Source: a virus. From it: a DNA stretch of 64,000 bases. How positions within the stretch are numbered: the stretch's first letter is position 1; every line of letters begins with the position of its first letter. The translations under genes and the position numbers were made by a program. Shown piece after piece: positions 1 through 64,000 of this stretch. The notes under the pieces are model-generated. The model saw only the letters and a list, made by a program, of their open reading frames with translations. It was not told where the DNA came from and made no database searches. Where the stretch lies: the IMG/VR virus record IMGVR_UViG_3300008259_000347, positions 1 to 64,000 of that record. One strand, 5' to 3'.

Positions 1-979
1 TTTTCTTCTGCGGAGCTTCGCCAGCGATAACTGCTGGTAAGTACTTTTCAAAGTTACTACGTAACTTAGTTGTATGTACACTTTCAAGCAATTCTGTCAT
101 AATAGCCTTTTGGCTTGTGGCCAAAGGACCTACTAATTCATCAACAATTGCCTTACGTTCTACACTCTCTTTTAACATTTTAACTTCTGCTTCTTTGCTT
201 TCTGAGATTAGGCGTGCTTCTGCTACAGCGTTTTTAGCAGCGGCAACTTCCAATTCTTTCATGTCTATGACTTTGAGCAATTTAGCTGTTTCTGATTTTT
301 CGCTTAGATAGCTGTTCTGATATTCACTAGCATACGCTTCAAAAATCTTACGACCGAAGTCGTTACGACGTGCGCTTTCAATATCTTCTTTTAGCTGGCC
401 AATCTCTTTGGTAAGAGTTTGTTCAACTGTATTTTCAACTAACTTAGCAGCACGTTTAATGAAATGTTCTTTCATTAACGCAAGAGCCTGACGGCCTTCG
501 CGTACTAAACGTACCTTTGTTTCTGCGATATCTTTTTTATCTGTATGGAACTCAGCGATTTCTTGAGCTAAAGCTTCTACTACAAAACGTTCAAGAGTTT
601 TAAACTTTTGAGCCATTTGTACTTGATCTTCGTGTAACTCACGGACTTCTGCTGCTAATTGGCGAGTAACAAACTCTTTCATTAGACCAGCATTTTGTCT
701 CATTGCTACAGCATACTTGGCCTTTTGTTCGGCAAGTTGCTTACGATCTTCCACAAATTCTACGATTTCTTCTGCTAAACGATCATTAAGCATACGATCG
801 ATTGCTTCGACCATAACTTGTTTGTCATGTTCGTAGCGTTGAGCAAATTCTTCGCGTAGTTGTTGTGTTACTTGTGTGCGATTCTCATTGATTCTCGCAT
901 CCCAAGCTTTTTCAATATCAGCTTTGATCTCTTCAGAAATCACATTGTTTTCAAATAAAGTTTTTAGTGCTTCCAACAT
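1..979 (-). CDS. gp22: Prohead core/scaffold protein (T4 gp22-like), runs off the window edge
   Basis: Not in the ORF track because it is open at the edge. ATG at 979 follows an AGGAGA RBS. It reads MLEALKTLFENNVISEEIKADIEKAWDARINENR..., is a Glu/Lys-rich coiled coil, and lies directly after gp21 as in T4. Confidence 0.8.
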   Translation of the reverse strand, partial: MLEALKTLFENNVISEEIKADIEKAWDARINENRTQVTQQLREEFAQRYEHDKQVMVEAIDRMLNDRLAEEIVEFVEDRKQLAEQKAKYAVAMRQNAGLMKEFVTRQLAAEVRELHEDQVQMAQKFKTLERFVVEALAQEIAEFHTDKKDIAETKVRLVREGRQALALMKEHFIKRAAKLVENTVEQTLTKEIGQLKEDIESARRNDFGRKIFEAYASEYQNSYLSEKSETAKLLKVIDMKELEVAAAKNAVAEARLISESKEAEVKMLKESVERKAIVDELVGPLATSQKAIMTELLESVHTTKLRSNFEKYLPAVIAGEAPQKK

Positions 980-993
980 GTGATTCTCCTTTT

Positions 994-1620
994 TTATTGG
1001 AGTCCGCTTATTATTTTCAATAAGCTTTCTTTAAGATACTTCTGCGCCTTAGGATCATCCTGAACCTCTTTCGCTATGCGCAAGCTTCTATATCCGCCTT
1101 GATGATTCATCAAGTGTTCATAGATAGGTGTAGGATATGCCCCAGGAGCACTGGGTTGAGCCACCACATCGACTGTGATGATTTCAAAATCTTTTACGTG
1201 TCCGCTATTATCAACATCTCCGGATCCACGTGAAGAAACTCCCAACTTTACGCCGGATTCAAGCATAGTTTTCACTAGTTGACCCATTGGAGTTGGGAGT
1301 ACTTTTAATTTACCATAACCGTCTGCGCCTTCCATCCACATATTTGTGACCATATGGCACACACGATCAAGGTTGATTCTTAGGTCGTCTGGATGATCTA
1401 CTTCGCCTAGCACTGAATAGCCACCAGCAATTTGATCGTTCAGGGTTTTGACAGCCCTGGCAATCTCACTTGCAGGATAAACTCTCTGATTTTGATTCCG
1501 TTTATCGCCTTGAATGCAAATCCCTTTTAAGTAAAGGGACTTGCCGTTCATGCCTTCCTCGGACTCAACGACCATTTTTGCTTGGTCGAAACTCAGGATT
1601 TCACGAAGACTTTTCATCAA
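994..1620 (-). CDS. gp21: Prohead protease (T4 gp21 family)
   Basis: Motifs LYLKGICIQGDKRNQNQRVYP, LGEVDHP, TPMGQLVK, LGVSSRGSG and DVVAQPSAPGA are typical of gp21. Confidence 0.95.
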   Translation of the reverse strand: MMKSLREILSFDQAKMVVESEEGMNGKSLYLKGICIQGDKRNQNQRVYPASEIARAVKTLNDQIAGGYSVLGEVDHPDDLRINLDRVCHMVTNMWMEGADGYGKLKVLPTPMGQLVKTMLESGVKLGVSSRGSGDVDNSGHVKDFEIITVDVVAQPSAPGAYPTPIYEHLMNHQGGYRSLRIAKEVQDDPKAQKYLKESLLKIISGLQ

Positions 1621-1627
1621 TTATACC

Positions 1628-2524
1628 TTATTTTGCGCGACTCTTTACACCGTTAAGAGGGCTACCAGCACTCTTATCACCATCGTCGCCACCTTTTGGT
1701 GAGCTTACTTTCTTAAGGTGCTTAACGCCAGCTTTACCGCCTGGAACATTTACGTTACCTGCGTTATCTTCCTTTGTTGATGGATTTGCTAATCCACCTT
1801 TTGTACCACCTGAAGTGCTTTCGCCACCAGCTACGATATTAGCAGCAGTGCCGCCCATGTCGTTTTTGCCAGCAACCATACTCTTTGTGTTTGCGCCGTC
1901 GTCGCCCATTTTTGCGTTAGCAACTTTCTCAATGTATTCGCGCATGAAGCTTACATCATCTGCCATGCCCATCTTCATTGGTTCTTCGTCGCCCATGTCC
2001 ATATCCATGTCATCACCGCCCATGTCCATATCCATGTCATCACCGCCCATGTCGTCGCCTTCGTCGCCCATCATTTTTTCAAATTCTGCACGTAAGTCGT
2101 CAATCGCATCTTCTAAATCAACCACACGATCTTCTAGATCGTCGCCGCCTTCTTCGTCGCCCATGTCCATGTCCATGTCGTCTTCGCCATCAGCAGAAAT
2201 GTCATCTAGTTGATCATCAGCTGGATCGCCGCCGATGTCGTCGTCGCCTTCGCCGAACGCAAAGTTTTCGTCCATTTCTTCATCGTCGTCGTCTTCTTTG
2301 GCTTCATCCATTTCTTCTTCATCGTCGTCGTCTTTGGCTTCATCCATTTCTTCATCTTCTTCTTTGTCGTCTTCTTCAGACATTTCAAAGTCTTCGGCTA
2401 AGATGTTTTCATAGATTTGGCGAGATTTTTCCACAACGATTTGATGGAAAATTTCTTTAGCTGCGTCTTGGTCTTCATTTACAAGATGCTCGAGCATCTG
2501 CTCGAATTTTGATCGATCAGTCAT
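1628..2524 (-). CDS. Highly acidic prohead core/scaffolding-like protein (position of T4 gp67/gp68)
   Basis: AGGAGG RBS; D/E/M/G low-complexity repeats; lies between portal and protease. Confidence 0.6.
   Translation of the reverse strand: MTDRSKFEQMLEHLVNEDQDAAKEIFHQIVVEKSRQIYENILAEDFEMSEEDDKEEDEEMDEAKDDDDEEEMDEAKEDDDDEEMDENFAFGEGDDDIGGDPADDQLDDISADGEDDMDMDMGDEEGGDDLEDRVVDLEDAIDDLRAEFEKMMGDEGDDMGGDDMDMDMGGDDMDMDMGDEEPMKMGMADDVSFMREYIEKVANAKMGDDGANTKSMVAGKNDMGGTAANIVAGGESTSGGTKGGLANPSTKEDNAGNVNVPGGKAGVKHLKKVSSPKGGDDGDKSAGSPLNGVKSRAK
1991..2053 (-). repeat. 27-nt tandem coding repeat (GGDDMDMDM)
   Basis: gcccatgtccatatccatgtcatcacc occurs twice plus a partial third copy. Confidence 0.85.
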
Positions 2525-2561
2525 TTTATCCTCCTATTAAGATTGTAAGGCTGTCAAATAT

Positions 2562-2567
2562 TATTTA
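2562..2567 (-). promoter_or_regulatory. Late-promoter -10 element TAAATA upstream of the scaffold/protease operon
   Basis: TAAATA overlaps the upstream stop codon and is followed by AGGAGG and the ATG at 2524. It resembles the T4 late consensus TATAAATA. Confidence 0.55.
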
Positions 2568-3134
2568 CAGAGAAACCCAAAAACCTAATTCCTCATAAGT
2601 CATGTGTCTAAAGTTAGCATAGGGCCATTCTAAATTATAATACTTAGAGTCAACAACTCTATAAAATTTTATAGACTTGTTTTGTTTTATAACTTGCTCT
2701 GTTTGTTTTTCCCAATTACCGTGATATGTTGCAGGATCTGTGCTTCTTCTATAGTTAGCAGTGTCAGCATACACATTGTTCAATAAGCCCTGAGCTCCAG
2801 TATAATCAAATCCGAATATATAAATTTCACTCGGTCGATGTTTACAGGCAAAGTCTAGTGCTGTAGGTCCAGAACTCCATCCTAGACTAGGACTAAAGTA
2901 TCTAAATCCGCTAAAATTTCTGTACTTTGCGTTAGGATTAGTCCACACTTCGTGCGTCTTGTGATAGCCACTTTTTTCTATTTCCACTATCATTTTTGGA
3001 TCAACAGCAATCAGATAGTCAGGTTCAAACTCTCTGTACAGAGCATTACAGCCATACACTTTGCCGTATTTTCTTAGTTCGTGTGGGTTAATATTAAGGC
3101 GGCTGCGGCCATTTCCTAATACAAAACTACGCAT
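2565..3134 (-). CDS. Glycosyltransferase-like protein (GT29/Maf-DUF115-like Rossmann fold)
   Basis: N-terminal FVLGNGRSR, YGCNALYR, DYLIAVD, SSGPTAL and IYIFGFD motifs. Confidence 0.6.
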   Translation of the reverse strand: MRSFVLGNGRSRLNINPHELRKYGKVYGCNALYREFEPDYLIAVDPKMIVEIEKSGYHKTHEVWTNPNAKYRNFSGFRYFSPSLGWSSGPTALDFACKHRPSEIYIFGFDYTGAQGLLNNVYADTANYRRSTDPATYHGNWEKQTEQVIKQNKSIKFYRVVDSKYYNLEWPYANFRHMTYEELGFWVSL

Positions 3135-3156
3135 TAAAATTTCCTTTTAATGGTAA

Positions 3157-3396
3157 TTATGCCGCAGGCTGTGGAGGTGTTTTATACATGGCTTCAATGA
3201 ATTCTAATTCTTTTTCTTGTTCAAGAATATGTGCTTCACTGGCCTTACGTAGTTCATTTATTTGACTTAATGTTAGTCTTGTTTTACGTGTATCACTTCT
3301 TTCTATAGTTGTAGAATCGTGTTGCGGCTGGTAGCGCATGTCATTGGCTATGGCACGTAAATCTTTATCAACGTAAAATAACTCGCGTAGTATCAT
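3157..3396 (-). CDS. Small head-module protein
   Basis: 79 aa between portal and scaffold. N-terminus MILRELF. TAAATA lies 5 nt before the ATG. Confidence 0.6.
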   Translation of the reverse strand: MILRELFYVDKDLRAIANDMRYQPQHDSTTIERSDTRKTRLTLSQINELRKASEAHILEQEKELEFIEAMYKTPPQPAA

Positions 3397-3404
3397 AATA
3401 ATAT

Positions 3405-5117
3405 TTATGCGGGAGCGGCAGGCGCAGGCGCGGCTGGAGCAGCTGGAGCAGGAGGCATTCCACCTGCGGCCATGTCAGGTGGAGCAGCAGCGTCAGCATT
3501 AGCTGTCATGTCAGCACTAATACCTGCTTGACTTACACCAGCACCTCGAAGTTCTGCTACACTATCTGTTGGTGTTGGCTTGGCTTTGCCGTTCTCTTCT
3601 GCCCATAGACGTTCGTTTTCAGCGATTTCTTCGTCTGTTAGTCCTAGGAATCGTTTAAGAGCAAAACGTTTACTGATCGTCGGCACCTGACTCATAGTCT
3701 GATAAGTTGGCGCACGAGCAGTATCTAGTTCACTCTGTCTTGTGGCTGCGAAATTTTGTGGCGGTTCAAATTTTAAATCAAATAAACTAGTATCTATATT
3801 AACGCCACGCTCTTTTAGATACAATTTAAATTCTGTATCAAATATTTCTGTCATTAGATTTTGTAACCTAATACAGTAGTTGTTAAATCTTAATTCTTGA
3901 ATATAAGCAGTACCCACTCTGCCATCGTTATATTGGCTTTGACTGTCGTCTGCTCCGGTAGGCAAATAGCTACTTGGAATTCTTAGGCCGCGGAATAACT
4001 TGTTTGTGAAATACTTTAAGTCATCAATTTCACCTAGGTTTGTTCCGCCTGGCAGTGTTTCTACTTTTGAACCTCTACCTTCTGCTGTTTGTGGGAAGAA
4101 ATAGTCTTCGTTAATTGATAAAGGATTATAGGCTGAGTCAATAACATTAGTAGTGCCGCCAACAGCAGAAGGAATTCTTCTTTGATGTATTTCATTTTTT
4201 ACCCTCTCTACAAAGCTCATGGCCAAGTGACTGGGCATATTACCTACATCAATATAAAAAATTCTACGCTCAGGAGCACGTTGGATACGATAGATAATAA
4301 TAGCATCTTCTAGCAGTTCTTTCTGCTTGAATACCTTGAACACTGTTTCTAATAAACTGTTACCAAAAGGATAATTGTTATCTAATCCTTCGCTTAAACT
4401 GATGTGAACTACGTGTTTTGCGTCAACTGCTAGTTCGTTTTCGTTGTTTTGAAAACGTGTACCTGGACTGATAGGATAAGCACTGGCTTGTCCTCTAGCG
4501 GCAGCTCCGCCGGCAACATAAGCAGTGCCTCGATTGTTTGAATTAGTAGTGTTAGGATTAATAGTTGTTACTGTGAGATCTTGAAAATTAGGATTCAAAT
4601 CTCTAATAACATATTGCTCTGGCTTCTTGCCTTCGCTTTCGTTGACAATAACCTTGGTAATCTTACCTGGATCAACATGAAACCATTTTTTATCTTCTGG
4701 GTCTCTGATAAAAAAAGCATCTCCGTATTTGAATACATTACGCACAATTCTAAAAATACGTGTGTCAAATTTTTGTATCTTACTCCATTGTTGTAAGTAC
4801 TCTCGTAAAATTTGAATTTCACTGTTAGTGGCCTTTTGTTTATAATAAAAATGAAAAGGTGTTTGATTCTCTTTATTTTTCTGACTACAGAATTCGCTGA
4901 GAATATCCAAGGCAGCATTTACTTCGCTGTCCATGTCCATGGTATCATATTGTAAGTAACGATCAATACGATTAGGGGCACCAGTATATACATCTGGTAA
5001 AAAACTTGAATAGTTTGTACGAGCCGGGCCAGCACTACGTCCAGTCATACTCATAGGACTGTAGTTACTAGAATCCTTGTTTACCTGTACAGGAGTAAAA
5101 TATTTCTTCCAACTCAT
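3405..5117 (-). CDS. gp20: Portal protein (T4 gp20 family)
   Basis: Motifs LEDAIIIYRIQRAPERRIFYIDVGNMP, EDYFFP, GRGSKVETLPGG and DDLKYFTNKLFRGLRIPSS. Confidence 0.96.
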   Translation of the reverse strand: MSWKKYFTPVQVNKDSSNYSPMSMTGRSAGPARTNYSSFLPDVYTGAPNRIDRYLQYDTMDMDSEVNAALDILSEFCSQKNKENQTPFHFYYKQKATNSEIQILREYLQQWSKIQKFDTRIFRIVRNVFKYGDAFFIRDPEDKKWFHVDPGKITKVIVNESEGKKPEQYVIRDLNPNFQDLTVTTINPNTTNSNNRGTAYVAGGAAARGQASAYPISPGTRFQNNENELAVDAKHVVHISLSEGLDNNYPFGNSLLETVFKVFKQKELLEDAIIIYRIQRAPERRIFYIDVGNMPSHLAMSFVERVKNEIHQRRIPSAVGGTTNVIDSAYNPLSINEDYFFPQTAEGRGSKVETLPGGTNLGEIDDLKYFTNKLFRGLRIPSSYLPTGADDSQSQYNDGRVGTAYIQELRFNNYCIRLQNLMTEIFDTEFKLYLKERGVNIDTSLFDLKFEPPQNFAATRQSELDTARAPTYQTMSQVPTISKRFALKRFLGLTDEEIAENERLWAEENGKAKPTPTDSVAELRGAGVSQAGISADMTANADAAAPPDMAAGGMPPAPAAPAAPAPAAPA

Positions 5118-5120
5118 TGA

Positions 5121-7457
5121 TTAGCTCGCATAAACGTCTTTGCCATTGGCCTTAGTAGCCTTAATTTGTCGTTGTCCAAGATCTTTTTGGACGTCAATTA
5201 GCGTAGTGACCTTAGTATTTAATTGATTTAACGCCACAACTACGTCGTTAAGAGTTGATTCTTTACCTGTGGCAGCAGGAGGTTTAGCTGCGTCTGGTTT
5301 CTTTTCTTCTGGTTTAGCTGCTGTAGTAGCAGGTGGTGTGGCAGGTGCTGATGGTTGTGTAGTACTAGCAGCTTTCTTTTCTTCTTCTTTCTTTTTGATT
5401 TCAGTAGGAATCTCAGCAGCTCTTTCTTTAATTTGGCTAGTAATTGGCATGCCATACTGATCAAACTTTAAGCTTTTCATATCTACTTTGTCCCGATATG
5501 AAGAACTAATATTAGCGTTAACAGTCTCACCCATTTTCTTAAGATCAATGTTACCAGTCTTAGGTGCTCCTGCCATTATGGCTGCTCTTTTTTGTTCGTC
5601 TAAGTCGTTGCCGCTAGTCTTAGGAGCACCTGCCGAGATTGCTGATTTTTTTAGTTCATCTAACTTACTCAGCTGAGTAGTATCCATTACTCCTGATTTA
5701 GGTACAGCTTTCATAGCTCCTTCTAATGTATTCTGAACCAAGGAATTTATATCTTTTGGAGTCATTATGGCTTCCATGCCATGTAACATCATAGGAGTAC
5801 CAGCACCAAAATTTTCTAGCATAGACCCTGTCATAGTAAGAGATCCTTGACTTCTGCTTCCTTTGGGCTGTGTTTCGGCTAACTGTTTTACTTTTTCTAC
5901 AGCAGCTTCGGCTACTTTTTTAACTGCTGGAATAGTTTCATCTATAAGTTTATGTGTAGCTTTGTTGACGGCTCCTGCGCTTTGTAAGAATCCATCAGCT
6001 TCTTTAAATCCTGCATTACCTCCAATATCTATTTCAGATTTTGCTTTCTGTGCAACTGTGGCTTTTTCCATTCCTGGTCGATCTTTAATCATTCCGCCTA
6101 GTGTTCCGTCAGCTCTAAAAGCTGTATTAGCTAGACCTTCTAAGGCTTTGTTTACTTGTCCTTGTATAGGTTGAACAAATTTTTCATTCAATACACTTTG
6201 AACATCGCCTATTCTACCTGTGAGACCTGCTAAAGCTTTAGAAGTAGCATCAACTGGTTGAGCTGTACCTGTTGCGTCTTTGCGCATGCCAGCTTGCGCC
6301 ATTTCTATTTCTTCCATAGCTTTTTTGGCAGCTGCAGCATATCCTTCCTTTGTTTTTAAGTCTATGTTGTTAGCAGCAGCAGTTTTTTCTATAGTTCGAA
6401 CAAAATCAATTTGTTTAGAAGCACCTTCATTAAGAGTTTTACTATAAGTGCCGCCAGCATCGCCTAATGTCATTGCTTGTAACTTTGTGACATCATTCAT
6501 ATCTTTAGTGGCTGCTGCCATCAAATCGAGTCTATGTTTATTACCTTGTTCTTCTCTTTGAGCAGCAGTTAGCGTCCTGTCAGCAGCGGTGTCGGCCATC
6601 TTTTTAGCAGCATTGGCTTGATCTTTATTAATTGCTGCTTGGGTAGCAGCTTCTTTAGTCATGATTTGACCTGTGGCGAATATTTCTTTAAACATTTGCC
6701 CTTGGCCCAATACTTGTGCTTCGTGAAGTTGCTGTCTGGCATTTGCTTCAAATTTAGCAGCTTCCTCTGCACTCATACCTTGAGTTTTTAATCTTATAGC
6801 AGCTTCGAATTGCATGTCTGCTTGCTGCTTTTTCATCATTTCTGCTTGCTCTGCTCTACTTTTTCCTGTGAGTTTGCTCAAGGCGTCCATTTCATTTGCT
6901 AATTTCATCGCATTATTAGCAGCAACAGACTGCATTTCTTGATCGTCTTTGAATTTTCCTCTTAGTGTAACGCCTTGTAGTGCTAAAACTTCGTTAATAT
7001 CTCTAGTAGTAAATCCCATAGCACGTAACTGATCAGTTGCTTTGGAATTATTGTCAAAGAAACTTTTACTGGCAGCAGCAAATCCTTCAGCACTATTAGT
7101 TAGGTTTGTTCCAAATCCTTTTAATATACCGTCCTTTTGAAAACTAAGAAATGATTCTTCCATTTCTTTAGTGCTCATTCTCATACCAACCGCAGCATTA
7201 CTCATGGCAAACAAGTCACCGCTGAAGTTCATGCCTGCTTTAGACAAGTTTTGATACATGTCTGCGCTTTCTGCTACATTTTTCTTGAGAGCTTCAGCTG
7301 AGGTAAACATCACAGATCCGGCTTTTTTGATACCATCTATGGTCATATCAAGTTTGCTCTCGGTATCGCCGCCACCGCCGCCAGAACTGCTTCCGCGTTT
7401 ACGGTCTCTTTTTAGCTCTTCGATCAGTGCGTCAAGTTTGGCATCAGTACTAGACAT
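5121..7457 (-). CDS. Probable tape-measure protein
   Basis: ~778 aa, Ala/Lys/Met-rich and helical. The start is moved to ATG 7457 (MSSTDAK, AGGA RBS). It lies divergent from the tail-chaperone-like pair. Confidence 0.55.
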   Translation of the reverse strand: MSSTDAKLDALIEELKRDRKRGSSSGGGGGDTESKLDMTIDGIKKAGSVMFTSAEALKKNVAESADMYQNLSKAGMNFSGDLFAMSNAAVGMRMSTKEMEESFLSFQKDGILKGFGTNLTNSAEGFAAASKSFFDNNSKATDQLRAMGFTTRDINEVLALQGVTLRGKFKDDQEMQSVAANNAMKLANEMDALSKLTGKSRAEQAEMMKKQQADMQFEAAIRLKTQGMSAEEAAKFEANARQQLHEAQVLGQGQMFKEIFATGQIMTKEAATQAAINKDQANAAKKMADTAADRTLTAAQREEQGNKHRLDLMAAATKDMNDVTKLQAMTLGDAGGTYSKTLNEGASKQIDFVRTIEKTAAANNIDLKTKEGYAAAAKKAMEEIEMAQAGMRKDATGTAQPVDATSKALAGLTGRIGDVQSVLNEKFVQPIQGQVNKALEGLANTAFRADGTLGGMIKDRPGMEKATVAQKAKSEIDIGGNAGFKEADGFLQSAGAVNKATHKLIDETIPAVKKVAEAAVEKVKQLAETQPKGSRSQGSLTMTGSMLENFGAGTPMMLHGMEAIMTPKDINSLVQNTLEGAMKAVPKSGVMDTTQLSKLDELKKSAISAGAPKTSGNDLDEQKRAAIMAGAPKTGNIDLKKMGETVNANISSSYRDKVDMKSLKFDQYGMPITSQIKERAAEIPTEIKKKEEEKKAASTTQPSAPATPPATTAAKPEEKKPDAAKPPAATGKESTLNDVVVALNQLNTKVTTLIDVQKDLGQRQIKATKANGKDVYAS

Positions 7458-7481
7458 ATTTTTTTTCCTAAAAAATGCGTA

Positions 7482-7504
7482 TATAAATACATTTAATATA
7501 TTTA
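7482..7504. promoter_or_regulatory. Overlapping late promoters: TATAAATA (+, 7482-7489) and TAAATA (-, 7499-7504)
   Basis: A perfect T4 late consensus on + and its core on -, inside a 58-nt divergent intergenic gap. Confidence 0.6.
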
Positions 7505-7515
7505 TCGGATGAAAA

Positions 7516-8343
7516 ATGAGCAATACTAACCCGTTACAACAGTACTTTAGACAGCCTAAAATCTTTATTAGCTTACCTAGTAAAGGTTTATATTACGCTT
7601 CAGGTAGTTTCCAAGGAGACTATAACAATGTTCCAATCATGTCTATGACAGGCATGGATGAAATTTTAATGAAAACTCCAGACGCCCTGTTTAATGGAGA
7701 AGCTGCGTTTAAAGTTATCGAAAGTTGCTGCCCGTTTGTAAAAAATGCTAGGCAAATACCTAGCACAGACGTAGACACATTTTTAACTGCTATAAGAATT
7801 GCTACTTACGGCAATATACTAAACATAAGTCAAGATTGTAAACAATGTGGGGCTGAAAACGATTATGAATTCGATTTACAAAATACAGTTACATATTTTC
7901 AAAATCTTAGATTTATAAACGAAATAAAGATAGACGATACTCTTACTATTAGTATACGACCTCTAAGCTACGAGCAAATAAACTATTTTGGTTTAGAAAA
8001 TTTTAAACTTCAAAAAACAGTAGCACAAGCTTATAATATCACTGACGAAGAAGAAAAAATTCGTATAACAGATCAAGTGTTTGCTGATTTAAGCGAACTA
8101 CAATTAGCCTTATACTTGGCATCCATCGAACAAGTAAAGATTAATAATCAAATAGTTACAGATCAAGAACATATTTACGAGTGGTTAAAAAATATGGACC
8201 GTGATGTGTTTAATTTGATCAAGTCTAAACTCGAAGCTAATAAAAGCCAATGGGAAATTTCAGAACAACCTGTTAAATGCGGTCAATGTGAAGCGGACAA
8301 TATTATCAAACCAATTTTGGATCAAACAAATTTTTTCGTTTAA
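7516..8343 (+). CDS. Baseplate hub assembly / tail chaperone (T4 gp26-like)
   Basis: NPLQQYFRQPKIFISLPSKG, MTGMDEI and AIRIATYG; two CxxC pairs; ends NFFV. Confidence 0.75.
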   Translation: MSNTNPLQQYFRQPKIFISLPSKGLYYASGSFQGDYNNVPIMSMTGMDEILMKTPDALFNGEAAFKVIESCCPFVKNARQIPSTDVDTFLTAIRIATYGNILNISQDCKQCGAENDYEFDLQNTVTYFQNLRFINEIKIDDTLTISIRPLSYEQINYFGLENFKLQKTVAQAYNITDEEEKIRITDQVFADLSELQLALYLASIEQVKINNQIVTDQEHIYEWLKNMDRDVFNLIKSKLEANKSQWEISEQPVKCGQCEADNIIKPILDQTNFFV

Positions 8344-8570
8344 TCTTACTTCAACTCTCGGATTCTGATATTGCATCAGTTGTCGATAGATATGAAGCAG
8401 AAATTAAAGAATTAAAAGACGAATTTTTTAGATTAAGTTGGTACATGCGAGGTGGTGTTACTGCTGATCAAATGTTTTATCTGTATGGTTATGAAGATAG
8501 ATCAATAATGAACAATATTATCAAAGAAAATATAGAACTGACTAAGAAGACAGGCACTAATTTCTTATAA
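8337..8570 (+). CDS. gp51-like extension in the -1 frame, probably reached by programmed frameshift
   Basis: Open frame RLILLQLSDSDIASVVDRYEAEIKELKDEFFRLSWYMRGG...ENIELTKKTGTNFL. There is no ATG/GTG/TTG between the slippery site and WYMRGG. The heptamer T TTT TTC is at 8331-8337. Confidence 0.7.
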   Translation, partial: RLILLQLSDSDIASVVDRYEAEIKELKDEFFRLSWYMRGGVTADQMFYLYGYEDRSIMNNIIKENIELTKKTGTNFL

Positions 8571-8573
8571 TTT

Positions 8574-9986
8574 TTATCGTGTTTTAATAAGCATCTTAAC
8601 TTCTGAATCGTAATTGACTCCAGGTTTTAAAGGAATGGCATCAAAAGGATTAGGCTTGCCTGTGTCCCTGGCTTGTGTAATAGCATACTGTACTTTAGGA
8701 ATTCTAAGTGTGGTTGGATCGTTAATTAAATAACCGTCTCGGTCTGTGACTGAAACTCCGCCAACACTGATCATCTTAGCATCTCGAGCAGCTCTTTCTT
8801 TTTCTTCTTTGTCTTTTAATTCTTTGTCAGGTTTTTGACTTCCACCACCAGGCTGTAGCTTATCTGATAGTGCTGGTAAGTTAATACCAAACTTAGCTGC
8901 TAATTCTCGTAATCCGTTATAGGCTATTCTTAATCCTGCTAGAACTTTGTCAGTAATCCAGCCTGTGACAGAGAACAACATCTGCACAGCCCATGCTTGT
9001 TGGAAGTCTTTGCCTTCTTTAGTAGTCTCTAACCAAGTGATAATAGCAGTTCTTCCTGCTATACCTCCAGGTCCTTTGCCAGCTACTAGATTCATTAAAC
9101 GTGCGCCAGCATTTAATATACCCATGCTAGCTGCTACAGCGCCGCCGCCTGCTATACCTGTAGCTGTGCCTGTTTTCATTGCTGCGATTCCAGCCATAGC
9201 AGCTTTACCTGAAGCGAACTTAAAGAACGCTGGAGCAAACCCTGTGGATGTTACGATACCAATGGTGGCTTTGCCTAGTAATGTATTACGCTCTGAATCA
9301 AACTTAGCTTCAGCATCACTATATGTCATGTCAGCAAAACGATTAGGCATCTTTAAAGGAGTGTTGTTCTTAGTGCTATTAACCCAATCTTCCCATTCCT
9401 TTTCTAATACGCCAATATTAGTATAATAATCTTGAATGTAGTAAGCACTGCCGCCAATGTTAACTACCCAATTATACACACTGCCTATTTCTTTTAATTT
9501 CAAACCTGCTTTAAACTTAGATTTTGCTAGATTTTTAGCCAATTCAGATTTAGGATAATCTATTTTTGCCTGTTTAAGTCGTTGTCTGTAGTCTTGATTA
9601 AATTTAGCAGGCTTTTTCTTAGTCCATAAGTCACTGACTTTAGCATTAAGCCATTTACCGCCTTTGGTCAATGCTGCTCGCGTAAATTTATTTTTACGCA
9701 TCAATTTTACTACAATAGGTCTACCTAATTTTGCTACTCCAGGAATAGCCAACAGCATCACATCGATGAAAAGATCATTCCATTCTTCTTCGCTGATTTT
9801 GCTAGGATCTTCGTTGTACTTGCCAATGAATTTAATCAAGTCAGCAAAACTCATAGCAGCCAATACCACACTGATAGCTGTTATAACTCCACCTACACTT
9901 AGTCCAGCTATAAGGGGAAGAGCTTCATCAAGACGTTCTTCCTCAATAGGATAATATTTTTCAGCGACAATTTCATATATTTTCAT
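8574..9986 (-). CDS. Putative internal virion/ejection protein with hydrophobic helices
   Basis: N-terminus MKIYEIVAE resembles the T4 capsid-targeting sequence. Several Gly/Ala-rich hydrophobic segments. TAAATA lies 7 nt before the ATG. Confidence 0.5.
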   Translation of the reverse strand: MKIYEIVAEKYYPIEEERLDEALPLIAGLSVGGVITAISVVLAAMSFADLIKFIGKYNEDPSKISEEEWNDLFIDVMLLAIPGVAKLGRPIVVKLMRKNKFTRAALTKGGKWLNAKVSDLWTKKKPAKFNQDYRQRLKQAKIDYPKSELAKNLAKSKFKAGLKLKEIGSVYNWVVNIGGSAYYIQDYYTNIGVLEKEWEDWVNSTKNNTPLKMPNRFADMTYSDAEAKFDSERNTLLGKATIGIVTSTGFAPAFFKFASGKAAMAGIAAMKTGTATGIAGGGAVAASMGILNAGARLMNLVAGKGPGGIAGRTAIITWLETTKEGKDFQQAWAVQMLFSVTGWITDKVLAGLRIAYNGLRELAAKFGINLPALSDKLQPGGGSQKPDKELKDKEEKERAARDAKMISVGGVSVTDRDGYLINDPTTLRIPKVQYAITQARDTGKPNPFDAIPLKPGVNYDSEVKMLIKTR

Positions 9987-10003
9987 AACTTAGTATTTAT
10001 TAG

Positions 10004-10087
10004 AGTTGAACTACGTTCAACTGCTCTTCGCTTGAGCTCGAGCATTTGCATAGATATAATTAGTGCGAAGCACTTAGATATTATCTA
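10004..10087. repeat. Cluster of short perfect inverted repeats with GNA triloops
   Basis: AGTTGAAC-TAC-GTTCAACT at 10004-10022 (loop reads GTA on -) and AGTGC-GAA-GCACT at 10062-10074, nested in TAGATA/TATCTA. Confidence 0.75.
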
Positions 10088-10090
10088 GAT

Positions 10091-10429
10091 TGTTCAGTCA
10101 CTCTTCGCCCGTTGCCAGGCGAAAAAAAGACATTATCTGAGTTGAACATTGTCACTTAGCGTTACAGCGTTACAGAGGCGGTCGTCCGGTACCTCGAGCT
10201 GCGTCTTCATACGACGGCGGCACACAAATATACGCTAACACACTTGTGTACGTGCAGGTTTTGCCTGCTCATTTTGCCTTTTATCCTTTTCAAACAACCA
10301 AATCGCAGGACTTACAAGCGATCTTCATCCAATTGGGTAGTGGTTGAGTACTCTTAACGGCAAGAGATTTCCGTCCCTGCGACCCGAGGTCCAGGTATAA
10401 GGGCGCACGAATTTAGCCTGCGCCAGCTG
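10091..10429 (-). ncRNA. Candidate large structured non-coding RNA, family not recognised
   Basis: GC-enriched non-coding gap with about ten helices, G-U pairs that work only on the minus strand, a GCAA tetraloop and a 6-nt loop pseudoknot. Confidence 0.7.
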
Positions 10430-10867
10430 TTAACCGTTTAACTGTTTGCCTTTGATGTGTGAGCCATGGACACGAACACTGATCTGACCATTGTAATATT
10501 CGTCAGATTCTAGTACTCGCCGTGTGAATTGTTCTCTTGCCTCAATGTAACTGCACTCTGCTTTGCTTTTACAATAATAAAGTATCTCTCTGTGAAATTT
10601 TTCTGTGCCTAATTGTGTTACATCTTTGTTGAGTTCGTCGTTGGAGCCGTAGTATGTTTGCCAGTCGGAATCTATTTTTGACTTAATTCGTTTCTTTTTC
10701 TTTGTGCCGTTTTTTAATTTGACTACTCGATATGTGGTTTTTGAAAATTTTGCCAGTTTTTTGCCTATATACATGCGTCCGCTGACTGTATTAGTGATAA
10801 GATATACAAATCCAATACAGTCTTCAGGAAGTTCCGTTATCAGTTGATTCTGGTGGTGCCACGACAT
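10430..10867 (-). CDS. Stand-alone GIY-YIG endonuclease (Seg-like catalytic domain)
   Basis: GFVYLITN...GRMYIGKK, SDWQTYYGS, REIL, catalytic E in YIEAREQ, and YYN. There is no C-terminal DNA-binding module. Confidence 0.85.
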   Translation of the reverse strand: MSWHHQNQLITELPEDCIGFVYLITNTVSGRMYIGKKLAKFSKTTYRVVKLKNGTKKKKRIKSKIDSDWQTYYGSNDELNKDVTQLGTEKFHREILYYCKSKAECSYIEAREQFTRRVLESDEYYNGQISVRVHGSHIKGKQLNG

Positions 10868-11114
10868 CAACTTGTTTAGTCTTTTTTAATTCTGCCTTGC
10901 GTCGATTTGATTCAAAGTACTTTGGACTGCTTTGACTGGGCTTTTGTTTCCTGATTTCTAATATTTCTGCCCGTCGTTGACGTGCCACAATTCGTATGTC
11001 TGCTAACAAATTGCGACACTTAATGCCAGCAACATGTGTTTGTTTATTTTCCCAATCTTGATTGTACTTAAAATACTCTCTAAATAGAGCCATTAACTGT
11101 TCATGTGTGTCCAT
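10824..11114 (-). CDS. Small basic helical protein, histone H1-like Hc1 family resemblance
   Basis: WENKQTHVAGIKCRNLLADIRIVARQRRAEI resembles the Hc1 pattern (KGNKAAGxRARKxxxEL). Basic tail. Confidence 0.5.
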   Translation of the reverse strand: MDTHEQLMALFREYFKYNQDWENKQTHVAGIKCRNLLADIRIVARQRRAEILEIRKQKPSQSSPKYFESNRRKAELKKTKQVDVVAPPESTDNGTS

Positions 11115-12892
11115 TATTGTATAATATCTAAGTCTGTGCTGTAACTAGTGAAGCCATTTTCCTTAATTACTTTAAGAACATTGTTTACTCTACCAATTAA
11201 TTCGTCTTTGTGACTGATCAAATAGATATTCTTATTACGTTCACGTGCCATTTTCTTTAATACACCCAGGGCATTTTCAACTCCGCTGGCATCTAAGCCG
11301 TTATCTATAAGTTCGTCTACAAATAACAAGTTTATGTTCTGGTATAAGCTTTCCCATACATCTCTAAATGCCCAGCTTAGTCCTAGTATCAGTCTGTTAC
11401 GTTCACCTCTACTAAGATTATCAAAGTCTAAGTCTTGTCCCAACTGTGTGATCTCTACATTTAAGTCGTTTAGGAATGTAACTTGATGAGGCAACCCCAT
11501 TTTGTCAAGGTAATATGTCAGTCTACTGTTCAAATAATTTAGATTTTGATCTATAATTTTCTTTCTTATAAAACTGTCTTTGTTAGTTAACAGTTTTAAC
11601 AAGAATTCTTGATGATCTTTTAATAAGGATAACTCGTTTACAATATCCCAGTTTATTTCTTGTAGTGCTGTGTTCTGTAGTTCTTCTATTTGATCTGTAT
11701 AAGGATCTGTTTCTTGTTGTCGTTTACCCAAGGCTTCTTCTAAGCTGTTTAGATTGTTCTGATGACGCAATGCTTCTTCTAAACTATCATAGAAAGTTTG
11801 AGGTCTGCCATTAATATCGCCAATGCTTTCTAGTTCTTCTATTATAGTAGCATAGCTATCACTGACTCCTTGTAAGAAAATATACGCATCATCTAGGTTC
11901 TTCTTGGCTACAGAACTCATTTCTTCGTGTTTATCTGTGTGAAGTCCTTGTTCGCAAGCAGGGCATTTGTTATCAGCAAGTTTATCCAACTCTTTCTTAT
12001 ATTTGTTAACTGTTTTGTCGGCCTGCATTACACTAGTTTCTAATGTAGCTTTTTGTTTGTTTAAATTCTTTATTTTTTCGCTTTGATCATTGTAGGTTTT
12101 TAACTTTGCGTGTTGTTCTAACTCTCGTTCAATATCAACAGACTGTAATTCTATAATCTTTTCAGCAAGTTTTAAACAGTCTGTTTCTCGTTGTGTAAAC
12201 CACGCACTCTTTTTAACTTCTAAACTATCGATACTTTGCTGTATTTTTTCATTACTTTTCTTTGCTGCTTCGATATTAGCAGATTCCTGTTGTATTTGAT
12301 CTCTAGTTAGTTTAACTTGTTCTTTTAATGTTTCTGCTTTCTCACTTAGAAGGGTAATTCCTAGTAGCTGTTCGATGATTTCTCGTTGATCATTGGCTCG
12401 CATACTTAAAAAAGGCTCTGTGTAAGTGTTCAAGGCAACAATGTGCTTGAACATATCGTGACTCATACCTAATAGTTCAGCTAGATCCTTTTGTGTTTCT
12501 CTAACATCCCCTTGACTATCATCGATTTCGGAATCTTCTTGGACGACATCGTTAACATAAAATTTTAAAACATTAGGTTTTCGTCCTCTTTCTATACGGT
12601 AATTTGCCCCGTCTCTTTCAAAAGATAACGTGACCAACATGTTTTTATTGTTGATCTTGTTAATCAGATTATCTTTTTTAATATTAGTCAATGCTTGACC
12701 AAATAGTCCATAACTTAAAGCATTTACTATTGTAGTTTTGCCCGTACCGTTGCGACTTCCGCTGTCGTCGCCACCCATGTCTAGATTTTCTCCTAGTACA
12801 AGTGTTAACTGTTCTCGTTCAAAATCTACTGCTTGAGTTTGGTTACCCACACTCATAAAGTTTTTTACTGTTAGTGTTTTTAATCTGATCAT
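11114..12892 (-). CDS. gp46: Rad50/SbcC-like recombination ATPase
   Basis: KNFMSVGN, Walker A NGTGKT, CPAC zinc hook, LSRGE signature, LLFVDE Walker B and ISH. Confidence 0.96.
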   Translation of the reverse strand: MIRLKTLTVKNFMSVGNQTQAVDFEREQLTLVLGENLDMGGDDSGSRNGTGKTTIVNALSYGLFGQALTNIKKDNLINKINNKNMLVTLSFERDGANYRIERGRKPNVLKFYVNDVVQEDSEIDDSQGDVRETQKDLAELLGMSHDMFKHIVALNTYTEPFLSMRANDQREIIEQLLGITLLSEKAETLKEQVKLTRDQIQQESANIEAAKKSNEKIQQSIDSLEVKKSAWFTQRETDCLKLAEKIIELQSVDIERELEQHAKLKTYNDQSEKIKNLNKQKATLETSVMQADKTVNKYKKELDKLADNKCPACEQGLHTDKHEEMSSVAKKNLDDAYIFLQGVSDSYATIIEELESIGDINGRPQTFYDSLEEALRHQNNLNSLEEALGKRQQETDPYTDQIEELQNTALQEINWDIVNELSLLKDHQEFLLKLLTNKDSFIRKKIIDQNLNYLNSRLTYYLDKMGLPHQVTFLNDLNVEITQLGQDLDFDNLSRGERNRLILGLSWAFRDVWESLYQNINLLFVDELIDNGLDASGVENALGVLKKMARERNKNIYLISHKDELIGRVNNVLKVIKENGFTSYSTDLDIIQ

Positions 12893-13899
12893 AAGTTATT
12901 GTATATTGAAAGTAAAACCTTTTTATCATAAGTATCGCTGTCTATGTTGACTAATTGATTAGTTACGATTTGATCTACACTTTCAAAGTCTTGTATTTCA
13001 ATTGTGCTGGTAATCTCTGTTTCTTTTTTTTCTGGAATTAGGGTAAGTTCTCTAATAGGATAATCCCCCATAAATTTTTCTTTAATAAAATTTGCTTCCT
13101 CGTAACTGATATCAATGTCTAAGCTGACTCTGAGATGTGCCTTAGGTAGTATAATACTATCAGCACGATCAATCAACTCGCTTAACTTAGCTGTTCTATA
13201 TGTAGGTTGATCGGGCCAAGTATGATATTCTGGTTTCTTACCCCATTCTAAAATCATCATTCCTCGGTCATTGTCCCAGTTATCGGAATAATTGTGTGGA
13301 AAACAATTACCAATATAAACCATATTGCCTTTTTGTTGACGTTTATGAAAGTGACCGCTAAAGCCAAGCTCGTAATTTGCGAAATGATTTAGTTGTATTT
13401 CTCCATGATCCGGCATCTGTACCATGGCATTCATGTAAAAACTAGGTAATTCAAAATGCCCAAACACATACTGTCCGCTTTGTTTGGCAATGCTTTTCCA
13501 TTCGTCACCGATTAGCCAAGGACATAGTGTGACTTCGTCTATAGTAATAGGATGATGTACTACAGTGACACCTGGAATGTATTTTCCAAACTCTACACTA
13601 TGGATATCCCGTTTATCTTTGTAATAAAGATCGTGATTACCAGGGAAAAAATAAAATTGATCAAAAGCTTTACCCAATTTTTCAAGGGCTCTAAGGCTAT
13701 AATCCATCGTAGTGATATTAAGGCTGTTGCGATTGTGATGCCAATCACCGAGAAAAATTCCAGTATCACACCCTTCCTCCTTTGCTTTAGTAATATACCA
13801 GTCTACAAAATCTTCACAGTCTTGATTATGAACACCGCTGTTAGATTTAAGACCAAAGTGTATGTCTGTTAAACAAGCTACTTTTTTAAAAAGGCCCAT
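12889..13899 (-). CDS. gp47: Mre11/SbcD-like recombination nuclease
   Basis: Metallophosphoesterase motifs TDIHFG, LGDWHH, GNHD, GHFE and SGHFH. Confidence 0.96.
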   Translation of the reverse strand: MGLFKKVACLTDIHFGLKSNSGVHNQDCEDFVDWYITKAKEEGCDTGIFLGDWHHNRNSLNITTMDYSLRALEKLGKAFDQFYFFPGNHDLYYKDKRDIHSVEFGKYIPGVTVVHHPITIDEVTLCPWLIGDEWKSIAKQSGQYVFGHFELPSFYMNAMVQMPDHGEIQLNHFANYELGFSGHFHKRQQKGNMVYIGNCFPHNYSDNWDNDRGMMILEWGKKPEYHTWPDQPTYRTAKLSELIDRADSIILPKAHLRVSLDIDISYEEANFIKEKFMGDYPIRELTLIPEKKETEITSTIEIQDFESVDQIVTNQLVNIDSDTYDKKVLLSIYNNL

Positions 13900-14044
13900 A
13901 AATGTCCTTACCTATAATTTTTTGTATGTCTGTCATCATCGAATCCTCCATTTGACAAATCCAATTGTCTTGTTCAGTCATTCTAGTAAAAAGTAACTTT
14001 AGAAAATGTCCTTCAGGTAGCTTTACTGTAACGTATTTGATCAT
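13886..14044 (-). CDS. 52-aa hypothetical protein between gp55 and gp47
   Basis: MIKYVTVKLPEGHFLKLLFTRMTEQDNWICQMEDSMMTDIQKIIGKDIYGPF. It has an ATGA overlap with the gp55 stop and its end overlaps the gp47 start. Confidence 0.55.
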   Translation of the reverse strand: MIKYVTVKLPEGHFLKLLFTRMTEQDNWICQMEDSMMTDIQKIIGKDIYGPF

Positions 14045-14862
14045 TCGTCGTAACCTTCATTCCTTTTTAAGGCAGCAGAATACTCTCCTTGCCCAGTTCT
14101 ACTATAACTAGGATTCATTCCGTTTATTTCCAAGAGATCATCTCTAATAACTTGGTTACGCTTTTCAATGTTGATGATTCTAACAAAACTATTAGTAACA
14201 GCAGCAGTAAAATAAGCAAACGGATTATCTGATTTTGATTCATCGAATTGTAGTCCTATCTGTGTTAGTTGTAAAATAGCCTGTCCCCGCATTTCGTCGT
14301 TGTATGTGTATCCTCTAACATTACCTCTAGTTGCGTATCTTTCACACAATTTAATATACATGCGAGCAAGCGTGTTAGTAATTTGCCCATGATCCTTGTT
14401 GAATTTGCCTTTTTCTAAGCCACCTTTCCAATGGCTTTTCCCTACACATACAAGCACATCGTTTTCATCAAACTTCCAATGTTGGAAAGGCGGAAAATTT
14501 ACCTTATCTCTACCATCAGCAATAGTTTTAGGATTCTTTTTTCGTGTAGTATTTGTAGGAATATGATCAAAGGTCATAATCCTGAAAACTAAATCTGTTT
14601 TAGGAATCTTTTTATAATCAATTTCGCACTCTGCTAGTTTCACTTTCTCGCCAGATGATTTACGTTCTTCGTAAATTTTTTGACTTAGGCGTTTAGCTTG
14701 TGCTCGTTTAGCTTCGGCTATGGTTCGAATATTAATTTTATCTACATTAGGTAAAATTAGGTCATACCTATGATATTCTGGTTTGGTAAACGAACAGTAT
14801 GTATTTTTGGATTTGTGTATTTCTTCTAATAAGTCTTTGTTGTTTAAGTAATTAACTTTCAT
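14041..14862 (-). CDS. gp55: Late-transcription sigma factor (T4 gp55-like) with a large insertion
   Basis: NYLNNKDLL, GYTYNDEM and FDESKSDNPFAYFT match gp55. The start is moved to ATG 14862 (AAGGA RBS). It lies upstream of 47/46 as in T4. Confidence 0.9.
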   Translation of the reverse strand: MKVNYLNNKDLLEEIHKSKNTYCSFTKPEYHRYDLILPNVDKINIRTIAEAKRAQAKRLSQKIYEERKSSGEKVKLAECEIDYKKIPKTDLVFRIMTFDHIPTNTTRKKNPKTIADGRDKVNFPPFQHWKFDENDVLVCVGKSHWKGGLEKGKFNKDHGQITNTLARMYIKLCERYATRGNVRGYTYNDEMRGQAILQLTQIGLQFDESKSDNPFAYFTAAVTNSFVRIINIEKRNQVIRDDLLEINGMNPSYSRTGQGEYSAALKRNEGYDE

Positions 14863-14882
14863 GTAATGATCCTTGTTGTAAT

Positions 14883-14911
14883 ATTGTAAACTACGCACTT
14901 TATTTTGTCAA
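14883..14911 (-). promoter_or_regulatory. Sigma70-type promoter for the gp55-47-46 operon
   Basis: TTGACA (14911-14906), a 17-nt spacer, then TACAAT (14888-14883). Confidence 0.8.
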
Positions 14912-14918
14912 CTAAATA
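14892..14918 (+). promoter_or_regulatory. Bipartite late promoter TACGCA-N15-TAAATA (copy 1)
   Basis: TACGCACTTTATTTTGTCAACTAAATA, upstream of the baseplate operon. Confidence 0.65.
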
Positions 14919-14937
14919 ATGAATAAAGGAAACCAAA

Positions 14938-15972
14938 ATGGCAAATTTGTTTGATACATTGAAAAACGGTGCGACCACAGTAGTTAAAAATCTTAATGGA
15001 CCAGGATCTGGTGCTAACAATCTAGGTTCTGCTCTAGGCACTGCCGGAAGCTTATCAGGCATTTTAAATGGGCTATCTGATCCTAATAAATTACTGTCAA
15101 GTCTACGAAGTTTTAACCTTCCATTGGGAGGTAACACATTCAAACCTATGGGTAGTACAGGTGTAACTTGGGCAGGCACAGCAGCAGATAAAGATTGGCG
15201 TGTAAGACTTAGTTTACCCAATATTAGTTCTTTTAAAAGTAGTTACGTTCTGAAACCATTAGTTGCCGCAGGAGGTATGATATTTCCATATACTCCTGGC
15301 ATCAGTATTTCTCATAATGCTGGTTACGATGAACAATCGATAACACATAACAATTACCAGTTCATCACTTATCAAAATAGTAAAGTTGATAGGATCTCTA
15401 TCAACGCACCTTTTTTTGTAGAAGATGCTGTACAGGCACAATACTGGCTAGCTGCTGTTCATTACTTTAGATCAATGACCAAAATGTTTTCCGGAGCAGG
15501 CAATGGCGCAGAACAAGGCAATCCTCCTCCGATAGTGTATTTAAACGGTTACGGAGATTTTGTTTTTAAAAATATTCCTGTTGTGGTTAGTAGTTTTCAA
15601 GTCGAGCTAAGTGCTGATACAAATTATATTTCAACCAGTATGAGTAAAGATGTTTCAAGACCGGCTGGCTCTCCAGCTGCCGCACCTGTAGCACAGTCTG
15701 GAGGTTGGTTAAGTCTAGCTGGCGCAGCCTTACAAGCAGGCGGTCTTCAAAATGCTGGAGCATTTATCAGCGGATTAGATAATAAAAATAAAAGTGGCTC
15801 ACCAGGACAACAGCAACAAATACAAGCTATGAACGGTGATAGTCATGTACCAGTGAAAAGCACATTTCAAATTTCTCTTCAGCCTATATATAGTAGGCAA
15901 GCTATTAGAGAATTTAATTTACAAAGCTTTGTTCAAGGAGCTTATGTAAACAATCAAATAGGATATAATTAA
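14938..15972 (+). CDS. Tail-tube initiator / baseplate protein (gp48/gp54-like)
   Basis: DWRVRLSL, GMIFPYTP and GNPPPIVYLNGYG...NIPVVVSSF; precedes the gp53-like gene. Confidence 0.65.
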   Translation: MANLFDTLKNGATTVVKNLNGPGSGANNLGSALGTAGSLSGILNGLSDPNKLLSSLRSFNLPLGGNTFKPMGSTGVTWAGTAADKDWRVRLSLPNISSFKSSYVLKPLVAAGGMIFPYTPGISISHNAGYDEQSITHNNYQFITYQNSKVDRISINAPFFVEDAVQAQYWLAAVHYFRSMTKMFSGAGNGAEQGNPPPIVYLNGYGDFVFKNIPVVVSSFQVELSADTNYISTSMSKDVSRPAGSPAAAPVAQSGGWLSLAGAALQAGGLQNAGAFISGLDNKNKSGSPGQQQQIQAMNGDSHVPVKSTFQISLQPIYSRQAIREFNLQSFVQGAYVNNQIGYN

Positions 15973-16271
15973 TGGCTGTTTATAAACCTTCCAGTCCTTG
16001 GAAAGAAACTCCAATCGAAAACAATTATCTTACCGTGCTTAGGATACGTCCAGTAAGCGCAGAGCCTGATGATTTTTTATACACTATTGAACCTCAATAC
16101 ACTTATCGACCTGATTTGTTAGCCTACGATTTGTATGGTGATACAAAATTGTGGTGGGTATTCATTCAGAGAAATTTAGACGTATTACAAGATCCTGTTT
16201 ATGATTTTGTAGCAGGTACAAAAATTTATATTCCCAAGGGCGATAGTTTAAAAACTGTGTTAGGATTGTAA
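15972..16271 (+). CDS. gp53: Baseplate wedge LysM-like subunit (gp53-like)
   Basis: YRPDLLAYDLYGDTKLWWVF...GTKIYIP motif. Confidence 0.85.
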   Translation: MAVYKPSSPWKETPIENNYLTVLRIRPVSAEPDDFLYTIEPQYTYRPDLLAYDLYGDTKLWWVFIQRNLDVLQDPVYDFVAGTKIYIPKGDSLKTVLGL

Positions 16272-16272
16272 A

Positions 16273-18607
16273 ATGACAAATTTTGTTAAAGAACTTAAAC
16301 AAGGAGCAACCACTGCCTCTGAAAAAATATCTAAAACTGTTTCAGACATAATGACAAAAAATGGAGGATCTGCTACAGGTCCTGCATTAGATCAATTAAA
16401 AAAAGCAGTCATAGGAGGAATTCCTACTTTTGATCCTGCCAGTTTGGGTATACCGGGATTAGACGCAGTAGAGAAAAGGCCAACTAGGACCTATTATTTT
16501 AAAATCTGCTAACGGAGCCCCAGCAGAAAAATTAATTCAAACAGCGTACGGTGCTTATAATTTCTATATGGATAATTTTAAGATGACCACGATAATGGGG
16601 CTTAATGAAACAACAGGAGTTACTAATGCTACCACTGTTTCTTTTTCTGTTATCGAACCATACAGTATGGGATTATTCTTTCAGGCTTTACAGATAGGAG
16701 CATACCAAGCAGGTCATGCCAATTATACTCAAGTGCCATTATTACTAACTTTAGAATGGAAAGGCTGGACTGATTTAAACAAAGAAGTGCCATTAGTGAT
16801 AAGACAGATTCCTATCAAATTAAGAGAATTAGGAATGCAGGTAACTGGTAAAGGGTGTACGTATACTGTAGATGGATATCCTTGGAACGAACAGGCTTTA
16901 TCAAAAACATATAATGAAGTAAAAACAGACATCGGCATAGAGTGCGACAAAGGCGGTCCTTACACTATACAAAATTTACTGCAAAGAGGCCAAAATAGTT
17001 TACAAGCAGTTTTGAATCGCAGATTACAAGAAGCAAAAAAAGGCGGCCGCGTCGATGTTCCAGATGAAATGTTGATAGTGTTCCCTACAGATTTAACATC
17101 TGATCCTAGTAGCACATCCCTTACAGGCAATGAACTAAACGAACGTGGCGCTACATCGTCCCCTAGCTCAGCAGGAGCTTCTGCTTTTTATAATAAATTA
17201 GGAGTCACTGCCGGCGCGAACTCTACAAAAGTTCAAGGAGTAGATAATGGTACAGTTAATCTTATTGGACAAGCTCTTTTAGGGTTCAACGAAAAAATAA
17301 AAGGAGAATCTCCATTTGCCAAAGATGCAGACAGTTACGATAAAGAAAAAGGCATTGTAAAAATTGGATCAATTGAAATTGATTTGAATAACTCTAAGTT
17401 TCATTTTACTCAAGGTGCGTTAATTAGTGATATTATTGTTCAAGTTATATTAAACAGTGATTATGGTAGAAATGCGTTGAATCAAGCACAGCTTACTCCA
17501 GATGGACAGATAGTGTGGTTCAGAGTCGAAACTCAAGTTTATAATATTCCACAAGAGGATGGTAAAACAGGCACTAAACCAAAATGTATAGTATTCAGAG
17601 TAGTGCCTTATAAAGTTGACAGTTCAAGATTTATGCCTGTTAATTCTAAAAAACCAGGATTAGATAAATTAAAAACTCAAGCTTTAAAACAATATGATTA
17701 TATCTATACAGGAAAAAATACTGAAATTTTAAATTTTAATATTGATTTCCAAGCAGGATTTTATACAGCTATGTTTGCCGATAAAGGACAAAATTCTGAA
17801 GGCGAACGTATTAAAGAAAACACAGGTCAAGCAGCAGAGGAAGACAATAGAATTAGAACTCCAGGCAGCGCAAACAGCGGAGGAGTTGGAATTTTCCTAC
17901 CAACAGTGAGAGGCACTTCGGCAGGATTACCTCAAAATCCAACACAGATCAGGTATGACAAAACAGAATCAAAAACAGCCAAACAAGGCGGAGCATCTGC
18001 TTTTGATGATCCGGCCACAGTTGTAGCAAGGCAGTTCCAAGATGTTATAACTAATCAAGCTGATATGATTAATTTAGAGCTTGAAATTTTAGGAGACCCT
18101 TACTATATTACTGATAGTGGTATGGGAAATTATAGTGCTAAGGAAGTTCAGGGCTATGATAACATTACTGGAGATGGATCTGTAAATTATCAAAATGGCG
18201 AAGTTGTTGTAGCAGTTAATTTTAGAACTCCTATAGATATAGATTTACAAAAAGGAATGTATTCTTTTGGAGATACTAGACCAGTAGCACAATTCAGCGG
18301 ACTGTTTAGAGTGATAAGCGTTGACAATACTATCAATACAAATAAATTTACACAAGTGTTGCAGCTGGTAAGATTGCCTGGTCAAGAAGAAAAACTAGAG
18401 GAGAAATCTGCTGTATCAATAGCTAACAATGAAAGTAGTGGGTACACGGCTCAGTCACAAGCTCAAAGAAGTCCTGCTGCTCAATCGGTTAATAATTCAA
18501 GTAGTAGCTATTATGGTAGTACTACTAATCAAACAAACAATATTAATACTTCACCACCAAATCCTGGATTACCGGGAATAGTAAACACCGGAGGAAGATT
18601 CGCATAA
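16273..18607 (+). CDS. Baseplate hub protein (gp27-like), frame-broken near 16475
   Basis: The 79-aa and 679-aa ORFs join by a frame change, with the second frame open from 16472. C-terminal LEILGDPYY and FSGLFRVISVDN...FTQVLQLVR; lies just before the spike gene. Confidence 0.65.
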
Positions 18608-20289
18608 TGGCTATTGAAACAAGACCGCAGTCAGGCAGTACACCCGTTGATCCGGGTCCGTTTTTAGCAAAAGTTGTTAGCCATTTAGACCCTACTTATA
18701 TGGGTTGTTTGGAAGTTCAAGTTATGCGTGAAGTAGGAGGCGATGTTAACAGTGATGGACAGTTGACCACTGTGAAATATCTTAACCCTTTTTATGGAGT
18801 AACTGGCGCGGAGCATGTTACTGACACAGACGATTATAATAATACACAAAAAAGTTATGGAATGTGGTTTGTTCCTCCCGACCCAGGCAGCTTAGTTGTA
18901 GTAATTTTTATTGGAGGTGATCCTCGTAAAGGTTACTGGATTGGTTGTGTACAAGACGAAGGCATGAATTTTATGGTGCCAGGTATTGCTGCCACAGAGT
19001 ATGTAGTAAGTGACACTAAAACAGATGATAGCGAGCGTGTTCCAGTAGCAGAATATAATAAAGTAGCTAATCAAAATACACAAGATCCTACAAAGCGCAC
19101 AAAGCCACAGCACCCTATTACAGAATTTTTAATTAAACAAGGTTTAATACTTGACGACACACGAGGCATTACAACTAGTTCAGCTAGGCGTGAAGTACCA
19201 AGTGCTGTATTTGGAATTAGCACACCTGGACCAGTAGATAAAAACGGAAAAAGAGGTAAAATAGGCAAAGCCGAACACTTAGTCGATGGTGCGTTTGTAA
19301 GCAGACTAGGCGGCTCTACTTTTGTCATGGACGATGGCAATGACAAATTCATACGTAAAACTCCTGCTAGCGATGGCCCACCAGAATATAGTAATTTGCT
19401 CAACGGCGAGACAGACGGCGACAATACTATTCCGCACAATGAATGTATTAGATTTAGAACACGTACCGGCCATCAAATTTTGTTACACAACTCTGAAGAC
19501 TTGATGTACATTGGAAATAGTAAAGGAACTGCGTGGATAGAGTTAACTAGCGATGGCAAGATTGACATTTTTGCCGAGGATAGTATTAGTGTACACACTA
19601 AGCAAGATCTTAACTTTTTTGCTGACAGAGACATAAATTTAGAATGTGTGAGAAATATGAATATCAAAGTCGGTAGTGAATTACATACTCACGTAATGAT
19701 GGATCAAATTTTAATTGTAGACGGCAAGCAAAAAATTCATGTAAAACAGGAAGTAGATAAAACTTATGAACTGTCATATAAACATCATGTGAAAAAAGAT
19801 GTTGAAAAACTATATGATGAAAATCATAAAGTAACAGTACTTAAAGATACAGATTTTAATACCACAGGCCATAATTGGTTTACGGCAGGAAAAACCACTG
19901 AAATCAAGAGCGGTGGTAATCATATTGAAACGGCAGCACTGATACACATGAACGGTCCTTCTGCTTCCGAAGCAGCTAAGGCAGCAGAAGCAGAACTTCC
20001 TCAGAGATTGAAACTTCATACGTTACCTGATCAAGACGAACTGCCGTTAGTACCTTCTATTATGCGTCGAATTATCACACATGAGCCTTATCCACATCAC
20101 GAAAACCTCGACCCTCTTAAAGTTAAACCTGAGCAAACTGATAGAGATATTGAAGGCAGATATGAAGATACTGACGAAGAACAGCTTAAAGATCAAGCAG
20201 AATTTTCAGTAACTATGCTTACACCTGCTAGCAGTTGGAAAACGTATAGTGCTGCTGTGGACCCATTTAGAAAGCTTCAGAGTGACTAA
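18607..20289 (+). CDS. gp5: Baseplate central spike (gp5/VgrG-like: OB fold plus beta-helix)
   Basis: DPTYMGCLEV, SYGMWFVPPDPGSLVVVIF, RTRTGHQI and beta-helix repeats. No lysozyme domain is evident. Confidence 0.85.
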   Translation: MAIETRPQSGSTPVDPGPFLAKVVSHLDPTYMGCLEVQVMREVGGDVNSDGQLTTVKYLNPFYGVTGAEHVTDTDDYNNTQKSYGMWFVPPDPGSLVVVIFIGGDPRKGYWIGCVQDEGMNFMVPGIAATEYVVSDTKTDDSERVPVAEYNKVANQNTQDPTKRTKPQHPITEFLIKQGLILDDTRGITTSSARREVPSAVFGISTPGPVDKNGKRGKIGKAEHLVDGAFVSRLGGSTFVMDDGNDKFIRKTPASDGPPEYSNLLNGETDGDNTIPHNECIRFRTRTGHQILLHNSEDLMYIGNSKGTAWIELTSDGKIDIFAEDSISVHTKQDLNFFADRDINLECVRNMNIKVGSELHTHVMMDQILIVDGKQKIHVKQEVDKTYELSYKHHVKKDVEKLYDENHKVTVLKDTDFNTTGHNWFTAGKTTEIKSGGNHIETAALIHMNGPSASEAAKAAEAELPQRLKLHTLPDQDELPLVPSIMRRIITHEPYPHHENLDPLKVKPEQTDRDIEGRYEDTDEEQLKDQAEFSVTMLTPASSWKTYSAAVDPFRKLQSD

Positions 20290-20300
20290 TAAATAATACT

Positions 20301-20741
20301 ATGAGTTCAAGTTCACGTCTTTATGATAAAATTGTTCTGAGGGGAGACCTAACAGGACAACAAATACCTGGCACTAAAACTTACAAAGGTTTTAGCACTA
20401 TTAGTCCTGACGCTAACAGTTTTGCTTTGTATGATTTGCCTTTGATTAAGCAGGATATTTTAAATCATTTTCATATAAGACAGGGCGAACGTTTAGAAAA
20501 TCCAGAATTCGGAACTATTATCTGGGATTGTTTATTCGAACCTTTAACAGAAGAAGTGAAATCACTTATTCAACAAAATGTAGAATCGATCGTGAACTAC
20601 GATCCACGAGTAATTCCCGATCAAATAGTTGTTACTAGTTACGAAAGCGGCATTCAAATTGAATGTAGACTAACATATCTTCCATACAATATCAGCGAAA
20701 CACTTCAACTTAGATTCGATCAAGCTAACTCCATTTATTAA
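20301..20741 (+). CDS. gp25: Baseplate wedge / sheath initiator (gp25-like)
   Basis: GERLENPEFGTIIWDCLFEP...YDPRV motif. Confidence 0.92.
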   Translation: MSSSSRLYDKIVLRGDLTGQQIPGTKTYKGFSTISPDANSFALYDLPLIKQDILNHFHIRQGERLENPEFGTIIWDCLFEPLTEEVKSLIQQNVESIVNYDPRVIPDQIVVTSYESGIQIECRLTYLPYNISETLQLRFDQANSIY

Positions 20742-20746
20742 TTAAC

Positions 20747-20773
20747 TACGCACATTTCAAAATACGCTAAATA
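20747..20773 (+). promoter_or_regulatory. Bipartite late promoter TACGCA-N15-TAAATA (copy 2)
   Basis: TACGCACATTTCAAAATACGCTAAATA in the gp25-gp6 gap. Confidence 0.65.
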
Positions 20774-20794
20774 TTGTATAATTGGGAATAGCGT

Positions 20795-23700
20795 ATGTCA
20801 GCAACTGATAGACAAAATAGATTACTAGTAGCCGAAGACTGGAAAAGAATTTACCAGACTTTCCGTAACGCAGACTTTCAAAGCTATGATTTTGAAAATC
20901 TTCGTAGGGTGATGATTAATTACATCAGAGAAAATTATCCAGAAGATTTTAATGATTATATTGAAAGTTCTGAGTACCTTGCTCTCATCGACTTGATAGC
21001 TTTTCTAGGTCAAAGCATTAGTTTCCGTACAGATCTTAATGCTAGAGATAACTTCTTAGAACTAGCCGAACGTAGAGAAAGTGTACTGCGTCTTGCTAGA
21101 TTATTAAGTTACAATCCAAAAAGAAACATTACCGGATCAGGACTATTAAAATTTAGTAGCGTAAGTACTACTCAAACAGTTATAGACTCTAATGGCCGCA
21201 ATCTTTCCGGACAAAATATTTTATGGAACGATCCAGCAAATGCTAACTGGTATGATCAATTCATTAAAGTAGTAAATGCTGCGCTGCCAGCTAGTAGACA
21301 GTTTGGTAATCCAGACGACAAAAATACTATCTACGGCATTCCTACCGAACAATACAGATTCCAAAGTGCTAATACAGATGCTCCAGTTTATACATTTCAA
21401 AAAGCAGTCGATGGTAGAACTATGCCTTTTGAAATTGTGTCTACAATTTTTAGAAATTCGCAAGACATTTACGAAGAGCCGCCTGCTGTAGGTAATAGAT
21501 TGGCCTTTATTTTTAGAAATGATGGCAAGGGCAATGCTAGTGTTAATACAGGATTTTTTCTACATTTTAGACAGGGAATTTTAAGTCAAGGAACGTTTGA
21601 TATTACACAGCCCAGTACTAGTGAAAGTATTGATATTGATGCTGTTAATATTAATAATTCAGATATCTGGTTATACAGATTAGATCAAAACGGATTAGAA
21701 ACAGAATATTGGCAACAGGTTCCAAGTTTAGAAGGCAACAATATCATCTATAACAGTCTTAAAAAATCTATTAAAAACATTTACAGTGTGATTACTAGAG
21801 CAGGCGACAGAGTGAGTTTATTATTCAGCGATGGAACATTTGGTAATATACCAAGAGGAACCTTTAGGGTTTACTATAGAACAAGTACAGGGATAAGCTA
21901 TACAATTAATCCACGAGATATTAGAAATATCAGTATTGCTATTCCTTATATTAGTAATAACGCACAAGTAGAAACTCTAACTATTAATTTAAGTTTACAA
22001 TCTAGTGTTGATAATAGTTCAGAAGCAGAAAGTAACGATAGTATTAAATCAAGAGCTCCATCTACTTATTATACACAAAATAGAATGATTACTGCTGAAG
22101 ATTACAACATCAGTCCTCTCAGTGTTAACCAACAAGTTATTAAGATTAAAGCAGTTAATAGAAGTGCCAGCGGTATTAGTAGATATTTTGATTTAGTAGA
22201 TCCTACTGGAAAATATAGTAAGACTAATTTGTTTGCTGACGACGGAATTCTTTATAAAGAAGAATTCACAGATAGTTTTAAATTCAATTATCAAAATAGA
22301 ACAGATATTGAAGCAGTAATTTACAATCAAGTTATTGAAGCACTTAAATCTGCTACTCTTAGAGATTTTTATTATAGTAACTTTACTACCGTTGTAACTG
22401 ATTCTTTATCTGTAGCATGGTATCGAAGAACAGTGGACACTAATCTATGTACAGGTTATATTAGTGATATTAGAGATTCTAGTATTGCTTATGACACTGA
22501 TCCAACTCCTTATAAATTAGGAACTTTTACTAGTACTGCTCTTAGATTTATGACACCAGGTGCCTTGGTAGAATTTAGACCCCCTGAAGGATTTTATTTT
22601 GATAAAGCAGATGACAATAAACTTGTTCGAGGCACAGCCACAGTAAAAGATTCAGTGACCAGTTTGTGGTGTAAAGTAGTTGGTGTATCCGGTGACGGCA
22701 CCGCAGGCGGTGACGGTATTTTTGCCGACGGCACAGGGCCACTCAGCTTTAATGACATCGTACCACAGGGTGCTATAATCTATCAAATTATTCCTGCTTG
22801 GAGAACAACTTTAGATAATAGCACAGTATCTACAATGATAGACTTAATTTTTGCTAATAAGCCTTTTGGGTTACGATACGATACACAAAGTCGAACATGG
22901 AAGATTGTGTTTGAAGTTAACTTGAGTATCAATAGCAGATTTAGTCTAGGTAAGCAAGGCGACAACAGTAATCAACAATTAGATGCTAGTTGGCTGTTAT
23001 TGTTTACTACTGATACTGAATTTTATACTGTAAAATCTAGACTTTTACGTTATATTTTTGAAAGTGCTAATCAAGTTAGATTCTATTTTGATGCTAGCGA
23101 TAAAATTTACGACACACGAAATAATACCACAGTTAAGGACAAAATTAGAATTTTAAATATCAATACTCAGCCTGATAACACTATTCCTTTTACCATAGAT
23201 AGAGACTGGGAAGTAAGTGAAGAATTTAAAGGTCTTGACGGTTATGTTGATACTAAAAAGATACAAGTTACTTTTAGTGACACTGATGACGACGGTGTAG
23301 TAGATAATCCGACTATATTTGAAGATCTAGTTGCTCCTAATGTTGCCCCTTCTAATAAAAAAATTGTGTTAGAAAAATATGAAATATCAACAGGACAAGA
23401 AGATTATCGTTGGATGAATAATAATCAAACAGTTATTTTCACATCATCTTTAGATTCTTTTCAAAACCTAGGAATAATTCCAGATGGCCAATATGTATAT
23501 GCTGAAGATGCGGATGCGGTTTTTAAATTTAGTCTAGCAAGTGCTACTTTTGAGTTGTCTACTGATTATAAAGTTTATGTAGGACGCTCTGGATTTAAAT
23601 TTCAGTACATTCATAATGCTGATTATGAATCAAGAATTGATCCAGGAATTACAAATTTAATAGACATTTATGTGCTCACTAAACAATACGATCAAAATTT

Positions 23701-24271
23701 TAGACAATGGCTTAATGGTTCGTTAGACACTGAACCATTGCCTCCAAGTCAGGACACATTGTTTAGTTTAATGAGTACAGAGTTGAATAAAATAAAGTCA
23801 ATCAGTGATGAGATAGTGTATCATCCAGTAAAGTACAAAATTCTATTTGGAGAAAAAGCTACTCAAGATGTACAGGCAACATTTAAAATTGTTAAAAATT
23901 CAGAATTAGTAATTAGTGACAATGATATTAAATCAAGTGCTGTATCTGCTATCAACGAATTCTTCAGTTTAGAAAACTGGGAATTTGGAGAAACTTTTTA
24001 TTTTACAGAATTAGCTACCTATGTAATGAATAGACTAGCACCATATGCTGTAAACTTTGTTATTGTTCCTAAGCAAACAGGTCTTTCTTTCGGAGCATTG
24101 TACGAAATTAAATGCGAAAAAGATCAAATTTTTGTAAACGGTGCTACCGTAAATGATTTAGAAGTTATCACAGCTATCACAGCAAGTAAGTTAAAAGCAA
24201 GTGGGGCTATTATAGCAAGTCGCACAGCAACAGGACAACAAATTATAACTAGCGCAGGAATTGAAGACTAA
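20795..24271 (+). CDS. gp6: Baseplate wedge protein (gp6-like), enlarged
   Basis: DFENLR...DFNDYIESS, FLELAERRESVLRLARLLSYNPKR, FSDGTFGNIP and TQNRMITAEDY. Confidence 0.9.
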   Translation: MSATDRQNRLLVAEDWKRIYQTFRNADFQSYDFENLRRVMINYIRENYPEDFNDYIESSEYLALIDLIAFLGQSISFRTDLNARDNFLELAERRESVLRLARLLSYNPKRNITGSGLLKFSSVSTTQTVIDSNGRNLSGQNILWNDPANANWYDQFIKVVNAALPASRQFGNPDDKNTIYGIPTEQYRFQSANTDAPVYTFQKAVDGRTMPFEIVSTIFRNSQDIYEEPPAVGNRLAFIFRNDGKGNASVNTGFFLHFRQGILSQGTFDITQPSTSESIDIDAVNINNSDIWLYRLDQNGLETEYWQQVPSLEGNNIIYNSLKKSIKNIYSVITRAGDRVSLLFSDGTFGNIPRGTFRVYYRTSTGISYTINPRDIRNISIAIPYISNNAQVETLTINLSLQSSVDNSSEAESNDSIKSRAPSTYYTQNRMITAEDYNISPLSVNQQVIKIKAVNRSASGISRYFDLVDPTGKYSKTNLFADDGILYKEEFTDSFKFNYQNRTDIEAVIYNQVIEALKSATLRDFYYSNFTTVVTDSLSVAWYRRTVDTNLCTGYISDIRDSSIAYDTDPTPYKLGTFTSTALRFMTPGALVEFRPPEGFYFDKADDNKLVRGTATVKDSVTSLWCKVVGVSGDGTAGGDGIFADGTGPLSFNDIVPQGAIIYQIIPAWRTTLDNSTVSTMIDLIFANKPFGLRYDTQSRTWKIVFEVNLSINSRFSLGKQGDNSNQQLDASWLLLFTTDTEFYTVKSRLLRYIFESANQVRFYFDASDKIYDTRNNTTVKDKIRILNINTQPDNTIPFTIDRDWEVSEEFKGLDGYVDTKKIQVTFSDTDDDGVVDNPTIFEDLVAPNVAPSNKKIVLEKYEISTGQEDYRWMNNNQTVIFTSSLDSFQNLGIIPDGQYVYAEDADAVFKFSLASATFELSTDYKVYVGRSGFKFQYIHNADYESRIDPGITNLIDIYVLTKQYDQNFRQWLNGSLDTEPLPPSQDTLFSLMSTELNKIKSISDEIVYHPVKYKILFGEKATQDVQATFKIVKNSELVISDNDIKSSAVSAINEFFSLENWEFGETFYFTELATYVMNRLAPYAVNFVIVPKQTGLSFGALYEIKCEKDQIFVNGATVNDLEVITAITASKLKASGAIIASRTATGQQIITSAGIED

Positions 24272-27200
24272 TGGCAAATAACGATCAAGAAGAATCTGGA
24301 CTACCAATTGGCGGCAATGAGCCAAGAAAAACTGCTAATCTACTACCTAGATTTTATAGAACATCCAGTAATAAAAAATTTTTACAAGCCACGTTAGATC
24401 AACTAACACAGCCTGGAAAAGTTAAAAAATTAAATGGGTTTATTGGAAGACAAAATGCCAAAGCAGCCAAGTCTGACGACATTTATATCGCTGCCACTGA
24501 TAAAAATAGACAAGATTATCAGTTAGAACCTGCTGCGGTAATACAAGATAAATTTGAAAATGTTACCTTTTATAAAGACTATAATGATTTTATTAATCAA
24601 GTAAATGTGTTCGGAGGTGATGTTAAGAATCACGAAAGACTGAATAAACAAGAGTCTTATAGTTGGAATCCTCACGTTGATTGGGACAAGTTTGTTAATT
24701 TCCAAAATTATTATTGGTTAGCCTACGGTCCTGACGTTATTAAAGTATTCGGGCAACAGCTAGAAATTGAAAGCACATACACTGTTGATCTAGTTGACGA
24801 AGACGATAATTATGCGTTTTTATTCAGTCCAAACGGTTTAACAAGAAATCCAATCTTAAGATTATTCAGAGGGCAAACTTATAACTTTACTGTTAACAGC
24901 CCTGGTAATCCATTTAGTTTTAAGTTATCAAGAACAGGCAGCGACTTAGATAGATACACCAAAGGAGTCAGCGCATTTGCTGTTGAAGAAGGTGTTATAA
25001 CTTTTAAAGTTAGAAAAGATGCTCCTGATTTATTATACTATGTAAACGAAAAAGATCCTACTGCTGGCGGTGTTATACAAATATTAGACATTGAAGAAAA
25101 TACTTTTTTAGATTTACAAAAAGATATTTTAGGAAAAAAAGATTATACTTTAACATCGGGAATTAAGTTATCCAATGGCATGAAACTTAATTTTGAAGGC
25201 AATGTAAGTCCTGCTGAATATAAGGAAGGTAATTGGTATGTAGACGGAGTAGGTACAGGTATTACACTTATTCCTGAATCAGCATTGGAAATTATCAGTA
25301 CCTATACTGAAGAATCTGAATTACTGTTTGATGATACGGCATTTGATAAAGATCCGTTTAGCGTTGCTAGTGCGTATCCACGAGACAATGATTATATTGT
25401 CATGGCAAGAGGATCTAAAGATAGAAATCCTTGGAGTAGATATAATCGCTGGTTCCATGGGGATGTTATCAAAGTATCAGCAGAAGCTAATGGAAAAATT
25501 CCAGACACTGATCAAAGTCTAAGAGCAACTCGTCCTATTATAGAATTTGAAGCAAATTTAAAACTTTATAATTTTGGACATGTGGCTAAAAAAGATATTG
25601 ATTTAATAGATACATTTACTACAGATGTTTTTTCTACTATAGAAGGCACCGCAGGATATAATGTAGACGGTATTGATTTGGCTCCCAATATGCGAGTTTT
25701 ATTTACAGCAGATAAGGATAGACTAGTAAAAGATAAAATTTTTAAAGTGAATTTTGTCACAATTACTATACCGCAACGTCAAATTGAATTTGTTACAGAT
25801 TCAACAGTAAATCCAAATACAGACATTATAACTTTTGCTTCTGATCATTTTTTAAGCACAGGATCACAAGTCACATATCTGAATAATGGAAATGACAGTA
25901 TCAATGGATTAACCAATAGACAGCAGTATTATGTGTTTGTAGTCAGTGCTACACAGATTAAATTGTTTACTGATAGTAAATTAACAAAGCAAGTGGATTT
26001 ACTATCAAGAGGCACAGGAATCCATAAGTTTGAAGTTTTTTCAGGTCGTAGACGACAAATTAACTTAGTAGAAGAGCCAGATGCCGCACCTCTTCATTAT
26101 GAAACTGTATTAGTTAAACTAGGCAATACTTATAAAGGTAAGATGTATTGGTACAATGGTGCCGATTGGAAACTAGCTCAGACTAAAACAACAGTTAATC
26201 AGCCAATTCATTTTGACATATTTGATGTTGACGGTAACAGCTACGGCGATAACAGTGTGTATGATGGTTCCACTTTCAACGGTAATAAAATTTTTAGTTA
26301 TAAAACAGGAACCGGCGCAAATGATAAGGTATTAGGGTTTCCTTTAAGTTACAAAAATATTAATAATGTTGGGGATATTGTTTTTACCTTTGATTTACTA
26401 CAGGGATCTTTCAACTATAAAACTTTGACATCTTTACAATCTAAACGCACAGATATTGGATTCGTGAGAAAATTTTCTGGCTTAGACACATGGACTTATG
26501 AAAATGGATGGAAGAAGTCTGAAATTCTAAATCTACAACCAGTAGTAAGAGTTTTTAAAGAATCAGGATTAATAAACGATTTTCCTATAGATGTATATGA
26601 CAATACTGACGATCTAGCAGATCTGGAAGTAAGAGTATATGTAAACGAACGCAGATTAAATCGCGAAGAATATACCTTAGAAAGAGGTGTAGTAAGATTT
26701 ATAGTTGTACTAGACAATGATGTTGCCTTGACTGATATTGTTACCTTAAGATGTTTTGCCAAACAGCCAAAAAATGAAAATGGTTATTATGAATTACCTA
26801 TTTCTTTACAAAATAATCCGTTAAACAAAAACTTAGAAAGTTTTACCTTAGGTGAAGTTGTTGATCATGTAAATTCTATTGTTGATAATATCACGGACTT
26901 TAAAGGAGTATTTCCAGGTAACGGTAATTTAAGAGATTTAGGAAACCTTACTGCGTATGGATCAAGAGTAGTTCAGCACAGTAGCCCATTAAACTTGCCT
27001 CTTTATCATTTAACCAAAGCTGACATAAATGTAGTCAAATCAATTATACAAGCACAAGAAGACTATGCTACCTTTAAGAGAACTTTCTTAATTACATCTG
27101 GAACTACCGGTGTGGAAATGGACGCTCGTAGGCATGTTGATTTGATTCTTGAAACTATGTTAAAGGACAAGCCTAAAACATCCACTTATTATCTTTCTGA

Positions 27201-30200
27201 TATGTTTGGATATGCTGGCAGTACTAGATTAGAGTATCTTGTCGAAGACGGAAGATTCCAAAGAATATTTTCTATTTCAAGATCATTTAGTCTAAGTTCT
27301 TTAAGCAACAAAGCAGTTTACGTTTATAGAAATGGCGAGCAATTAATTGAAGGGCAGGATTATGTATTCGGCAACGACGATGTATTTTTTAATATTATCG
27401 GCGAATTGAATGATGATGACATAATTGAAGTTTATGAATATGAGAGCACAGACGGAAGTTTTTGCCCACCAACACCTACTAAATTAGGATTATATCCTAA
27501 ATTTAAACCTAGAATATATGTTGACGACACTTACTTAGAGCCAAGAACAGTTATACAAGGTCACGATGGTAGTATTACATTAGCCTATGGCGATTACAGA
27601 GATGATCTGTTGTTAGAATTAGAACTAAGAATTTATAATAATTGTAAACAAGCATACGATCCAAGTATGTTTGACATCTACGATTATATTCCTGGATATA
27701 GTAGAAAAACTGCTTACACTAAAGAAGAATTTGAACGTGTACTCAGTCCTAGCTTTTTTCAATGGACTAACAATATAAATCAAGATTTTACTAAGCAGAC
27801 CTACTGGGATAGAGAAGAACCTTTTACATTTAACTATAGAGGAAATTATTATCCAGACGGCACAGATAGTCAGGCCTTTTGGAGAGGAATTTATGCGTGG
27901 TTGTTTGACACAGATAGGCCACACACTAATCCATGGGAGTGTTTAGGATTTAGTATTGAACCTTCATGGTGGCAAGAAGTTTACGGACCTGCTCCTTATA
28001 CTAAAGACAACCAATTATTATGGGAAGATCTTTCACAAGGTATTATTAGAGAGCCAGGTTTACCTCCAAGATATCATTCAAAATTTGCTAGACCTTTGAT
28101 AATAAATCCTCCAGTAGATGAGTTAGGTAACTTAATTAATCCTTTAGACACTAACTATGTGTCAGGACCAATAAAATCTACTGCTGAAGGTTTTTATGCT
28201 TTCGGAGACAGAAGTCCGGTTGAATCAGCTTGGCGTAGAAGCAGTTATTATCCCTTCGCAATAATTAAAACAATATTACTACTTTGTCCTAACACTGTAA
28301 TGTCAGTGTGCTTTGATAGAAGTAGACAGATTAGAAATAAAACTAATCAAATAGTCTATCAACCAACCGGCTTAAGAATTAAGTTATCGGACATAGTATT
28401 ACCGTCTACTGTAAACAGCACTAGCAGAGTCTTTTCATCTGGGTTGATTAATTATATTGTTGATTATGCTACTTCAGATATAACATTTAAAATTGACGAA
28501 TATAAAGAAGATTTACAATTATTAACTAATAAAATTTCTTATAGACTAGGCGGATTTACTAGTAAAAATAAATTTAATATTTTATTAGACAGTAAAAATC
28601 CTACAAGTTCAGGCGGCGTTTTTGTTCCTGATGACAATTTTAACGTATTCTTAAATGTATCTAGTCCTGTTAAAAAACTAGCATACAGTGGTGTAATTGT
28701 CAGTAAGTTTTCAGACGGCTACGAACTCAGAGGATACAATGTTGATGAACCTTTCTTTACTTACTATTCATTTAGACAAAATGATAGAACTATAAGAATT
28801 GGAGGAATATCAGAAAGTTATATTGAATGGGATACTAATAAAACTTATGTAGCAGGTAAAATTGTTTCTAACGGCAATGTGTATTACAGAGTTAAAACTA
28901 CACATCAATCTGGCGACGTGTTCGATGAAAATCTATATGCTAGGTTGCCAGGTCTTCCAATGATTGGTGGAACCGAAGCTATCTTAAGAAAGAGCTGGGA
29001 TAAAAATCAAGAATTATATCTTGCTTATGGAACTCGATTGACTACAATTCAAGAAGTAGTTGATTTTCTACAAGGATACGGAGCCTATCTAGAAGAACAA
29101 GGTTTCGTCTTCGATCAATATAATCCACAAATAAAAGCAGTTGCTAATTGGGAAAACAGTGTTAACGAATTCCTATTCTGGACTACACAAAGTTGGGGAG
29201 AAGGTTCTGCTATTTCGTTAAGCCCCGCAGCTACTAAGCTGATAATTTCTAGCGAAAAGTCAGTAGTTGATGATATTAGAAATACTTTTTACGGATATAA
29301 AATTTTTAGAGTAGACGGGCAATTATTGCCTGCTGATTTTACTAGTACATTTAGAGAAGATACAACTTTTACTCTAGTTCCTGAAAATACTGCTCACGGA
29401 ATTTATGGTGGTATTTTTTATCTAGTACAAAAAGAACATGTATTATTGTTAGATAATACTACATTGTTTAATGATGTAATCTATGATCAGGAACCTGGGT
29501 ATAGACAAGAACGTGTTAAGGTTATAGGCTATGTGACCACAGACTGGAATGGTGGGTTTGATATTCCTGGATTTATATTCGATCAAGCTATTATACAAGA
29601 TTACGAGCCTTGGACAGATTATAATCTAGGCGATATTGTCAAATACAAAGAATATTATTATAGTGCTAAAAAATTTGTAGTAGGAGCAGAGTCATTTTCT
29701 TCAGATGAATGGACATTGCTAAGAGAAAAACCAACTCCAACATTATTACCTAATTGGGACTACAGGGCAGAACAATTTACAGATTTTTACGATTTAGATA
29801 CTGATAACTTTGATAGCGAGCAGCAGAGAATGGCGCAGCACTTGATTGGTTATCAAAATCGTCAATATCTTGAGAATATTATTAAAGACGATGTCAGCCA
29901 GTATAAATTTTATCAAGGCATGATTATAGAAAAAGGCACGCAGAATGTTCTTAATAAGTTGTTTGATGTATTAAGTGCTGACAATCAAGAAAGTCTAACA
30001 TTTAATGAAGAATGGGCTGTACGTGTTGGAGAGTACGGAGCAAGTAATGTATTTGATGAAGTTGAATTTAAATTAGACGAATCATCATTCAAATTAAATC
30101 CACAACCTATACAGTTGGTAAATGAAATATCTACAAATACTGATTTAATTTATCGTATACGTACAGGAGAAGTATATGTAAAGCCAGTGGGTTATAATAA

Positions 30201-31425
30201 TAATCCATGGCCCACTGCTAATGTAAAGAAAACATTAAGATCCCCTGGATATGTAAGATATGAAGATGTAAAACTAAACGTAAACACTCTTGATGATGCT
30301 ATCGTTAATGATATTGATACATTCGAAGAAGGCGATTATGTCTGGGCTGCTTTTGAAAATAGAGACTGGAATGTATATAGATTTACTAAGAATACTTTTA
30401 CAGTCGAAGACGTTGAGTATGCTGACGGAAAATTAACAATACAGTGTAATCAGTTTCCAAGTATGGTAGTGGGCGAAATTATCGGAATAACACACGCTGA
30501 TAAGATAAGCGGTTTTTATAAAATAGACAGTATTGATGCTAGAAAAATCACAATTAACACTATAATTAAAGACTGGAAGCCTCCGTTTACAGACAGTAGT
30601 CAGATATTAACATATAAATTTATTTCTAGTAGAGTTGATTCTATTGATAATGCTAATGAAAGTTTGCCTCCTTACATAAAAAATAAAGAACTTTTATGGG
30701 CAGATGTTGGTAGTAGAAATTTATCTTACAATGGTCAAGTTCCTTATACTGTATATTCTAATGAAAAGGTATTTTTAAGAACAGCTTTAGAAAACACTAC
30801 ACCTGGAACAGAATTACAATTTGGAACTAAAGTATCTATATCAAAGAATGGAAAATACTTAGCTTCATCTACCGCAGCAAATGAAGTTTATATTTTTGAA
30901 AAAGCCCCAGGAACTGATATATGGTTACAACAACAGTATATAACTCCTAATCTAAACTTAGCTAGTACAGTAAACTTAAACTTCGGAGCAGAAACTGCTT
31001 TTAGCTCTGACGGTAAATGGTTAGCTATTGCTGCTCCTACAGCATCTAGTATTAAAACAAACTGGAAAGGAGATTTTAATGCTAGTAGTTCTTACGCATT
31101 CGGGGACATGGTACAGATTCGAAACACACATTTTAGTGCTAGAATAAGTTATGCGGGAGATGGATCGAGTATAGACAGATTCAGCCAAGATTGGGCACCA
31201 GCATATCTTGTTACCACAGAAGAATCTAAAACAGCAAATTCTAATGTAAATCAGGGGTATGTGAATTTATACATAAGAACCCCTGGCGGGCAATATAATC
31301 TATTCCATTCATTTGTAAGTCCAAATCCTACTACAGGCGAAAAGTTTGGATCAAAGATGACCTTTGCTAAAAACGGCAGTGAGTATGTGCTGGCTATCAC
31401 TAGTTCTGGTTACAATGAAAACTAA
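24271..31425 (+). CDS. Giant baseplate wedge protein (gp7-like position), N-terminal part
   Basis: 2384 aa directly after gp6 with a TAATG overlap. N-terminal LLPRFYRT...KFL; carbohydrate-binding-like W/Y repeats; FG-GAP-like blades at the end. Confidence 0.7.
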   Translation: MANNDQEESGLPIGGNEPRKTANLLPRFYRTSSNKKFLQATLDQLTQPGKVKKLNGFIGRQNAKAAKSDDIYIAATDKNRQDYQLEPAAVIQDKFENVTFYKDYNDFINQVNVFGGDVKNHERLNKQESYSWNPHVDWDKFVNFQNYYWLAYGPDVIKVFGQQLEIESTYTVDLVDEDDNYAFLFSPNGLTRNPILRLFRGQTYNFTVNSPGNPFSFKLSRTGSDLDRYTKGVSAFAVEEGVITFKVRKDAPDLLYYVNEKDPTAGGVIQILDIEENTFLDLQKDILGKKDYTLTSGIKLSNGMKLNFEGNVSPAEYKEGNWYVDGVGTGITLIPESALEIISTYTEESELLFDDTAFDKDPFSVASAYPRDNDYIVMARGSKDRNPWSRYNRWFHGDVIKVSAEANGKIPDTDQSLRATRPIIEFEANLKLYNFGHVAKKDIDLIDTFTTDVFSTIEGTAGYNVDGIDLAPNMRVLFTADKDRLVKDKIFKVNFVTITIPQRQIEFVTDSTVNPNTDIITFASDHFLSTGSQVTYLNNGNDSINGLTNRQQYYVFVVSATQIKLFTDSKLTKQVDLLSRGTGIHKFEVFSGRRRQINLVEEPDAAPLHYETVLVKLGNTYKGKMYWYNGADWKLAQTKTTVNQPIHFDIFDVDGNSYGDNSVYDGSTFNGNKIFSYKTGTGANDKVLGFPLSYKNINNVGDIVFTFDLLQGSFNYKTLTSLQSKRTDIGFVRKFSGLDTWTYENGWKKSEILNLQPVVRVFKESGLINDFPIDVYDNTDDLADLEVRVYVNERRLNREEYTLERGVVRFIVVLDNDVALTDIVTLRCFAKQPKNENGYYELPISLQNNPLNKNLESFTLGEVVDHVNSIVDNITDFKGVFPGNGNLRDLGNLTAYGSRVVQHSSPLNLPLYHLTKADINVVKSIIQAQEDYATFKRTFLITSGTTGVEMDARRHVDLILETMLKDKPKTSTYYLSDMFGYAGSTRLEYLVEDGRFQRIFSISRSFSLSSLSNKAVYVYRNGEQLIEGQDYVFGNDDVFFNIIGELNDDDIIEVYEYESTDGSFCPPTPTKLGLYPKFKPRIYVDDTYLEPRTVIQGHDGSITLAYGDYRDDLLLELELRIYNNCKQAYDPSMFDIYDYIPGYSRKTAYTKEEFERVLSPSFFQWTNNINQDFTKQTYWDREEPFTFNYRGNYYPDGTDSQAFWRGIYAWLFDTDRPHTNPWECLGFSIEPSWWQEVYGPAPYTKDNQLLWEDLSQGIIREPGLPPRYHSKFARPLIINPPVDELGNLINPLDTNYVSGPIKSTAEGFYAFGDRSPVESAWRRSSYYPFAIIKTILLLCPNTVMSVCFDRSRQIRNKTNQIVYQPTGLRIKLSDIVLPSTVNSTSRVFSSGLINYIVDYATSDITFKIDEYKEDLQLLTNKISYRLGGFTSKNKFNILLDSKNPTSSGGVFVPDDNFNVFLNVSSPVKKLAYSGVIVSKFSDGYELRGYNVDEPFFTYYSFRQNDRTIRIGGISESYIEWDTNKTYVAGKIVSNGNVYYRVKTTHQSGDVFDENLYARLPGLPMIGGTEAILRKSWDKNQELYLAYGTRLTTIQEVVDFLQGYGAYLEEQGFVFDQYNPQIKAVANWENSVNEFLFWTTQSWGEGSAISLSPAATKLIISSEKSVVDDIRNTFYGYKIFRVDGQLLPADFTSTFREDTTFTLVPENTAHGIYGGIFYLVQKEHVLLLDNTTLFNDVIYDQEPGYRQERVKVIGYVTTDWNGGFDIPGFIFDQAIIQDYEPWTDYNLGDIVKYKEYYYSAKKFVVGAESFSSDEWTLLREKPTPTLLPNWDYRAEQFTDFYDLDTDNFDSEQQRMAQHLIGYQNRQYLENIIKDDVSQYKFYQGMIIEKGTQNVLNKLFDVLSADNQESLTFNEEWAVRVGEYGASNVFDEVEFKLDESSFKLNPQPIQLVNEISTNTDLIYRIRTGEVYVKPVGYNNNPWPTANVKKTLRSPGYVRYEDVKLNVNTLDDAIVNDIDTFEEGDYVWAAFENRDWNVYRFTKNTFTVEDVEYADGKLTIQCNQFPSMVVGEIIGITHADKISGFYKIDSIDARKITINTIIKDWKPPFTDSSQILTYKFISSRVDSIDNANESLPPYIKNKELLWADVGSRNLSYNGQVPYTVYSNEKVFLRTALENTTPGTELQFGTKVSISKNGKYLASSTAANEVYIFEKAPGTDIWLQQQYITPNLNLASTVNLNFGAETAFSSDGKWLAIAAPTASSIKTNWKGDFNASSSYAFGDMVQIRNTHFSARISYAGDGSSIDRFSQDWAPAYLVTTEESKTANSNVNQGYVNLYIRTPGGQYNLFHSFVSPNPTTGEKFGSKMTFAKNGSEYVLAITSSGYNEN

Positions 31426-34400
31426 TGCCAGCGGCTGGCAGCTATTAGACAATATTAATATTCTAGGATATTTTCCTCAGGAAGTTGTATCTAATGCTGT
31501 GGATAGAACTCCTATTGTCATTACAAATATTTTACCAAATACACCAGCTGCGTTGCCTGGGAAAAAAATTACACGAGCCACAGTATATTATGCCGCCCAA
31601 GGTACCGCTCCTTTTGTAGCAGGCCAGTTTGTAGAAATTAGAGCAGTTGTACCGTTTGATTATAACGGAGATTGGTTAGTAATTAGTAGCACTACGACAC
31701 AAACTGTTATTGAATGTACCTTACTGGATAAACTACCAGGAACAAGTATTACCCATCCGAAATATATTTTTGTTTCAGGTGGTGTAATTACTTCAGCTAT
31801 AATTTCACCAACTAAAGAACAAAATGTAGAATCTGTTCTGGCTGGGGATCTATTCGGATACGACATGAAAATGTCCGGCGACGGAAGCAAATTAGTAATT
31901 AGTGCTCCGAACGCAGATCAAAACACATACACGAATTACAAAGGCACATTTAGATCAACAGAAAAGTATGACCTAAATGATGTAGTGTATTATCCTGGAG
32001 GTGTCGACCCAGCGGGGTATTATAGGTATAATGTTACTTTTGATAGTTCAGTGGCAGGATCGTTTGATAGTACACAATGGACTTTAATATCTAATACTAT
32101 AAACAAGAATACAGGAAAAATATTTACTTACGAGTATGATGGCGATGCTTATGTATTAATTGATACACTGGGTGCTCAAAATCTTAATTTAGAATTAGAA
32201 GAAAGATTTGGAGAAAGTCTTAGTATATCAGACTCTGGAAGTCACTTAGCAGTTGGTTCTTCTTTATATACTGGTAAGTTTTCTAATCAAGGTGCTGTAA
32301 AAATATTTGAAGCATATTCTGGCTCTTGGTCTTTATATCAAAATTTAACCAGTGCTATACCGGGAACTAATCATAAATTTGGACATTATGTAGAGTTTAT
32401 GAATGATGCTGATACTTTAGTTGTATACAGTCCAAACGCTGATATAAAAAATGAAACTACTTTTGATAATTCTACTACTGGATTTGATAATAGTACATTA
32501 AGAATTATTGATTTACAAGTGTTAACTGGGCGTGTTGATATTTTTGACAAATATAATACTAACTATATTTTTGGAGAAAGTCTAACCACAGCATCTTACA
32601 ATGATACTACAGATGGATACGGAACCAGTATATCTGTAGGTTCAAACAACCTAGCAGTATCTGCTCCTAGAGAAGAAGATCAAATCTATAAAGATTCAGG
32701 AATAATTTATACCTATAGAAAGCCATCAGGTAAAACTAGCTGGACTACCTTACATTATGAACGTGCTAGACCAAATGTGTATCAAATTAAAAAAGCATTT
32801 TTATATAATCGTAGAGAAAACATCTTAATAAAATATCTTGATATTGTAGATCCTATCCAAGGAAAAATTCCTGGACCAGCTGATCAAGAAATTAAATTTA
32901 AAACATACTTTGATCCAGCTACTTATTCAGTAGGAGATACTAGAGTAAATGTCGATGATGGTATGGCATGGACTAATATCAATGTTGGAACATTGTGGTG
33001 GGATTTAACCAACGCTAAGTTCTTGGAAAATCAAGGCGGCGAGATTATATTTAGATCTACTACATGGAACACATTGTATGAAACAGCCAGCGTTGACATT
33101 TACGAGTGGACTGAAAGTAAATTATTACCTTCAGAAAGAGACAAAATTGCGGACACTGAAAAAGGTTTAATTTCAGGTATTAGCGGTAAATCTAAGTATG
33201 GAGATAGTGTTTATAGTATAAAGAAAAAGTATGACACTATAAGCAAGACATTTACTAACACCTATTACTATTGGGTAAAAAACAGCACTATTGTTCCTAA
33301 CAAAGAAGGTAGAATTTTACCAGCAGAATCTATTTCAAGATTAATTTCTGATCCAAAGAGTTACGGGTATCCATGTTTAGCACTACTAGGACCTGATAGC
33401 TTTAGTTTAGTAAACTGCGATAGCTACTTAAAAGATAAAGATATTGTATTAAGTGTTCAATATTGGATCACTGACAACAAAGAAGGTAATGCTCACACAC
33501 AGTGGAAAATCATAAGTGAAAATATTAACACAGTTATTCCTTATGAAATAGAGCAAAAATGGTTAGACAGTTTGTTAGGTAAAGACAAAAATGGTCGCAC
33601 CGTACCAGATCTCAGATTACCAGTAAAACAACGTTTTGGTATTGAAAACAGACCAAGACAAAGTATGTTCTTGAATAGAATAGAAGCTCTTAAACAGTTT
33701 ATTGAACGTACAAATACTGTACTAAAAGATAATTTAATTGTTGACGAATTTGATTTAACACCTTTGGCTAGATTTGAAGAAAAACCCAGTGCTGTAACTG
33801 GATTATGGGACGTTACAATCGATACAGATCCAGAATTAAGATTTGTAGGTACTAGTCAATTATCGCAAATTGCGTTATCTCCTGTGATTGAAAATGGTAA
33901 AATTATTGACGTGGAAGTAATTAGTCCCGGTAAAGGCTATGTAAATTCTCCTCCAGTTCGTATAACTGGTAAAGGCACAGGAGCGGAAATTAAGATTATT
34001 CTTTCTGATACTGGATCTGTACAGACAGTTGAAATTTTATCACAAGGCATTGGATATAAAAACGACACTGTATTAACAGTTCGTCCTTTTAGTGTGTTAG
34101 TCTTAAGCGATAGCGAAAGTTATGATAAGTGGACAATTTATCACTATAATAGATTAGACAGGTCGTGGAGTAAAGCCAGAACACAAACTTTTGATGTGAC
34201 TAAATTCTGGAATTATATTGATTGGTATTCATCTAATTATAATCAGTTTACTAAAGTAAATCATATTGTAGAAAATACCTACGAGTTGGCTTCATTAGAA
34301 TCTAATATAGGCAGTATTGTAAAAGTTAAGAATGTAGGATCTGGCGGGTGGTTATTGCTTGAGAAATACAGTAATGTTGTAACCATTGATTATACACAAA

Positions 34401-37400
34401 ATTATAGAGTGGTTGGAAGACAGAATGGAACTATTAAATTCTTAGATTTACTATATAACTTTAAAAACCAATCTTTAGGATTTGATGGACCTCTTTACGA
34501 TTCTGACCAGTACGACACTGTGCCTACAACAGAATTATCTATAATCTTAGATACAATTAAGACAAAGATATTAGTAGATAATTTAAGAGTAGAATATCTA
34601 AAACTATTCTTTGCCAGCGTAAGATATGCTTTATATGAACAGCCTTTCTTAGATTGGGCTATGAAGACTAGCTTTGTAAAAGCCACTCATAATGCCGGCG
34701 AATTGAAACAAAAAATTACTTTTAACAGTGATAATTTAGAAGATTTTGAAAATTATGTTAAAGAAGTAAAACCATTCAGAACAAAGGTTAGAGAATATGT
34801 CAGTGCTTATACTAGAGTAGAAAATGCTCCACTGTCAGTAACAGACTTTGATTTGCCGCCAATTATCGACGATGATTTTAAAATTCTTCCTTTGAGTGCT
34901 GTACTTAGTGAAAATTATTCTATAGGATCTTCGTATGCTCAACTACTTGATTATCCTTGGAGACATTGGTATGATAATGCCAGTTACAGTGTAGAAACAC
35001 TGGAACTTGTAGACGGTGGTACAGGGTATGTTGAACCTCCTGTAGTTAAAATAATAGACGATTATGGTATAGTAACTTCTACTAACGAGTTAAAATCTAA
35101 TTTTGATGGTCCTAATAGTTTTTGGATTTTAGAAGAAGGCACTATGAAGATTGTGGCTACCGGCTTGCCGTACCACAGTTACGGTAATCAAGAAGCTGAA
35201 CACGTAGCCACAGATCAAGGGTATAGTCAAATTTTACCTTTAAGAGGCGGCACGTATACAGCTGGCGGACACGCTGATATTCCAGAAGGTATCATAGGAT
35301 ATTGGTTAAATGGAGTAGCAGTATATAATCCTAGTGCTGAAAATCTTGCTCCTCAAGGTTTAGAATCTATAACAGATTACAATTATAATGCTGCTTATGC
35401 TAGTACTCAAGTATTAGAATACACATTTAATCAGGATCAAACAGGAGGCATAGCAGATCAAGACGGACGATATTCTTATAGAGATTTTAGTTTTAGAAGT
35501 GCTTGGTTATCTGGTATCGGTAACGATTTAGGAGATATCGATAGAATAGACACATCTGAAATTCCTTATCTAAGATCCGGCCTCGAACATGCTGACGGAC
35601 ACAGTAAAATATTAGGGTTTGCTTTAGATGGTTACCCAATATATGGACCTAACGGTTACAGTTTAGCTACAGATCCTACAAGCGGAATTTCTAGAATGAC
35701 TTCTAGTTATGATTTAAAAGTTCCATCTTATAGAACAGGTGTGATAGCAGATTTACAAACATATCCTATGGGCATGTTTATACAAGACTATACATACACA
35801 GGTAACGGAACCTTAGACAAACACAACGGAAGATATTGTATTACTCCTGATTATCCTAACGGAACTTATGCTTATTTTGTTACTACAACAAATGCTGGAA
35901 CTCCAGTTTATCCTTATGTAGTTGGACCAACTTTCTTTGGAGATGCTGCTCCTCAAGATCGTAATGATGCTAGCAATGGAAAAGGAACACCTCCAAGAAC
36001 TTATAGTATCTTTAACAGTAAAGCTATTCAAGCTACAGCTAAGGCTTATATTACTAATGGTAAAGTTACCAGAATCACATTAATTACTGCTGGTTCTGGT
36101 TATTTAAAAGCTCCTAGGGTAGAGTTTGATGGCGGGTTAGACACTAATATTATTCATAGGCCTGCTCAAGCAGTGGCCATGTTAAAGAGTAATGTGGTTA
36201 GATCTAATAAAATAGTAATTAAGTTTGATAGAATAACCAGAAATTATGTTGTTACTGAGTTGTCGCAAACAGAAACATTTACAGGAACAGGTAGTAGAAA
36301 ACAATTTGCGTTAAGATTTAGTCCAGTGCTAACTGTTGGTAATACTATAGTCAAAATAAATGGCAATGAAATTCTAAGAGATGATTACGCATTGTCTGTT
36401 AAGAAAACCACAGTAAAAGGATTTACAAGTTATTACGGTGTCCTTACTTTCGAAAATGCTCCTGTTGTTAATAGTAGTATAGAAATCACTTACGATAAGA
36501 ATTTTGAACATTTATCTGCTGCTGATAGAATTAATTTCTATTACAATCCGCAAACTGGCCAATTAGGTAAAGACCTAGCACAGTTAATGACAGGTATTGA
36601 TTATGGCGGCGTAATCGTCAGCGGATTAGGATTAAGTCTAGGCGGCGGTTGGGATAGTCAACCTTGGTTTAACGACGGCTGGGATTCTTATGACGTAGGA
36701 TTTACTGATTACATCGTTACTGTGAGCGATAGTACTTACGTATATGATTTACCTTATACTCCTGCTATAGGAGAACAAATTAACGTCTATGTAAATGGTG
36801 TAAGAATTGATGACGAGTATTTTGACAGTTACAATGGTGTAACAGTACAACCTAACGGTAGAACTAGTGCTCCTGAAGGTAGGGCAATGCAGACTTGGAC
36901 AGGTGACGGATTAAGTAAAACCATAGAATTACCAAATCTGACCAGTGCTGTACCAGTCGATATTAATACTGGCGACAAAGTAATTTTCCGTAAGAGTACT
37001 AGTGATGGTAGTATTAACCCAGATCCAAAGAGTTTTGATACTCAACTACAAGGCGGAAATTTAAGTTATACAACTGCCACAGGATTTGCTCCTGATGATA
37101 TTTTAGTAGAAGGTGGTGGTAGATTTATTACTCCTGAAACTAGTCATGCTCCAGAAGAAATAGTGCCTGGACATATTACTGACACACTGAATATTAAGGT
37201 ATTCAGAGTACCTCGTTCAGGTTCATCTACGATTGTAAGTAAAAATTACATTTGTGACGGTGTAACTACTGAATTCAGTATCGGACAATTTCCTAACAAT
37301 ACAGCAGGAGTGTTTGTTAACTTAGATAATGTTATTTTACAATTAGACACAGACTATACTATTGACTGGCAATCAAAGACAGTGAATATGATTGTAGCAC

Positions 37401-39571
37401 CAGCAGATAAGAAAATTATTAATATTTCTAGTTTTGGTGCCGCTAGCGAAAATATTTTAGATTCAAATTATTTTATTGCTGACGGTAGCACTTCAGATTA
37501 TATTACAAATGCTCCTTGGCCACAATTATACTCAGACGATGACTTCCAACAAAGTATAGATCGTTTAGGATCTGTAGTTCTTGTTAATAATCAAGCAGTA
37601 GAGTATGAACTGTTTAGAACAGACGAGTCATACGAAACTACTGGATTTGTGGGAATAAGATTCCCACAGCCTCCTGATTATGATGCTATCATTAATTATA
37701 TTATGACAGGAGATGCTAACACTAGTATATCAATTGTCAATTCTGTTACTTTAGACATTGATGGTTCTACTTCTAGTTATAGTTTAGACAGTGTTCCTTT
37801 AGACATGTCTAAGCCGTATGAAAACTACATGCTAGTAACTAACAATGGAGACTTATTACGTCCTATGGATTCAATCTATTGGACATTAAAAGATAATGAA
37901 TATCTATACACTATACCTACTTATAAAGTACTACCATTTACTTTAGACCCAAGCACTATCAAAGTCTATATTAATGGAGAACAGTTAAGTTCGTTGGATT
38001 ATACTTTAAACAATGTGAACTTAACTATTGAAATTCGAGACTTTGTTTATGTAGAAAGCGGTATATTAACACTGGTAAGATTTGAAGATAGTGATTATAC
38101 AATCAGTGGAAACAACATTATATTTGATACAGCACCATCTGGAAATGTAGAAGTTACTACTTTCTTTAATCATTCTGTTCAAAACATTATAAGAACCAAA
38201 GAATTTTTTAATATTACTTCCGCTTTAGTTCCTGGCAGTATTTCATACTATCAGTATCAGAGTATGCGAGGAGGTTCTTTAAGATTGTTTAGAACTACAC
38301 AAGCAGACGATTATGTATGGATAGCCAAGAATAGAAAGTTATTAGTTCATAGTATAGATTACTATCTAGATGATGATTATAGAACCGTTAAATTCAAAGA
38401 TGCTTTTGAAGAAACTGATGTGATTGACGTAATTCTATTTGGTGATAAAAATGTAACCAATGGATTTGGATTCATGCAGTTTAAGGATATGCTGAACAGA
38501 ACTCATTACAAGAGAATCAGCAAAGACAAGAGCACACGACTAGCAAAAGATTTAAAACAAAAGGATCTTACCATAGAAGTAGAAAATGGTGCTGTATTAA
38601 CTGAGCCTAATCGTACACTAAATCTTCCAGGTATTATTGAAATTAATGGAGAACGTATCGAGTATTTGACTAAAACTGGCAACGTTTTAGGACAATTGCG
38701 TAGAGCTACATTAGGCACAGGTAGTCCTGCTATCCATAAACTTACTTCTGTAGTGTTAGATATTGGTCCTACTGAAACTATACCTTACAATGATGAATTT
38801 ATTGTAGAATCTAGTATTGGTGACGGTAGCACTAAAAACATTAGATTAAGTTATGCTCCTACTAAAGTTGATGTAGACTGGTATACAGACACTATTCCAG
38901 CCAATAACGGACGCAGCGATGAAATTGAAGTGTTTGTCGGCGGCTATAGATTGAAGAAAAATGCTTATAGTTTATTTGGAGAGAATAATCAGTATCCAGA
39001 TAGCCCAGAAGGTGATAGCCAATACGAAGCTGAATTCAGTGTCGATGGAACCGAACAAGTACGATTAACTAACGAAGTAGCTGAAAATGTTAAGATTACT
39101 GTTATTAAGAAAGTTGGAAGAGTGTGGGAAGATCCTGCTCCAGCAGAAAGAGTATTTAAAAACATTCAAGCAGGCAGCGGCGGCGCAACTTTTGATGTGA
39201 CTAAAAACGGCACTACCTACGTGTTGACTATGAAACGTGGCGGCATTAACTATACTGTAGGTGATACTTTAATAATATTGGGGTCAAGATTGGGCGGTGT
39301 TACTCCTGAAAATGATATCACTATAACAGTTACAGACGTATCTGATGATAGTTCGTCTAGTATCTTAACTTATACATATCAAGGCCAAGGTGCTAGATCT
39401 GGATATACTACTTCAAGTTTATCAGATTCTGACAATGCAGTAGCTAATTTCTTGAAAAACACTGAGGCAGTTTGGCCACAATACTTGGCTGATAAATATC
39501 AATATGTATTATTAACTGAAACCGGCGAAAGTATTACTGTAGACGGCGACGAACCCCTGGAGCTCGATTAA
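31415..39571 (+). CDS. Giant baseplate/structural protein, C-terminal part (FG-GAP blades, YHYH-family domain, Ig-like repeats)
   Basis: Continues the FG-GAP repeats of the previous ORF in another frame and has no RBS, so it is probably the same gene. Confidence 0.7.
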   Translation: MKTNASGWQLLDNINILGYFPQEVVSNAVDRTPIVITNILPNTPAALPGKKITRATVYYAAQGTAPFVAGQFVEIRAVVPFDYNGDWLVISSTTTQTVIECTLLDKLPGTSITHPKYIFVSGGVITSAIISPTKEQNVESVLAGDLFGYDMKMSGDGSKLVISAPNADQNTYTNYKGTFRSTEKYDLNDVVYYPGGVDPAGYYRYNVTFDSSVAGSFDSTQWTLISNTINKNTGKIFTYEYDGDAYVLIDTLGAQNLNLELEERFGESLSISDSGSHLAVGSSLYTGKFSNQGAVKIFEAYSGSWSLYQNLTSAIPGTNHKFGHYVEFMNDADTLVVYSPNADIKNETTFDNSTTGFDNSTLRIIDLQVLTGRVDIFDKYNTNYIFGESLTTASYNDTTDGYGTSISVGSNNLAVSAPREEDQIYKDSGIIYTYRKPSGKTSWTTLHYERARPNVYQIKKAFLYNRRENILIKYLDIVDPIQGKIPGPADQEIKFKTYFDPATYSVGDTRVNVDDGMAWTNINVGTLWWDLTNAKFLENQGGEIIFRSTTWNTLYETASVDIYEWTESKLLPSERDKIADTEKGLISGISGKSKYGDSVYSIKKKYDTISKTFTNTYYYWVKNSTIVPNKEGRILPAESISRLISDPKSYGYPCLALLGPDSFSLVNCDSYLKDKDIVLSVQYWITDNKEGNAHTQWKIISENINTVIPYEIEQKWLDSLLGKDKNGRTVPDLRLPVKQRFGIENRPRQSMFLNRIEALKQFIERTNTVLKDNLIVDEFDLTPLARFEEKPSAVTGLWDVTIDTDPELRFVGTSQLSQIALSPVIENGKIIDVEVISPGKGYVNSPPVRITGKGTGAEIKIILSDTGSVQTVEILSQGIGYKNDTVLTVRPFSVLVLSDSESYDKWTIYHYNRLDRSWSKARTQTFDVTKFWNYIDWYSSNYNQFTKVNHIVENTYELASLESNIGSIVKVKNVGSGGWLLLEKYSNVVTIDYTQNYRVVGRQNGTIKFLDLLYNFKNQSLGFDGPLYDSDQYDTVPTTELSIILDTIKTKILVDNLRVEYLKLFFASVRYALYEQPFLDWAMKTSFVKATHNAGELKQKITFNSDNLEDFENYVKEVKPFRTKVREYVSAYTRVENAPLSVTDFDLPPIIDDDFKILPLSAVLSENYSIGSSYAQLLDYPWRHWYDNASYSVETLELVDGGTGYVEPPVVKIIDDYGIVTSTNELKSNFDGPNSFWILEEGTMKIVATGLPYHSYGNQEAEHVATDQGYSQILPLRGGTYTAGGHADIPEGIIGYWLNGVAVYNPSAENLAPQGLESITDYNYNAAYASTQVLEYTFNQDQTGGIADQDGRYSYRDFSFRSAWLSGIGNDLGDIDRIDTSEIPYLRSGLEHADGHSKILGFALDGYPIYGPNGYSLATDPTSGISRMTSSYDLKVPSYRTGVIADLQTYPMGMFIQDYTYTGNGTLDKHNGRYCITPDYPNGTYAYFVTTTNAGTPVYPYVVGPTFFGDAAPQDRNDASNGKGTPPRTYSIFNSKAIQATAKAYITNGKVTRITLITAGSGYLKAPRVEFDGGLDTNIIHRPAQAVAMLKSNVVRSNKIVIKFDRITRNYVVTELSQTETFTGTGSRKQFALRFSPVLTVGNTIVKINGNEILRDDYALSVKKTTVKGFTSYYGVLTFENAPVVNSSIEITYDKNFEHLSAADRINFYYNPQTGQLGKDLAQLMTGIDYGGVIVSGLGLSLGGGWDSQPWFNDGWDSYDVGFTDYIVTVSDSTYVYDLPYTPAIGEQINVYVNGVRIDDEYFDSYNGVTVQPNGRTSAPEGRAMQTWTGDGLSKTIELPNLTSAVPVDINTGDKVIFRKSTSDGSINPDPKSFDTQLQGGNLSYTTATGFAPDDILVEGGGRFITPETSHAPEEIVPGHITDTLNIKVFRVPRSGSSTIVSKNYICDGVTTEFSIGQFPNNTAGVFVNLDNVILQLDTDYTIDWQSKTVNMIVAPADKKIINISSFGAASENILDSNYFIADGSTSDYITNAPWPQLYSDDDFQQSIDRLGSVVLVNNQAVEYELFRTDESYETTGFVGIRFPQPPDYDAIINYIMTGDANTSISIVNSVTLDIDGSTSSYSLDSVPLDMSKPYENYMLVTNNGDLLRPMDSIYWTLKDNEYLYTIPTYKVLPFTLDPSTIKVYINGEQLSSLDYTLNNVNLTIEIRDFVYVESGILTLVRFEDSDYTISGNNIIFDTAPSGNVEVTTFFNHSVQNIIRTKEFFNITSALVPGSISYYQYQSMRGGSLRLFRTTQADDYVWIAKNRKLLVHSIDYYLDDDYRTVKFKDAFEETDVIDVILFGDKNVTNGFGFMQFKDMLNRTHYKRISKDKSTRLAKDLKQKDLTIEVENGAVLTEPNRTLNLPGIIEINGERIEYLTKTGNVLGQLRRATLGTGSPAIHKLTSVVLDIGPTETIPYNDEFIVESSIGDGSTKNIRLSYAPTKVDVDWYTDTIPANNGRSDEIEVFVGGYRLKKNAYSLFGENNQYPDSPEGDSQYEAEFSVDGTEQVRLTNEVAENVKITVIKKVGRVWEDPAPAERVFKNIQAGSGGATFDVTKNGTTYVLTMKRGGINYTVGDTLIILGSRLGGVTPENDITITVTDVSDDSSSSILTYTYQGQGARSGYTTSSLSDSDNAVANFLKNTEAVWPQYLADKYQYVLLTETGESITVDGDEPLELD

Positions 39572-42259
39572 TGGCAAAAATATCAGATTTAGTAAAAGTT
39601 ACCACACCTAATGACGCAAATGTCTTTCCAATTAGTGATGGGTTAACTACTAAGAAAATTAGTTTCTTAGATCTAAAAACATCTATTAATACAGTAGCTT
39701 CAGGAACTCAGTTGGGCACAATTAAGATTGGTACAGGGCTTAGTATAGACAATACAGGCACAGTAAGTGTTTTGAATTTTGATGCTTTTACATTAGCGCC
39801 AGCTACACAGAATCAACTAGGCGGTGTAATTATAGGCGAAGGATTAACTGTAAACGAAGCAGGAGTACTTACTTCTGCGTACACTTTGCCCATAGCTACT
39901 CCTACAGTACTAGGTGGAATAAAAGTTGGGGAAGGCCTTACTATTTCCAACGGCATACTTTCCACGATTCCGATCAGTGTAGACGCATTTGATGATTCCG
40001 GAATAACAATTGGGAATCAAAGTGATTTCTTATTTTATGTAGAAAATAGTAATACACCAACTATCAAAGATGATGTAAACGGTGTAATAGTTCTAAGTGT
40101 AAGAGATACTAGTATGGCCGGTAATCTTGCTGACATACGTCTGATATCTCGTGCTAATACAGTAGGGCTAGGAGACGAAACTGCTCCTGCTTTAATTCCA
40201 GATTTTAGCGGTCAAGCAATGAATTTAGGAACTCCAAGTATAAAATGGAGTAAAGTATACGCAAATAATTTCATTGGTAATGTAACTGGTACAGCAGCAC
40301 GTAGTACAGAAGCAGACAGTTTATTAGTAGGGCTAGATTATTTGCCTGCTAGTACCAGTGCTATAACCGATACTATTGTAGCAAGAGACAGTATAGGCAA
40401 CATCAATGCTAATAACTTTATTGGTAATGTTACAGGCAATATTACAGGTAATGCCAGCACTGCTACACAACTTCAAACATCGAGATTAATTAATGGCGAG
40501 CCATTCAACGGCACACAGAATATTACTATAACTGCTGCTAACCCTCAAGCATTAACAAGAGGAAATTACGTCACAGGCGGCTCTGATACTTACGATGGTA
40601 GTAGTGCTAGTACTTGGAGTGTGGTGTTTCTTTTGATGGATCGCAGAACATACAACTTCCTGCTAATCCAGCAAGAGTCGACGAACTTGCAGGTAGTATA
40701 AAAATGTGGGGAAGTGCTACTCCTCCCGCTAATTGGTTATTATGTAACGGACAAAGTGTAAGTAAGTTTGTGTATGCGACTTTATTTTCTAGAATAGGTT
40801 ATACATATGGCGGCAGTGGAGATTTCTTTAATGTTCCAAATCTAACTAATAGATTCGCAGTCGGAGCAGGCGGGTTATACGATGCCAATTCAACAGGCGG
40901 TAATAAAGATCAGTTAGTTATAAGTCATTCACATACCGCAAGTGCTAGTTCTACGTTTACAGGCAATACATTACCTAATCATAGTCATTCATTTACAGCT
41001 TATGTGAACGATCCGGGGCACTCTCATACTACGGTTCAAATGATCGGCGATAACAATATTGACGGGGTCGATAGTACTACTAGAAGATCGGGCGACCATC
41101 ATAACGAAACAAGAAATACAGGAACATCTACAACAGGTATATCTGTAACAGGAAGTATCGGGTCTAGCAATTCTGGTGTACCTAGTGGTTCGGTTAGCAC
41201 ATCTATTTCTATCGGATCCACCGGTAGTAGCGGCACAAATGCTAATCTTCCTCCATATATTGGAGTGTATTACATTATTAAAGCAAGCGACGACGGCAGC
41301 GGTGGTGGCACATTACAAGCAGGTACAGGAATTGATATACAAACATCGGGTAGTTATAGTATAATTTCTAGCACAGTAAACACTAGTGTGTTCTTGCCTA
41401 CAACAGGCGGCTCAATGAGCGGATTTTTAACGCTACATAGTAATCCGTCTAGTGCTAATCATGCTGCTACTAAAGCTTATGTAGATAATCAAATTGCTGC
41501 TGTTCCTTCTAGCAATGATAAACTGCCATTAACAGGCGGTAGCTTATCTGGACCATTGTACTTACATGCTAATCCAGCTGGCGCACTTCAAGCAGCCACT
41601 AAAGCGTATGTAGATAATCAAATCGCGCAGATAAGCAATTATCAAAAAGTCCTAGCATATAAACATGTCGGATGGGGTGTAGGTTACAATACCTACGGTG
41701 ACCATTATTGGGAAGTGTTATCTACAACACATCAGTATATTAGATTCGGCGAGCAATATATGGAAATAAGTCTTACTCCACAGGCCACAAATTCTAGGAT
41801 ATCAGTATTTGTAGAAATAGCTTTCCAGAATCAGTACGTAGCCCATTTTCAAATTAGACGAGCATATGGAAACGGCGCATTTAATCCAACTATAACTAAT
41901 ACTAGTCCGGTAAATTATCATATGGAAACGGCGCATTTAATCCAACTATAACTAATACTAGTCCGGTAAATTATTTTGCTGCTAAAACTTATAGCGGAAA
42001 TTTAGGCCTTTCAGGACATAACATAGCCAACTCTAATTATACACATTATGGTCGAATTGAAAATGCTCAAGGAGCCATGGAAAGAGAAACTATAAGTTAT
42101 ACTGAATTCACTAACAATAATACTCAACTGCGTACTTTTAGAGTAGCAGCTTGCGGACAATGGGCTAATAGTGGCACTTGGTTAAGTGTCAATGATAGAA
42201 AATTGTATAGAGATATGCCAACTTATAGCACGATGACAATTGTCGAATGGTTATCATAA
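39571..42259 (+). CDS. Tail fibre with collar domain, broken by two lesions (about 40622 and 41863-41974)
   Basis: The 376-, 445- and 60-aa ORFs join into one protein: three LGGIKVG-type repeats, a collar (GSIKMWG...WLLCNG...FNVPNL), two LPxTGG...AATKAYVD repeats and a C-terminal head domain. Confidence 0.75.
41863..41974 (+). repeat. Exact 56-nt tandem duplication causing a frameshift
   Basis: catatggaaacggcgcatttaatccaactataactaatactagtccggtaaattat starts at both 41863 and 41919. Confidence 0.95.
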
Positions 42260-42276
42260 TAATTTAGGAACAAATA

Positions 42277-42582
42277 ATGACTTCGTATATTTTTACAATC
42301 GGGGACGCAATTCATTCATTATTACCAAACGCTGAATTCAGTGTTTCAGGTAATGATTATGATCGAATTGAATGGTATTCGGAAAATATTCCCAAGCCAA
42401 CGTTAGCCGAGATTGATGCCGAATTACAAAGATTACAAGCAGATCATGATAGGAAAGATTATCAAAGACAACGAGTAGAAGCTTACCCTAGTATTGAAGA
42501 ACAGTTAGATTTGATGTTTCATGGCGGCTATGACGTATGGAAAGCACAGATTCAAGCAATTAAAGATCAGTTTCCTAAGTAA
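42277..42582 (+). CDS. Tail-fibre-associated small protein (chaperone-like)
   Basis: AIHSLLPNAEF...KPTLAEI...YQRQRVEAYPSIEEQLD...IKDQFPK, a pattern commonly seen after fibre genes. Confidence 0.65.
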   Translation: MTSYIFTIGDAIHSLLPNAEFSVSGNDYDRIEWYSENIPKPTLAEIDAELQRLQADHDRKDYQRQRVEAYPSIEEQLDLMFHGGYDVWKAQIQAIKDQFPK

Positions 42583-42584
42583 AA

Positions 42585-42611
42585 TACGCACTTTATACTT
42601 TTAGGTAAATA
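42585..42611 (+). promoter_or_regulatory. Bipartite late promoter TACGCA-N15-TAAATA (copy 3)
   Basis: TACGCACTTTATACTTTTAGGTAAATA in a 49-nt gap. Confidence 0.65.
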
Positions 42612-42631
42612 TTCAAATAAAGAGAAAACTT

Positions 42632-43243
42632 ATGCAAGGTAGAGATTTATCAGGAATACATATCGAAGGGCATATTAAAATTTATGACCCTACTACACAA
42701 GAGATATTCATTAACAAGCGTAATGCTATTCATTATGAAAATATGAGTATCGCTCTTGCCGAATCTATTGCTAATTCAGGACAAGGATTTATTTACGAAC
42801 TTGTTTTTGGCAACGGAGGAACTACTGTTGATCCTACTGGTATAATTACCTATCTGACTCCTAATAGTACAGGTACTAATGCTGCCTTATATAATCAAAC
42901 TTACAGTAAAGTTGTTGATGATCGCAGTGTAAGTAACGTAGATCCAATTCGTAATAGAATAGAAACAAGACATATCACTGGTGTAAACTACACAGATGTG
43001 TTTGTAACCTGTTTGTTGGATTACGGCGAGCCCACAGGACAAGAAGCGTTTGATAATACCAGTGATAATAAAAGTGATTATGTGTTTGACGAACTAGGAT
43101 TAAAAAGTTATAGCAACACAGGCACTAGCAGATTATTAACTCATGTAATTTTTCACCCTGTTCAAAAAAGTTTGAATAGATTAATTCAAATTGATTATAC
43201 TGTGAGAATACAAAGTCTAACAGGTTTAAGTGAGGTTCAATAA
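42632..43243 (+). CDS. Baseplate/fibre attachment structural protein
   Basis: FGNGGT, FDELGL and HPVQKSLNRLIQIDYTVRI; sits in the fibre module. Confidence 0.55.
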   Translation: MQGRDLSGIHIEGHIKIYDPTTQEIFINKRNAIHYENMSIALAESIANSGQGFIYELVFGNGGTTVDPTGIITYLTPNSTGTNAALYNQTYSKVVDDRSVSNVDPIRNRIETRHITGVNYTDVFVTCLLDYGEPTGQEAFDNTSDNKSDYVFDELGLKSYSNTGTSRLLTHVIFHPVQKSLNRLIQIDYTVRIQSLTGLSEVQ

Positions 43244-45375
43244 TGTCATATCAGATTGATCATACAGATAGACCAAACTTTGGTACAATTACAGTAGAAG
43301 ATCAAACAGTAAATGTTGAAAAAAGTATCGGATTTGTAGGTAAAAACTACACAGGCTACAGCAAGGTAATCGCTGAAAATTTTTTACATATATTAGAAAA
43401 TTTTGCCAGCGCCAGTGCTCCTACTAATCCTGTAGTAGGTCAGTTATGGTATGACACTGAAGCTGATGTTGTAGAAGAAAATAGACAACCTCAGTTAAAA
43501 TTATGGGACGGTACAAACTGGACACCAGCAGGTAATCTAGTTAAAGCAGGTAGTGCTCCAGCAAATGCCATTAAAGGCGACCTATGGACAGATACTACTA
43601 ATCAACAGCTTTACTTATTTTCAGGATCTAATTGGGTACTAGTGGGTCCACAATTCAGTGAAGGTACACTTACTGGTCCTAAAGTTGAAACAGTATACGA
43701 CACTGGAAATGCCACACATTTATTAATCAGTTTTTACATTGGCAATCGTGTAGTTGTTATTTTTAGTAAAACTGAATTTACACCAAAAGTTGCTATTCCT
43801 GGATTTAGTATAGTTAAGCGTGGCATTAACGTTACGTCTGTAGACGATAGTGGAAATACTTCTACATTAAACAAATTATGGGGTACTGCTGAAAAAGCAG
43901 ATGCTCTAGTTGTAGCCGGACGAACTATTTCATCAGATAATTTTTTAAGATCTGATGTAGCAAGTACTTCAAACAGTAGTTTTAGCATTAGAAATAATCT
44001 AGGATTAACAATAGGTTCGGATTTGGCCACAAGCTTGACCATTGATAATAACGGTGCTGCTATTCTGTACAATAAAACAGAAGGCTCTAGCATTTTTATT
44101 AGAACAAATCAAGCAGGTACAACTAATGATGTGATTTCAATCAGCGGCACTAACGTTGGTATTAACAAAACTAATCCTACCGCCACGCTAGATGTTGTAG
44201 GAAATATTCAAACTAATGATCAATTAGTAGTCACAGGAACTACAAATGCGGTAGATTTAACCACAGGCAGTATCAGAACTGCCGGTGGTGTCAGTATAAC
44301 AAAAAGTTTATATGTAGGTACAGGAGCAGTAGTTACAGGACAAATAAGTTCTCAAAGTATTATTCCTTTGACTAACAGCACGTATGATATAGGATCGTCG
44401 AACAATAGATATAGAGTAATACACAGCAAAGAAATGTATGCTGATACATTTTTTGGTAGTTTTTCCGGACAATTAGCAGGTAGTGTGTCAGGAACAGCCA
44501 GCAGATTAGCCAGTAGTACAGCTTTTTCTTTAACTGGCGATGTGAGCAGTAATACAATTAACTTTAATGGTCAGCAACCTAGCGGTGTAGCTACTTTTAA
44601 TACTACAATTACAGCAGATTTAATTAATGCTAAGACTGCTGTTGAAACAACCACTGCTGGCGCACAACTTTTAGTTAATATACCTAGTGTTGGTTTAAGA
44701 AAAATTACTAAAACTAACTTCTTATCAAATGCCGGTGTTATGCCAGCAGGAATAATTTTACCTTTTGCTGGTACCGCTGTTCCAAACGGATTTTTATTAT
44801 GTGATGGTAGCGAACAGCTAATCAGTGCTTATCCAAATTTATTTGCAGTTGTTGGTTACACTTATAGAGCACAGAGTTTATTACAAGGTGCTTCTACATT
44901 CTGTGTACCAGATCTGAGAGGAAGATTTGCTCTAGGTGCTGACAACATGGATAATGGTACATTAATTCCTGATCCATTAGGCAATTTTATTACTACAACC
45001 TTAGATAAGAACGGAGTTCCAAACGCTACAGCAAATAGAGTAACAGATGTTACTGCTGACAACATTGGATCGGGTAATGGAGAAGAAGAAACTACGTTAG
45101 CAGTTAATCAATTACCGGATCACAAACACGATATGCGTGGTACTACATCTACAGGCGATAAAGGTAATCAATATTACGGTATAAGAAATAGCTCTGATGC
45201 GATTACCGATGTTGACGCTGTTCCTCATACTACTAACGGTCCTGACAGTTTAGCTAATGGACAGTACTTGACTAACAGTGGCGGAGTGGCATCTGCCACA
45301 CTTGGACAGCCTGTTAACAAGATGAATCCGTACTTAACTATCAATTATATTATTTTCACCGGCACTTATGCTTAA
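43243..45375 (+). CDS. Tail fibre with C-terminal collar domain
   Basis: Shared N-terminal GKNYxGY...ENFLxxLENF...GQLWYD module. Collar PAGIILPFAG...GFLLCDG...PDLRGRF, ending PYLTINYII. Confidence 0.8.
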   Translation: MSYQIDHTDRPNFGTITVEDQTVNVEKSIGFVGKNYTGYSKVIAENFLHILENFASASAPTNPVVGQLWYDTEADVVEENRQPQLKLWDGTNWTPAGNLVKAGSAPANAIKGDLWTDTTNQQLYLFSGSNWVLVGPQFSEGTLTGPKVETVYDTGNATHLLISFYIGNRVVVIFSKTEFTPKVAIPGFSIVKRGINVTSVDDSGNTSTLNKLWGTAEKADALVVAGRTISSDNFLRSDVASTSNSSFSIRNNLGLTIGSDLATSLTIDNNGAAILYNKTEGSSIFIRTNQAGTTNDVISISGTNVGINKTNPTATLDVVGNIQTNDQLVVTGTTNAVDLTTGSIRTAGGVSITKSLYVGTGAVVTGQISSQSIIPLTNSTYDIGSSNNRYRVIHSKEMYADTFFGSFSGQLAGSVSGTASRLASSTAFSLTGDVSSNTINFNGQQPSGVATFNTTITADLINAKTAVETTTAGAQLLVNIPSVGLRKITKTNFLSNAGVMPAGIILPFAGTAVPNGFLLCDGSEQLISAYPNLFAVVGYTYRAQSLLQGASTFCVPDLRGRFALGADNMDNGTLIPDPLGNFITTTLDKNGVPNATANRVTDVTADNIGSGNGEEETTLAVNQLPDHKHDMRGTTSTGDKGNQYYGIRNSSDAITDVDAVPHTTNGPDSLANGQYLTNSGGVASATLGQPVNKMNPYLTINYIIFTGTYA

Positions 45376-45385
45376 GGATTAATCA

Positions 45386-47248
45386 ATGGCGTATCAAATT
45401 AATAAAACAGACGGAACATTATTAACTGAGATAGTAGATAGTGCTATTGACCAAACTGCTACCGATTTAACTCTAATAGGTAAAAATGTTTCTGGGTACG
45501 GCGAGTACATAAATGAAAATTTTATTAAACTGTTAGAAAATTTTGCTTCAGAAAGTCAACCTAGTAATCCTATTAAAGGTCAATTGTGGTATGATACTAC
45601 AGAAAACAGATTAAAAGCCTACGACGGCGGTGGGTTTAGACTAGGTAGCGGTCCTATTGTATCAGGGGAAGCACCTCTTACACTAGTACAAGGCGACTTA
45701 TGGATCGACAGTGCTGAAAATCAGCTATATTTTTATGATGGCACAGACCTGCAGCTAGCAGGACCTATATATAAAGACAGTCAAGGTATCAGCGGTGAAA
45801 CTGTAGAAACTATTGTTGACACAAATAATATACCACGAGTTATTGTTAAGCAATGGGTCGGTAGTGCACTAATAGGTATTTGGAGCAAAGAAGTATTACA
45901 GTTCTTTCCTAAACAGGCTATACCTGGATTTAGCGGAGCTATTGGACCAGGATTTAATGCCAGCACCTTAAGCGGATTAAAATTTAATGTCACTGCTACT
46001 AGGGCTAATAATTTAATAGATGATGTTGGTAATGTAATCAGTCCTAACTTCTTTATGAGAACTAATCAGTCGACTGGTACGTCGGGCACTGTTTCTATAG
46101 CAAATACACTACCACTTATATTAGGTCCATTTGGTAATAATGAAATAATATCAGACGGAACTAATTTTCAGTTAAAATCAAATATCACTAATCAGAATTT
46201 TAGAATTCTTATCAAAGATTCTTTAAGCACTAAAGATGCTATAACTATTAATGCTGCTAATAATAAGATAGGTATTTTTCAATCCACTCCGGCATACACA
46301 CTAGATGTCGATGGTACTGTAAGAATTACTGGAGACTTGTTAGTTGAAGGCGCAACTACTACAATAAACACAAATAATCTTGTTATTGAAGATCATGTAA
46401 TTGAATTAGCTGCTAATCAAGATAGTTCAGTATCGGATGAATATGCTAACCAAGGTGGAATAGTTTTAAGAGGCACAACTGATCACAGTATTATTTGGAG
46501 TAAAGCGCCAGCAAGTAGTTGGAAAAGTAGCGAGCATTGGGATTTAGCATCAGGTAAAGAATACAGAATTAATGGCGTAAAAGTTATTGATGGTACTTCT
46601 TTAGGAGCCAGTATTACTAGTGCTCCTGGAATTACTTCGTTAACTGGATTAACTTCTCTTGTAGTTGATTTTATTGATCTAAACAGTAATACTATCAGTA
46701 CTGTTTCTGGATCTGTTCAAGATCTTGTACTCAGTCCAGATGGCGCTGCTAATGTCAGCGTAGCCAGCTCTAGAATAGTAAACTTAGCTAATCCTGTAAG
46801 TTCAAACGATGCTGTTAATTTAACTACATTAGAAACACAGGTAAAAACAAAACCTTTGGCGTTTAGTATGGATGCTACAGGGTTAAATGATAATGATATT
46901 GCCACTTACTTAGACGAAATAGCACCCTATCCTGATTTTGAAGAAGGAACTATAGCAAGAATTCTGTGTACATATCAGTTAATTTCATACCCGTCAGTGT
47001 CATTTACATCCAGTACAGGGCCTCTTGACACATCTGGGGATTTTGTAAAATACTATATTGCTGTAGATAACAGTGGAAATGTGGGTACTAAACCAAACGA
47101 ACCAGTACTACAGGATTTTGATACTAATGCTAGTATAGATTTAGGCAGTGCTACTGTACAGGTTTCTAGAATTGTTAAATTATTCCAGATATCAAGTGGT
47201 GTTTGGATCTGGACTGGTAATGGTAGCGGACCAATCATAACACCGTAA
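45386..47248 (+). CDS. Tail fibre / baseplate-anchored structural protein
   Basis: Same N-terminal module as its neighbours; Ser/Thr/Gly-rich beta repeats. Confidence 0.7.
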   Translation: MAYQINKTDGTLLTEIVDSAIDQTATDLTLIGKNVSGYGEYINENFIKLLENFASESQPSNPIKGQLWYDTTENRLKAYDGGGFRLGSGPIVSGEAPLTLVQGDLWIDSAENQLYFYDGTDLQLAGPIYKDSQGISGETVETIVDTNNIPRVIVKQWVGSALIGIWSKEVLQFFPKQAIPGFSGAIGPGFNASTLSGLKFNVTATRANNLIDDVGNVISPNFFMRTNQSTGTSGTVSIANTLPLILGPFGNNEIISDGTNFQLKSNITNQNFRILIKDSLSTKDAITINAANNKIGIFQSTPAYTLDVDGTVRITGDLLVEGATTTINTNNLVIEDHVIELAANQDSSVSDEYANQGGIVLRGTTDHSIIWSKAPASSWKSSEHWDLASGKEYRINGVKVIDGTSLGASITSAPGITSLTGLTSLVVDFIDLNSNTISTVSGSVQDLVLSPDGAANVSVASSRIVNLANPVSSNDAVNLTTLETQVKTKPLAFSMDATGLNDNDIATYLDEIAPYPDFEEGTIARILCTYQLISYPSVSFTSSTGPLDTSGDFVKYYIAVDNSGNVGTKPNEPVLQDFDTNASIDLGSATVQVSRIVKLFQISSGVWIWTGNGSGPIITP

Positions 47249-47282
47249 TCAAACTAAATATATAAAGTTAAGGGGTAATTAG

Positions 47283-48755
47283 ATGCCATACAGCATTGAT
47301 AGATATAATGGTACAACACTAACAGTTATAGAAGATGGTACAATCGATACCACACTGGATATTAAACTTATTGGTAAAAACTATGCTGGTTACGGCGAAG
47401 TTCAAAATGAGAATTTTTTACACATTCTCGAAAGCTTTTCAGGAACAGCCGCTCCACCAAAGCCAATAAGCGGGCAAATTTGGTACGATAGTGGGCTTAA
47501 AAAGCTAAAATTTTATGACGCTACTAAATGGAGAACAACAGGTGGAGCCGAAGTAGCTCCTGCTGCTCCTACAGGACTGACCACAGGCGATTTTTGGTGG
47601 GACAGCTCCAATGATCAATTATACGCTAATAAGAATGGTACTGAATTTGTTCTTATTGGACCACAAGGTGTAGCAGGTTTTGGAACTACTGCTATGCGTT
47701 CCAGAGCTATCAGAGATGTAGGAAATGTTAACCATGCGGTGATTGAAGCTATTTCCGATGGTGATGTTGTTTTTGTAATTAATTCCGACTCTGAATTTGA
47801 CTTAGATACTGTTTTCCATACTGATTTAGCAGCACTAGGATTCACAAAAATTAAAACTGGTGTTACTATGGCCAATACTGGCACATCTGGAGTAACATCA
47901 AGTGCTCATAGATTCTGGGGAACTGCTAGTAACAGTATTAAATTAAATGGTTTCTCTGATACTGAATTTGTAAAAGCAGCATCTGCGCAATTTACAGCAG
48001 TGGCCAAGTTTGTAGATCCTGGTCTTACTGTTGGTGCTAGTGACGATTTAGGAATTTTTATAGACGTCGATGGCGTTACACCAATTATTAAAAATAACCT
48101 AGCAGATACAATAAAATTTCAAACTACTAGTGCTGGTACTAAAACTCCATTGACTCTAGTAGGCAATGATATTTTACCAGGATCTAATATCCAATCAAAT
48201 ATTGGATCTACTACTTTAAAATATAACACTGTTCATGCTTTGACTTTTGACGGAGTTGCTACACAAGCAAATACATTAAATGTTGGAGGAACATATCGTT
48301 CATCTTCTACAGCGGCTAGTGTAAACACTATCGCAGCTAGAGATAATGCTGGAGATATATATGCTGTTCTTTTCCAAGGTACAGCTACAAGAGCAAGATT
48401 CGCTGACTTAGCAGAAAAATATCTTGCTGATGCCGAGTATGATGTGGGTACTGTAGTTGTAATAGGTGGAGAGAAAGAAGTAACAGCTTGCTCTCCAGGA
48501 CAATTAGCGATTGGAGCAGTTAGTGCGAATCCAGCTCACTTGATGAACAGCGAATTACAAGGCGGTACAGCAATTGCACTAAAGGGTCGTGTACCAGTTA
48601 AAGTTAATGGATCTGTAATTAAAGGACAAAAATTAGTTGCTGGTCCAAACGGATCTGCACAAGCAGCTTTTGGAAACAATGTCGATGTATTTGCTGTGGC
48701 ATTAGAAACAAATGAAGATGTTGGTGTAAAATTAGTAGAATGCCTAGTGCTGTAA
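47283..48755 (+). CDS. Tail fibre with C-terminal intramolecular-chaperone (peptidase G2/S74-like) domain
   Basis: Same N-terminal module; ADLAEKY...GAVSANPA...IALKGRVPVKV at the C-terminus. Confidence 0.75.
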   Translation: MPYSIDRYNGTTLTVIEDGTIDTTLDIKLIGKNYAGYGEVQNENFLHILESFSGTAAPPKPISGQIWYDSGLKKLKFYDATKWRTTGGAEVAPAAPTGLTTGDFWWDSSNDQLYANKNGTEFVLIGPQGVAGFGTTAMRSRAIRDVGNVNHAVIEAISDGDVVFVINSDSEFDLDTVFHTDLAALGFTKIKTGVTMANTGTSGVTSSAHRFWGTASNSIKLNGFSDTEFVKAASAQFTAVAKFVDPGLTVGASDDLGIFIDVDGVTPIIKNNLADTIKFQTTSAGTKTPLTLVGNDILPGSNIQSNIGSTTLKYNTVHALTFDGVATQANTLNVGGTYRSSSTAASVNTIAARDNAGDIYAVLFQGTATRARFADLAEKYLADAEYDVGTVVVIGGEKEVTACSPGQLAIGAVSANPAHLMNSELQGGTAIALKGRVPVKVNGSVIKGQKLVAGPNGSAQAAFGNNVDVFAVALETNEDVGVKLVECLVL

Positions 48756-48764
48756 CGGAAAATT

Positions 48765-49670
48765 ATGTCAACACCAATTACCGCATCCACTTATAACAAC
48801 TTACGTGATAGATTAAACTTAGTCATGGGTTTAGGATCTACCGGGTACGGGCAAACTTTATTAAGTTCTGCTGTGCAATCTGGTGAAACTTTTACCTTGG
48901 CTATGTGGAATAATCTAAGAACAGATTTGTTAAAAACAAGACAACACCAAACTGGTGTAAGTGAAGCTGGTAATTTAGCCACAGTTACAACTTCTACAGA
49001 CATTTCTACAGCATTAGTTACTCAGTATGATGCGTTTACTACACTAATTACTACAAATCAGCGTTTAATTGCTAATAACCAAGGCACAGTCGAAAGCTTA
49101 GTAAGTGGTGTTAGAACGTTAGCATGGAATGGAGTTCTTACTCATACAGTTACAGTGACCTTTGCTAACACATTACAAGCAAGATATTTTTTTAATGCCG
49201 GCGGTCAAATAAGATTCGCTGCTTCAAGAGCCGGCGCTGCTGCCACAACTAAAGACACTGACTGGACTAACATATTAAGTAGTATGGGAACTCTGTATAT
49301 GAATTACAATACCACTGGCTTTTTAGCTGGCGGCAGTGGAACAGGCAGTGCTAGAGGTTTTTATAATCTTACTACGTCTTATCAAACTCTGTATGTCAAA
49401 GGCTCAAGTGTGTATGCCTACACAGAAAATGACTATAACATAGCAGCAAGAGTAGATAATGCCACTAATCCAAGTATTGTAACATTTAAGATTGAATTTA
49501 GGGACGACGATTTAGGCAACAGGCCAATTCCAGCTCCACCACCTCCATACGGACCAAAAATAGATGAAACAGTAACAGGAACTTTAACCAGTACTGTGTC
49601 TATGTTTAGACCTTCGGGTGCTAATGTTTCTGTAACAGGACCAGCTGCTACACAAACCACAATAACTTAA
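48765..49670 (+). CDS. Virion structural protein (paralogue 1)
   Basis: GYGQ, WNNLRTDLLKTRQHQTG and ARYFFNAGGQIR; Thr-rich. Confidence 0.6.
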   Translation: MSTPITASTYNNLRDRLNLVMGLGSTGYGQTLLSSAVQSGETFTLAMWNNLRTDLLKTRQHQTGVSEAGNLATVTTSTDISTALVTQYDAFTTLITTNQRLIANNQGTVESLVSGVRTLAWNGVLTHTVTVTFANTLQARYFFNAGGQIRFAASRAGAAATTKDTDWTNILSSMGTLYMNYNTTGFLAGGSGTGSARGFYNLTTSYQTLYVKGSSVYAYTENDYNIAARVDNATNPSIVTFKIEFRDDDLGNRPIPAPPPPYGPKIDETVTGTLTSTVSMFRPSGANVSVTGPAATQTTIT

Positions 49671-49679
49671 GGATTTGTA

Positions 49680-50546
49680 ATGACTATAGCTACTGGTCAA
49701 AAAATCCAAGCCAGCGATTATAATGTAATTTATAATAAAATAGATGCTGTCATGGGTGTTAATAACGATGGATATGGGCAAGTAGTGTCTAGTAGCTCTC
49801 AGTCTTTAAATGCAGATATTTCTCTTGCTGTTTGGAATAATTTACGAAACGATTTAATCAAATCAAGATATCATCAAACTGGTGTAGATCCTTCAGGAAG
49901 TCTTACAGCAGTAACATCTGCTGATAAAATTTCTTTCACAGTTTGGAACCAAGCTAACGCATTGGCTGATGTTATTACAACTAATAAAAGAGCAGTGGCC
50001 AGCAATCAAGGTAGTATAGAAACTATTACAGGTGGTAATTCAACTATCTCTAATTGGAATGTTAGCATTTCTCATACAGTTACAATTGATTTTGGTTCAA
50101 ATACTGCTGCTAGATATTTTTTTAATGCCGGAGGCGATATAAGAATACGTGCTTATAGATCAGGTACTGCGGCTAATAATAAAGATTCTGCGTGGACGTC
50201 TATGTTAGGCGATAATGCTACAATTAAAGGCCAAGGCACTATCTACATGAATTATACACTTACAGACACAGTAGATGGTAGTTATTATTATCAAATTCAA
50301 GCTAGAGTAAACACCGCATCGAACCCTTCGCAAGTGATTATCACTGTTAATTTTGTCGATGCCGATACTGGTGGTCCTGCTCTTCCTCCTGCTCCAGGAT
50401 CAAGTCCTGGTCAACCACCTGGACCAACAATCGACGATGTGGTTACAGGCACGACCGGTAGCGTTGTAACTGTATTTAGACCGTCTGGCTCTAACGTTTC
50501 TGTAGCATCACCTTCTGGATCTTCCGTCGGTCTGTCTGGTTCATAA
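49680..50546 (+). CDS. Virion structural protein (paralogue 2)
   Basis: GYGQ, WNNLRNDLIKSRYHQTG and ARYFFNAGGDIR; clear paralogue of the previous ORF. Confidence 0.6.
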   Translation: MTIATGQKIQASDYNVIYNKIDAVMGVNNDGYGQVVSSSSQSLNADISLAVWNNLRNDLIKSRYHQTGVDPSGSLTAVTSADKISFTVWNQANALADVITTNKRAVASNQGSIETITGGNSTISNWNVSISHTVTIDFGSNTAARYFFNAGGDIRIRAYRSGTAANNKDSAWTSMLGDNATIKGQGTIYMNYTLTDTVDGSYYYQIQARVNTASNPSQVIITVNFVDADTGGPALPPAPGSSPGQPPGPTIDDVVTGTTGSVVTVFRPSGSNVSVASPSGSSVGLSGS

Positions 50547-50601
50547 ATCGCTCTACTAAACTAAAAAACGTATAATTATAATATACTGTTATAATTACGG
50601 A

Positions 50602-50958
50602 GTGTCTGTGAATCAAAATATTGAAAAAGCTTTTGAAATAAGCAATCTTATGGCCACAGTGGCTAACCAAAAACGTGTACTAAAAGAAGAATACGAGCAG
50701 TCTCTTATGTATTTTGAGAATGGAGGCTCTTTTCGAGCAGATCACACTACCATATCCTACATCAAAACTTTAAAAGAATTAACAAATGAAAAACGTTTGG
50801 TAATAATTGATGCTAATTTCACACCAATTGAAATTTTAGATATTGATAAATTTTTAGCTTCTTTATTAGACAAGCACTTTCAAGCGATTAATGCTTATTT
50901 TTCTAAATTCAATGTTTTGAAAAAAAGTAGAAATATTAAAAATATATTAGATTTATGA
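50602..50958 (+). CDS. Hypothetical protein
   Basis: 118 aa; GTG start (possibly 50608, after GGAG); ATGA-coupled to the next gene. Confidence 0.55.
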   Translation: MSVNQNIEKAFEISNLMATVANQKRVLKEEYEQSLMYFENGGSFRADHTTISYIKTLKELTNEKRLVIIDANFTPIEILDIDKFLASLLDKHFQAINAYFSKFNVLKKSRNIKNILDL

Positions 50959-51788
50959 ATAAAGGCATATTGCTCTACGCACTAAATTCAGAAATGGATT
51001 ATGTTAAGTTAGCCGTAAAGTTAACTGAGCGCATTAAGCATTATTTAAATTTGCCAGTCACTATCATAACTGACAGTGAAGATTATCTACGTAAAAATTA
51101 TAATATAGAATTATTTGATAGTATTATCAAAAGAAAAGACACGACAGATCAAACAAAAAAATTCAGTGACGGGCATGGATTTTCTGAAAGGTATGTTTGG
51201 AAAAATTCTAATAGAGCTAGTGCATTTGAAATTACACCCTACGAACAGACACTAGTGCTAGATGTGGATTATGTTATAAATTCTGATTTTTTACTTAGTG
51301 TATTCAATCAAAATAAAGAATTTTTATGTTTTAGAAAATCATGTGATCTAGCAGGATGGCGAAATACAGCAGAATTTGAATATCTAAATCAGTACTCTAT
51401 TCCATTTTATTGGGCCACAGTGTTTTATTTTACTAAAACAAAATCAAATGAGATATTTTTTAACTTAGTAGAATACATTAGAGATCATTGGGAATACTAT
51501 AGATTAATATATCAAATTAACGATAAAAAATTTAGAAATGATTACGCATTTAGCATCGCTATTCACATACTCAACGGAACTGATGTTGATTTATTTGATA
51601 GTACAATAGCAGGAAAAATGTTTTATACTTTGGATAAAGACGTTTTATTAAAAATTAATAAAAGTTCTATGACATTTCTTGTGGAAAAAGAAAAAGTTTT
51701 AGGGGAGTTTACTGGCCTAAGAACTACAGATTTAGATGTACATGTAATGAATAAATTTAGTTTATTAAGGGCATACGATGAGCAATAG
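50955..51788 (+). CDS. GT-A fold glycosyltransferase-like protein (GT8-like)
   Basis: TPYEQTLVLDVDY (DxD), WATVFYF and RNDYAFSIA. Confidence 0.65.
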   Translation: MNKGILLYALNSEMDYVKLAVKLTERIKHYLNLPVTIITDSEDYLRKNYNIELFDSIIKRKDTTDQTKKFSDGHGFSERYVWKNSNRASAFEITPYEQTLVLDVDYVINSDFLLSVFNQNKEFLCFRKSCDLAGWRNTAEFEYLNQYSIPFYWATVFYFTKTKSNEIFFNLVEYIRDHWEYYRLIYQINDKKFRNDYAFSIAIHILNGTDVDLFDSTIAGKMFYTLDKDVLLKINKSSMTFLVEKEKVLGEFTGLRTTDLDVHVMNKFSLLRAYDEQ

Positions 51789-52611
51789 AGGTCATTTATT
51801 TTTTGCTCAAAACACAGGTACAGATTATGTTACTCAGGCCTATGCTGCTGCGCTGACTATAAAAAAATTTAATAGATATAATAAAACATGCTTGGTCACA
51901 AACGACGTGGTTCCGTTAAAGTATCTAAAAGCTTTTGACAGAATAGAAACAGTTCCTTGGACTGACGATGCTGTTAATAGTGATTGGAAAATTGAAAATC
52001 GTTGGAAATTAATCCATGTCAGCCCGTTTGATGAAACATTGGTTTATGATAGCGATATGCTATTATTGTCCTCGAACGATCATTGGTGGAATTATTTAGA
52101 AAACAAAAGTGTAGCATTAACTAGCAAAGTTAAAACTTATAAAAATTCTCCTGTTTTTGATTATGTTTATAGAAAAACTTTCGTAGATAATAATCTACCT
52201 AACGTTTATTTTGGATTACATTATTTTAAGAAAGATAAACAATCTCTTGAATTTTATAAATGGTTAGAAATTATTGTTAAAAATTGGAGAAAGTATTACA
52301 ACGAATACACAATAAACAATACTCAAAAATTTTGTAGTATGGATGTAAGTTCAGCTATAGCAACACTGTTAATGGATTCAGAAGATGAGTTTTCAAAATT
52401 TAATCCTTTGTCATTTACTCATATGAAACCAGCTATACAAGGATGGTATCCGTCGCCAGCGACATGGCAGTCGGCAGTTAGTGTTCAATTTAATGAACAA
52501 CTGGAACTCAGAATAAACAATATACTACAACAAGGTGTCTTTCATTACACAGAAGATAATTTTTTAACAGATAATTTATTAAAGAAAATAGAGGTTAGTT
52601 GTGGGATTTAA
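51778..52611 (+). CDS. GT-A fold glycosyltransferase-like protein (GT8-like), paralogue
   Basis: SPFDETLVYDSDML (DxD), FTHMKP and FHY. Confidence 0.65.
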   Translation: MSNRGHLFFAQNTGTDYVTQAYAAALTIKKFNRYNKTCLVTNDVVPLKYLKAFDRIETVPWTDDAVNSDWKIENRWKLIHVSPFDETLVYDSDMLLLSSNDHWWNYLENKSVALTSKVKTYKNSPVFDYVYRKTFVDNNLPNVYFGLHYFKKDKQSLEFYKWLEIIVKNWRKYYNEYTINNTQKFCSMDVSSAIATLLMDSEDEFSKFNPLSFTHMKPAIQGWYPSPATWQSAVSVQFNEQLELRINNILQQGVFHYTEDNFLTDNLLKKIEVSCGI

Positions 52612-53104
52612 ATTTTTTGTTTATTACGATGACGACGGCAATATAACTGCTATCACTAATGAAAAGAGACCCTCTGGCAATTTTTTAGAAACAGACGAAT
52701 CTGAAATTTTGGACTTTTTAAATGGATCAAAAGATTTTACTAAATTTAAAATCACTAGTTTATCCTCCGGCACAAAGCAGATAAAATTAGCAACAGAATC
52801 GACTTCATTAATTTATAAAGATTTTTACATAGTAGGAAAAGCAAATGATACAGAGCAAGTTTTAATTTTTCATGATGTGTTTAATTCTTGTTGGAATATC
52901 TCGTTAGACAGTCAAGCAAAACAAGTAGAATTCAGCCTGTATATTTGTAAGAAAGAAAATTTAAATTTTTTAATTAGAGAAATAAAAGTACCAGCTAGAA
53001 AAAATGTATCAATTCCATTTGATCTAGATACAGAAAAAAATATTTCAAATTTAATGATATTAGTTAAAAAAATTCATCAATCATACGGAATAAAATATGT
53101 CTAA
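52601..53104 (+). CDS. Hypothetical protein
   Basis: 167-aa ORF overlapping both neighbours. Confidence 0.55.
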   Translation: MGFKFFVYYDDDGNITAITNEKRPSGNFLETDESEILDFLNGSKDFTKFKITSLSSGTKQIKLATESTSLIYKDFYIVGKANDTEQVLIFHDVFNSCWNISLDSQAKQVEFSLYICKKENLNFLIREIKVPARKNVSIPFDLDTEKNISNLMILVKKIHQSYGIKYV

Positions 53105-54014
53105 AATTAAAGTTGCTGAGTGCGATGTTGTATATCTAAGTTACGACGAGCCTAACGCTGAACAAAATTATGCGGATCTACTGACTAAAATTCCTTGGGC
53201 TAAACGTATTCATGGAGTGGACGGCAGTGACAGCGCACACAAAGCCTGCGCACGGATAGCAGAAACAGAAAGAGTAGTGATTATCGACGGTGATAATATT
53301 GTCAGACCTGAATTAATTCAACAAGAAGTAGAATTTTACAACGACTCTGATATGAATTGTGTAATCAGCTGGGGAGCAAGAAATGTTATCAATGGTCTGA
53401 TTTACGGAAACGGTGGTGTTAAATGTTGGCCAACAGAATTGATATTAAACATGCGAACACATGAAAATGCCGAATCAGATAATGCTAAAACACAAGTAGA
53501 CTTTTGTTGGGACATTAATTATGTACAAATGGATAAGTGTATGAGTGATGTTTACAATAATGGCAGTGCTCAACAAGCATGGAGAGCAGGGTTTAGGGAA
53601 GGTGTTAAAATGAGTTTGTTAGAAGGATCCAAACCTACAAAAGATAAACTTTTTAATAAACAAGTTCATTGGAAAAATTTACATCGACTATTAATATGGA
53701 TGCACGTAGGCATGGATATCCAAAATGGCGACTGGGCAATTTACGGAGCCCGACAAGGCTGCTATATGACTAATTGTACTGACTGGGATTATCTAAATGT
53801 TAGAGACTTCAAATGGCTGAACACTTTCTGGGAAGAAAAAGAAAGTAAAATATCTACTGATATGTTGAAGTATGAAATAATGGGGATAGGCGAAACATTA
53901 GAACATGAATTAGGTATTAGTATTGATTTGCCATTTAATAACAATCAAAGTATCTTATTTAAAACACTGTATACAAATCCTCCAAGAATGAAAAATAATA
54001 CGGTGATTTCATAA
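53097..54014 (+). CDS. GT-A fold glycosyltransferase-like protein
   Basis: DVVYLSYDEPNA, IIDGDN, YGNGGVK and AWRAGFREGVK. Confidence 0.6.
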   Translation: MSKIKVAECDVVYLSYDEPNAEQNYADLLTKIPWAKRIHGVDGSDSAHKACARIAETERVVIIDGDNIVRPELIQQEVEFYNDSDMNCVISWGARNVINGLIYGNGGVKCWPTELILNMRTHENAESDNAKTQVDFCWDINYVQMDKCMSDVYNNGSAQQAWRAGFREGVKMSLLEGSKPTKDKLFNKQVHWKNLHRLLIWMHVGMDIQNGDWAIYGARQGCYMTNCTDWDYLNVRDFKWLNTFWEEKESKISTDMLKYEIMGIGETLEHELGISIDLPFNNNQSILFKTLYTNPPRMKNNTVIS

Positions 54015-54700
54015 TGTACGATATTGTTTTTATAAGTTATAATGAACTAAATGCTGAAAAAAACTGGCAAAATTTAACTGCTAGATTTTCTTGGGCCAAG
54101 CGTGTGTCAGGAGTTACTGGCATTCACAGAGCACACATAGCTGCTGCCAGCAAATGTTTTACAAATATGTTTTGGGTAGTAGACGGTGATGCTGAAATAT
54201 TAGAAACATTTGATTTTAGTTATACTACAAAAGAAACAAAATTTGTTCACGTATGGCGCAGTCTTAATCCTATCAATGATTTAGAATACGGTTTTGGAGG
54301 AGTTAAGCTGTTACCGAGATTAGCTACGCTGAATATGGACACATCTAAACCGGATATGACAACTAGTATAAGTCCTCACTTTAAACCTATGCCCGAAGTC
54401 AGCAATGTTACAGCATTTAATACGGATCCTTTCAGTACTTGGCGTAGTGCCTTTAGGGAATGTTCTAAGTTATCCAGTAAGGTTATAGATAGACAAAAAA
54501 ATGATGAAACAGAAAATCGTTTATTAACTTGGAAAATAAAAGGAGCAGATCGTCCATTCGGAGAATATGCATTGAAAGGTGCTGCTGATGGAGAGCAGTT
54601 CGGAGTGTTGAACAAGGGCAATATAGAGGAACTAAAGAAAATTAATGATTTTGCTTGGTTAAGAGAACAATTTGAAAGGAGTTACAATGGAAGAAGTTGA
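54014..54700 (+). CDS. GT-A fold glycosyltransferase-like protein, paralogue
   Basis: DIVFISYNE, VVDGDA, YGFGGVK and TWRSAFRECSK. Confidence 0.6.
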   Translation: MYDIVFISYNELNAEKNWQNLTARFSWAKRVSGVTGIHRAHIAAASKCFTNMFWVVDGDAEILETFDFSYTTKETKFVHVWRSLNPINDLEYGFGGVKLLPRLATLNMDTSKPDMTTSISPHFKPMPEVSNVTAFNTDPFSTWRSAFRECSKLSSKVIDRQKNDETENRLLTWKIKGADRPFGEYALKGAADGEQFGVLNKGNIEELKKINDFAWLREQFERSYNGRS

Positions 54701-55538
54701 TAAAAGTGCCATATCATGGCTACATGGACTACAAGAATTTTTTAAGTTCCAAGGAGACGAAACGTCCAGTAATTATGTGGATTTTATTTTAAAATTACTG
54801 TATGCTAATAATCCTATGATTACAATTACTGAAGAAGCAGATATTGTTGAATTTATCAGCATGTTAAGAAAATTTACACACAACAGTATTTTTACTGCTT
54901 TCCATAAGTATTATAGGGAAGAACATAATCCAAAATATTTACAAGATGCTTTTAGTCGTGGACAAGTACAAAGTAAAATTTGGCTAGCAGAGGAATTACA
55001 GAAAATACGAGTCGAACATAAAAATGTATTAATTCTAGCAGGCTGGTACGGACAACTATTACAGTATTTTCGAGAATTAAAATTTGGTAAAGTGCGTGTA
55101 GTAGATATGGATAGAGAAGCCTGTTTAATTAGTGACGATATTTTTAATTTAAATTTTATTGAAAATTATAGAGTAAAAGCTATACGTTCTGATATAAATG
55201 ATTTAGTAATACACAAGTCTGGATATGTTCTGAATGTAGAAAACTTTAAAAATCCAGATGCTAAGATTTTCAGCGAAACATTTATGCCTGATCTTATTGT
55301 TAATACGTCTGCTGAACACATGGACGAAAGATGGTATGATGCTATTAGATTTAAAGAATTTGAAAATAAACCTATTGTTGTAATTCAGAGTAATAACTTG
55401 TTTGATGTAGAAGAACACATTAACTGTGTTCATAGTATAGAACATATAAAGAAAAAATATCCTATGAGTGAAATTCTGTACGAGGGAGAATTACAACTTA
55501 GGGGTTACAAACGAGTAATGATCATCGGAAAACCATGA
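54687..55538 (+). CDS. SAM-dependent methyltransferase-like protein
   Basis: VLILAGWYG, VVDMD and DLIVNTSAEH. The start is moved to ATG 54687 (AAGGAG RBS). Confidence 0.6.
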   Translation: MEEVDKSAISWLHGLQEFFKFQGDETSSNYVDFILKLLYANNPMITITEEADIVEFISMLRKFTHNSIFTAFHKYYREEHNPKYLQDAFSRGQVQSKIWLAEELQKIRVEHKNVLILAGWYGQLLQYFRELKFGKVRVVDMDREACLISDDIFNLNFIENYRVKAIRSDINDLVIHKSGYVLNVENFKNPDAKIFSETFMPDLIVNTSAEHMDERWYDAIRFKEFENKPIVVIQSNNLFDVEEHINCVHSIEHIKKKYPMSEILYEGELQLRGYKRVMIIGKP

Positions 55539-55762
55539 TTGATTTAGACCAATACGATTTAAGGACGCTACAAAAAGAGTGTGCTCGTGCGGTTGCTACA
55601 ATGGAAGCAACTAACAATAACATATATAAGTTTAATCAACAAGCACATCATGATAGTCAAAATTGGTATAAAGCAGTGATTGAGTGGTATGTTGAACAAT
55701 ATGGAGATTTGCCAAGTCGTGTTGGTCCAGGTGTAGATATTAAATTTGTGACGGACTACTGA
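55535..55762 (+). CDS. Small hypothetical protein
   Basis: 75 aa, translationally coupled on both sides (ATGA and TGATG). Confidence 0.6.
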   Translation: MIDLDQYDLRTLQKECARAVATMEATNNNIYKFNQQAHHDSQNWYKAVIEWYVEQYGDLPSRVGPGVDIKFVTDY

Positions 55763-56349
55763 TGAAAGAACTTGATTTTTATTCTGAAAATTTTTGGTTT
55801 TCACAAATAGATCAACACGGAGATGTAGACAACTATGGTGAAGATTATTATGCTTATAAGTTTTTCAAAAATGTAATTTTGAATCTAACAGATATTCCTA
55901 ATAATGGGCATATTGTTGTGATGGGAACCCACAACTGTGTAAGTTTTAATTTACTTTGCGAACACTTTGGAAAAGATAGGTGTATAGGATATGATATAGC
56001 AAATCCTACAAATCATCCTTGCGTGAAAGTAAAAAATATTTTGGAAGTAACTGACAATATTCCTATAAGTTTTGTACATAATGATATAGGTAATTACGGT
56101 TTTACTCCTACTGCAAAATTTTATGCTCAACAATGGGCAGCAAATAATGTAGTAGAAGGCGGTTATTTTTTGGGTAGAAATAATTTGAATAGAGCAAAAC
56201 TACCTATTGAGCAGTATATGGAAAGATTAGGTTTTCTTAATACAAATATGTTAGCATTAACAGGCGTTTTTAATTTATCTAATATTGCTTACAGAGAATT
56301 AGAAGGACATATGATATCAAAAAAAGTAGGCATAAGACATTATGTATAG
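55762..56349 (+). CDS. Methyltransferase-fold-like hypothetical protein
   Basis: IVVMGT...CIGYDI...FVHND...VEGGYF spacing resembles a Rossmann methyltransferase. Confidence 0.4.
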   Translation: MKELDFYSENFWFSQIDQHGDVDNYGEDYYAYKFFKNVILNLTDIPNNGHIVVMGTHNCVSFNLLCEHFGKDRCIGYDIANPTNHPCVKVKNILEVTDNIPISFVHNDIGNYGFTPTAKFYAQQWAANNVVEGGYFLGRNNLNRAKLPIEQYMERLGFLNTNMLALTGVFNLSNIAYRELEGHMISKKVGIRHYV

Positions 56350-57561
56350 ATATAATGAAATACAAACTGTTCATTTAGAAATGACAGATAACTGTAATGC
56401 TGCCTGTCCTATGTGCGCAAGAAACATCAATGGTGGAGAAGATAATCCGCAGTTACCAGGTACTGAACTAAGTTTAGAGGATTGTAAAACTATATTTGAT
56501 CCTAATTTTATAGCACAATTGAAACGTATGTATATGTGTGGAAATTATGGAGATCCTATTGCTGCTCGAGATACTCTAGAAGTTTTTGATTATTTTAGAC
56601 AACATAATTCTAAAATGAGTCTTAACATGTATACTAACGGTAGTGCTAAAAAACCAGATTGGTGGAAAAATTTAGCAAAGGTTTTAGGAAAAAATAGTTA
56701 TGTAGTTTTTAGCATAGACGGGTTAGAAGACACAAATCATTTGTATAGACAAAATACTGTATGGTCCAAGATAATGGAAAATGCTCAAGCATTTATCAAA
56801 ATACTGTATGGTCCAAGATAATGGAAAATGCTCAAGCATTTATTGATGCCGGCGGCAATGCTCGATGGGATTATATCGTATTCGCACATAACGAACATCA
56901 GGTAGAACAAGCAGAAGAATTAAGTAAAATCATGGGGTTTGAAAGATTTCAATATAAAAAAAGTGCGAGATTTTTCAGTAACGCTAGTGGAACTACCAAA
57001 GAAATACACCAAGCAGCCAATCGCAAAGGCATGGCTACTACGCTATTACAGTCTCCAACAAATACAAAATACAGAAATAATAGTTTACAAGAATTGAGTA
57101 AAATAGCCAGCGATGTAACCAGCGAAATAAATTTTTTGCCCAGTACTGCTAAAGATGCGTTAGAAATTCAAGGTAGACAAATGTTTAGTTTTGATCCTAA
57201 GAAAAAGAAAGAGATGGAAAAATATTGGGATTCGGTTGAAATTAAATGTAAAGTAGCAGAGGAAAAGTCTGTTTATATCAGTGCAGAGGGCATAGTTCAG
57301 CCGTGTTGTTGGACAGCTGGACAGATGTATGTGTGGTATTGGAAACCATTAGGCGGTCAAATTTGGCAAGCAATTAATGAAGTTGGTAAAGATAATCTTA
57401 ATGCTAAAAATTATAGATTAGAAGAAATAATTGATGGAAGATACTTTCAGGAAGTTGTACCTGAAAGTTGGAATAAATCAAGTTGTGCTGATGGTAAATT
57501 AGCTATCTGCGCTAAAACGTGTGGTGCTAAATATGATGCCTTCGGTGATCAATTCAAATGA
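56342..57561 (+). CDS. Radical SAM protein, split by a 47-nt tandem duplication
   Basis: CNAACPMC, CGNYGDP and FSIDG; C-terminal C...PCCW...CAKTC. Removing one repeat copy restores a single frame. Confidence 0.9.
56750..56843 (+). repeat. Exact 47-nt tandem duplication causing a frameshift
   Basis: caaaatactgtatggtccaagataatggaaaatgctcaagcatttat starts at both 56750 and 56797. Confidence 0.95.
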
Positions 57562-58625
57562 ATATAGACAGCATTAAAAAAATAGAATTAGAAATTACTA
57601 GTAATTGTAATGCTGCCTGTCCTGGTTGTGCTCGTACCCAGAACGCTGATATATTAGAATTAAACAGTTTTGGTTTAGAAGATTTGCGTAGGATGTTTCC
57701 TGCTCAAAATTATATACAGGGTAAAGAGTTTAAATTTTGTGGAGTACTAGGCGATCCTATTGCTAACAAAGAATGTTACGAAATGGTAGAATACATAGTT
57801 GCTAATAACGGGTATGTTCAGATTAGTACTAATGGTGGATTATTACCTTCTAGTTGGTGGAGTAAGTTAGGTACTCTGAGTAAAGAAACTGGATTAGTAG
57901 ATGTAAATTTTTGTGTCGATGGACATAAAGAAACTAATCACATTTATAGAGTTAATACACTGTTTAGTGTTATTGAAAAAAATATGACAGCGTATTCGCA
58001 AGCGCAAGGACAAGCATCGTGGATATATATTGTATTTGATCATAATGAACATGAGTTACAGCTCGCTCAACAACACGCAGAAAATTTAGGATTTAAATTT
58101 GCTACACGAACAGGCATGAGAAATAGCTATCATAATTGGATAGCAGAAATTAGAAAAAAAGATAAAACTAAAGAACAAGTTGTAATAACAACAACAGGTA
58201 ATAAGGAACATAGTAAAAAAGATCTAGTTCAAGATTTAGACAAGTTTATTTCGACTTACAACAGAGGAATGTTTATGATTCCGATAGTTGATAAAAAACA
58301 AGAAATCTTAAATTCAATTACATGTAAGTTAGTACACGAAGGCGAAATTTTTATAGCCAGCAATCAAACTATGTGGCCTTGTTGTTTTTTATGGGATAGT
58401 ATGTTTAAAAATAAAGAAAGTATTATAGAAAAATTAAGCGAGTATTCAGAAGGTTGGAATAGTTTACGTGATCATTCTATTGATGAAGTATTAGCACATC
58501 CTTGGTTTGATCATATATTATCCGAAAGTTGGAATCCAGCACATGCCAAACATTTTATAAGATGTATTAGGACTTGTGCCTACAATAAAGCATATCAAAA
58601 CGAAATAAATTATGTCAACAAATAA
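57558..58625 (+). CDS. Radical SAM protein with C-terminal twitch/SPASM-like cysteines
   Basis: CNAACPGC, CGVLGDP, WPCC and CIRTC; paralogue of the previous gene. Confidence 0.9.
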   Translation: MNIDSIKKIELEITSNCNAACPGCARTQNADILELNSFGLEDLRRMFPAQNYIQGKEFKFCGVLGDPIANKECYEMVEYIVANNGYVQISTNGGLLPSSWWSKLGTLSKETGLVDVNFCVDGHKETNHIYRVNTLFSVIEKNMTAYSQAQGQASWIYIVFDHNEHELQLAQQHAENLGFKFATRTGMRNSYHNWIAEIRKKDKTKEQVVITTTGNKEHSKKDLVQDLDKFISTYNRGMFMIPIVDKKQEILNSITCKLVHEGEIFIASNQTMWPCCFLWDSMFKNKESIIEKLSEYSEGWNSLRDHSIDEVLAHPWFDHILSESWNPAHAKHFIRCIRTCAYNKAYQNEINYVNK

Positions 58626-60018
58626 CCTACCCAGCAAAACATTTTGTCTCCTTCCATGGATACATTTAAGCACACGACCAGATGGCAGTATGAGAGTATG
58701 TTGTACAGCTAATGCTAGTAGTGTAGGTCCTACTAATGATAAACAACATGGAGGAATGGTAGGAGTATTAAAAACAGACGAAGGAAAGCCTAATAATTTA
58801 AATGTTAGTGATTTTCTAAGCAGCTGGAATAGTACCTACATGAAAAATGTAAGATTAAAAATGTTAGCGGGAGAAGAGCCTCCGAGCTGTACTAAATGCT
58901 ATAGAGAAGAAGAAGCCGGCCACAATAGTAAGCGTATGTGGGAAACAGAGTATTGGCGGCAAAGAGTAGATTTAGAACAGTTAGTAGCCGACACTTCAGA
59001 AGATGGTAGCACACCTCCTCAACTTAGTTATATTGATTTACGTTTCGGAACCAAATGTCAGTTAGCCTGTGTAATGTGTAGCCCGCATGATAGCTCTGGA
59101 TGGATTAAAGATTGGCAAGCTATATATCCTCAGATACAGAATACAAGTTTAAAGGAAACTGCACAGTGGTCAAATAAAGGCAGTATTAACGGTAGTAGTT
59201 ATAATTGGCATAAAAATAATCCTACATTTTGGAAACAATTTAATGAACAAATACCGCACATGCAGCAATTATACTTTGCTGGTGGCGAAAGTTTAATTAT
59301 CGAAGAACATTACGAAATATTAGAAGAAGCTATTAGACAAGGCCATGCTAAAAATTTAGAGTTGCGGTATAATAGTAATGGTGTAGAATGGAGAGAAGAT
59401 TTATTTAAATTATGGAAAGAATTTAAACTTGTTCGTTTTCATTATAGTGTAGATAGTATTGGAGAAATGAACAGTTATATTCGTTATCCAAGCGAATGGG
59501 AACGCACACATGAAGTGTTTCATATACTAGATAAAGGAACTCCTCCTAACACAGAGATTACAGTGGCCTGCGCTGTACAAGCATTGAATGTGTATTATTT
59601 GCCAGATTTTCTAAAATGGAAATTGACACAAAATTTTAAAAAGGTTAATATGTGGCCTTTAGGCGCAGGTGGAATAAATTATCATTTTGTATATCATCCT
59701 CCGCATCTGAATGTTAAAGTTCTTCCAAAATGGTTCAAAGAAAAATGTAGACAAAAATACGAAGAATTTTATCCCTGGTGGGAAGCTAATTGGCAAAAAG
59801 GAGTTCCTGAATCAAAGAAGGATTATGTGACATATGACATGTGGCGTGATGCTAGTTACGGAATTAATAGATTAGAAGGTATGTTACAATTTATGGAAAG
59901 TGAAGATTGGAGTGTAAGATTGCCTGAATTAAAAGAGTATATTCAGCTGATTGACAATCAGCGTGGTCTCAATTTTTCCGAGACCTTTCCTGAAATGAAG
60001 GATATTTTTAATGGGTAA
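58612..60018 (+). CDS. Radical SAM protein with N-terminal twitch/SPASM-like domain
   Basis: FCLLPW...RVCC...CTKC, then CQLACVMC, FAGGES and YIRYP. Confidence 0.92.
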   Translation: MSTNNLPSKTFCLLPWIHLSTRPDGSMRVCCTANASSVGPTNDKQHGGMVGVLKTDEGKPNNLNVSDFLSSWNSTYMKNVRLKMLAGEEPPSCTKCYREEEAGHNSKRMWETEYWRQRVDLEQLVADTSEDGSTPPQLSYIDLRFGTKCQLACVMCSPHDSSGWIKDWQAIYPQIQNTSLKETAQWSNKGSINGSSYNWHKNNPTFWKQFNEQIPHMQQLYFAGGESLIIEEHYEILEEAIRQGHAKNLELRYNSNGVEWREDLFKLWKEFKLVRFHYSVDSIGEMNSYIRYPSEWERTHEVFHILDKGTPPNTEITVACAVQALNVYYLPDFLKWKLTQNFKKVNMWPLGAGGINYHFVYHPPHLNVKVLPKWFKEKCRQKYEEFYPWWEANWQKGVPESKKDYVTYDMWRDASYGINRLEGMLQFMESEDWSVRLPELKEYIQLIDNQRGLNFSETFPEMKDIFNG

Positions 60019-61348
60019 AAAGATATCTTGCTGGTATACACTAGGAGGCCTTAATTATAAAAATGGCTTTGTTACTTCATGCCCTCAGCAAAGTGATAAA
60101 CTTCACATAATGGAAGGTACACAAGTTATTAAACCTTCTGAAATTATCAATAGCGAAGGATTTCGTAAACACAGAATGGACATGATGTCTGGTAAATGGA
60201 GTCCTGGATGTCATCTATGTAAGAACGTCGAAGATGCTAATGCTGGCCATAGTATGCGTATGGACTATCCAGCAGACGAATCTTACTACGATGACTTGTC
60301 AGGCATGATAGATTTTAAAGGCTTAAATCATGTAGAGTTTAGATTTAGTAATGCTTGTAACATGGCTTGTTTACATTGTAGCGAAGTTTTTAGCAGTGGA
60401 TGGATGGCTAAACTTAAACACTACGAACCAGATAAAGATGACTGGAACCACAGACTTATACAATTAACTAAGACAATGCATCGTGCTGGATTTAATGATA
60501 CTCTTAGTATCGATATGAGTATCGAGGACATGCACAAAATTGTAGACGATTTAAATGAGAATTTTCCAAATCTTCAAAAGATTGATTTTACCGGTGGCGA
60601 AGTTCTTTATCAAAAACAATTTATACCTTGTTTACAAGCATTAGCTAAACATCCACATGCTGATCAACTTCATATTAGTTTTCATACTAACTTTAATGCC
60701 AAATTTAATCCAGAGGAATTGTCTAAAGCTCTTGAACCTTTCAGATATGTAACTATTATGATGAGTATTGATGCTGGTACAAACATCTATAGTTATTTTA
60801 GAACAGGCGATTGGGATGTTTTAAAGGATAATATCAAACGTTTTAAACTAGCAAATACTCATAAGAATGTAGATTTAAATGTAGTTTGTACAACTAGTGT
60901 CTATCAAATGATGGATATTGAAAATATATTCGCTAGTTTTCTAACATTAGATATTGATTGGATAGATAGTTCTATTGTATATACTCCTGACTATCTAAAT
61001 CCTGCTATCTTAATGTTTGATTACAAGGATCATGTATTACAAGATATTAAAAATACTTATGCTATGATTGACAGAGTAAAACAAGAACGCATGAATAATT
61101 TTGAAGAAAGCCAAAAGATGCGTACTTGGCGCAAGGGTAAACAGATATTTCAAGATATAGAAAGTGCGTATAGAGCACTAAAAGGCGTTGAAGACTACGT
61201 GTTGAATCACAAGCCTCAGTATAAACATTGGGAAGCTTTTATGGTATACATTAGGAAAACAGATCAACTGTGGCAACAGAATTTTAATGACCATTACGAA
61301 AATTATAAATTTGTAGATTATAAAATTCTACGAAAGGAAATGTTATGA
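60011..61348 (+). CDS. Radical SAM protein with N-terminal Fe-S domain
   Basis: SCW...SCP...CHLC, then CNMACLHC and FTGGE. Confidence 0.9.
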   Translation: MGKKISCWYTLGGLNYKNGFVTSCPQQSDKLHIMEGTQVIKPSEIINSEGFRKHRMDMMSGKWSPGCHLCKNVEDANAGHSMRMDYPADESYYDDLSGMIDFKGLNHVEFRFSNACNMACLHCSEVFSSGWMAKLKHYEPDKDDWNHRLIQLTKTMHRAGFNDTLSIDMSIEDMHKIVDDLNENFPNLQKIDFTGGEVLYQKQFIPCLQALAKHPHADQLHISFHTNFNAKFNPEELSKALEPFRYVTIMMSIDAGTNIYSYFRTGDWDVLKDNIKRFKLANTHKNVDLNVVCTTSVYQMMDIENIFASFLTLDIDWIDSSIVYTPDYLNPAILMFDYKDHVLQDIKNTYAMIDRVKQERMNNFEESQKMRTWRKGKQIFQDIESAYRALKGVEDYVLNHKPQYKHWEAFMVYIRKTDQLWQQNFNDHYENYKFVDYKILRKEML

Positions 61349-62202
61349 ATTTTAAAGACAACAACAGTATCTATGATCAATTAGATCCAAGTAGCGGAAT
61401 TCAACTATTTAGATTTAATGGATTAGATATTCCGTTCAATACTTCTTGGAGAAGGATCGGAATAAATCTAAGTGGTGGAGCAGACAGCAGTTGTTTACTA
61501 ACACTACTCTGTAATATTATTACAAGAAATAAATTGAGATGTGTAATACATGTTATTAGTCATGTTCGCTGTTATAATACTAGACCGTGGCAAGGACCAA
61601 TTGCTCAGGATGTTTATGATAAGTTTGTTAAAGATTACTATCCTAGTATACATTTTGTAAGACACACAAATTTTATACCTCCTGAATTGGAATGGGGTGC
61701 TATAGGCCCAATTACTCAAGATGAAGATGGAAGACCCCGCAGCGGCGATCAAATCTGTGTAGGCAGCTTTAATAATTATATTATTCATAAAGAAAAACTA
61801 GATGTAGTTTATAATGCCACTAGTGCCAATCCTCAAGGAAGTGATTGGATAGGTGGAATGAAAAACAGAGAAAAGCCTGCTAGTGAAGGAGTGTTAAAAG
61901 ATCTTATTATGCAAAAAGAAGGTTATACTATTTGTCATCCTTTTAGATTCGTAGATAAGTCTTATATTTTAGCTCAGTATCATTTATTTGACAAACTTGA
62001 TCTTTATAATATGACACGTAGTTGTGAAGGGGATATTAATGATCCTACAATCAAAGAAGTCGTACCTACCTTATATGAGTATGATCCAGTAGAACATACA
62101 GTGGAAACCTTGCCCAAGTGCGGACATTGTTGGTGGTGTAAAGAAAGAGATTGGGCAGAAAGTGTAGTAGAGAAAGCAGTGGAGGAACTAAAAGATGTCT
62201 GA
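61345..62202 (+). CDS. PP-loop adenine-nucleotide alpha-hydrolase (QueC/TtcA-like)
   Basis: LSGGADS PP-loop; C-terminal TRSCE...CGHCWWCKER metal site. Confidence 0.8.
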   Translation: MNFKDNNSIYDQLDPSSGIQLFRFNGLDIPFNTSWRRIGINLSGGADSSCLLTLLCNIITRNKLRCVIHVISHVRCYNTRPWQGPIAQDVYDKFVKDYYPSIHFVRHTNFIPPELEWGAIGPITQDEDGRPRSGDQICVGSFNNYIIHKEKLDVVYNATSANPQGSDWIGGMKNREKPASEGVLKDLIMQKEGYTICHPFRFVDKSYILAQYHLFDKLDLYNMTRSCEGDINDPTIKEVVPTLYEYDPVEHTVETLPKCGHCWWCKERDWAESVVEKAVEELKDV

Positions 62203-63505
62203 TACATATTGTCCTATACCTTGGATATTTCAAGCAGTAAGAGCTAACGGTGACATTCGTGTTTGCTGTCAAGCCAATGTAACAAAAAATCAAGGAGTAA
62301 TAAGAAAGTTGGATGGTACGGCATATAATGCTGGTCGGGATGTGTTAGAAGAAAGCAGAAACGCAGAAATGATGAAAGCTATTCGTCTTAATATGCTTAA
62401 CGGTGTATGGAGCGAAGAGTGTGGTCGTTGTAAAAAAGAAGAAGAAAACGGATTAGTAAGTCGTAGAACTTATGAAAATCAACAGTGGAAATTTACAATA
62501 GACGAAGCAAGATCAAAAACAGCATCAGATGGAACTATTAGTGACGTTCCTGTAATTTATTATGATTTAAGATTTGGAAATTTCTGTAATTTAAAATGTC
62601 GTATGTGCGGCCCAACTGATAGTAGTGCGTGGTATGACGATTGGATTAAACTTACAGGAACAAATAAATTTAAGGATACTTCAGGCGAAGTTTCTATATT
62701 AGAAGATGGCAAAGGGTATTATTCGACAGAATTTGATTGGCCTAATTACGAACCGTTTTGGGATCAATTAGAATCAAATGTTCACAACATTCAGCACGTT
62801 TACTTTGCTGGCGGTGAACCTATGCTCATAGAACGACATTACGACTTTTTGGAAAGATGTATAGAACAAAATGTTGCTAAAAATATAATTATCGAGTATA
62901 ATACTAATATGAGCACCTTGCCTACTCGTGTGACTAAACTATGGGAAAGCTTTAAACAGGTTAGAGTTGGCGCTAGTATAGATGGTATGGGTAGTATGTT
63001 AGAGTATCAAAGATATCCTGCTAAGTGGGAAAAAACTTTGAGAAATCTAGAATATCTAGACAGTATGCCTGCTAACATTATAGCCTGGTTAGCATTTACT
63101 GTGACTGCGTATAATGTTAACCATATGGTTGATTTTATGAAATGGAAATTAGTAAAAAGCGGATTCGCCAAAATTAATAGTACTAATAGGCGTCCTATTA
63201 TTACACATCATGTTGCTCATAATCCTAAGCATTTGAACATCAGAGTATTGCCGCATGAGTATAAACAAGAATTAACAGAAAAATTTTATGATTTCTTAAA
63301 GTGGGTCGAAGAAAACAAGTTCAACAACTATGTTCAAAAACAGGCTCATGAAATTGTAAATGGAGTAGTTAGCTATATGAATAGCGAAAATTATTATGAT
63401 ACACACTGGCAAGAATTTGTAGACTATACTAAAAAGTTAGACATTATACGACATGAAAGTATTTTTTATGTAGAACCAAGATTTAGAGATTTTATTAATG
63501 ACTAA
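62195..63505 (+). CDS. Radical SAM protein with N-terminal twitch/SPASM-like domain
   Basis: YCPIPW...RVCC...CGRC, then CNLKCRMC, FAGGEP and YQRYP. Confidence 0.92.
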   Translation: MSDTYCPIPWIFQAVRANGDIRVCCQANVTKNQGVIRKLDGTAYNAGRDVLEESRNAEMMKAIRLNMLNGVWSEECGRCKKEEENGLVSRRTYENQQWKFTIDEARSKTASDGTISDVPVIYYDLRFGNFCNLKCRMCGPTDSSAWYDDWIKLTGTNKFKDTSGEVSILEDGKGYYSTEFDWPNYEPFWDQLESNVHNIQHVYFAGGEPMLIERHYDFLERCIEQNVAKNIIIEYNTNMSTLPTRVTKLWESFKQVRVGASIDGMGSMLEYQRYPAKWEKTLRNLEYLDSMPANIIAWLAFTVTAYNVNHMVDFMKWKLVKSGFAKINSTNRRPIITHHVAHNPKHLNIRVLPHEYKQELTEKFYDFLKWVEENKFNNYVQKQAHEIVNGVVSYMNSENYYDTHWQEFVDYTKKLDIIRHESIFYVEPRFRDFIND

Positions 63506-64000
63506 GTTAGGAACTGTGGGTTTTGAAAGATATAATATCAAAACTTTTCCAGAGAATCATTATTTTATTAAATTACAAGAATGGATAGACCAAAATATTG
63601 AGGCTAATAAATTTTTCAATTATATTATAGTTAACGGTATTCCTATACATTTTGATTATAGATACAAATCTGTAGGTATATGTTTTAGTGGAGGCGCAGA
63701 CAGTACGATGTTATTGTATCTATTGGCTACAATAATAAAAAAATTTAATTTTCAGATTAAAATTTATCCTATATCGGTAACAAGATTTTATCACTTAGAC
63801 GATTTTAGTGATACATCTAGAAATAAAATTCTTGATTATTTAAAGGAAATTTTTCCTAATATAATAGAATCTACTATACAAGGATTTTTACCTTCTATAT
63901 TTGAAAAAATTTCTATTAAAAGTTTGCAATTGGATGATACTATTTCTTCTCATATAGAATATTTAATAGATAACAATGCTACTACAGATGTAGTATATTT
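63498..64000 (+). CDS. Second PP-loop (QueC-like) protein, runs off the window edge
   Basis: Not in the ORF track. ATG at 63498 reads MTKLGTVGFERY...VGICFSGGADSTMLLYLL and stays open to the end. Confidence 0.8.
   Translation, partial: MTKLGTVGFERYNIKTFPENHYFIKLQEWIDQNIEANKFFNYIIVNGIPIHFDYRYKSVGICFSGGADSTMLLYLLATIIKKFNFQIKIYPISVTRFYHLDDFSDTSRNKILDYLKEIFPNIIESTIQGFLPSIFEKISIKSLQLDDTISSHIEYLIDNNATTDVVY

What the first reader, a model, noticed from the sequence alone, without database searches (positions are those of the whole stretch)
10004..10878. Minimal GIY-YIG nuclease followed immediately by a large pseudoknotted non-coding RNA: candidate RNA-associated nuclease or RNA-primed origin
Seen: the 443-nt gap after the GIY-YIG stop is the largest non-coding stretch in the window and is visibly more GC-rich than its surroundings. 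Read on the minus strand, the same sense as the nuclease, it folds almost end to end. Helices (+ coordinates): GGCGCA/UGCGCC (10402-10424); CCUG-GACC/GGUC-CAGG (about 10376-10395); a junction closed by CAACCA/UGGUUG (10341-46/10295-300) containing GAUCGC/GCGAUU; GCAGG/CCUGC (10254-68). A 13-bp stem (10220-10251) has four G-U pairs, and its loop UUAGCG is exactly complementary to CGCUAA at 10156-61, forming a pseudoknot. Nested GCAGC/GCUGU, GAGG/CCUC and CGG-ACGA-CCG follow, then an 11-bp stem capped by a GCAA tetraloop (10101-10126) inside UGUUCA/UGAACA. The G-U pairs and the GNRA loop work only on the minus strand, which argues for RNA-level selection. Established: Seg-type homing endonucleases normally carry extra DNA-binding domains, but this 145-aa protein has only the catalytic domain and a basic insert (KLKNGTKKKKRIKSK). 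IscB and TnpB are precedents for a nuclease using an adjacent structured RNA. Inference: the protein and RNA may form an RNP, or the RNA may be a ColE1 RNA II-like or T4 R-loop-like replication primer. I do not recognise the RNA family.
Basis: partly seen in the sequence, partly recalled or inferred. Interest (0 to 1): 0.88.

Follow-up and report, generated by a model that had tools for sequence, protein, structure and literature searches.

The report
Twin-box Polynucleobacter-1 phage RNA
The gene-free gap behind a small DNA-cutting enzyme gene of this uncultured freshwater T4-like phage encodes a real, about 430-base, doubly knotted non-coding RNA. Its first third is the orphan Rfam motif Polynucleobacter-1. 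The rest is uncatalogued and carries one 7-letter word twice, and the nuclease looks like a fixed neighbour, not the RNA's partner.

Summary

It is not wholly unknown. 10292-10428 is a full-length match to Rfam RF01718 (Polynucleobacter-1, 116.7 bits). The 2010 paper that described RF01718 already noted that it lies behind genes like PSSM2_218, shown here to be a homologue of this GIY-YIG protein.

New relative to print:
- a roughly 290-nt 3' domain with two pseudoknots;
- two 7-nt boxes, identical within each of 173 distinct phage RNAs although at least 14 different words occur.

The RNP and primer readings are not supported:
- five loci carry a PD-(D/E)XK nuclease in place of GIY-YIG;
- eight have 0.8-1 kb of other genes between nuclease and RNA;
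- one phage contig and 17 of 141 Polynucleobacter genomes carry the RNA without the GIY-YIG or PD-(D/E)XK nuclease;
- cultured phages carry the nuclease without the RNA;
- the GC-skew turn lies about 5 kb away.

Function remains unknown. My best reading is an autonomous RNA of mobile genomes that shares an operon with the nuclease. This scan has reported the same twin-box RNA many times on other DNA.

The parts
10004..10428 (-). The whole structured RNA, about 425 nt from just after the nuclease stop codon to the terminal hairpin
   Evidence: Conserved end to end directly behind the nuclease gene in about 75 of 80 nuclease-selected loci. Covariation.
10445..10451 (-). AGGCAAA motif about 20 nt upstream of the first helix, inside the last codons of the nuclease ORF. 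Possible 5' leader of the RNA.
   Evidence: The same motif lies at the same distance in GIY-YIG loci, in PD-(D/E)XK loci and in the nuclease-free locus L172. Its role is inferred.
10292..10428 (-). Domain A, the Polynucleobacter-1 RNA motif (RF01718)
   Evidence: cmscan 116.7 bits against a gathering score of 37, model positions 1-141 of 141.
10254..10268 (-). Hairpin GCAGG/CCUGC, the first helix of domain B
   Evidence: Watson-Crick covariation. Only 57% paired because the alignment is out of register.
10220..10251 (-). 13-bp stem whose loop UUAGCG (10233-10238) forms pseudoknot 1
   Evidence: 88% paired, 12 of 13 pairs with double changes.
10156..10161 (-). CGCUAA, the 3' strand of pseudoknot 1
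   Evidence: helix 3: 95.2% paired, 6 of 6 pairs with compensatory changes..
10164..10215 (-). Pseudoknot 2 core. GUCGU (10211-10215) pairs with ACGAC (10181-10185), crossing GCAGC (10198-10202)/GCUGU (10164-10168) and GAGG (10192-10195)/CCUC (10175-10178). Invariant GGUACCGG and ACCGCC lie here.
   Evidence: helices 4-6: 97%, 90% and 94% paired. Invariant columns.
10131..10142 (-). Box 1: ACUC + AGAUAAU + G (the 7-nt word lies at 10132-10138)
10103..10124 (-). Stem capped by a GCAA tetraloop, between the two boxes
   Evidence: helix 8: 97.5% paired.
10079..10090 (-). Box 2: AUCU + AGAUAAU + A (the 7-nt word lies at 10080-10086), 52 nt after box 1
   Evidence: The word is identical to box 1 in 61 of 61 aligned relatives and in 173 of 173 distinct phage RNAs.
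10023..10073 (-). Variable tail: small hairpin GUGC/GCAC (10063-10073) and helix GCUC..GC-UCAA-GC..GAGC (10023-10043)
   Evidence: helices 10-12: 82-100% paired with double changes.
10004..10022 (-). Terminal 8-bp hairpin, the 3' edge of conservation. It has no U tract.
   Evidence: helix 13. The terminator scan does not flag it.
9994..10002 (-). UAAUAAAUA, close to the T4 late-promoter word TATAAATA, just before the next gene (start codon at 9986)
   Evidence: TATAAATA or a near match follows the terminal hairpin in many relatives. That it acts as a promoter is inferred from established knowledge of T4.
10430..10870 (-). Stand-alone SegE-type GIY-YIG nuclease, 146 aa
   Evidence: Catalytic motif residues are invariant in 32-123 homologues. 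The fold resembles the I-TevI catalytic domain.
10824..11114 (-). 96-aa ORF of no known family; the N-terminal half is conserved in many relatives
11114..13899 (-). gp46 (SbcC/Rad50-like, 11114-12892) and gp47 (SbcD/Mre11-like, 12889-13899), the upstream genes of the same strand block

Best explanation
The gap is one gene for a non-coding RNA of about 430 nt, read on the minus strand.

Shown: it has three parts.
- Domain A is the catalogued Polynucleobacter-1 motif.
- Domain B is an uncatalogued core with two pseudoknots, a set of invariant unpaired letters (GGUACCGG, ACCGCC) and two 7-nt boxes (ACUC-N7 and AUCU-N7, about 47-60 nt apart). The boxes change between relatives but stay identical within each RNA.
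- A variable tail ends in a terminal hairpin.

Inferred: in this phage the RNA is made as the tail of the gp47-gp46-orf96-nuclease transcript. There is no spacer for a promoter of its own, a conserved AGGCAAA leader lies in the nuclease's last codons, and a late-promoter-like word starts the next gene.

Inferred: it is an autonomous, trans-acting folded RNA carried by mobile genomes, namely T4-like jumbo phages of lakes and genomic islands of Polynucleobacter. In kind it is comparable to the large 'ornate' RNAs of phages. The GIY-YIG protein is a conserved, stand-alone DNA nuclease of the recombination operon. It is a fixed neighbour in this lineage, not a subunit or a guided enzyme.

Inferred: the twin boxes are two equivalent read-out sites that the same reader must recognise. 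It could be the RNA itself (self-association or a symmetric tertiary contact), its own DNA, or a product encoded in the element. It is not a single host molecule.
For: The RNA is real.

One unit of about 430 nt is conserved right behind the nuclease stop codon.

It can be separated from the nuclease:
- a PD-(D/E)XK nuclease (PF24608) replaces GIY-YIG in L106, L118, L127, L155 and L196, and again in L290 and L311;
- 0.8-1.05 kb of other ORFs lies between nuclease and RNA in 8 loci;
- L172 has the RNA (RF01718, 64 bits) behind an amidoligase-like gene;
- RF01718 is found in 17 of 141 Polynucleobacter genomes, on chromosomes, beside DUF6641 and tyrosine integrases and without either nuclease;
- 530 cultured phage records hold the nuclease family, while the RNA gave no blastn match in the phage collection and RF01718 was absent from all five whole records searched, four of which hold the nuclease family (PA5oct does not).

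The box word is independent of nuclease type.

Twin boxes:
- identical in 61 of 61 and in 173 of 173 RNAs, with at least 14 words;
- mutual information links them only to each other;
- they are also present in the divergent 'type 2' RNAs and in bacterial copies;
- two copies in genome G112 carry AGAGAAA and AGCGAAA.

Metatranscriptome contigs of two studies bridge the end of the nuclease ORF and domain A at 10325-10534 (weak, contigs only).
Against: - In phages chosen only by gp46 similarity, every locus with enough downstream sequence has a nuclease gene right before the RNA or a gap of RNA size: 54 GIY-YIG plus RNA, 2 PD-(D/E)XK plus RNA, 4 divergent GIY-YIG without a type 1 RNA (at least 3 of them followed by a roughly 500-nt gap), and none without a nuclease. 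This is tighter than conserved gene order usually gives, and it allows a functional tie.
- Two unrelated nucleases that both lack DNA-binding domains occupy the same slot.
- Divergent GIY-YIG proteins come with a divergent RNA type.
- L172 has a GIY-YIG-superfamily gene (T5orf172 domain) 1.3 kb downstream of its RNA.
- No function, partner or transcript ends were shown. No cultured phage with the RNA was found.
Confidence: 0.5

Rival explanations
1. Nuclease-RNA partnership. The RNA binds the minimal nuclease encoded just upstream and guides, tethers or restrains it. It would resemble an OMEGA system or a type III antitoxin, and the twin boxes would be the programmable part.
For: A nuclease gene lies 0-30 nt before the RNA in about 97% of RNA loci and in all 60 gp46-selected loci. 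Both nuclease families lack DNA-binding domains. The conserved leader overlaps the last codons of both kinds of ORF. Divergent GIY-YIG comes with a divergent RNA. The nuclease is more conserved than gp46: 73-79% against 51-57% identity in distant loci.
Against: The same box word occurs with GIY-YIG and with PD-(D/E)XK. Genes are inserted between nuclease and RNA in 8 loci. The RNA occurs without a nuclease in L172 and in Polynucleobacter. The nuclease family occurs without the RNA in cultured phages. No sequence complementary to the boxes is enriched in the window.
Confidence: 0.15
2. Landing pad. The RNA gene is a conserved target beside which selfish DNA enzymes settle: free-standing homing nucleases in phages and integrases in bacteria. 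tRNA, tmRNA and rRNA genes attract such enzymes in the same way.
For: Three unrelated classes of DNA enzyme sit next to the same RNA: GIY-YIG, PD-(D/E)XK and tyrosine recombinase. The nuclease is more conserved than the flanking gp46, as expected after horizontal spread. Extra ORFs pile up at the same junction. The closest cultured relative, PA5oct, has gp46 with neither nuclease nor RNA after it. Preference of homing enzymes and integrases for RNA genes is established knowledge (for example T4 SegB in the tRNA cluster).
Against: Occupancy is about 100% in this lineage, whereas homing genes are usually sporadic. No RNA-only 'empty site' was seen next to gp46. The catalytic residues are under strict purifying selection in 123 homologues. 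The family is a near-universal single-copy gene of cyanomyoviruses (T4-GC 213), which fits a housekeeping nuclease better.
Confidence: 0.15
3. Cis-acting 3' element of the operon mRNA. A folded 3' end would protect the gp47-gp46-nuclease message from exonucleases, or couple nuclease translation to folding. It would have no role in trans.
For: There is no spacer or recognisable promoter between the stop codon and the RNA. RNA-library contigs span the junction. The RNA ends in a hairpin just before the next gene's promoter-like word.
Against: About 430 nt with two covarying pseudoknots, invariant unpaired letters and twin boxes is far more than a 3' stabiliser needs. In Polynucleobacter the RNA stands alone, divergent from its neighbour gene, with a TATAAAT word about 20 nt upstream. 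In L172 it follows an unrelated gene.
Confidence: 0.1
4. Replication primer or origin RNA, like ColE1 RNA II or a T4 R-loop. The transcript would hybridise to its own DNA, and the identical boxes would allow a shifted RNA-DNA register.
For: Box identity would let the RNA pair with the DNA at either box. Different words in two copies within one genome fit a reader in cis. The locus neighbours recombination genes.
Against: The cumulative GC skew turns at about 14-16 kb, where gene orientation flips, not at 10 kb. Seven nucleotides are too few for a stable hybrid. The bacterial copies lie in integrated islands with no sign of a replicon. No origin-type protein lies nearby.
Confidence: 0.05

Closest known systems
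Polynucleobacter-1 RNA motif (Rfam RF01718; Weinberg et al. 2010, Genome Biol 11:R31, PMC2864571)
   Same: Window 10292-10428 matches the whole 141-position model at 116.7 bits. The setting is the same: fresh water, Polynucleobacter, and a position downstream of genes like PSSM2_218, shown here to be homologous to this GIY-YIG protein (36% identity, E 4e-20).
   Different: The catalogued motif is only the first third of the RNA. The roughly 290-nt 3' domain, its two pseudoknots and the twin boxes are not in Rfam. The paper says only that 'the 3' half is not always detected', and that no purified phage held the motif. Here it is shown on T4-like phage contigs.
GOLLD, ROOL and OLE, the large 'ornate' RNAs of phages, prophages and bacteria (Rfam; cryo-EM in PMC12286853)
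   Same: Large, intricately folded RNAs of unknown function, common in phages and mobile DNA and found by comparative genomics. Their homo-oligomeric assemblies offer one way in which two equivalent sites in one RNA could be used.
   Different: No sequence or model match. This RNA is smaller. Oligomerisation was not tested. No twin-box feature is described for them, to my knowledge.
OMEGA systems: IscB with HEARO/omega RNA, TnpB with reRNA
   Same: A nuclease gene sits directly beside a large structured RNA on mobile DNA, and the RNA has a short fast-changing segment.
   Different: The nucleases here are GIY-YIG or PD-(D/E)XK, not RuvC/HNH. The RNA occurs without them and they occur without it. 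The variable word is internal and duplicated, not a terminal guide. No matching target was found.
Free-standing GIY-YIG homing endonucleases of T-even phages (SegA-G; I-TevI catalytic domain, PDB 1LN0 and 1MK0)
   Same: SegE-type GIY-YIG domain (PF19835, E 2.6e-33). The best meaningful fold match is the I-TevI catalytic domain (Foldseek probability 0.98, TM 0.66 normalised to the target).
   Different: There is no C-terminal DNA-binding domain. The gene is present in every locus of the lineage, not sporadically, and the family is a near-universal 145-aa gene of cyanomyoviruses.
cow-rumen-2 RNA motif (Rfam RF02947)
   Same: A weak alignment to 10156-10251 shares a hairpin with a UAGC loop, GCCGCC, GGA-GACC and GUAA.
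   Different: 18.4 bits against a gathering score of 66, E 1.5. This is not a membership-level match, only a lead to a possible wider superfamily.

Membership tests
Rfam RF01718 Polynucleobacter-1 | Covariance-model score at or above the curated gathering score, over the whole model | tested here: met
   116.7 bits against 37, model positions 1-141 of 141, E 1e-24.
Rfam RF01718 Polynucleobacter-1 | Helices of the model are formed and covary in relatives | tested here: met
   All model helices are formed in the cmscan alignment. Watson-Crick covariation for the first hairpin, the closing helix and the GAUCGC/GCGAUU hairpin.
Rfam RF01718 Polynucleobacter-1 | Context given by its authors: downstream of GOS11034 / PSSM2_218-like genes, in fresh water | tested here: met
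   PSSM2_218 is homologous to the upstream ORF. The DNA is held by lake and freshwater runs from 15 studies.
GIY-YIG nuclease, SegE type (Pfam PF19835) | Profile match and conserved catalytic motif residues (Y..YIG, R, E, N) | tested here: met
   E 2.6e-33. G20 F21 Y23, Y34 G36, R94, E110 and N127 are invariant in 32 homologues and conserved in 123. The fold resembles I-TevI.
Free-standing homing endonuclease (Seg-like behaviour) | Sporadic presence among close relatives, plus a DNA-binding domain that sets the target | tested here: not met
   A nuclease is present in 60 of 60 gp46-selected loci. There is no second domain.
RNA-guided nuclease system (OMEGA-like) | Obligate pairing of one nuclease family with its RNA | tested here: not met
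   Nuclease swapped, separated or absent. Nuclease without the RNA.
RNA-guided nuclease system (OMEGA-like) | A variable guide segment complementary to a DNA target | tested here: inconclusive
   The twin boxes are variable. No complementary site was found in cis or enriched in the window. Whole genomes of relatives were not searched.
ColE1 RNA II-like or R-loop origin | The locus coincides with a replication origin | tested here: not met
   The cumulative GC-skew minimum lies at 14-16 kb. This is indirect, because the skew follows gene orientation in such phages.
tmRNA / tRNA / group I intron / small self-cleaving ribozymes | Match to the family models | tested here: not met
   ARAGORN finds none. 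No Rfam match even at E 10.
Intrinsic terminator (terminal hairpin) | G+C-rich stem followed by a U tract | tested here: not met
   The hairpin at 10004-10022 is not flagged by the scan. It is followed by CUCUAAUAAAU.

The most novel reading that the evidence does not exclude
The twin 7-nt boxes are a programmable address. The RNA would lend sequence recognition to whichever minimal DNA enzyme is encoded beside it: GIY-YIG or PD-(D/E)XK nuclease in phages, a short tyrosine recombinase in Polynucleobacter islands. It would hold two identical DNA (or RNA) sites at once. That would be a new kind of RNA-directed DNA cutting or joining on mobile elements.
Probability: 0.05. Interest if true: 0.95.

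Novelty: new variant of a known kind. Interest (0 to 1): 0.6.

Why it matters
Polynucleobacter-1 has been an orphan motif since 2010. This locus shows that it is only the head of an RNA three times larger. That RNA is among the commonest non-coding elements of uncultured freshwater T4-like phages: more than 580 relatives of the neighbouring nuclease gene were found in IMG/VR, and nearly all of the loci examined carry the RNA.

The RNA also lives in bacterial genomic islands. Its twin boxes follow a rule of identity, not complementarity, held across at least 14 words. No standard RNA mechanism explains this, so there is an unknown reader to find.

Cultured Polynucleobacter strains carry chromosomal copies, which makes the question testable at the bench. 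For annotation, the result also corrects the 'NAD synthetase' label on the GIY-YIG family.

Tried and rejected
- tRNA, tmRNA, group I intron and small ribozymes: no ARAGORN or Rfam match. The hammerhead-like CUGA..GAAAC strings do not keep the invariant core.
- 'Sense codon plus UAA/UGA stop' reading of the boxes, with a 50-nt bypass like T4 gene 60 (from memory). Dropped because the bacterial words (AGCGAAA, AACAAAA) and AGUUGAA lack the stop, and the only ORF through the boxes is not conserved (read).
- CsrA-type GGA sites: most words lack GGA.
- Pairing of the boxes with each other or with a third segment in cis: no exact reverse complement of any 7-nt word in 63 RNAs, only four scattered 6-mer matches, and no third covarying column apart from a clade-linked position at 10096.
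- Complement of the boxes elsewhere in the window: 23 near-matches against 23 expected. The sense word is slightly enriched (8 against 2.9), which I judged uninformative.
- Local mini-hairpins or a UGUUCA/UGAACA helix as a general solution: not conserved across clades.
- RNA in cultured phages: blastn found nothing, and RF01718 is absent from the PA5oct, Melnitz, P-HM1, phiN3 and P-SSM2 records.
- Scan of bacterial genome contigs with a domain B pattern: only short MAG contigs carrying gp46 or GIY-YIG, that is mis-binned phage DNA, and chance hits.
- Homology between orf96 and DUF6641: none.
- PDB sequence searches with the two nucleases: nothing significant.
- Read laying: the two RNA-library runs gave contigs only over 10325-10555 and 10730-10789 and none over domain B. 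This shows nothing about transcript ends or levels.
- The first call of the search of earlier findings failed.
Full report
WHAT IS THERE

The window is part of a 78-kb IMG/VR record of an uncultured T4-like phage. On the minus strand lie gp47 (12889-13899) and gp46 (11114-12892). These are followed by a 96-aa ORF, a 146-aa ORF (10430-10870) and then 443 bases without an ORF. Once the ORF running off the window start is counted, this is the largest ORF-free stretch of the window. Its G+C is 0.45-0.48 against about 0.36 around it. The nearest cultured relatives by gp46 DNA are the Pseudomonas jumbo phages of the PA5oct group. The DNA is held by lake and freshwater runs of many studies.

THE RNA IS REAL

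Rfam places 10292-10428 (minus) in RF01718, Polynucleobacter-1, at 116.7 bits over the whole model. Nothing in Rfam matches the remaining 290 nt, apart from a sub-threshold likeness to cow-rumen-2.

A search with the 146-aa protein found more than 583 relatives in IMG/VR. In about 75 of the 80 loci kept, the whole 425-nt gap sequence is conserved and starts 0-30 nt after the stop codon.

- 85.2% paired cells against 70.0% in shuffles;
- a covariation score of 0.44 against 0.18 (0 of 500 shuffles reach it) and about 0.1 with slid partners.

The 13-bp stem, the loop pseudoknot UUAGCG/CGCUAA, GCAGC/GCUGU, GAGG/CCUC, the GCAA-capped stem, two tail helices and the terminal hairpin all show compensatory changes. 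An alignment-wide mutual-information scan recovers the same helices and three of the four domain A helices.

There are two corrections:
- GUCGU/ACGAC pairs (97%) in place of the proposed CGG-ACGA-CCG hairpin, which gives a second pseudoknot.
- UGUUCA/UGAACA is weak (66%).

Folding energy alone would not have made the case: z is -2.4 on the minus strand and -2.0 on the plus strand.

THE TWIN BOXES

Two 12-nt stretches, 52 nt apart, flank the GCAA hairpin: ACUC-AGAUAAU-G (10131-10142) and AUCU-AGAUAAU-A (10079-10090). I noticed them and tabulated them.

- The inner 7-nt word differs between relatives: AGAUAAU, GGAUAAU, GGAUGAU, AGAUGAU, GGAUGAA, GCAUAAU, GAAUAAU and others.
- The variable positions share information only with their twin. 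No complementary partner exists in cis or is enriched in the window.
- The rule also holds in PD-(D/E)XK loci, in a divergent 'type 2' RNA behind divergent GIY-YIG genes (ACGUGAA, ACAUGAA, GGUGAAU), in L172 (AGUUGAA) and in bacterial copies (AGCGAAA, AACAAAA, AUCAAAA, AGAGAAA).
- The only exceptions are two bacterial copies with a single A/G difference.
- One Polynucleobacter genome holds two copies with different words, each self-consistent.

IS THE NUCLEASE A PARTNER?

The protein is a stand-alone SegE-type GIY-YIG domain. Its catalytic residues are invariant. The AlphaFold model (pLDDT 87) resembles the I-TevI catalytic domain, with a long basic beta-hairpin added. It is homologous to PSSM2_218 of cyanophage P-SSM2. 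That is the gene the 2010 authors named as the usual upstream neighbour of Polynucleobacter-1, so the pairing itself is in print.

For a functional tie:
- the pairing is very tight in this lineage, with 54 GIY-YIG plus RNA, 2 PD-(D/E)XK plus RNA, 4 divergent GIY-YIG without a type 1 RNA (at least 3 followed by a roughly 500-nt gap) and none without a nuclease among gp46-selected loci;
- a conserved AGGCAAA leader lies inside the last codons of both kinds of nuclease ORF.

Against it:
- a scan for the RNA core that was blind to the nuclease found five loci with an unrelated PD-(D/E)XK nuclease in the same slot;
- eight loci have 0.8-1.05 kb of other genes between nuclease and RNA;
- in L172 the RNA follows an amidoligase-like gene;
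- RF01718 is on the chromosome of 17 of 141 Polynucleobacter genomes, next to a divergent DUF6641 gene and tyrosine integrases in an island with a C5 methylase, and without either nuclease;
- the nuclease family is a near-universal gene of cultured cyanomyoviruses, Melnitz and rhizobiophages, where no RNA follows it;
- the same word AGAUAAU occurs with both nuclease families.

I read the nuclease as a neighbour in the same operon. It is either a housekeeping nuclease of the recombination module, displaced in some phages by a resolvase-like PD-(D/E)XK enzyme (PHROG 244), or a very successful selfish gene parked at a conserved RNA gene.

OTHER READINGS

- An origin is not supported. The GC skew turns at 14-16 kb, where gene orientation flips.
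- A pure 3' stabiliser does not fit the complexity, nor the free-standing bacterial copies, which have a TATAAAT word about 20 nt upstream.
- Two metatranscriptome contigs span the ORF-RNA junction. This fits co-transcription but proves little.

STANDING AND LIMITS

Relative to print, this is a member of RF01718 whose full extent, 3' domain, pseudoknots, twin boxes, phage home and alternative neighbours are undescribed. No paper other than the 2010 one mentions the motif.

Relative to this scan, the same 'twin-box' RNA has been reported many times on other DNA, with the same conclusions. I reached the boxes independently before reading those notes. One note prompted the look into bacterial genomes.

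Function, partner and transcript ends remain unknown. All mechanism statements beyond the anatomy are inference.

Noticed in passing
L300:6447-6960, L305:6336-6900, L309:6441-6960, L064:3010-3400: Behind divergent GIY-YIG genes (45-56% identity) lies a different RNA of about 500 nt ('type 2'). It lacks GGUACCGG/ACCGCC and gives no RF01718 match (L064 was scanned with Rfam; L300, L305 and L309 were checked only with the type 1 profile). It keeps the module ACUC-N7, hairpin, GUCUGACUGAAAC, AUCU-N7 with identical words (ACGUGAA, ACAUGAA, GGUGAAU).
   Followed up: partly
L172:3911-4304, 5169-5240, 8395-8871: A phage contig with a permuted (two-piece) tmRNA, a tRNA and a twin-box RNA (word AGUUGAA). 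The RNA follows a 649-aa amidoligase-like ORF with no nuclease upstream. A T5orf172 (GIY-YIG superfamily) ORF lies 1.3 kb downstream.
   Followed up: partly
L025:3429-4454, L107:7888-8814, L112:4369-5259, L122:10375-11148, L160:536-1606: ORFs of 257-356 aa are inserted exactly between the GIY-YIG gene and the RNA. One is methyltransferase-like (PF08003) and the rest have no family. The junction seems to collect extra genes.
   Followed up: partly
G112:C1:401229-401366 and 419563-419698 (L327, L328); L326: One Polynucleobacter chromosome holds two RNA copies 18 kb apart on the same strand, with different box words. In G122 the RNA sits between a 430-aa integrase plus DUF6641 and a 198-aa tyrosine recombinase, in an island with a C5 DNA methylase.
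   Followed up: partly
window 10430-10870; L203, L204, L330: GenBank and PHROG label this GIY-YIG family (PHROG 447, cyanophage cluster T4-GC 213, for example PSSM2_218) 'NAD synthetase'. This looks like a propagated mis-annotation.
   Followed up: partly
L331 (PA5oct, MK797984.1 72650-75166): In the closest cultured relative, the gp46 homologue is followed at once by a convergent structural gene, with neither nuclease nor RNA. A 660-nt stretch without annotated genes lies 2 kb further on (L331:7105-7769) and was not examined.
   Followed up: no
window 10156-10251 (minus): Sub-threshold likeness to the cow-rumen-2 motif (RF02947, 18.4 bits), sharing a UAGC loop, GCCGCC and GGA-GACC. It may point to a wider superfamily of this pseudoknot core.
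   Followed up: no
window 10445-10451 and 10272-10278 (minus): The word AGGCAAA precedes both domain A and domain B, each time followed by a GCAGG-type hairpin. This may be a trace of an internal duplication or a shared processing signal.
   Followed up: no
window 8574-9986 (minus): The gene after the RNA (470 aa, no family, hydrophobic N-terminus) is not conserved among relatives. What follows the RNA differs from phage to phage.
   Followed up: partly
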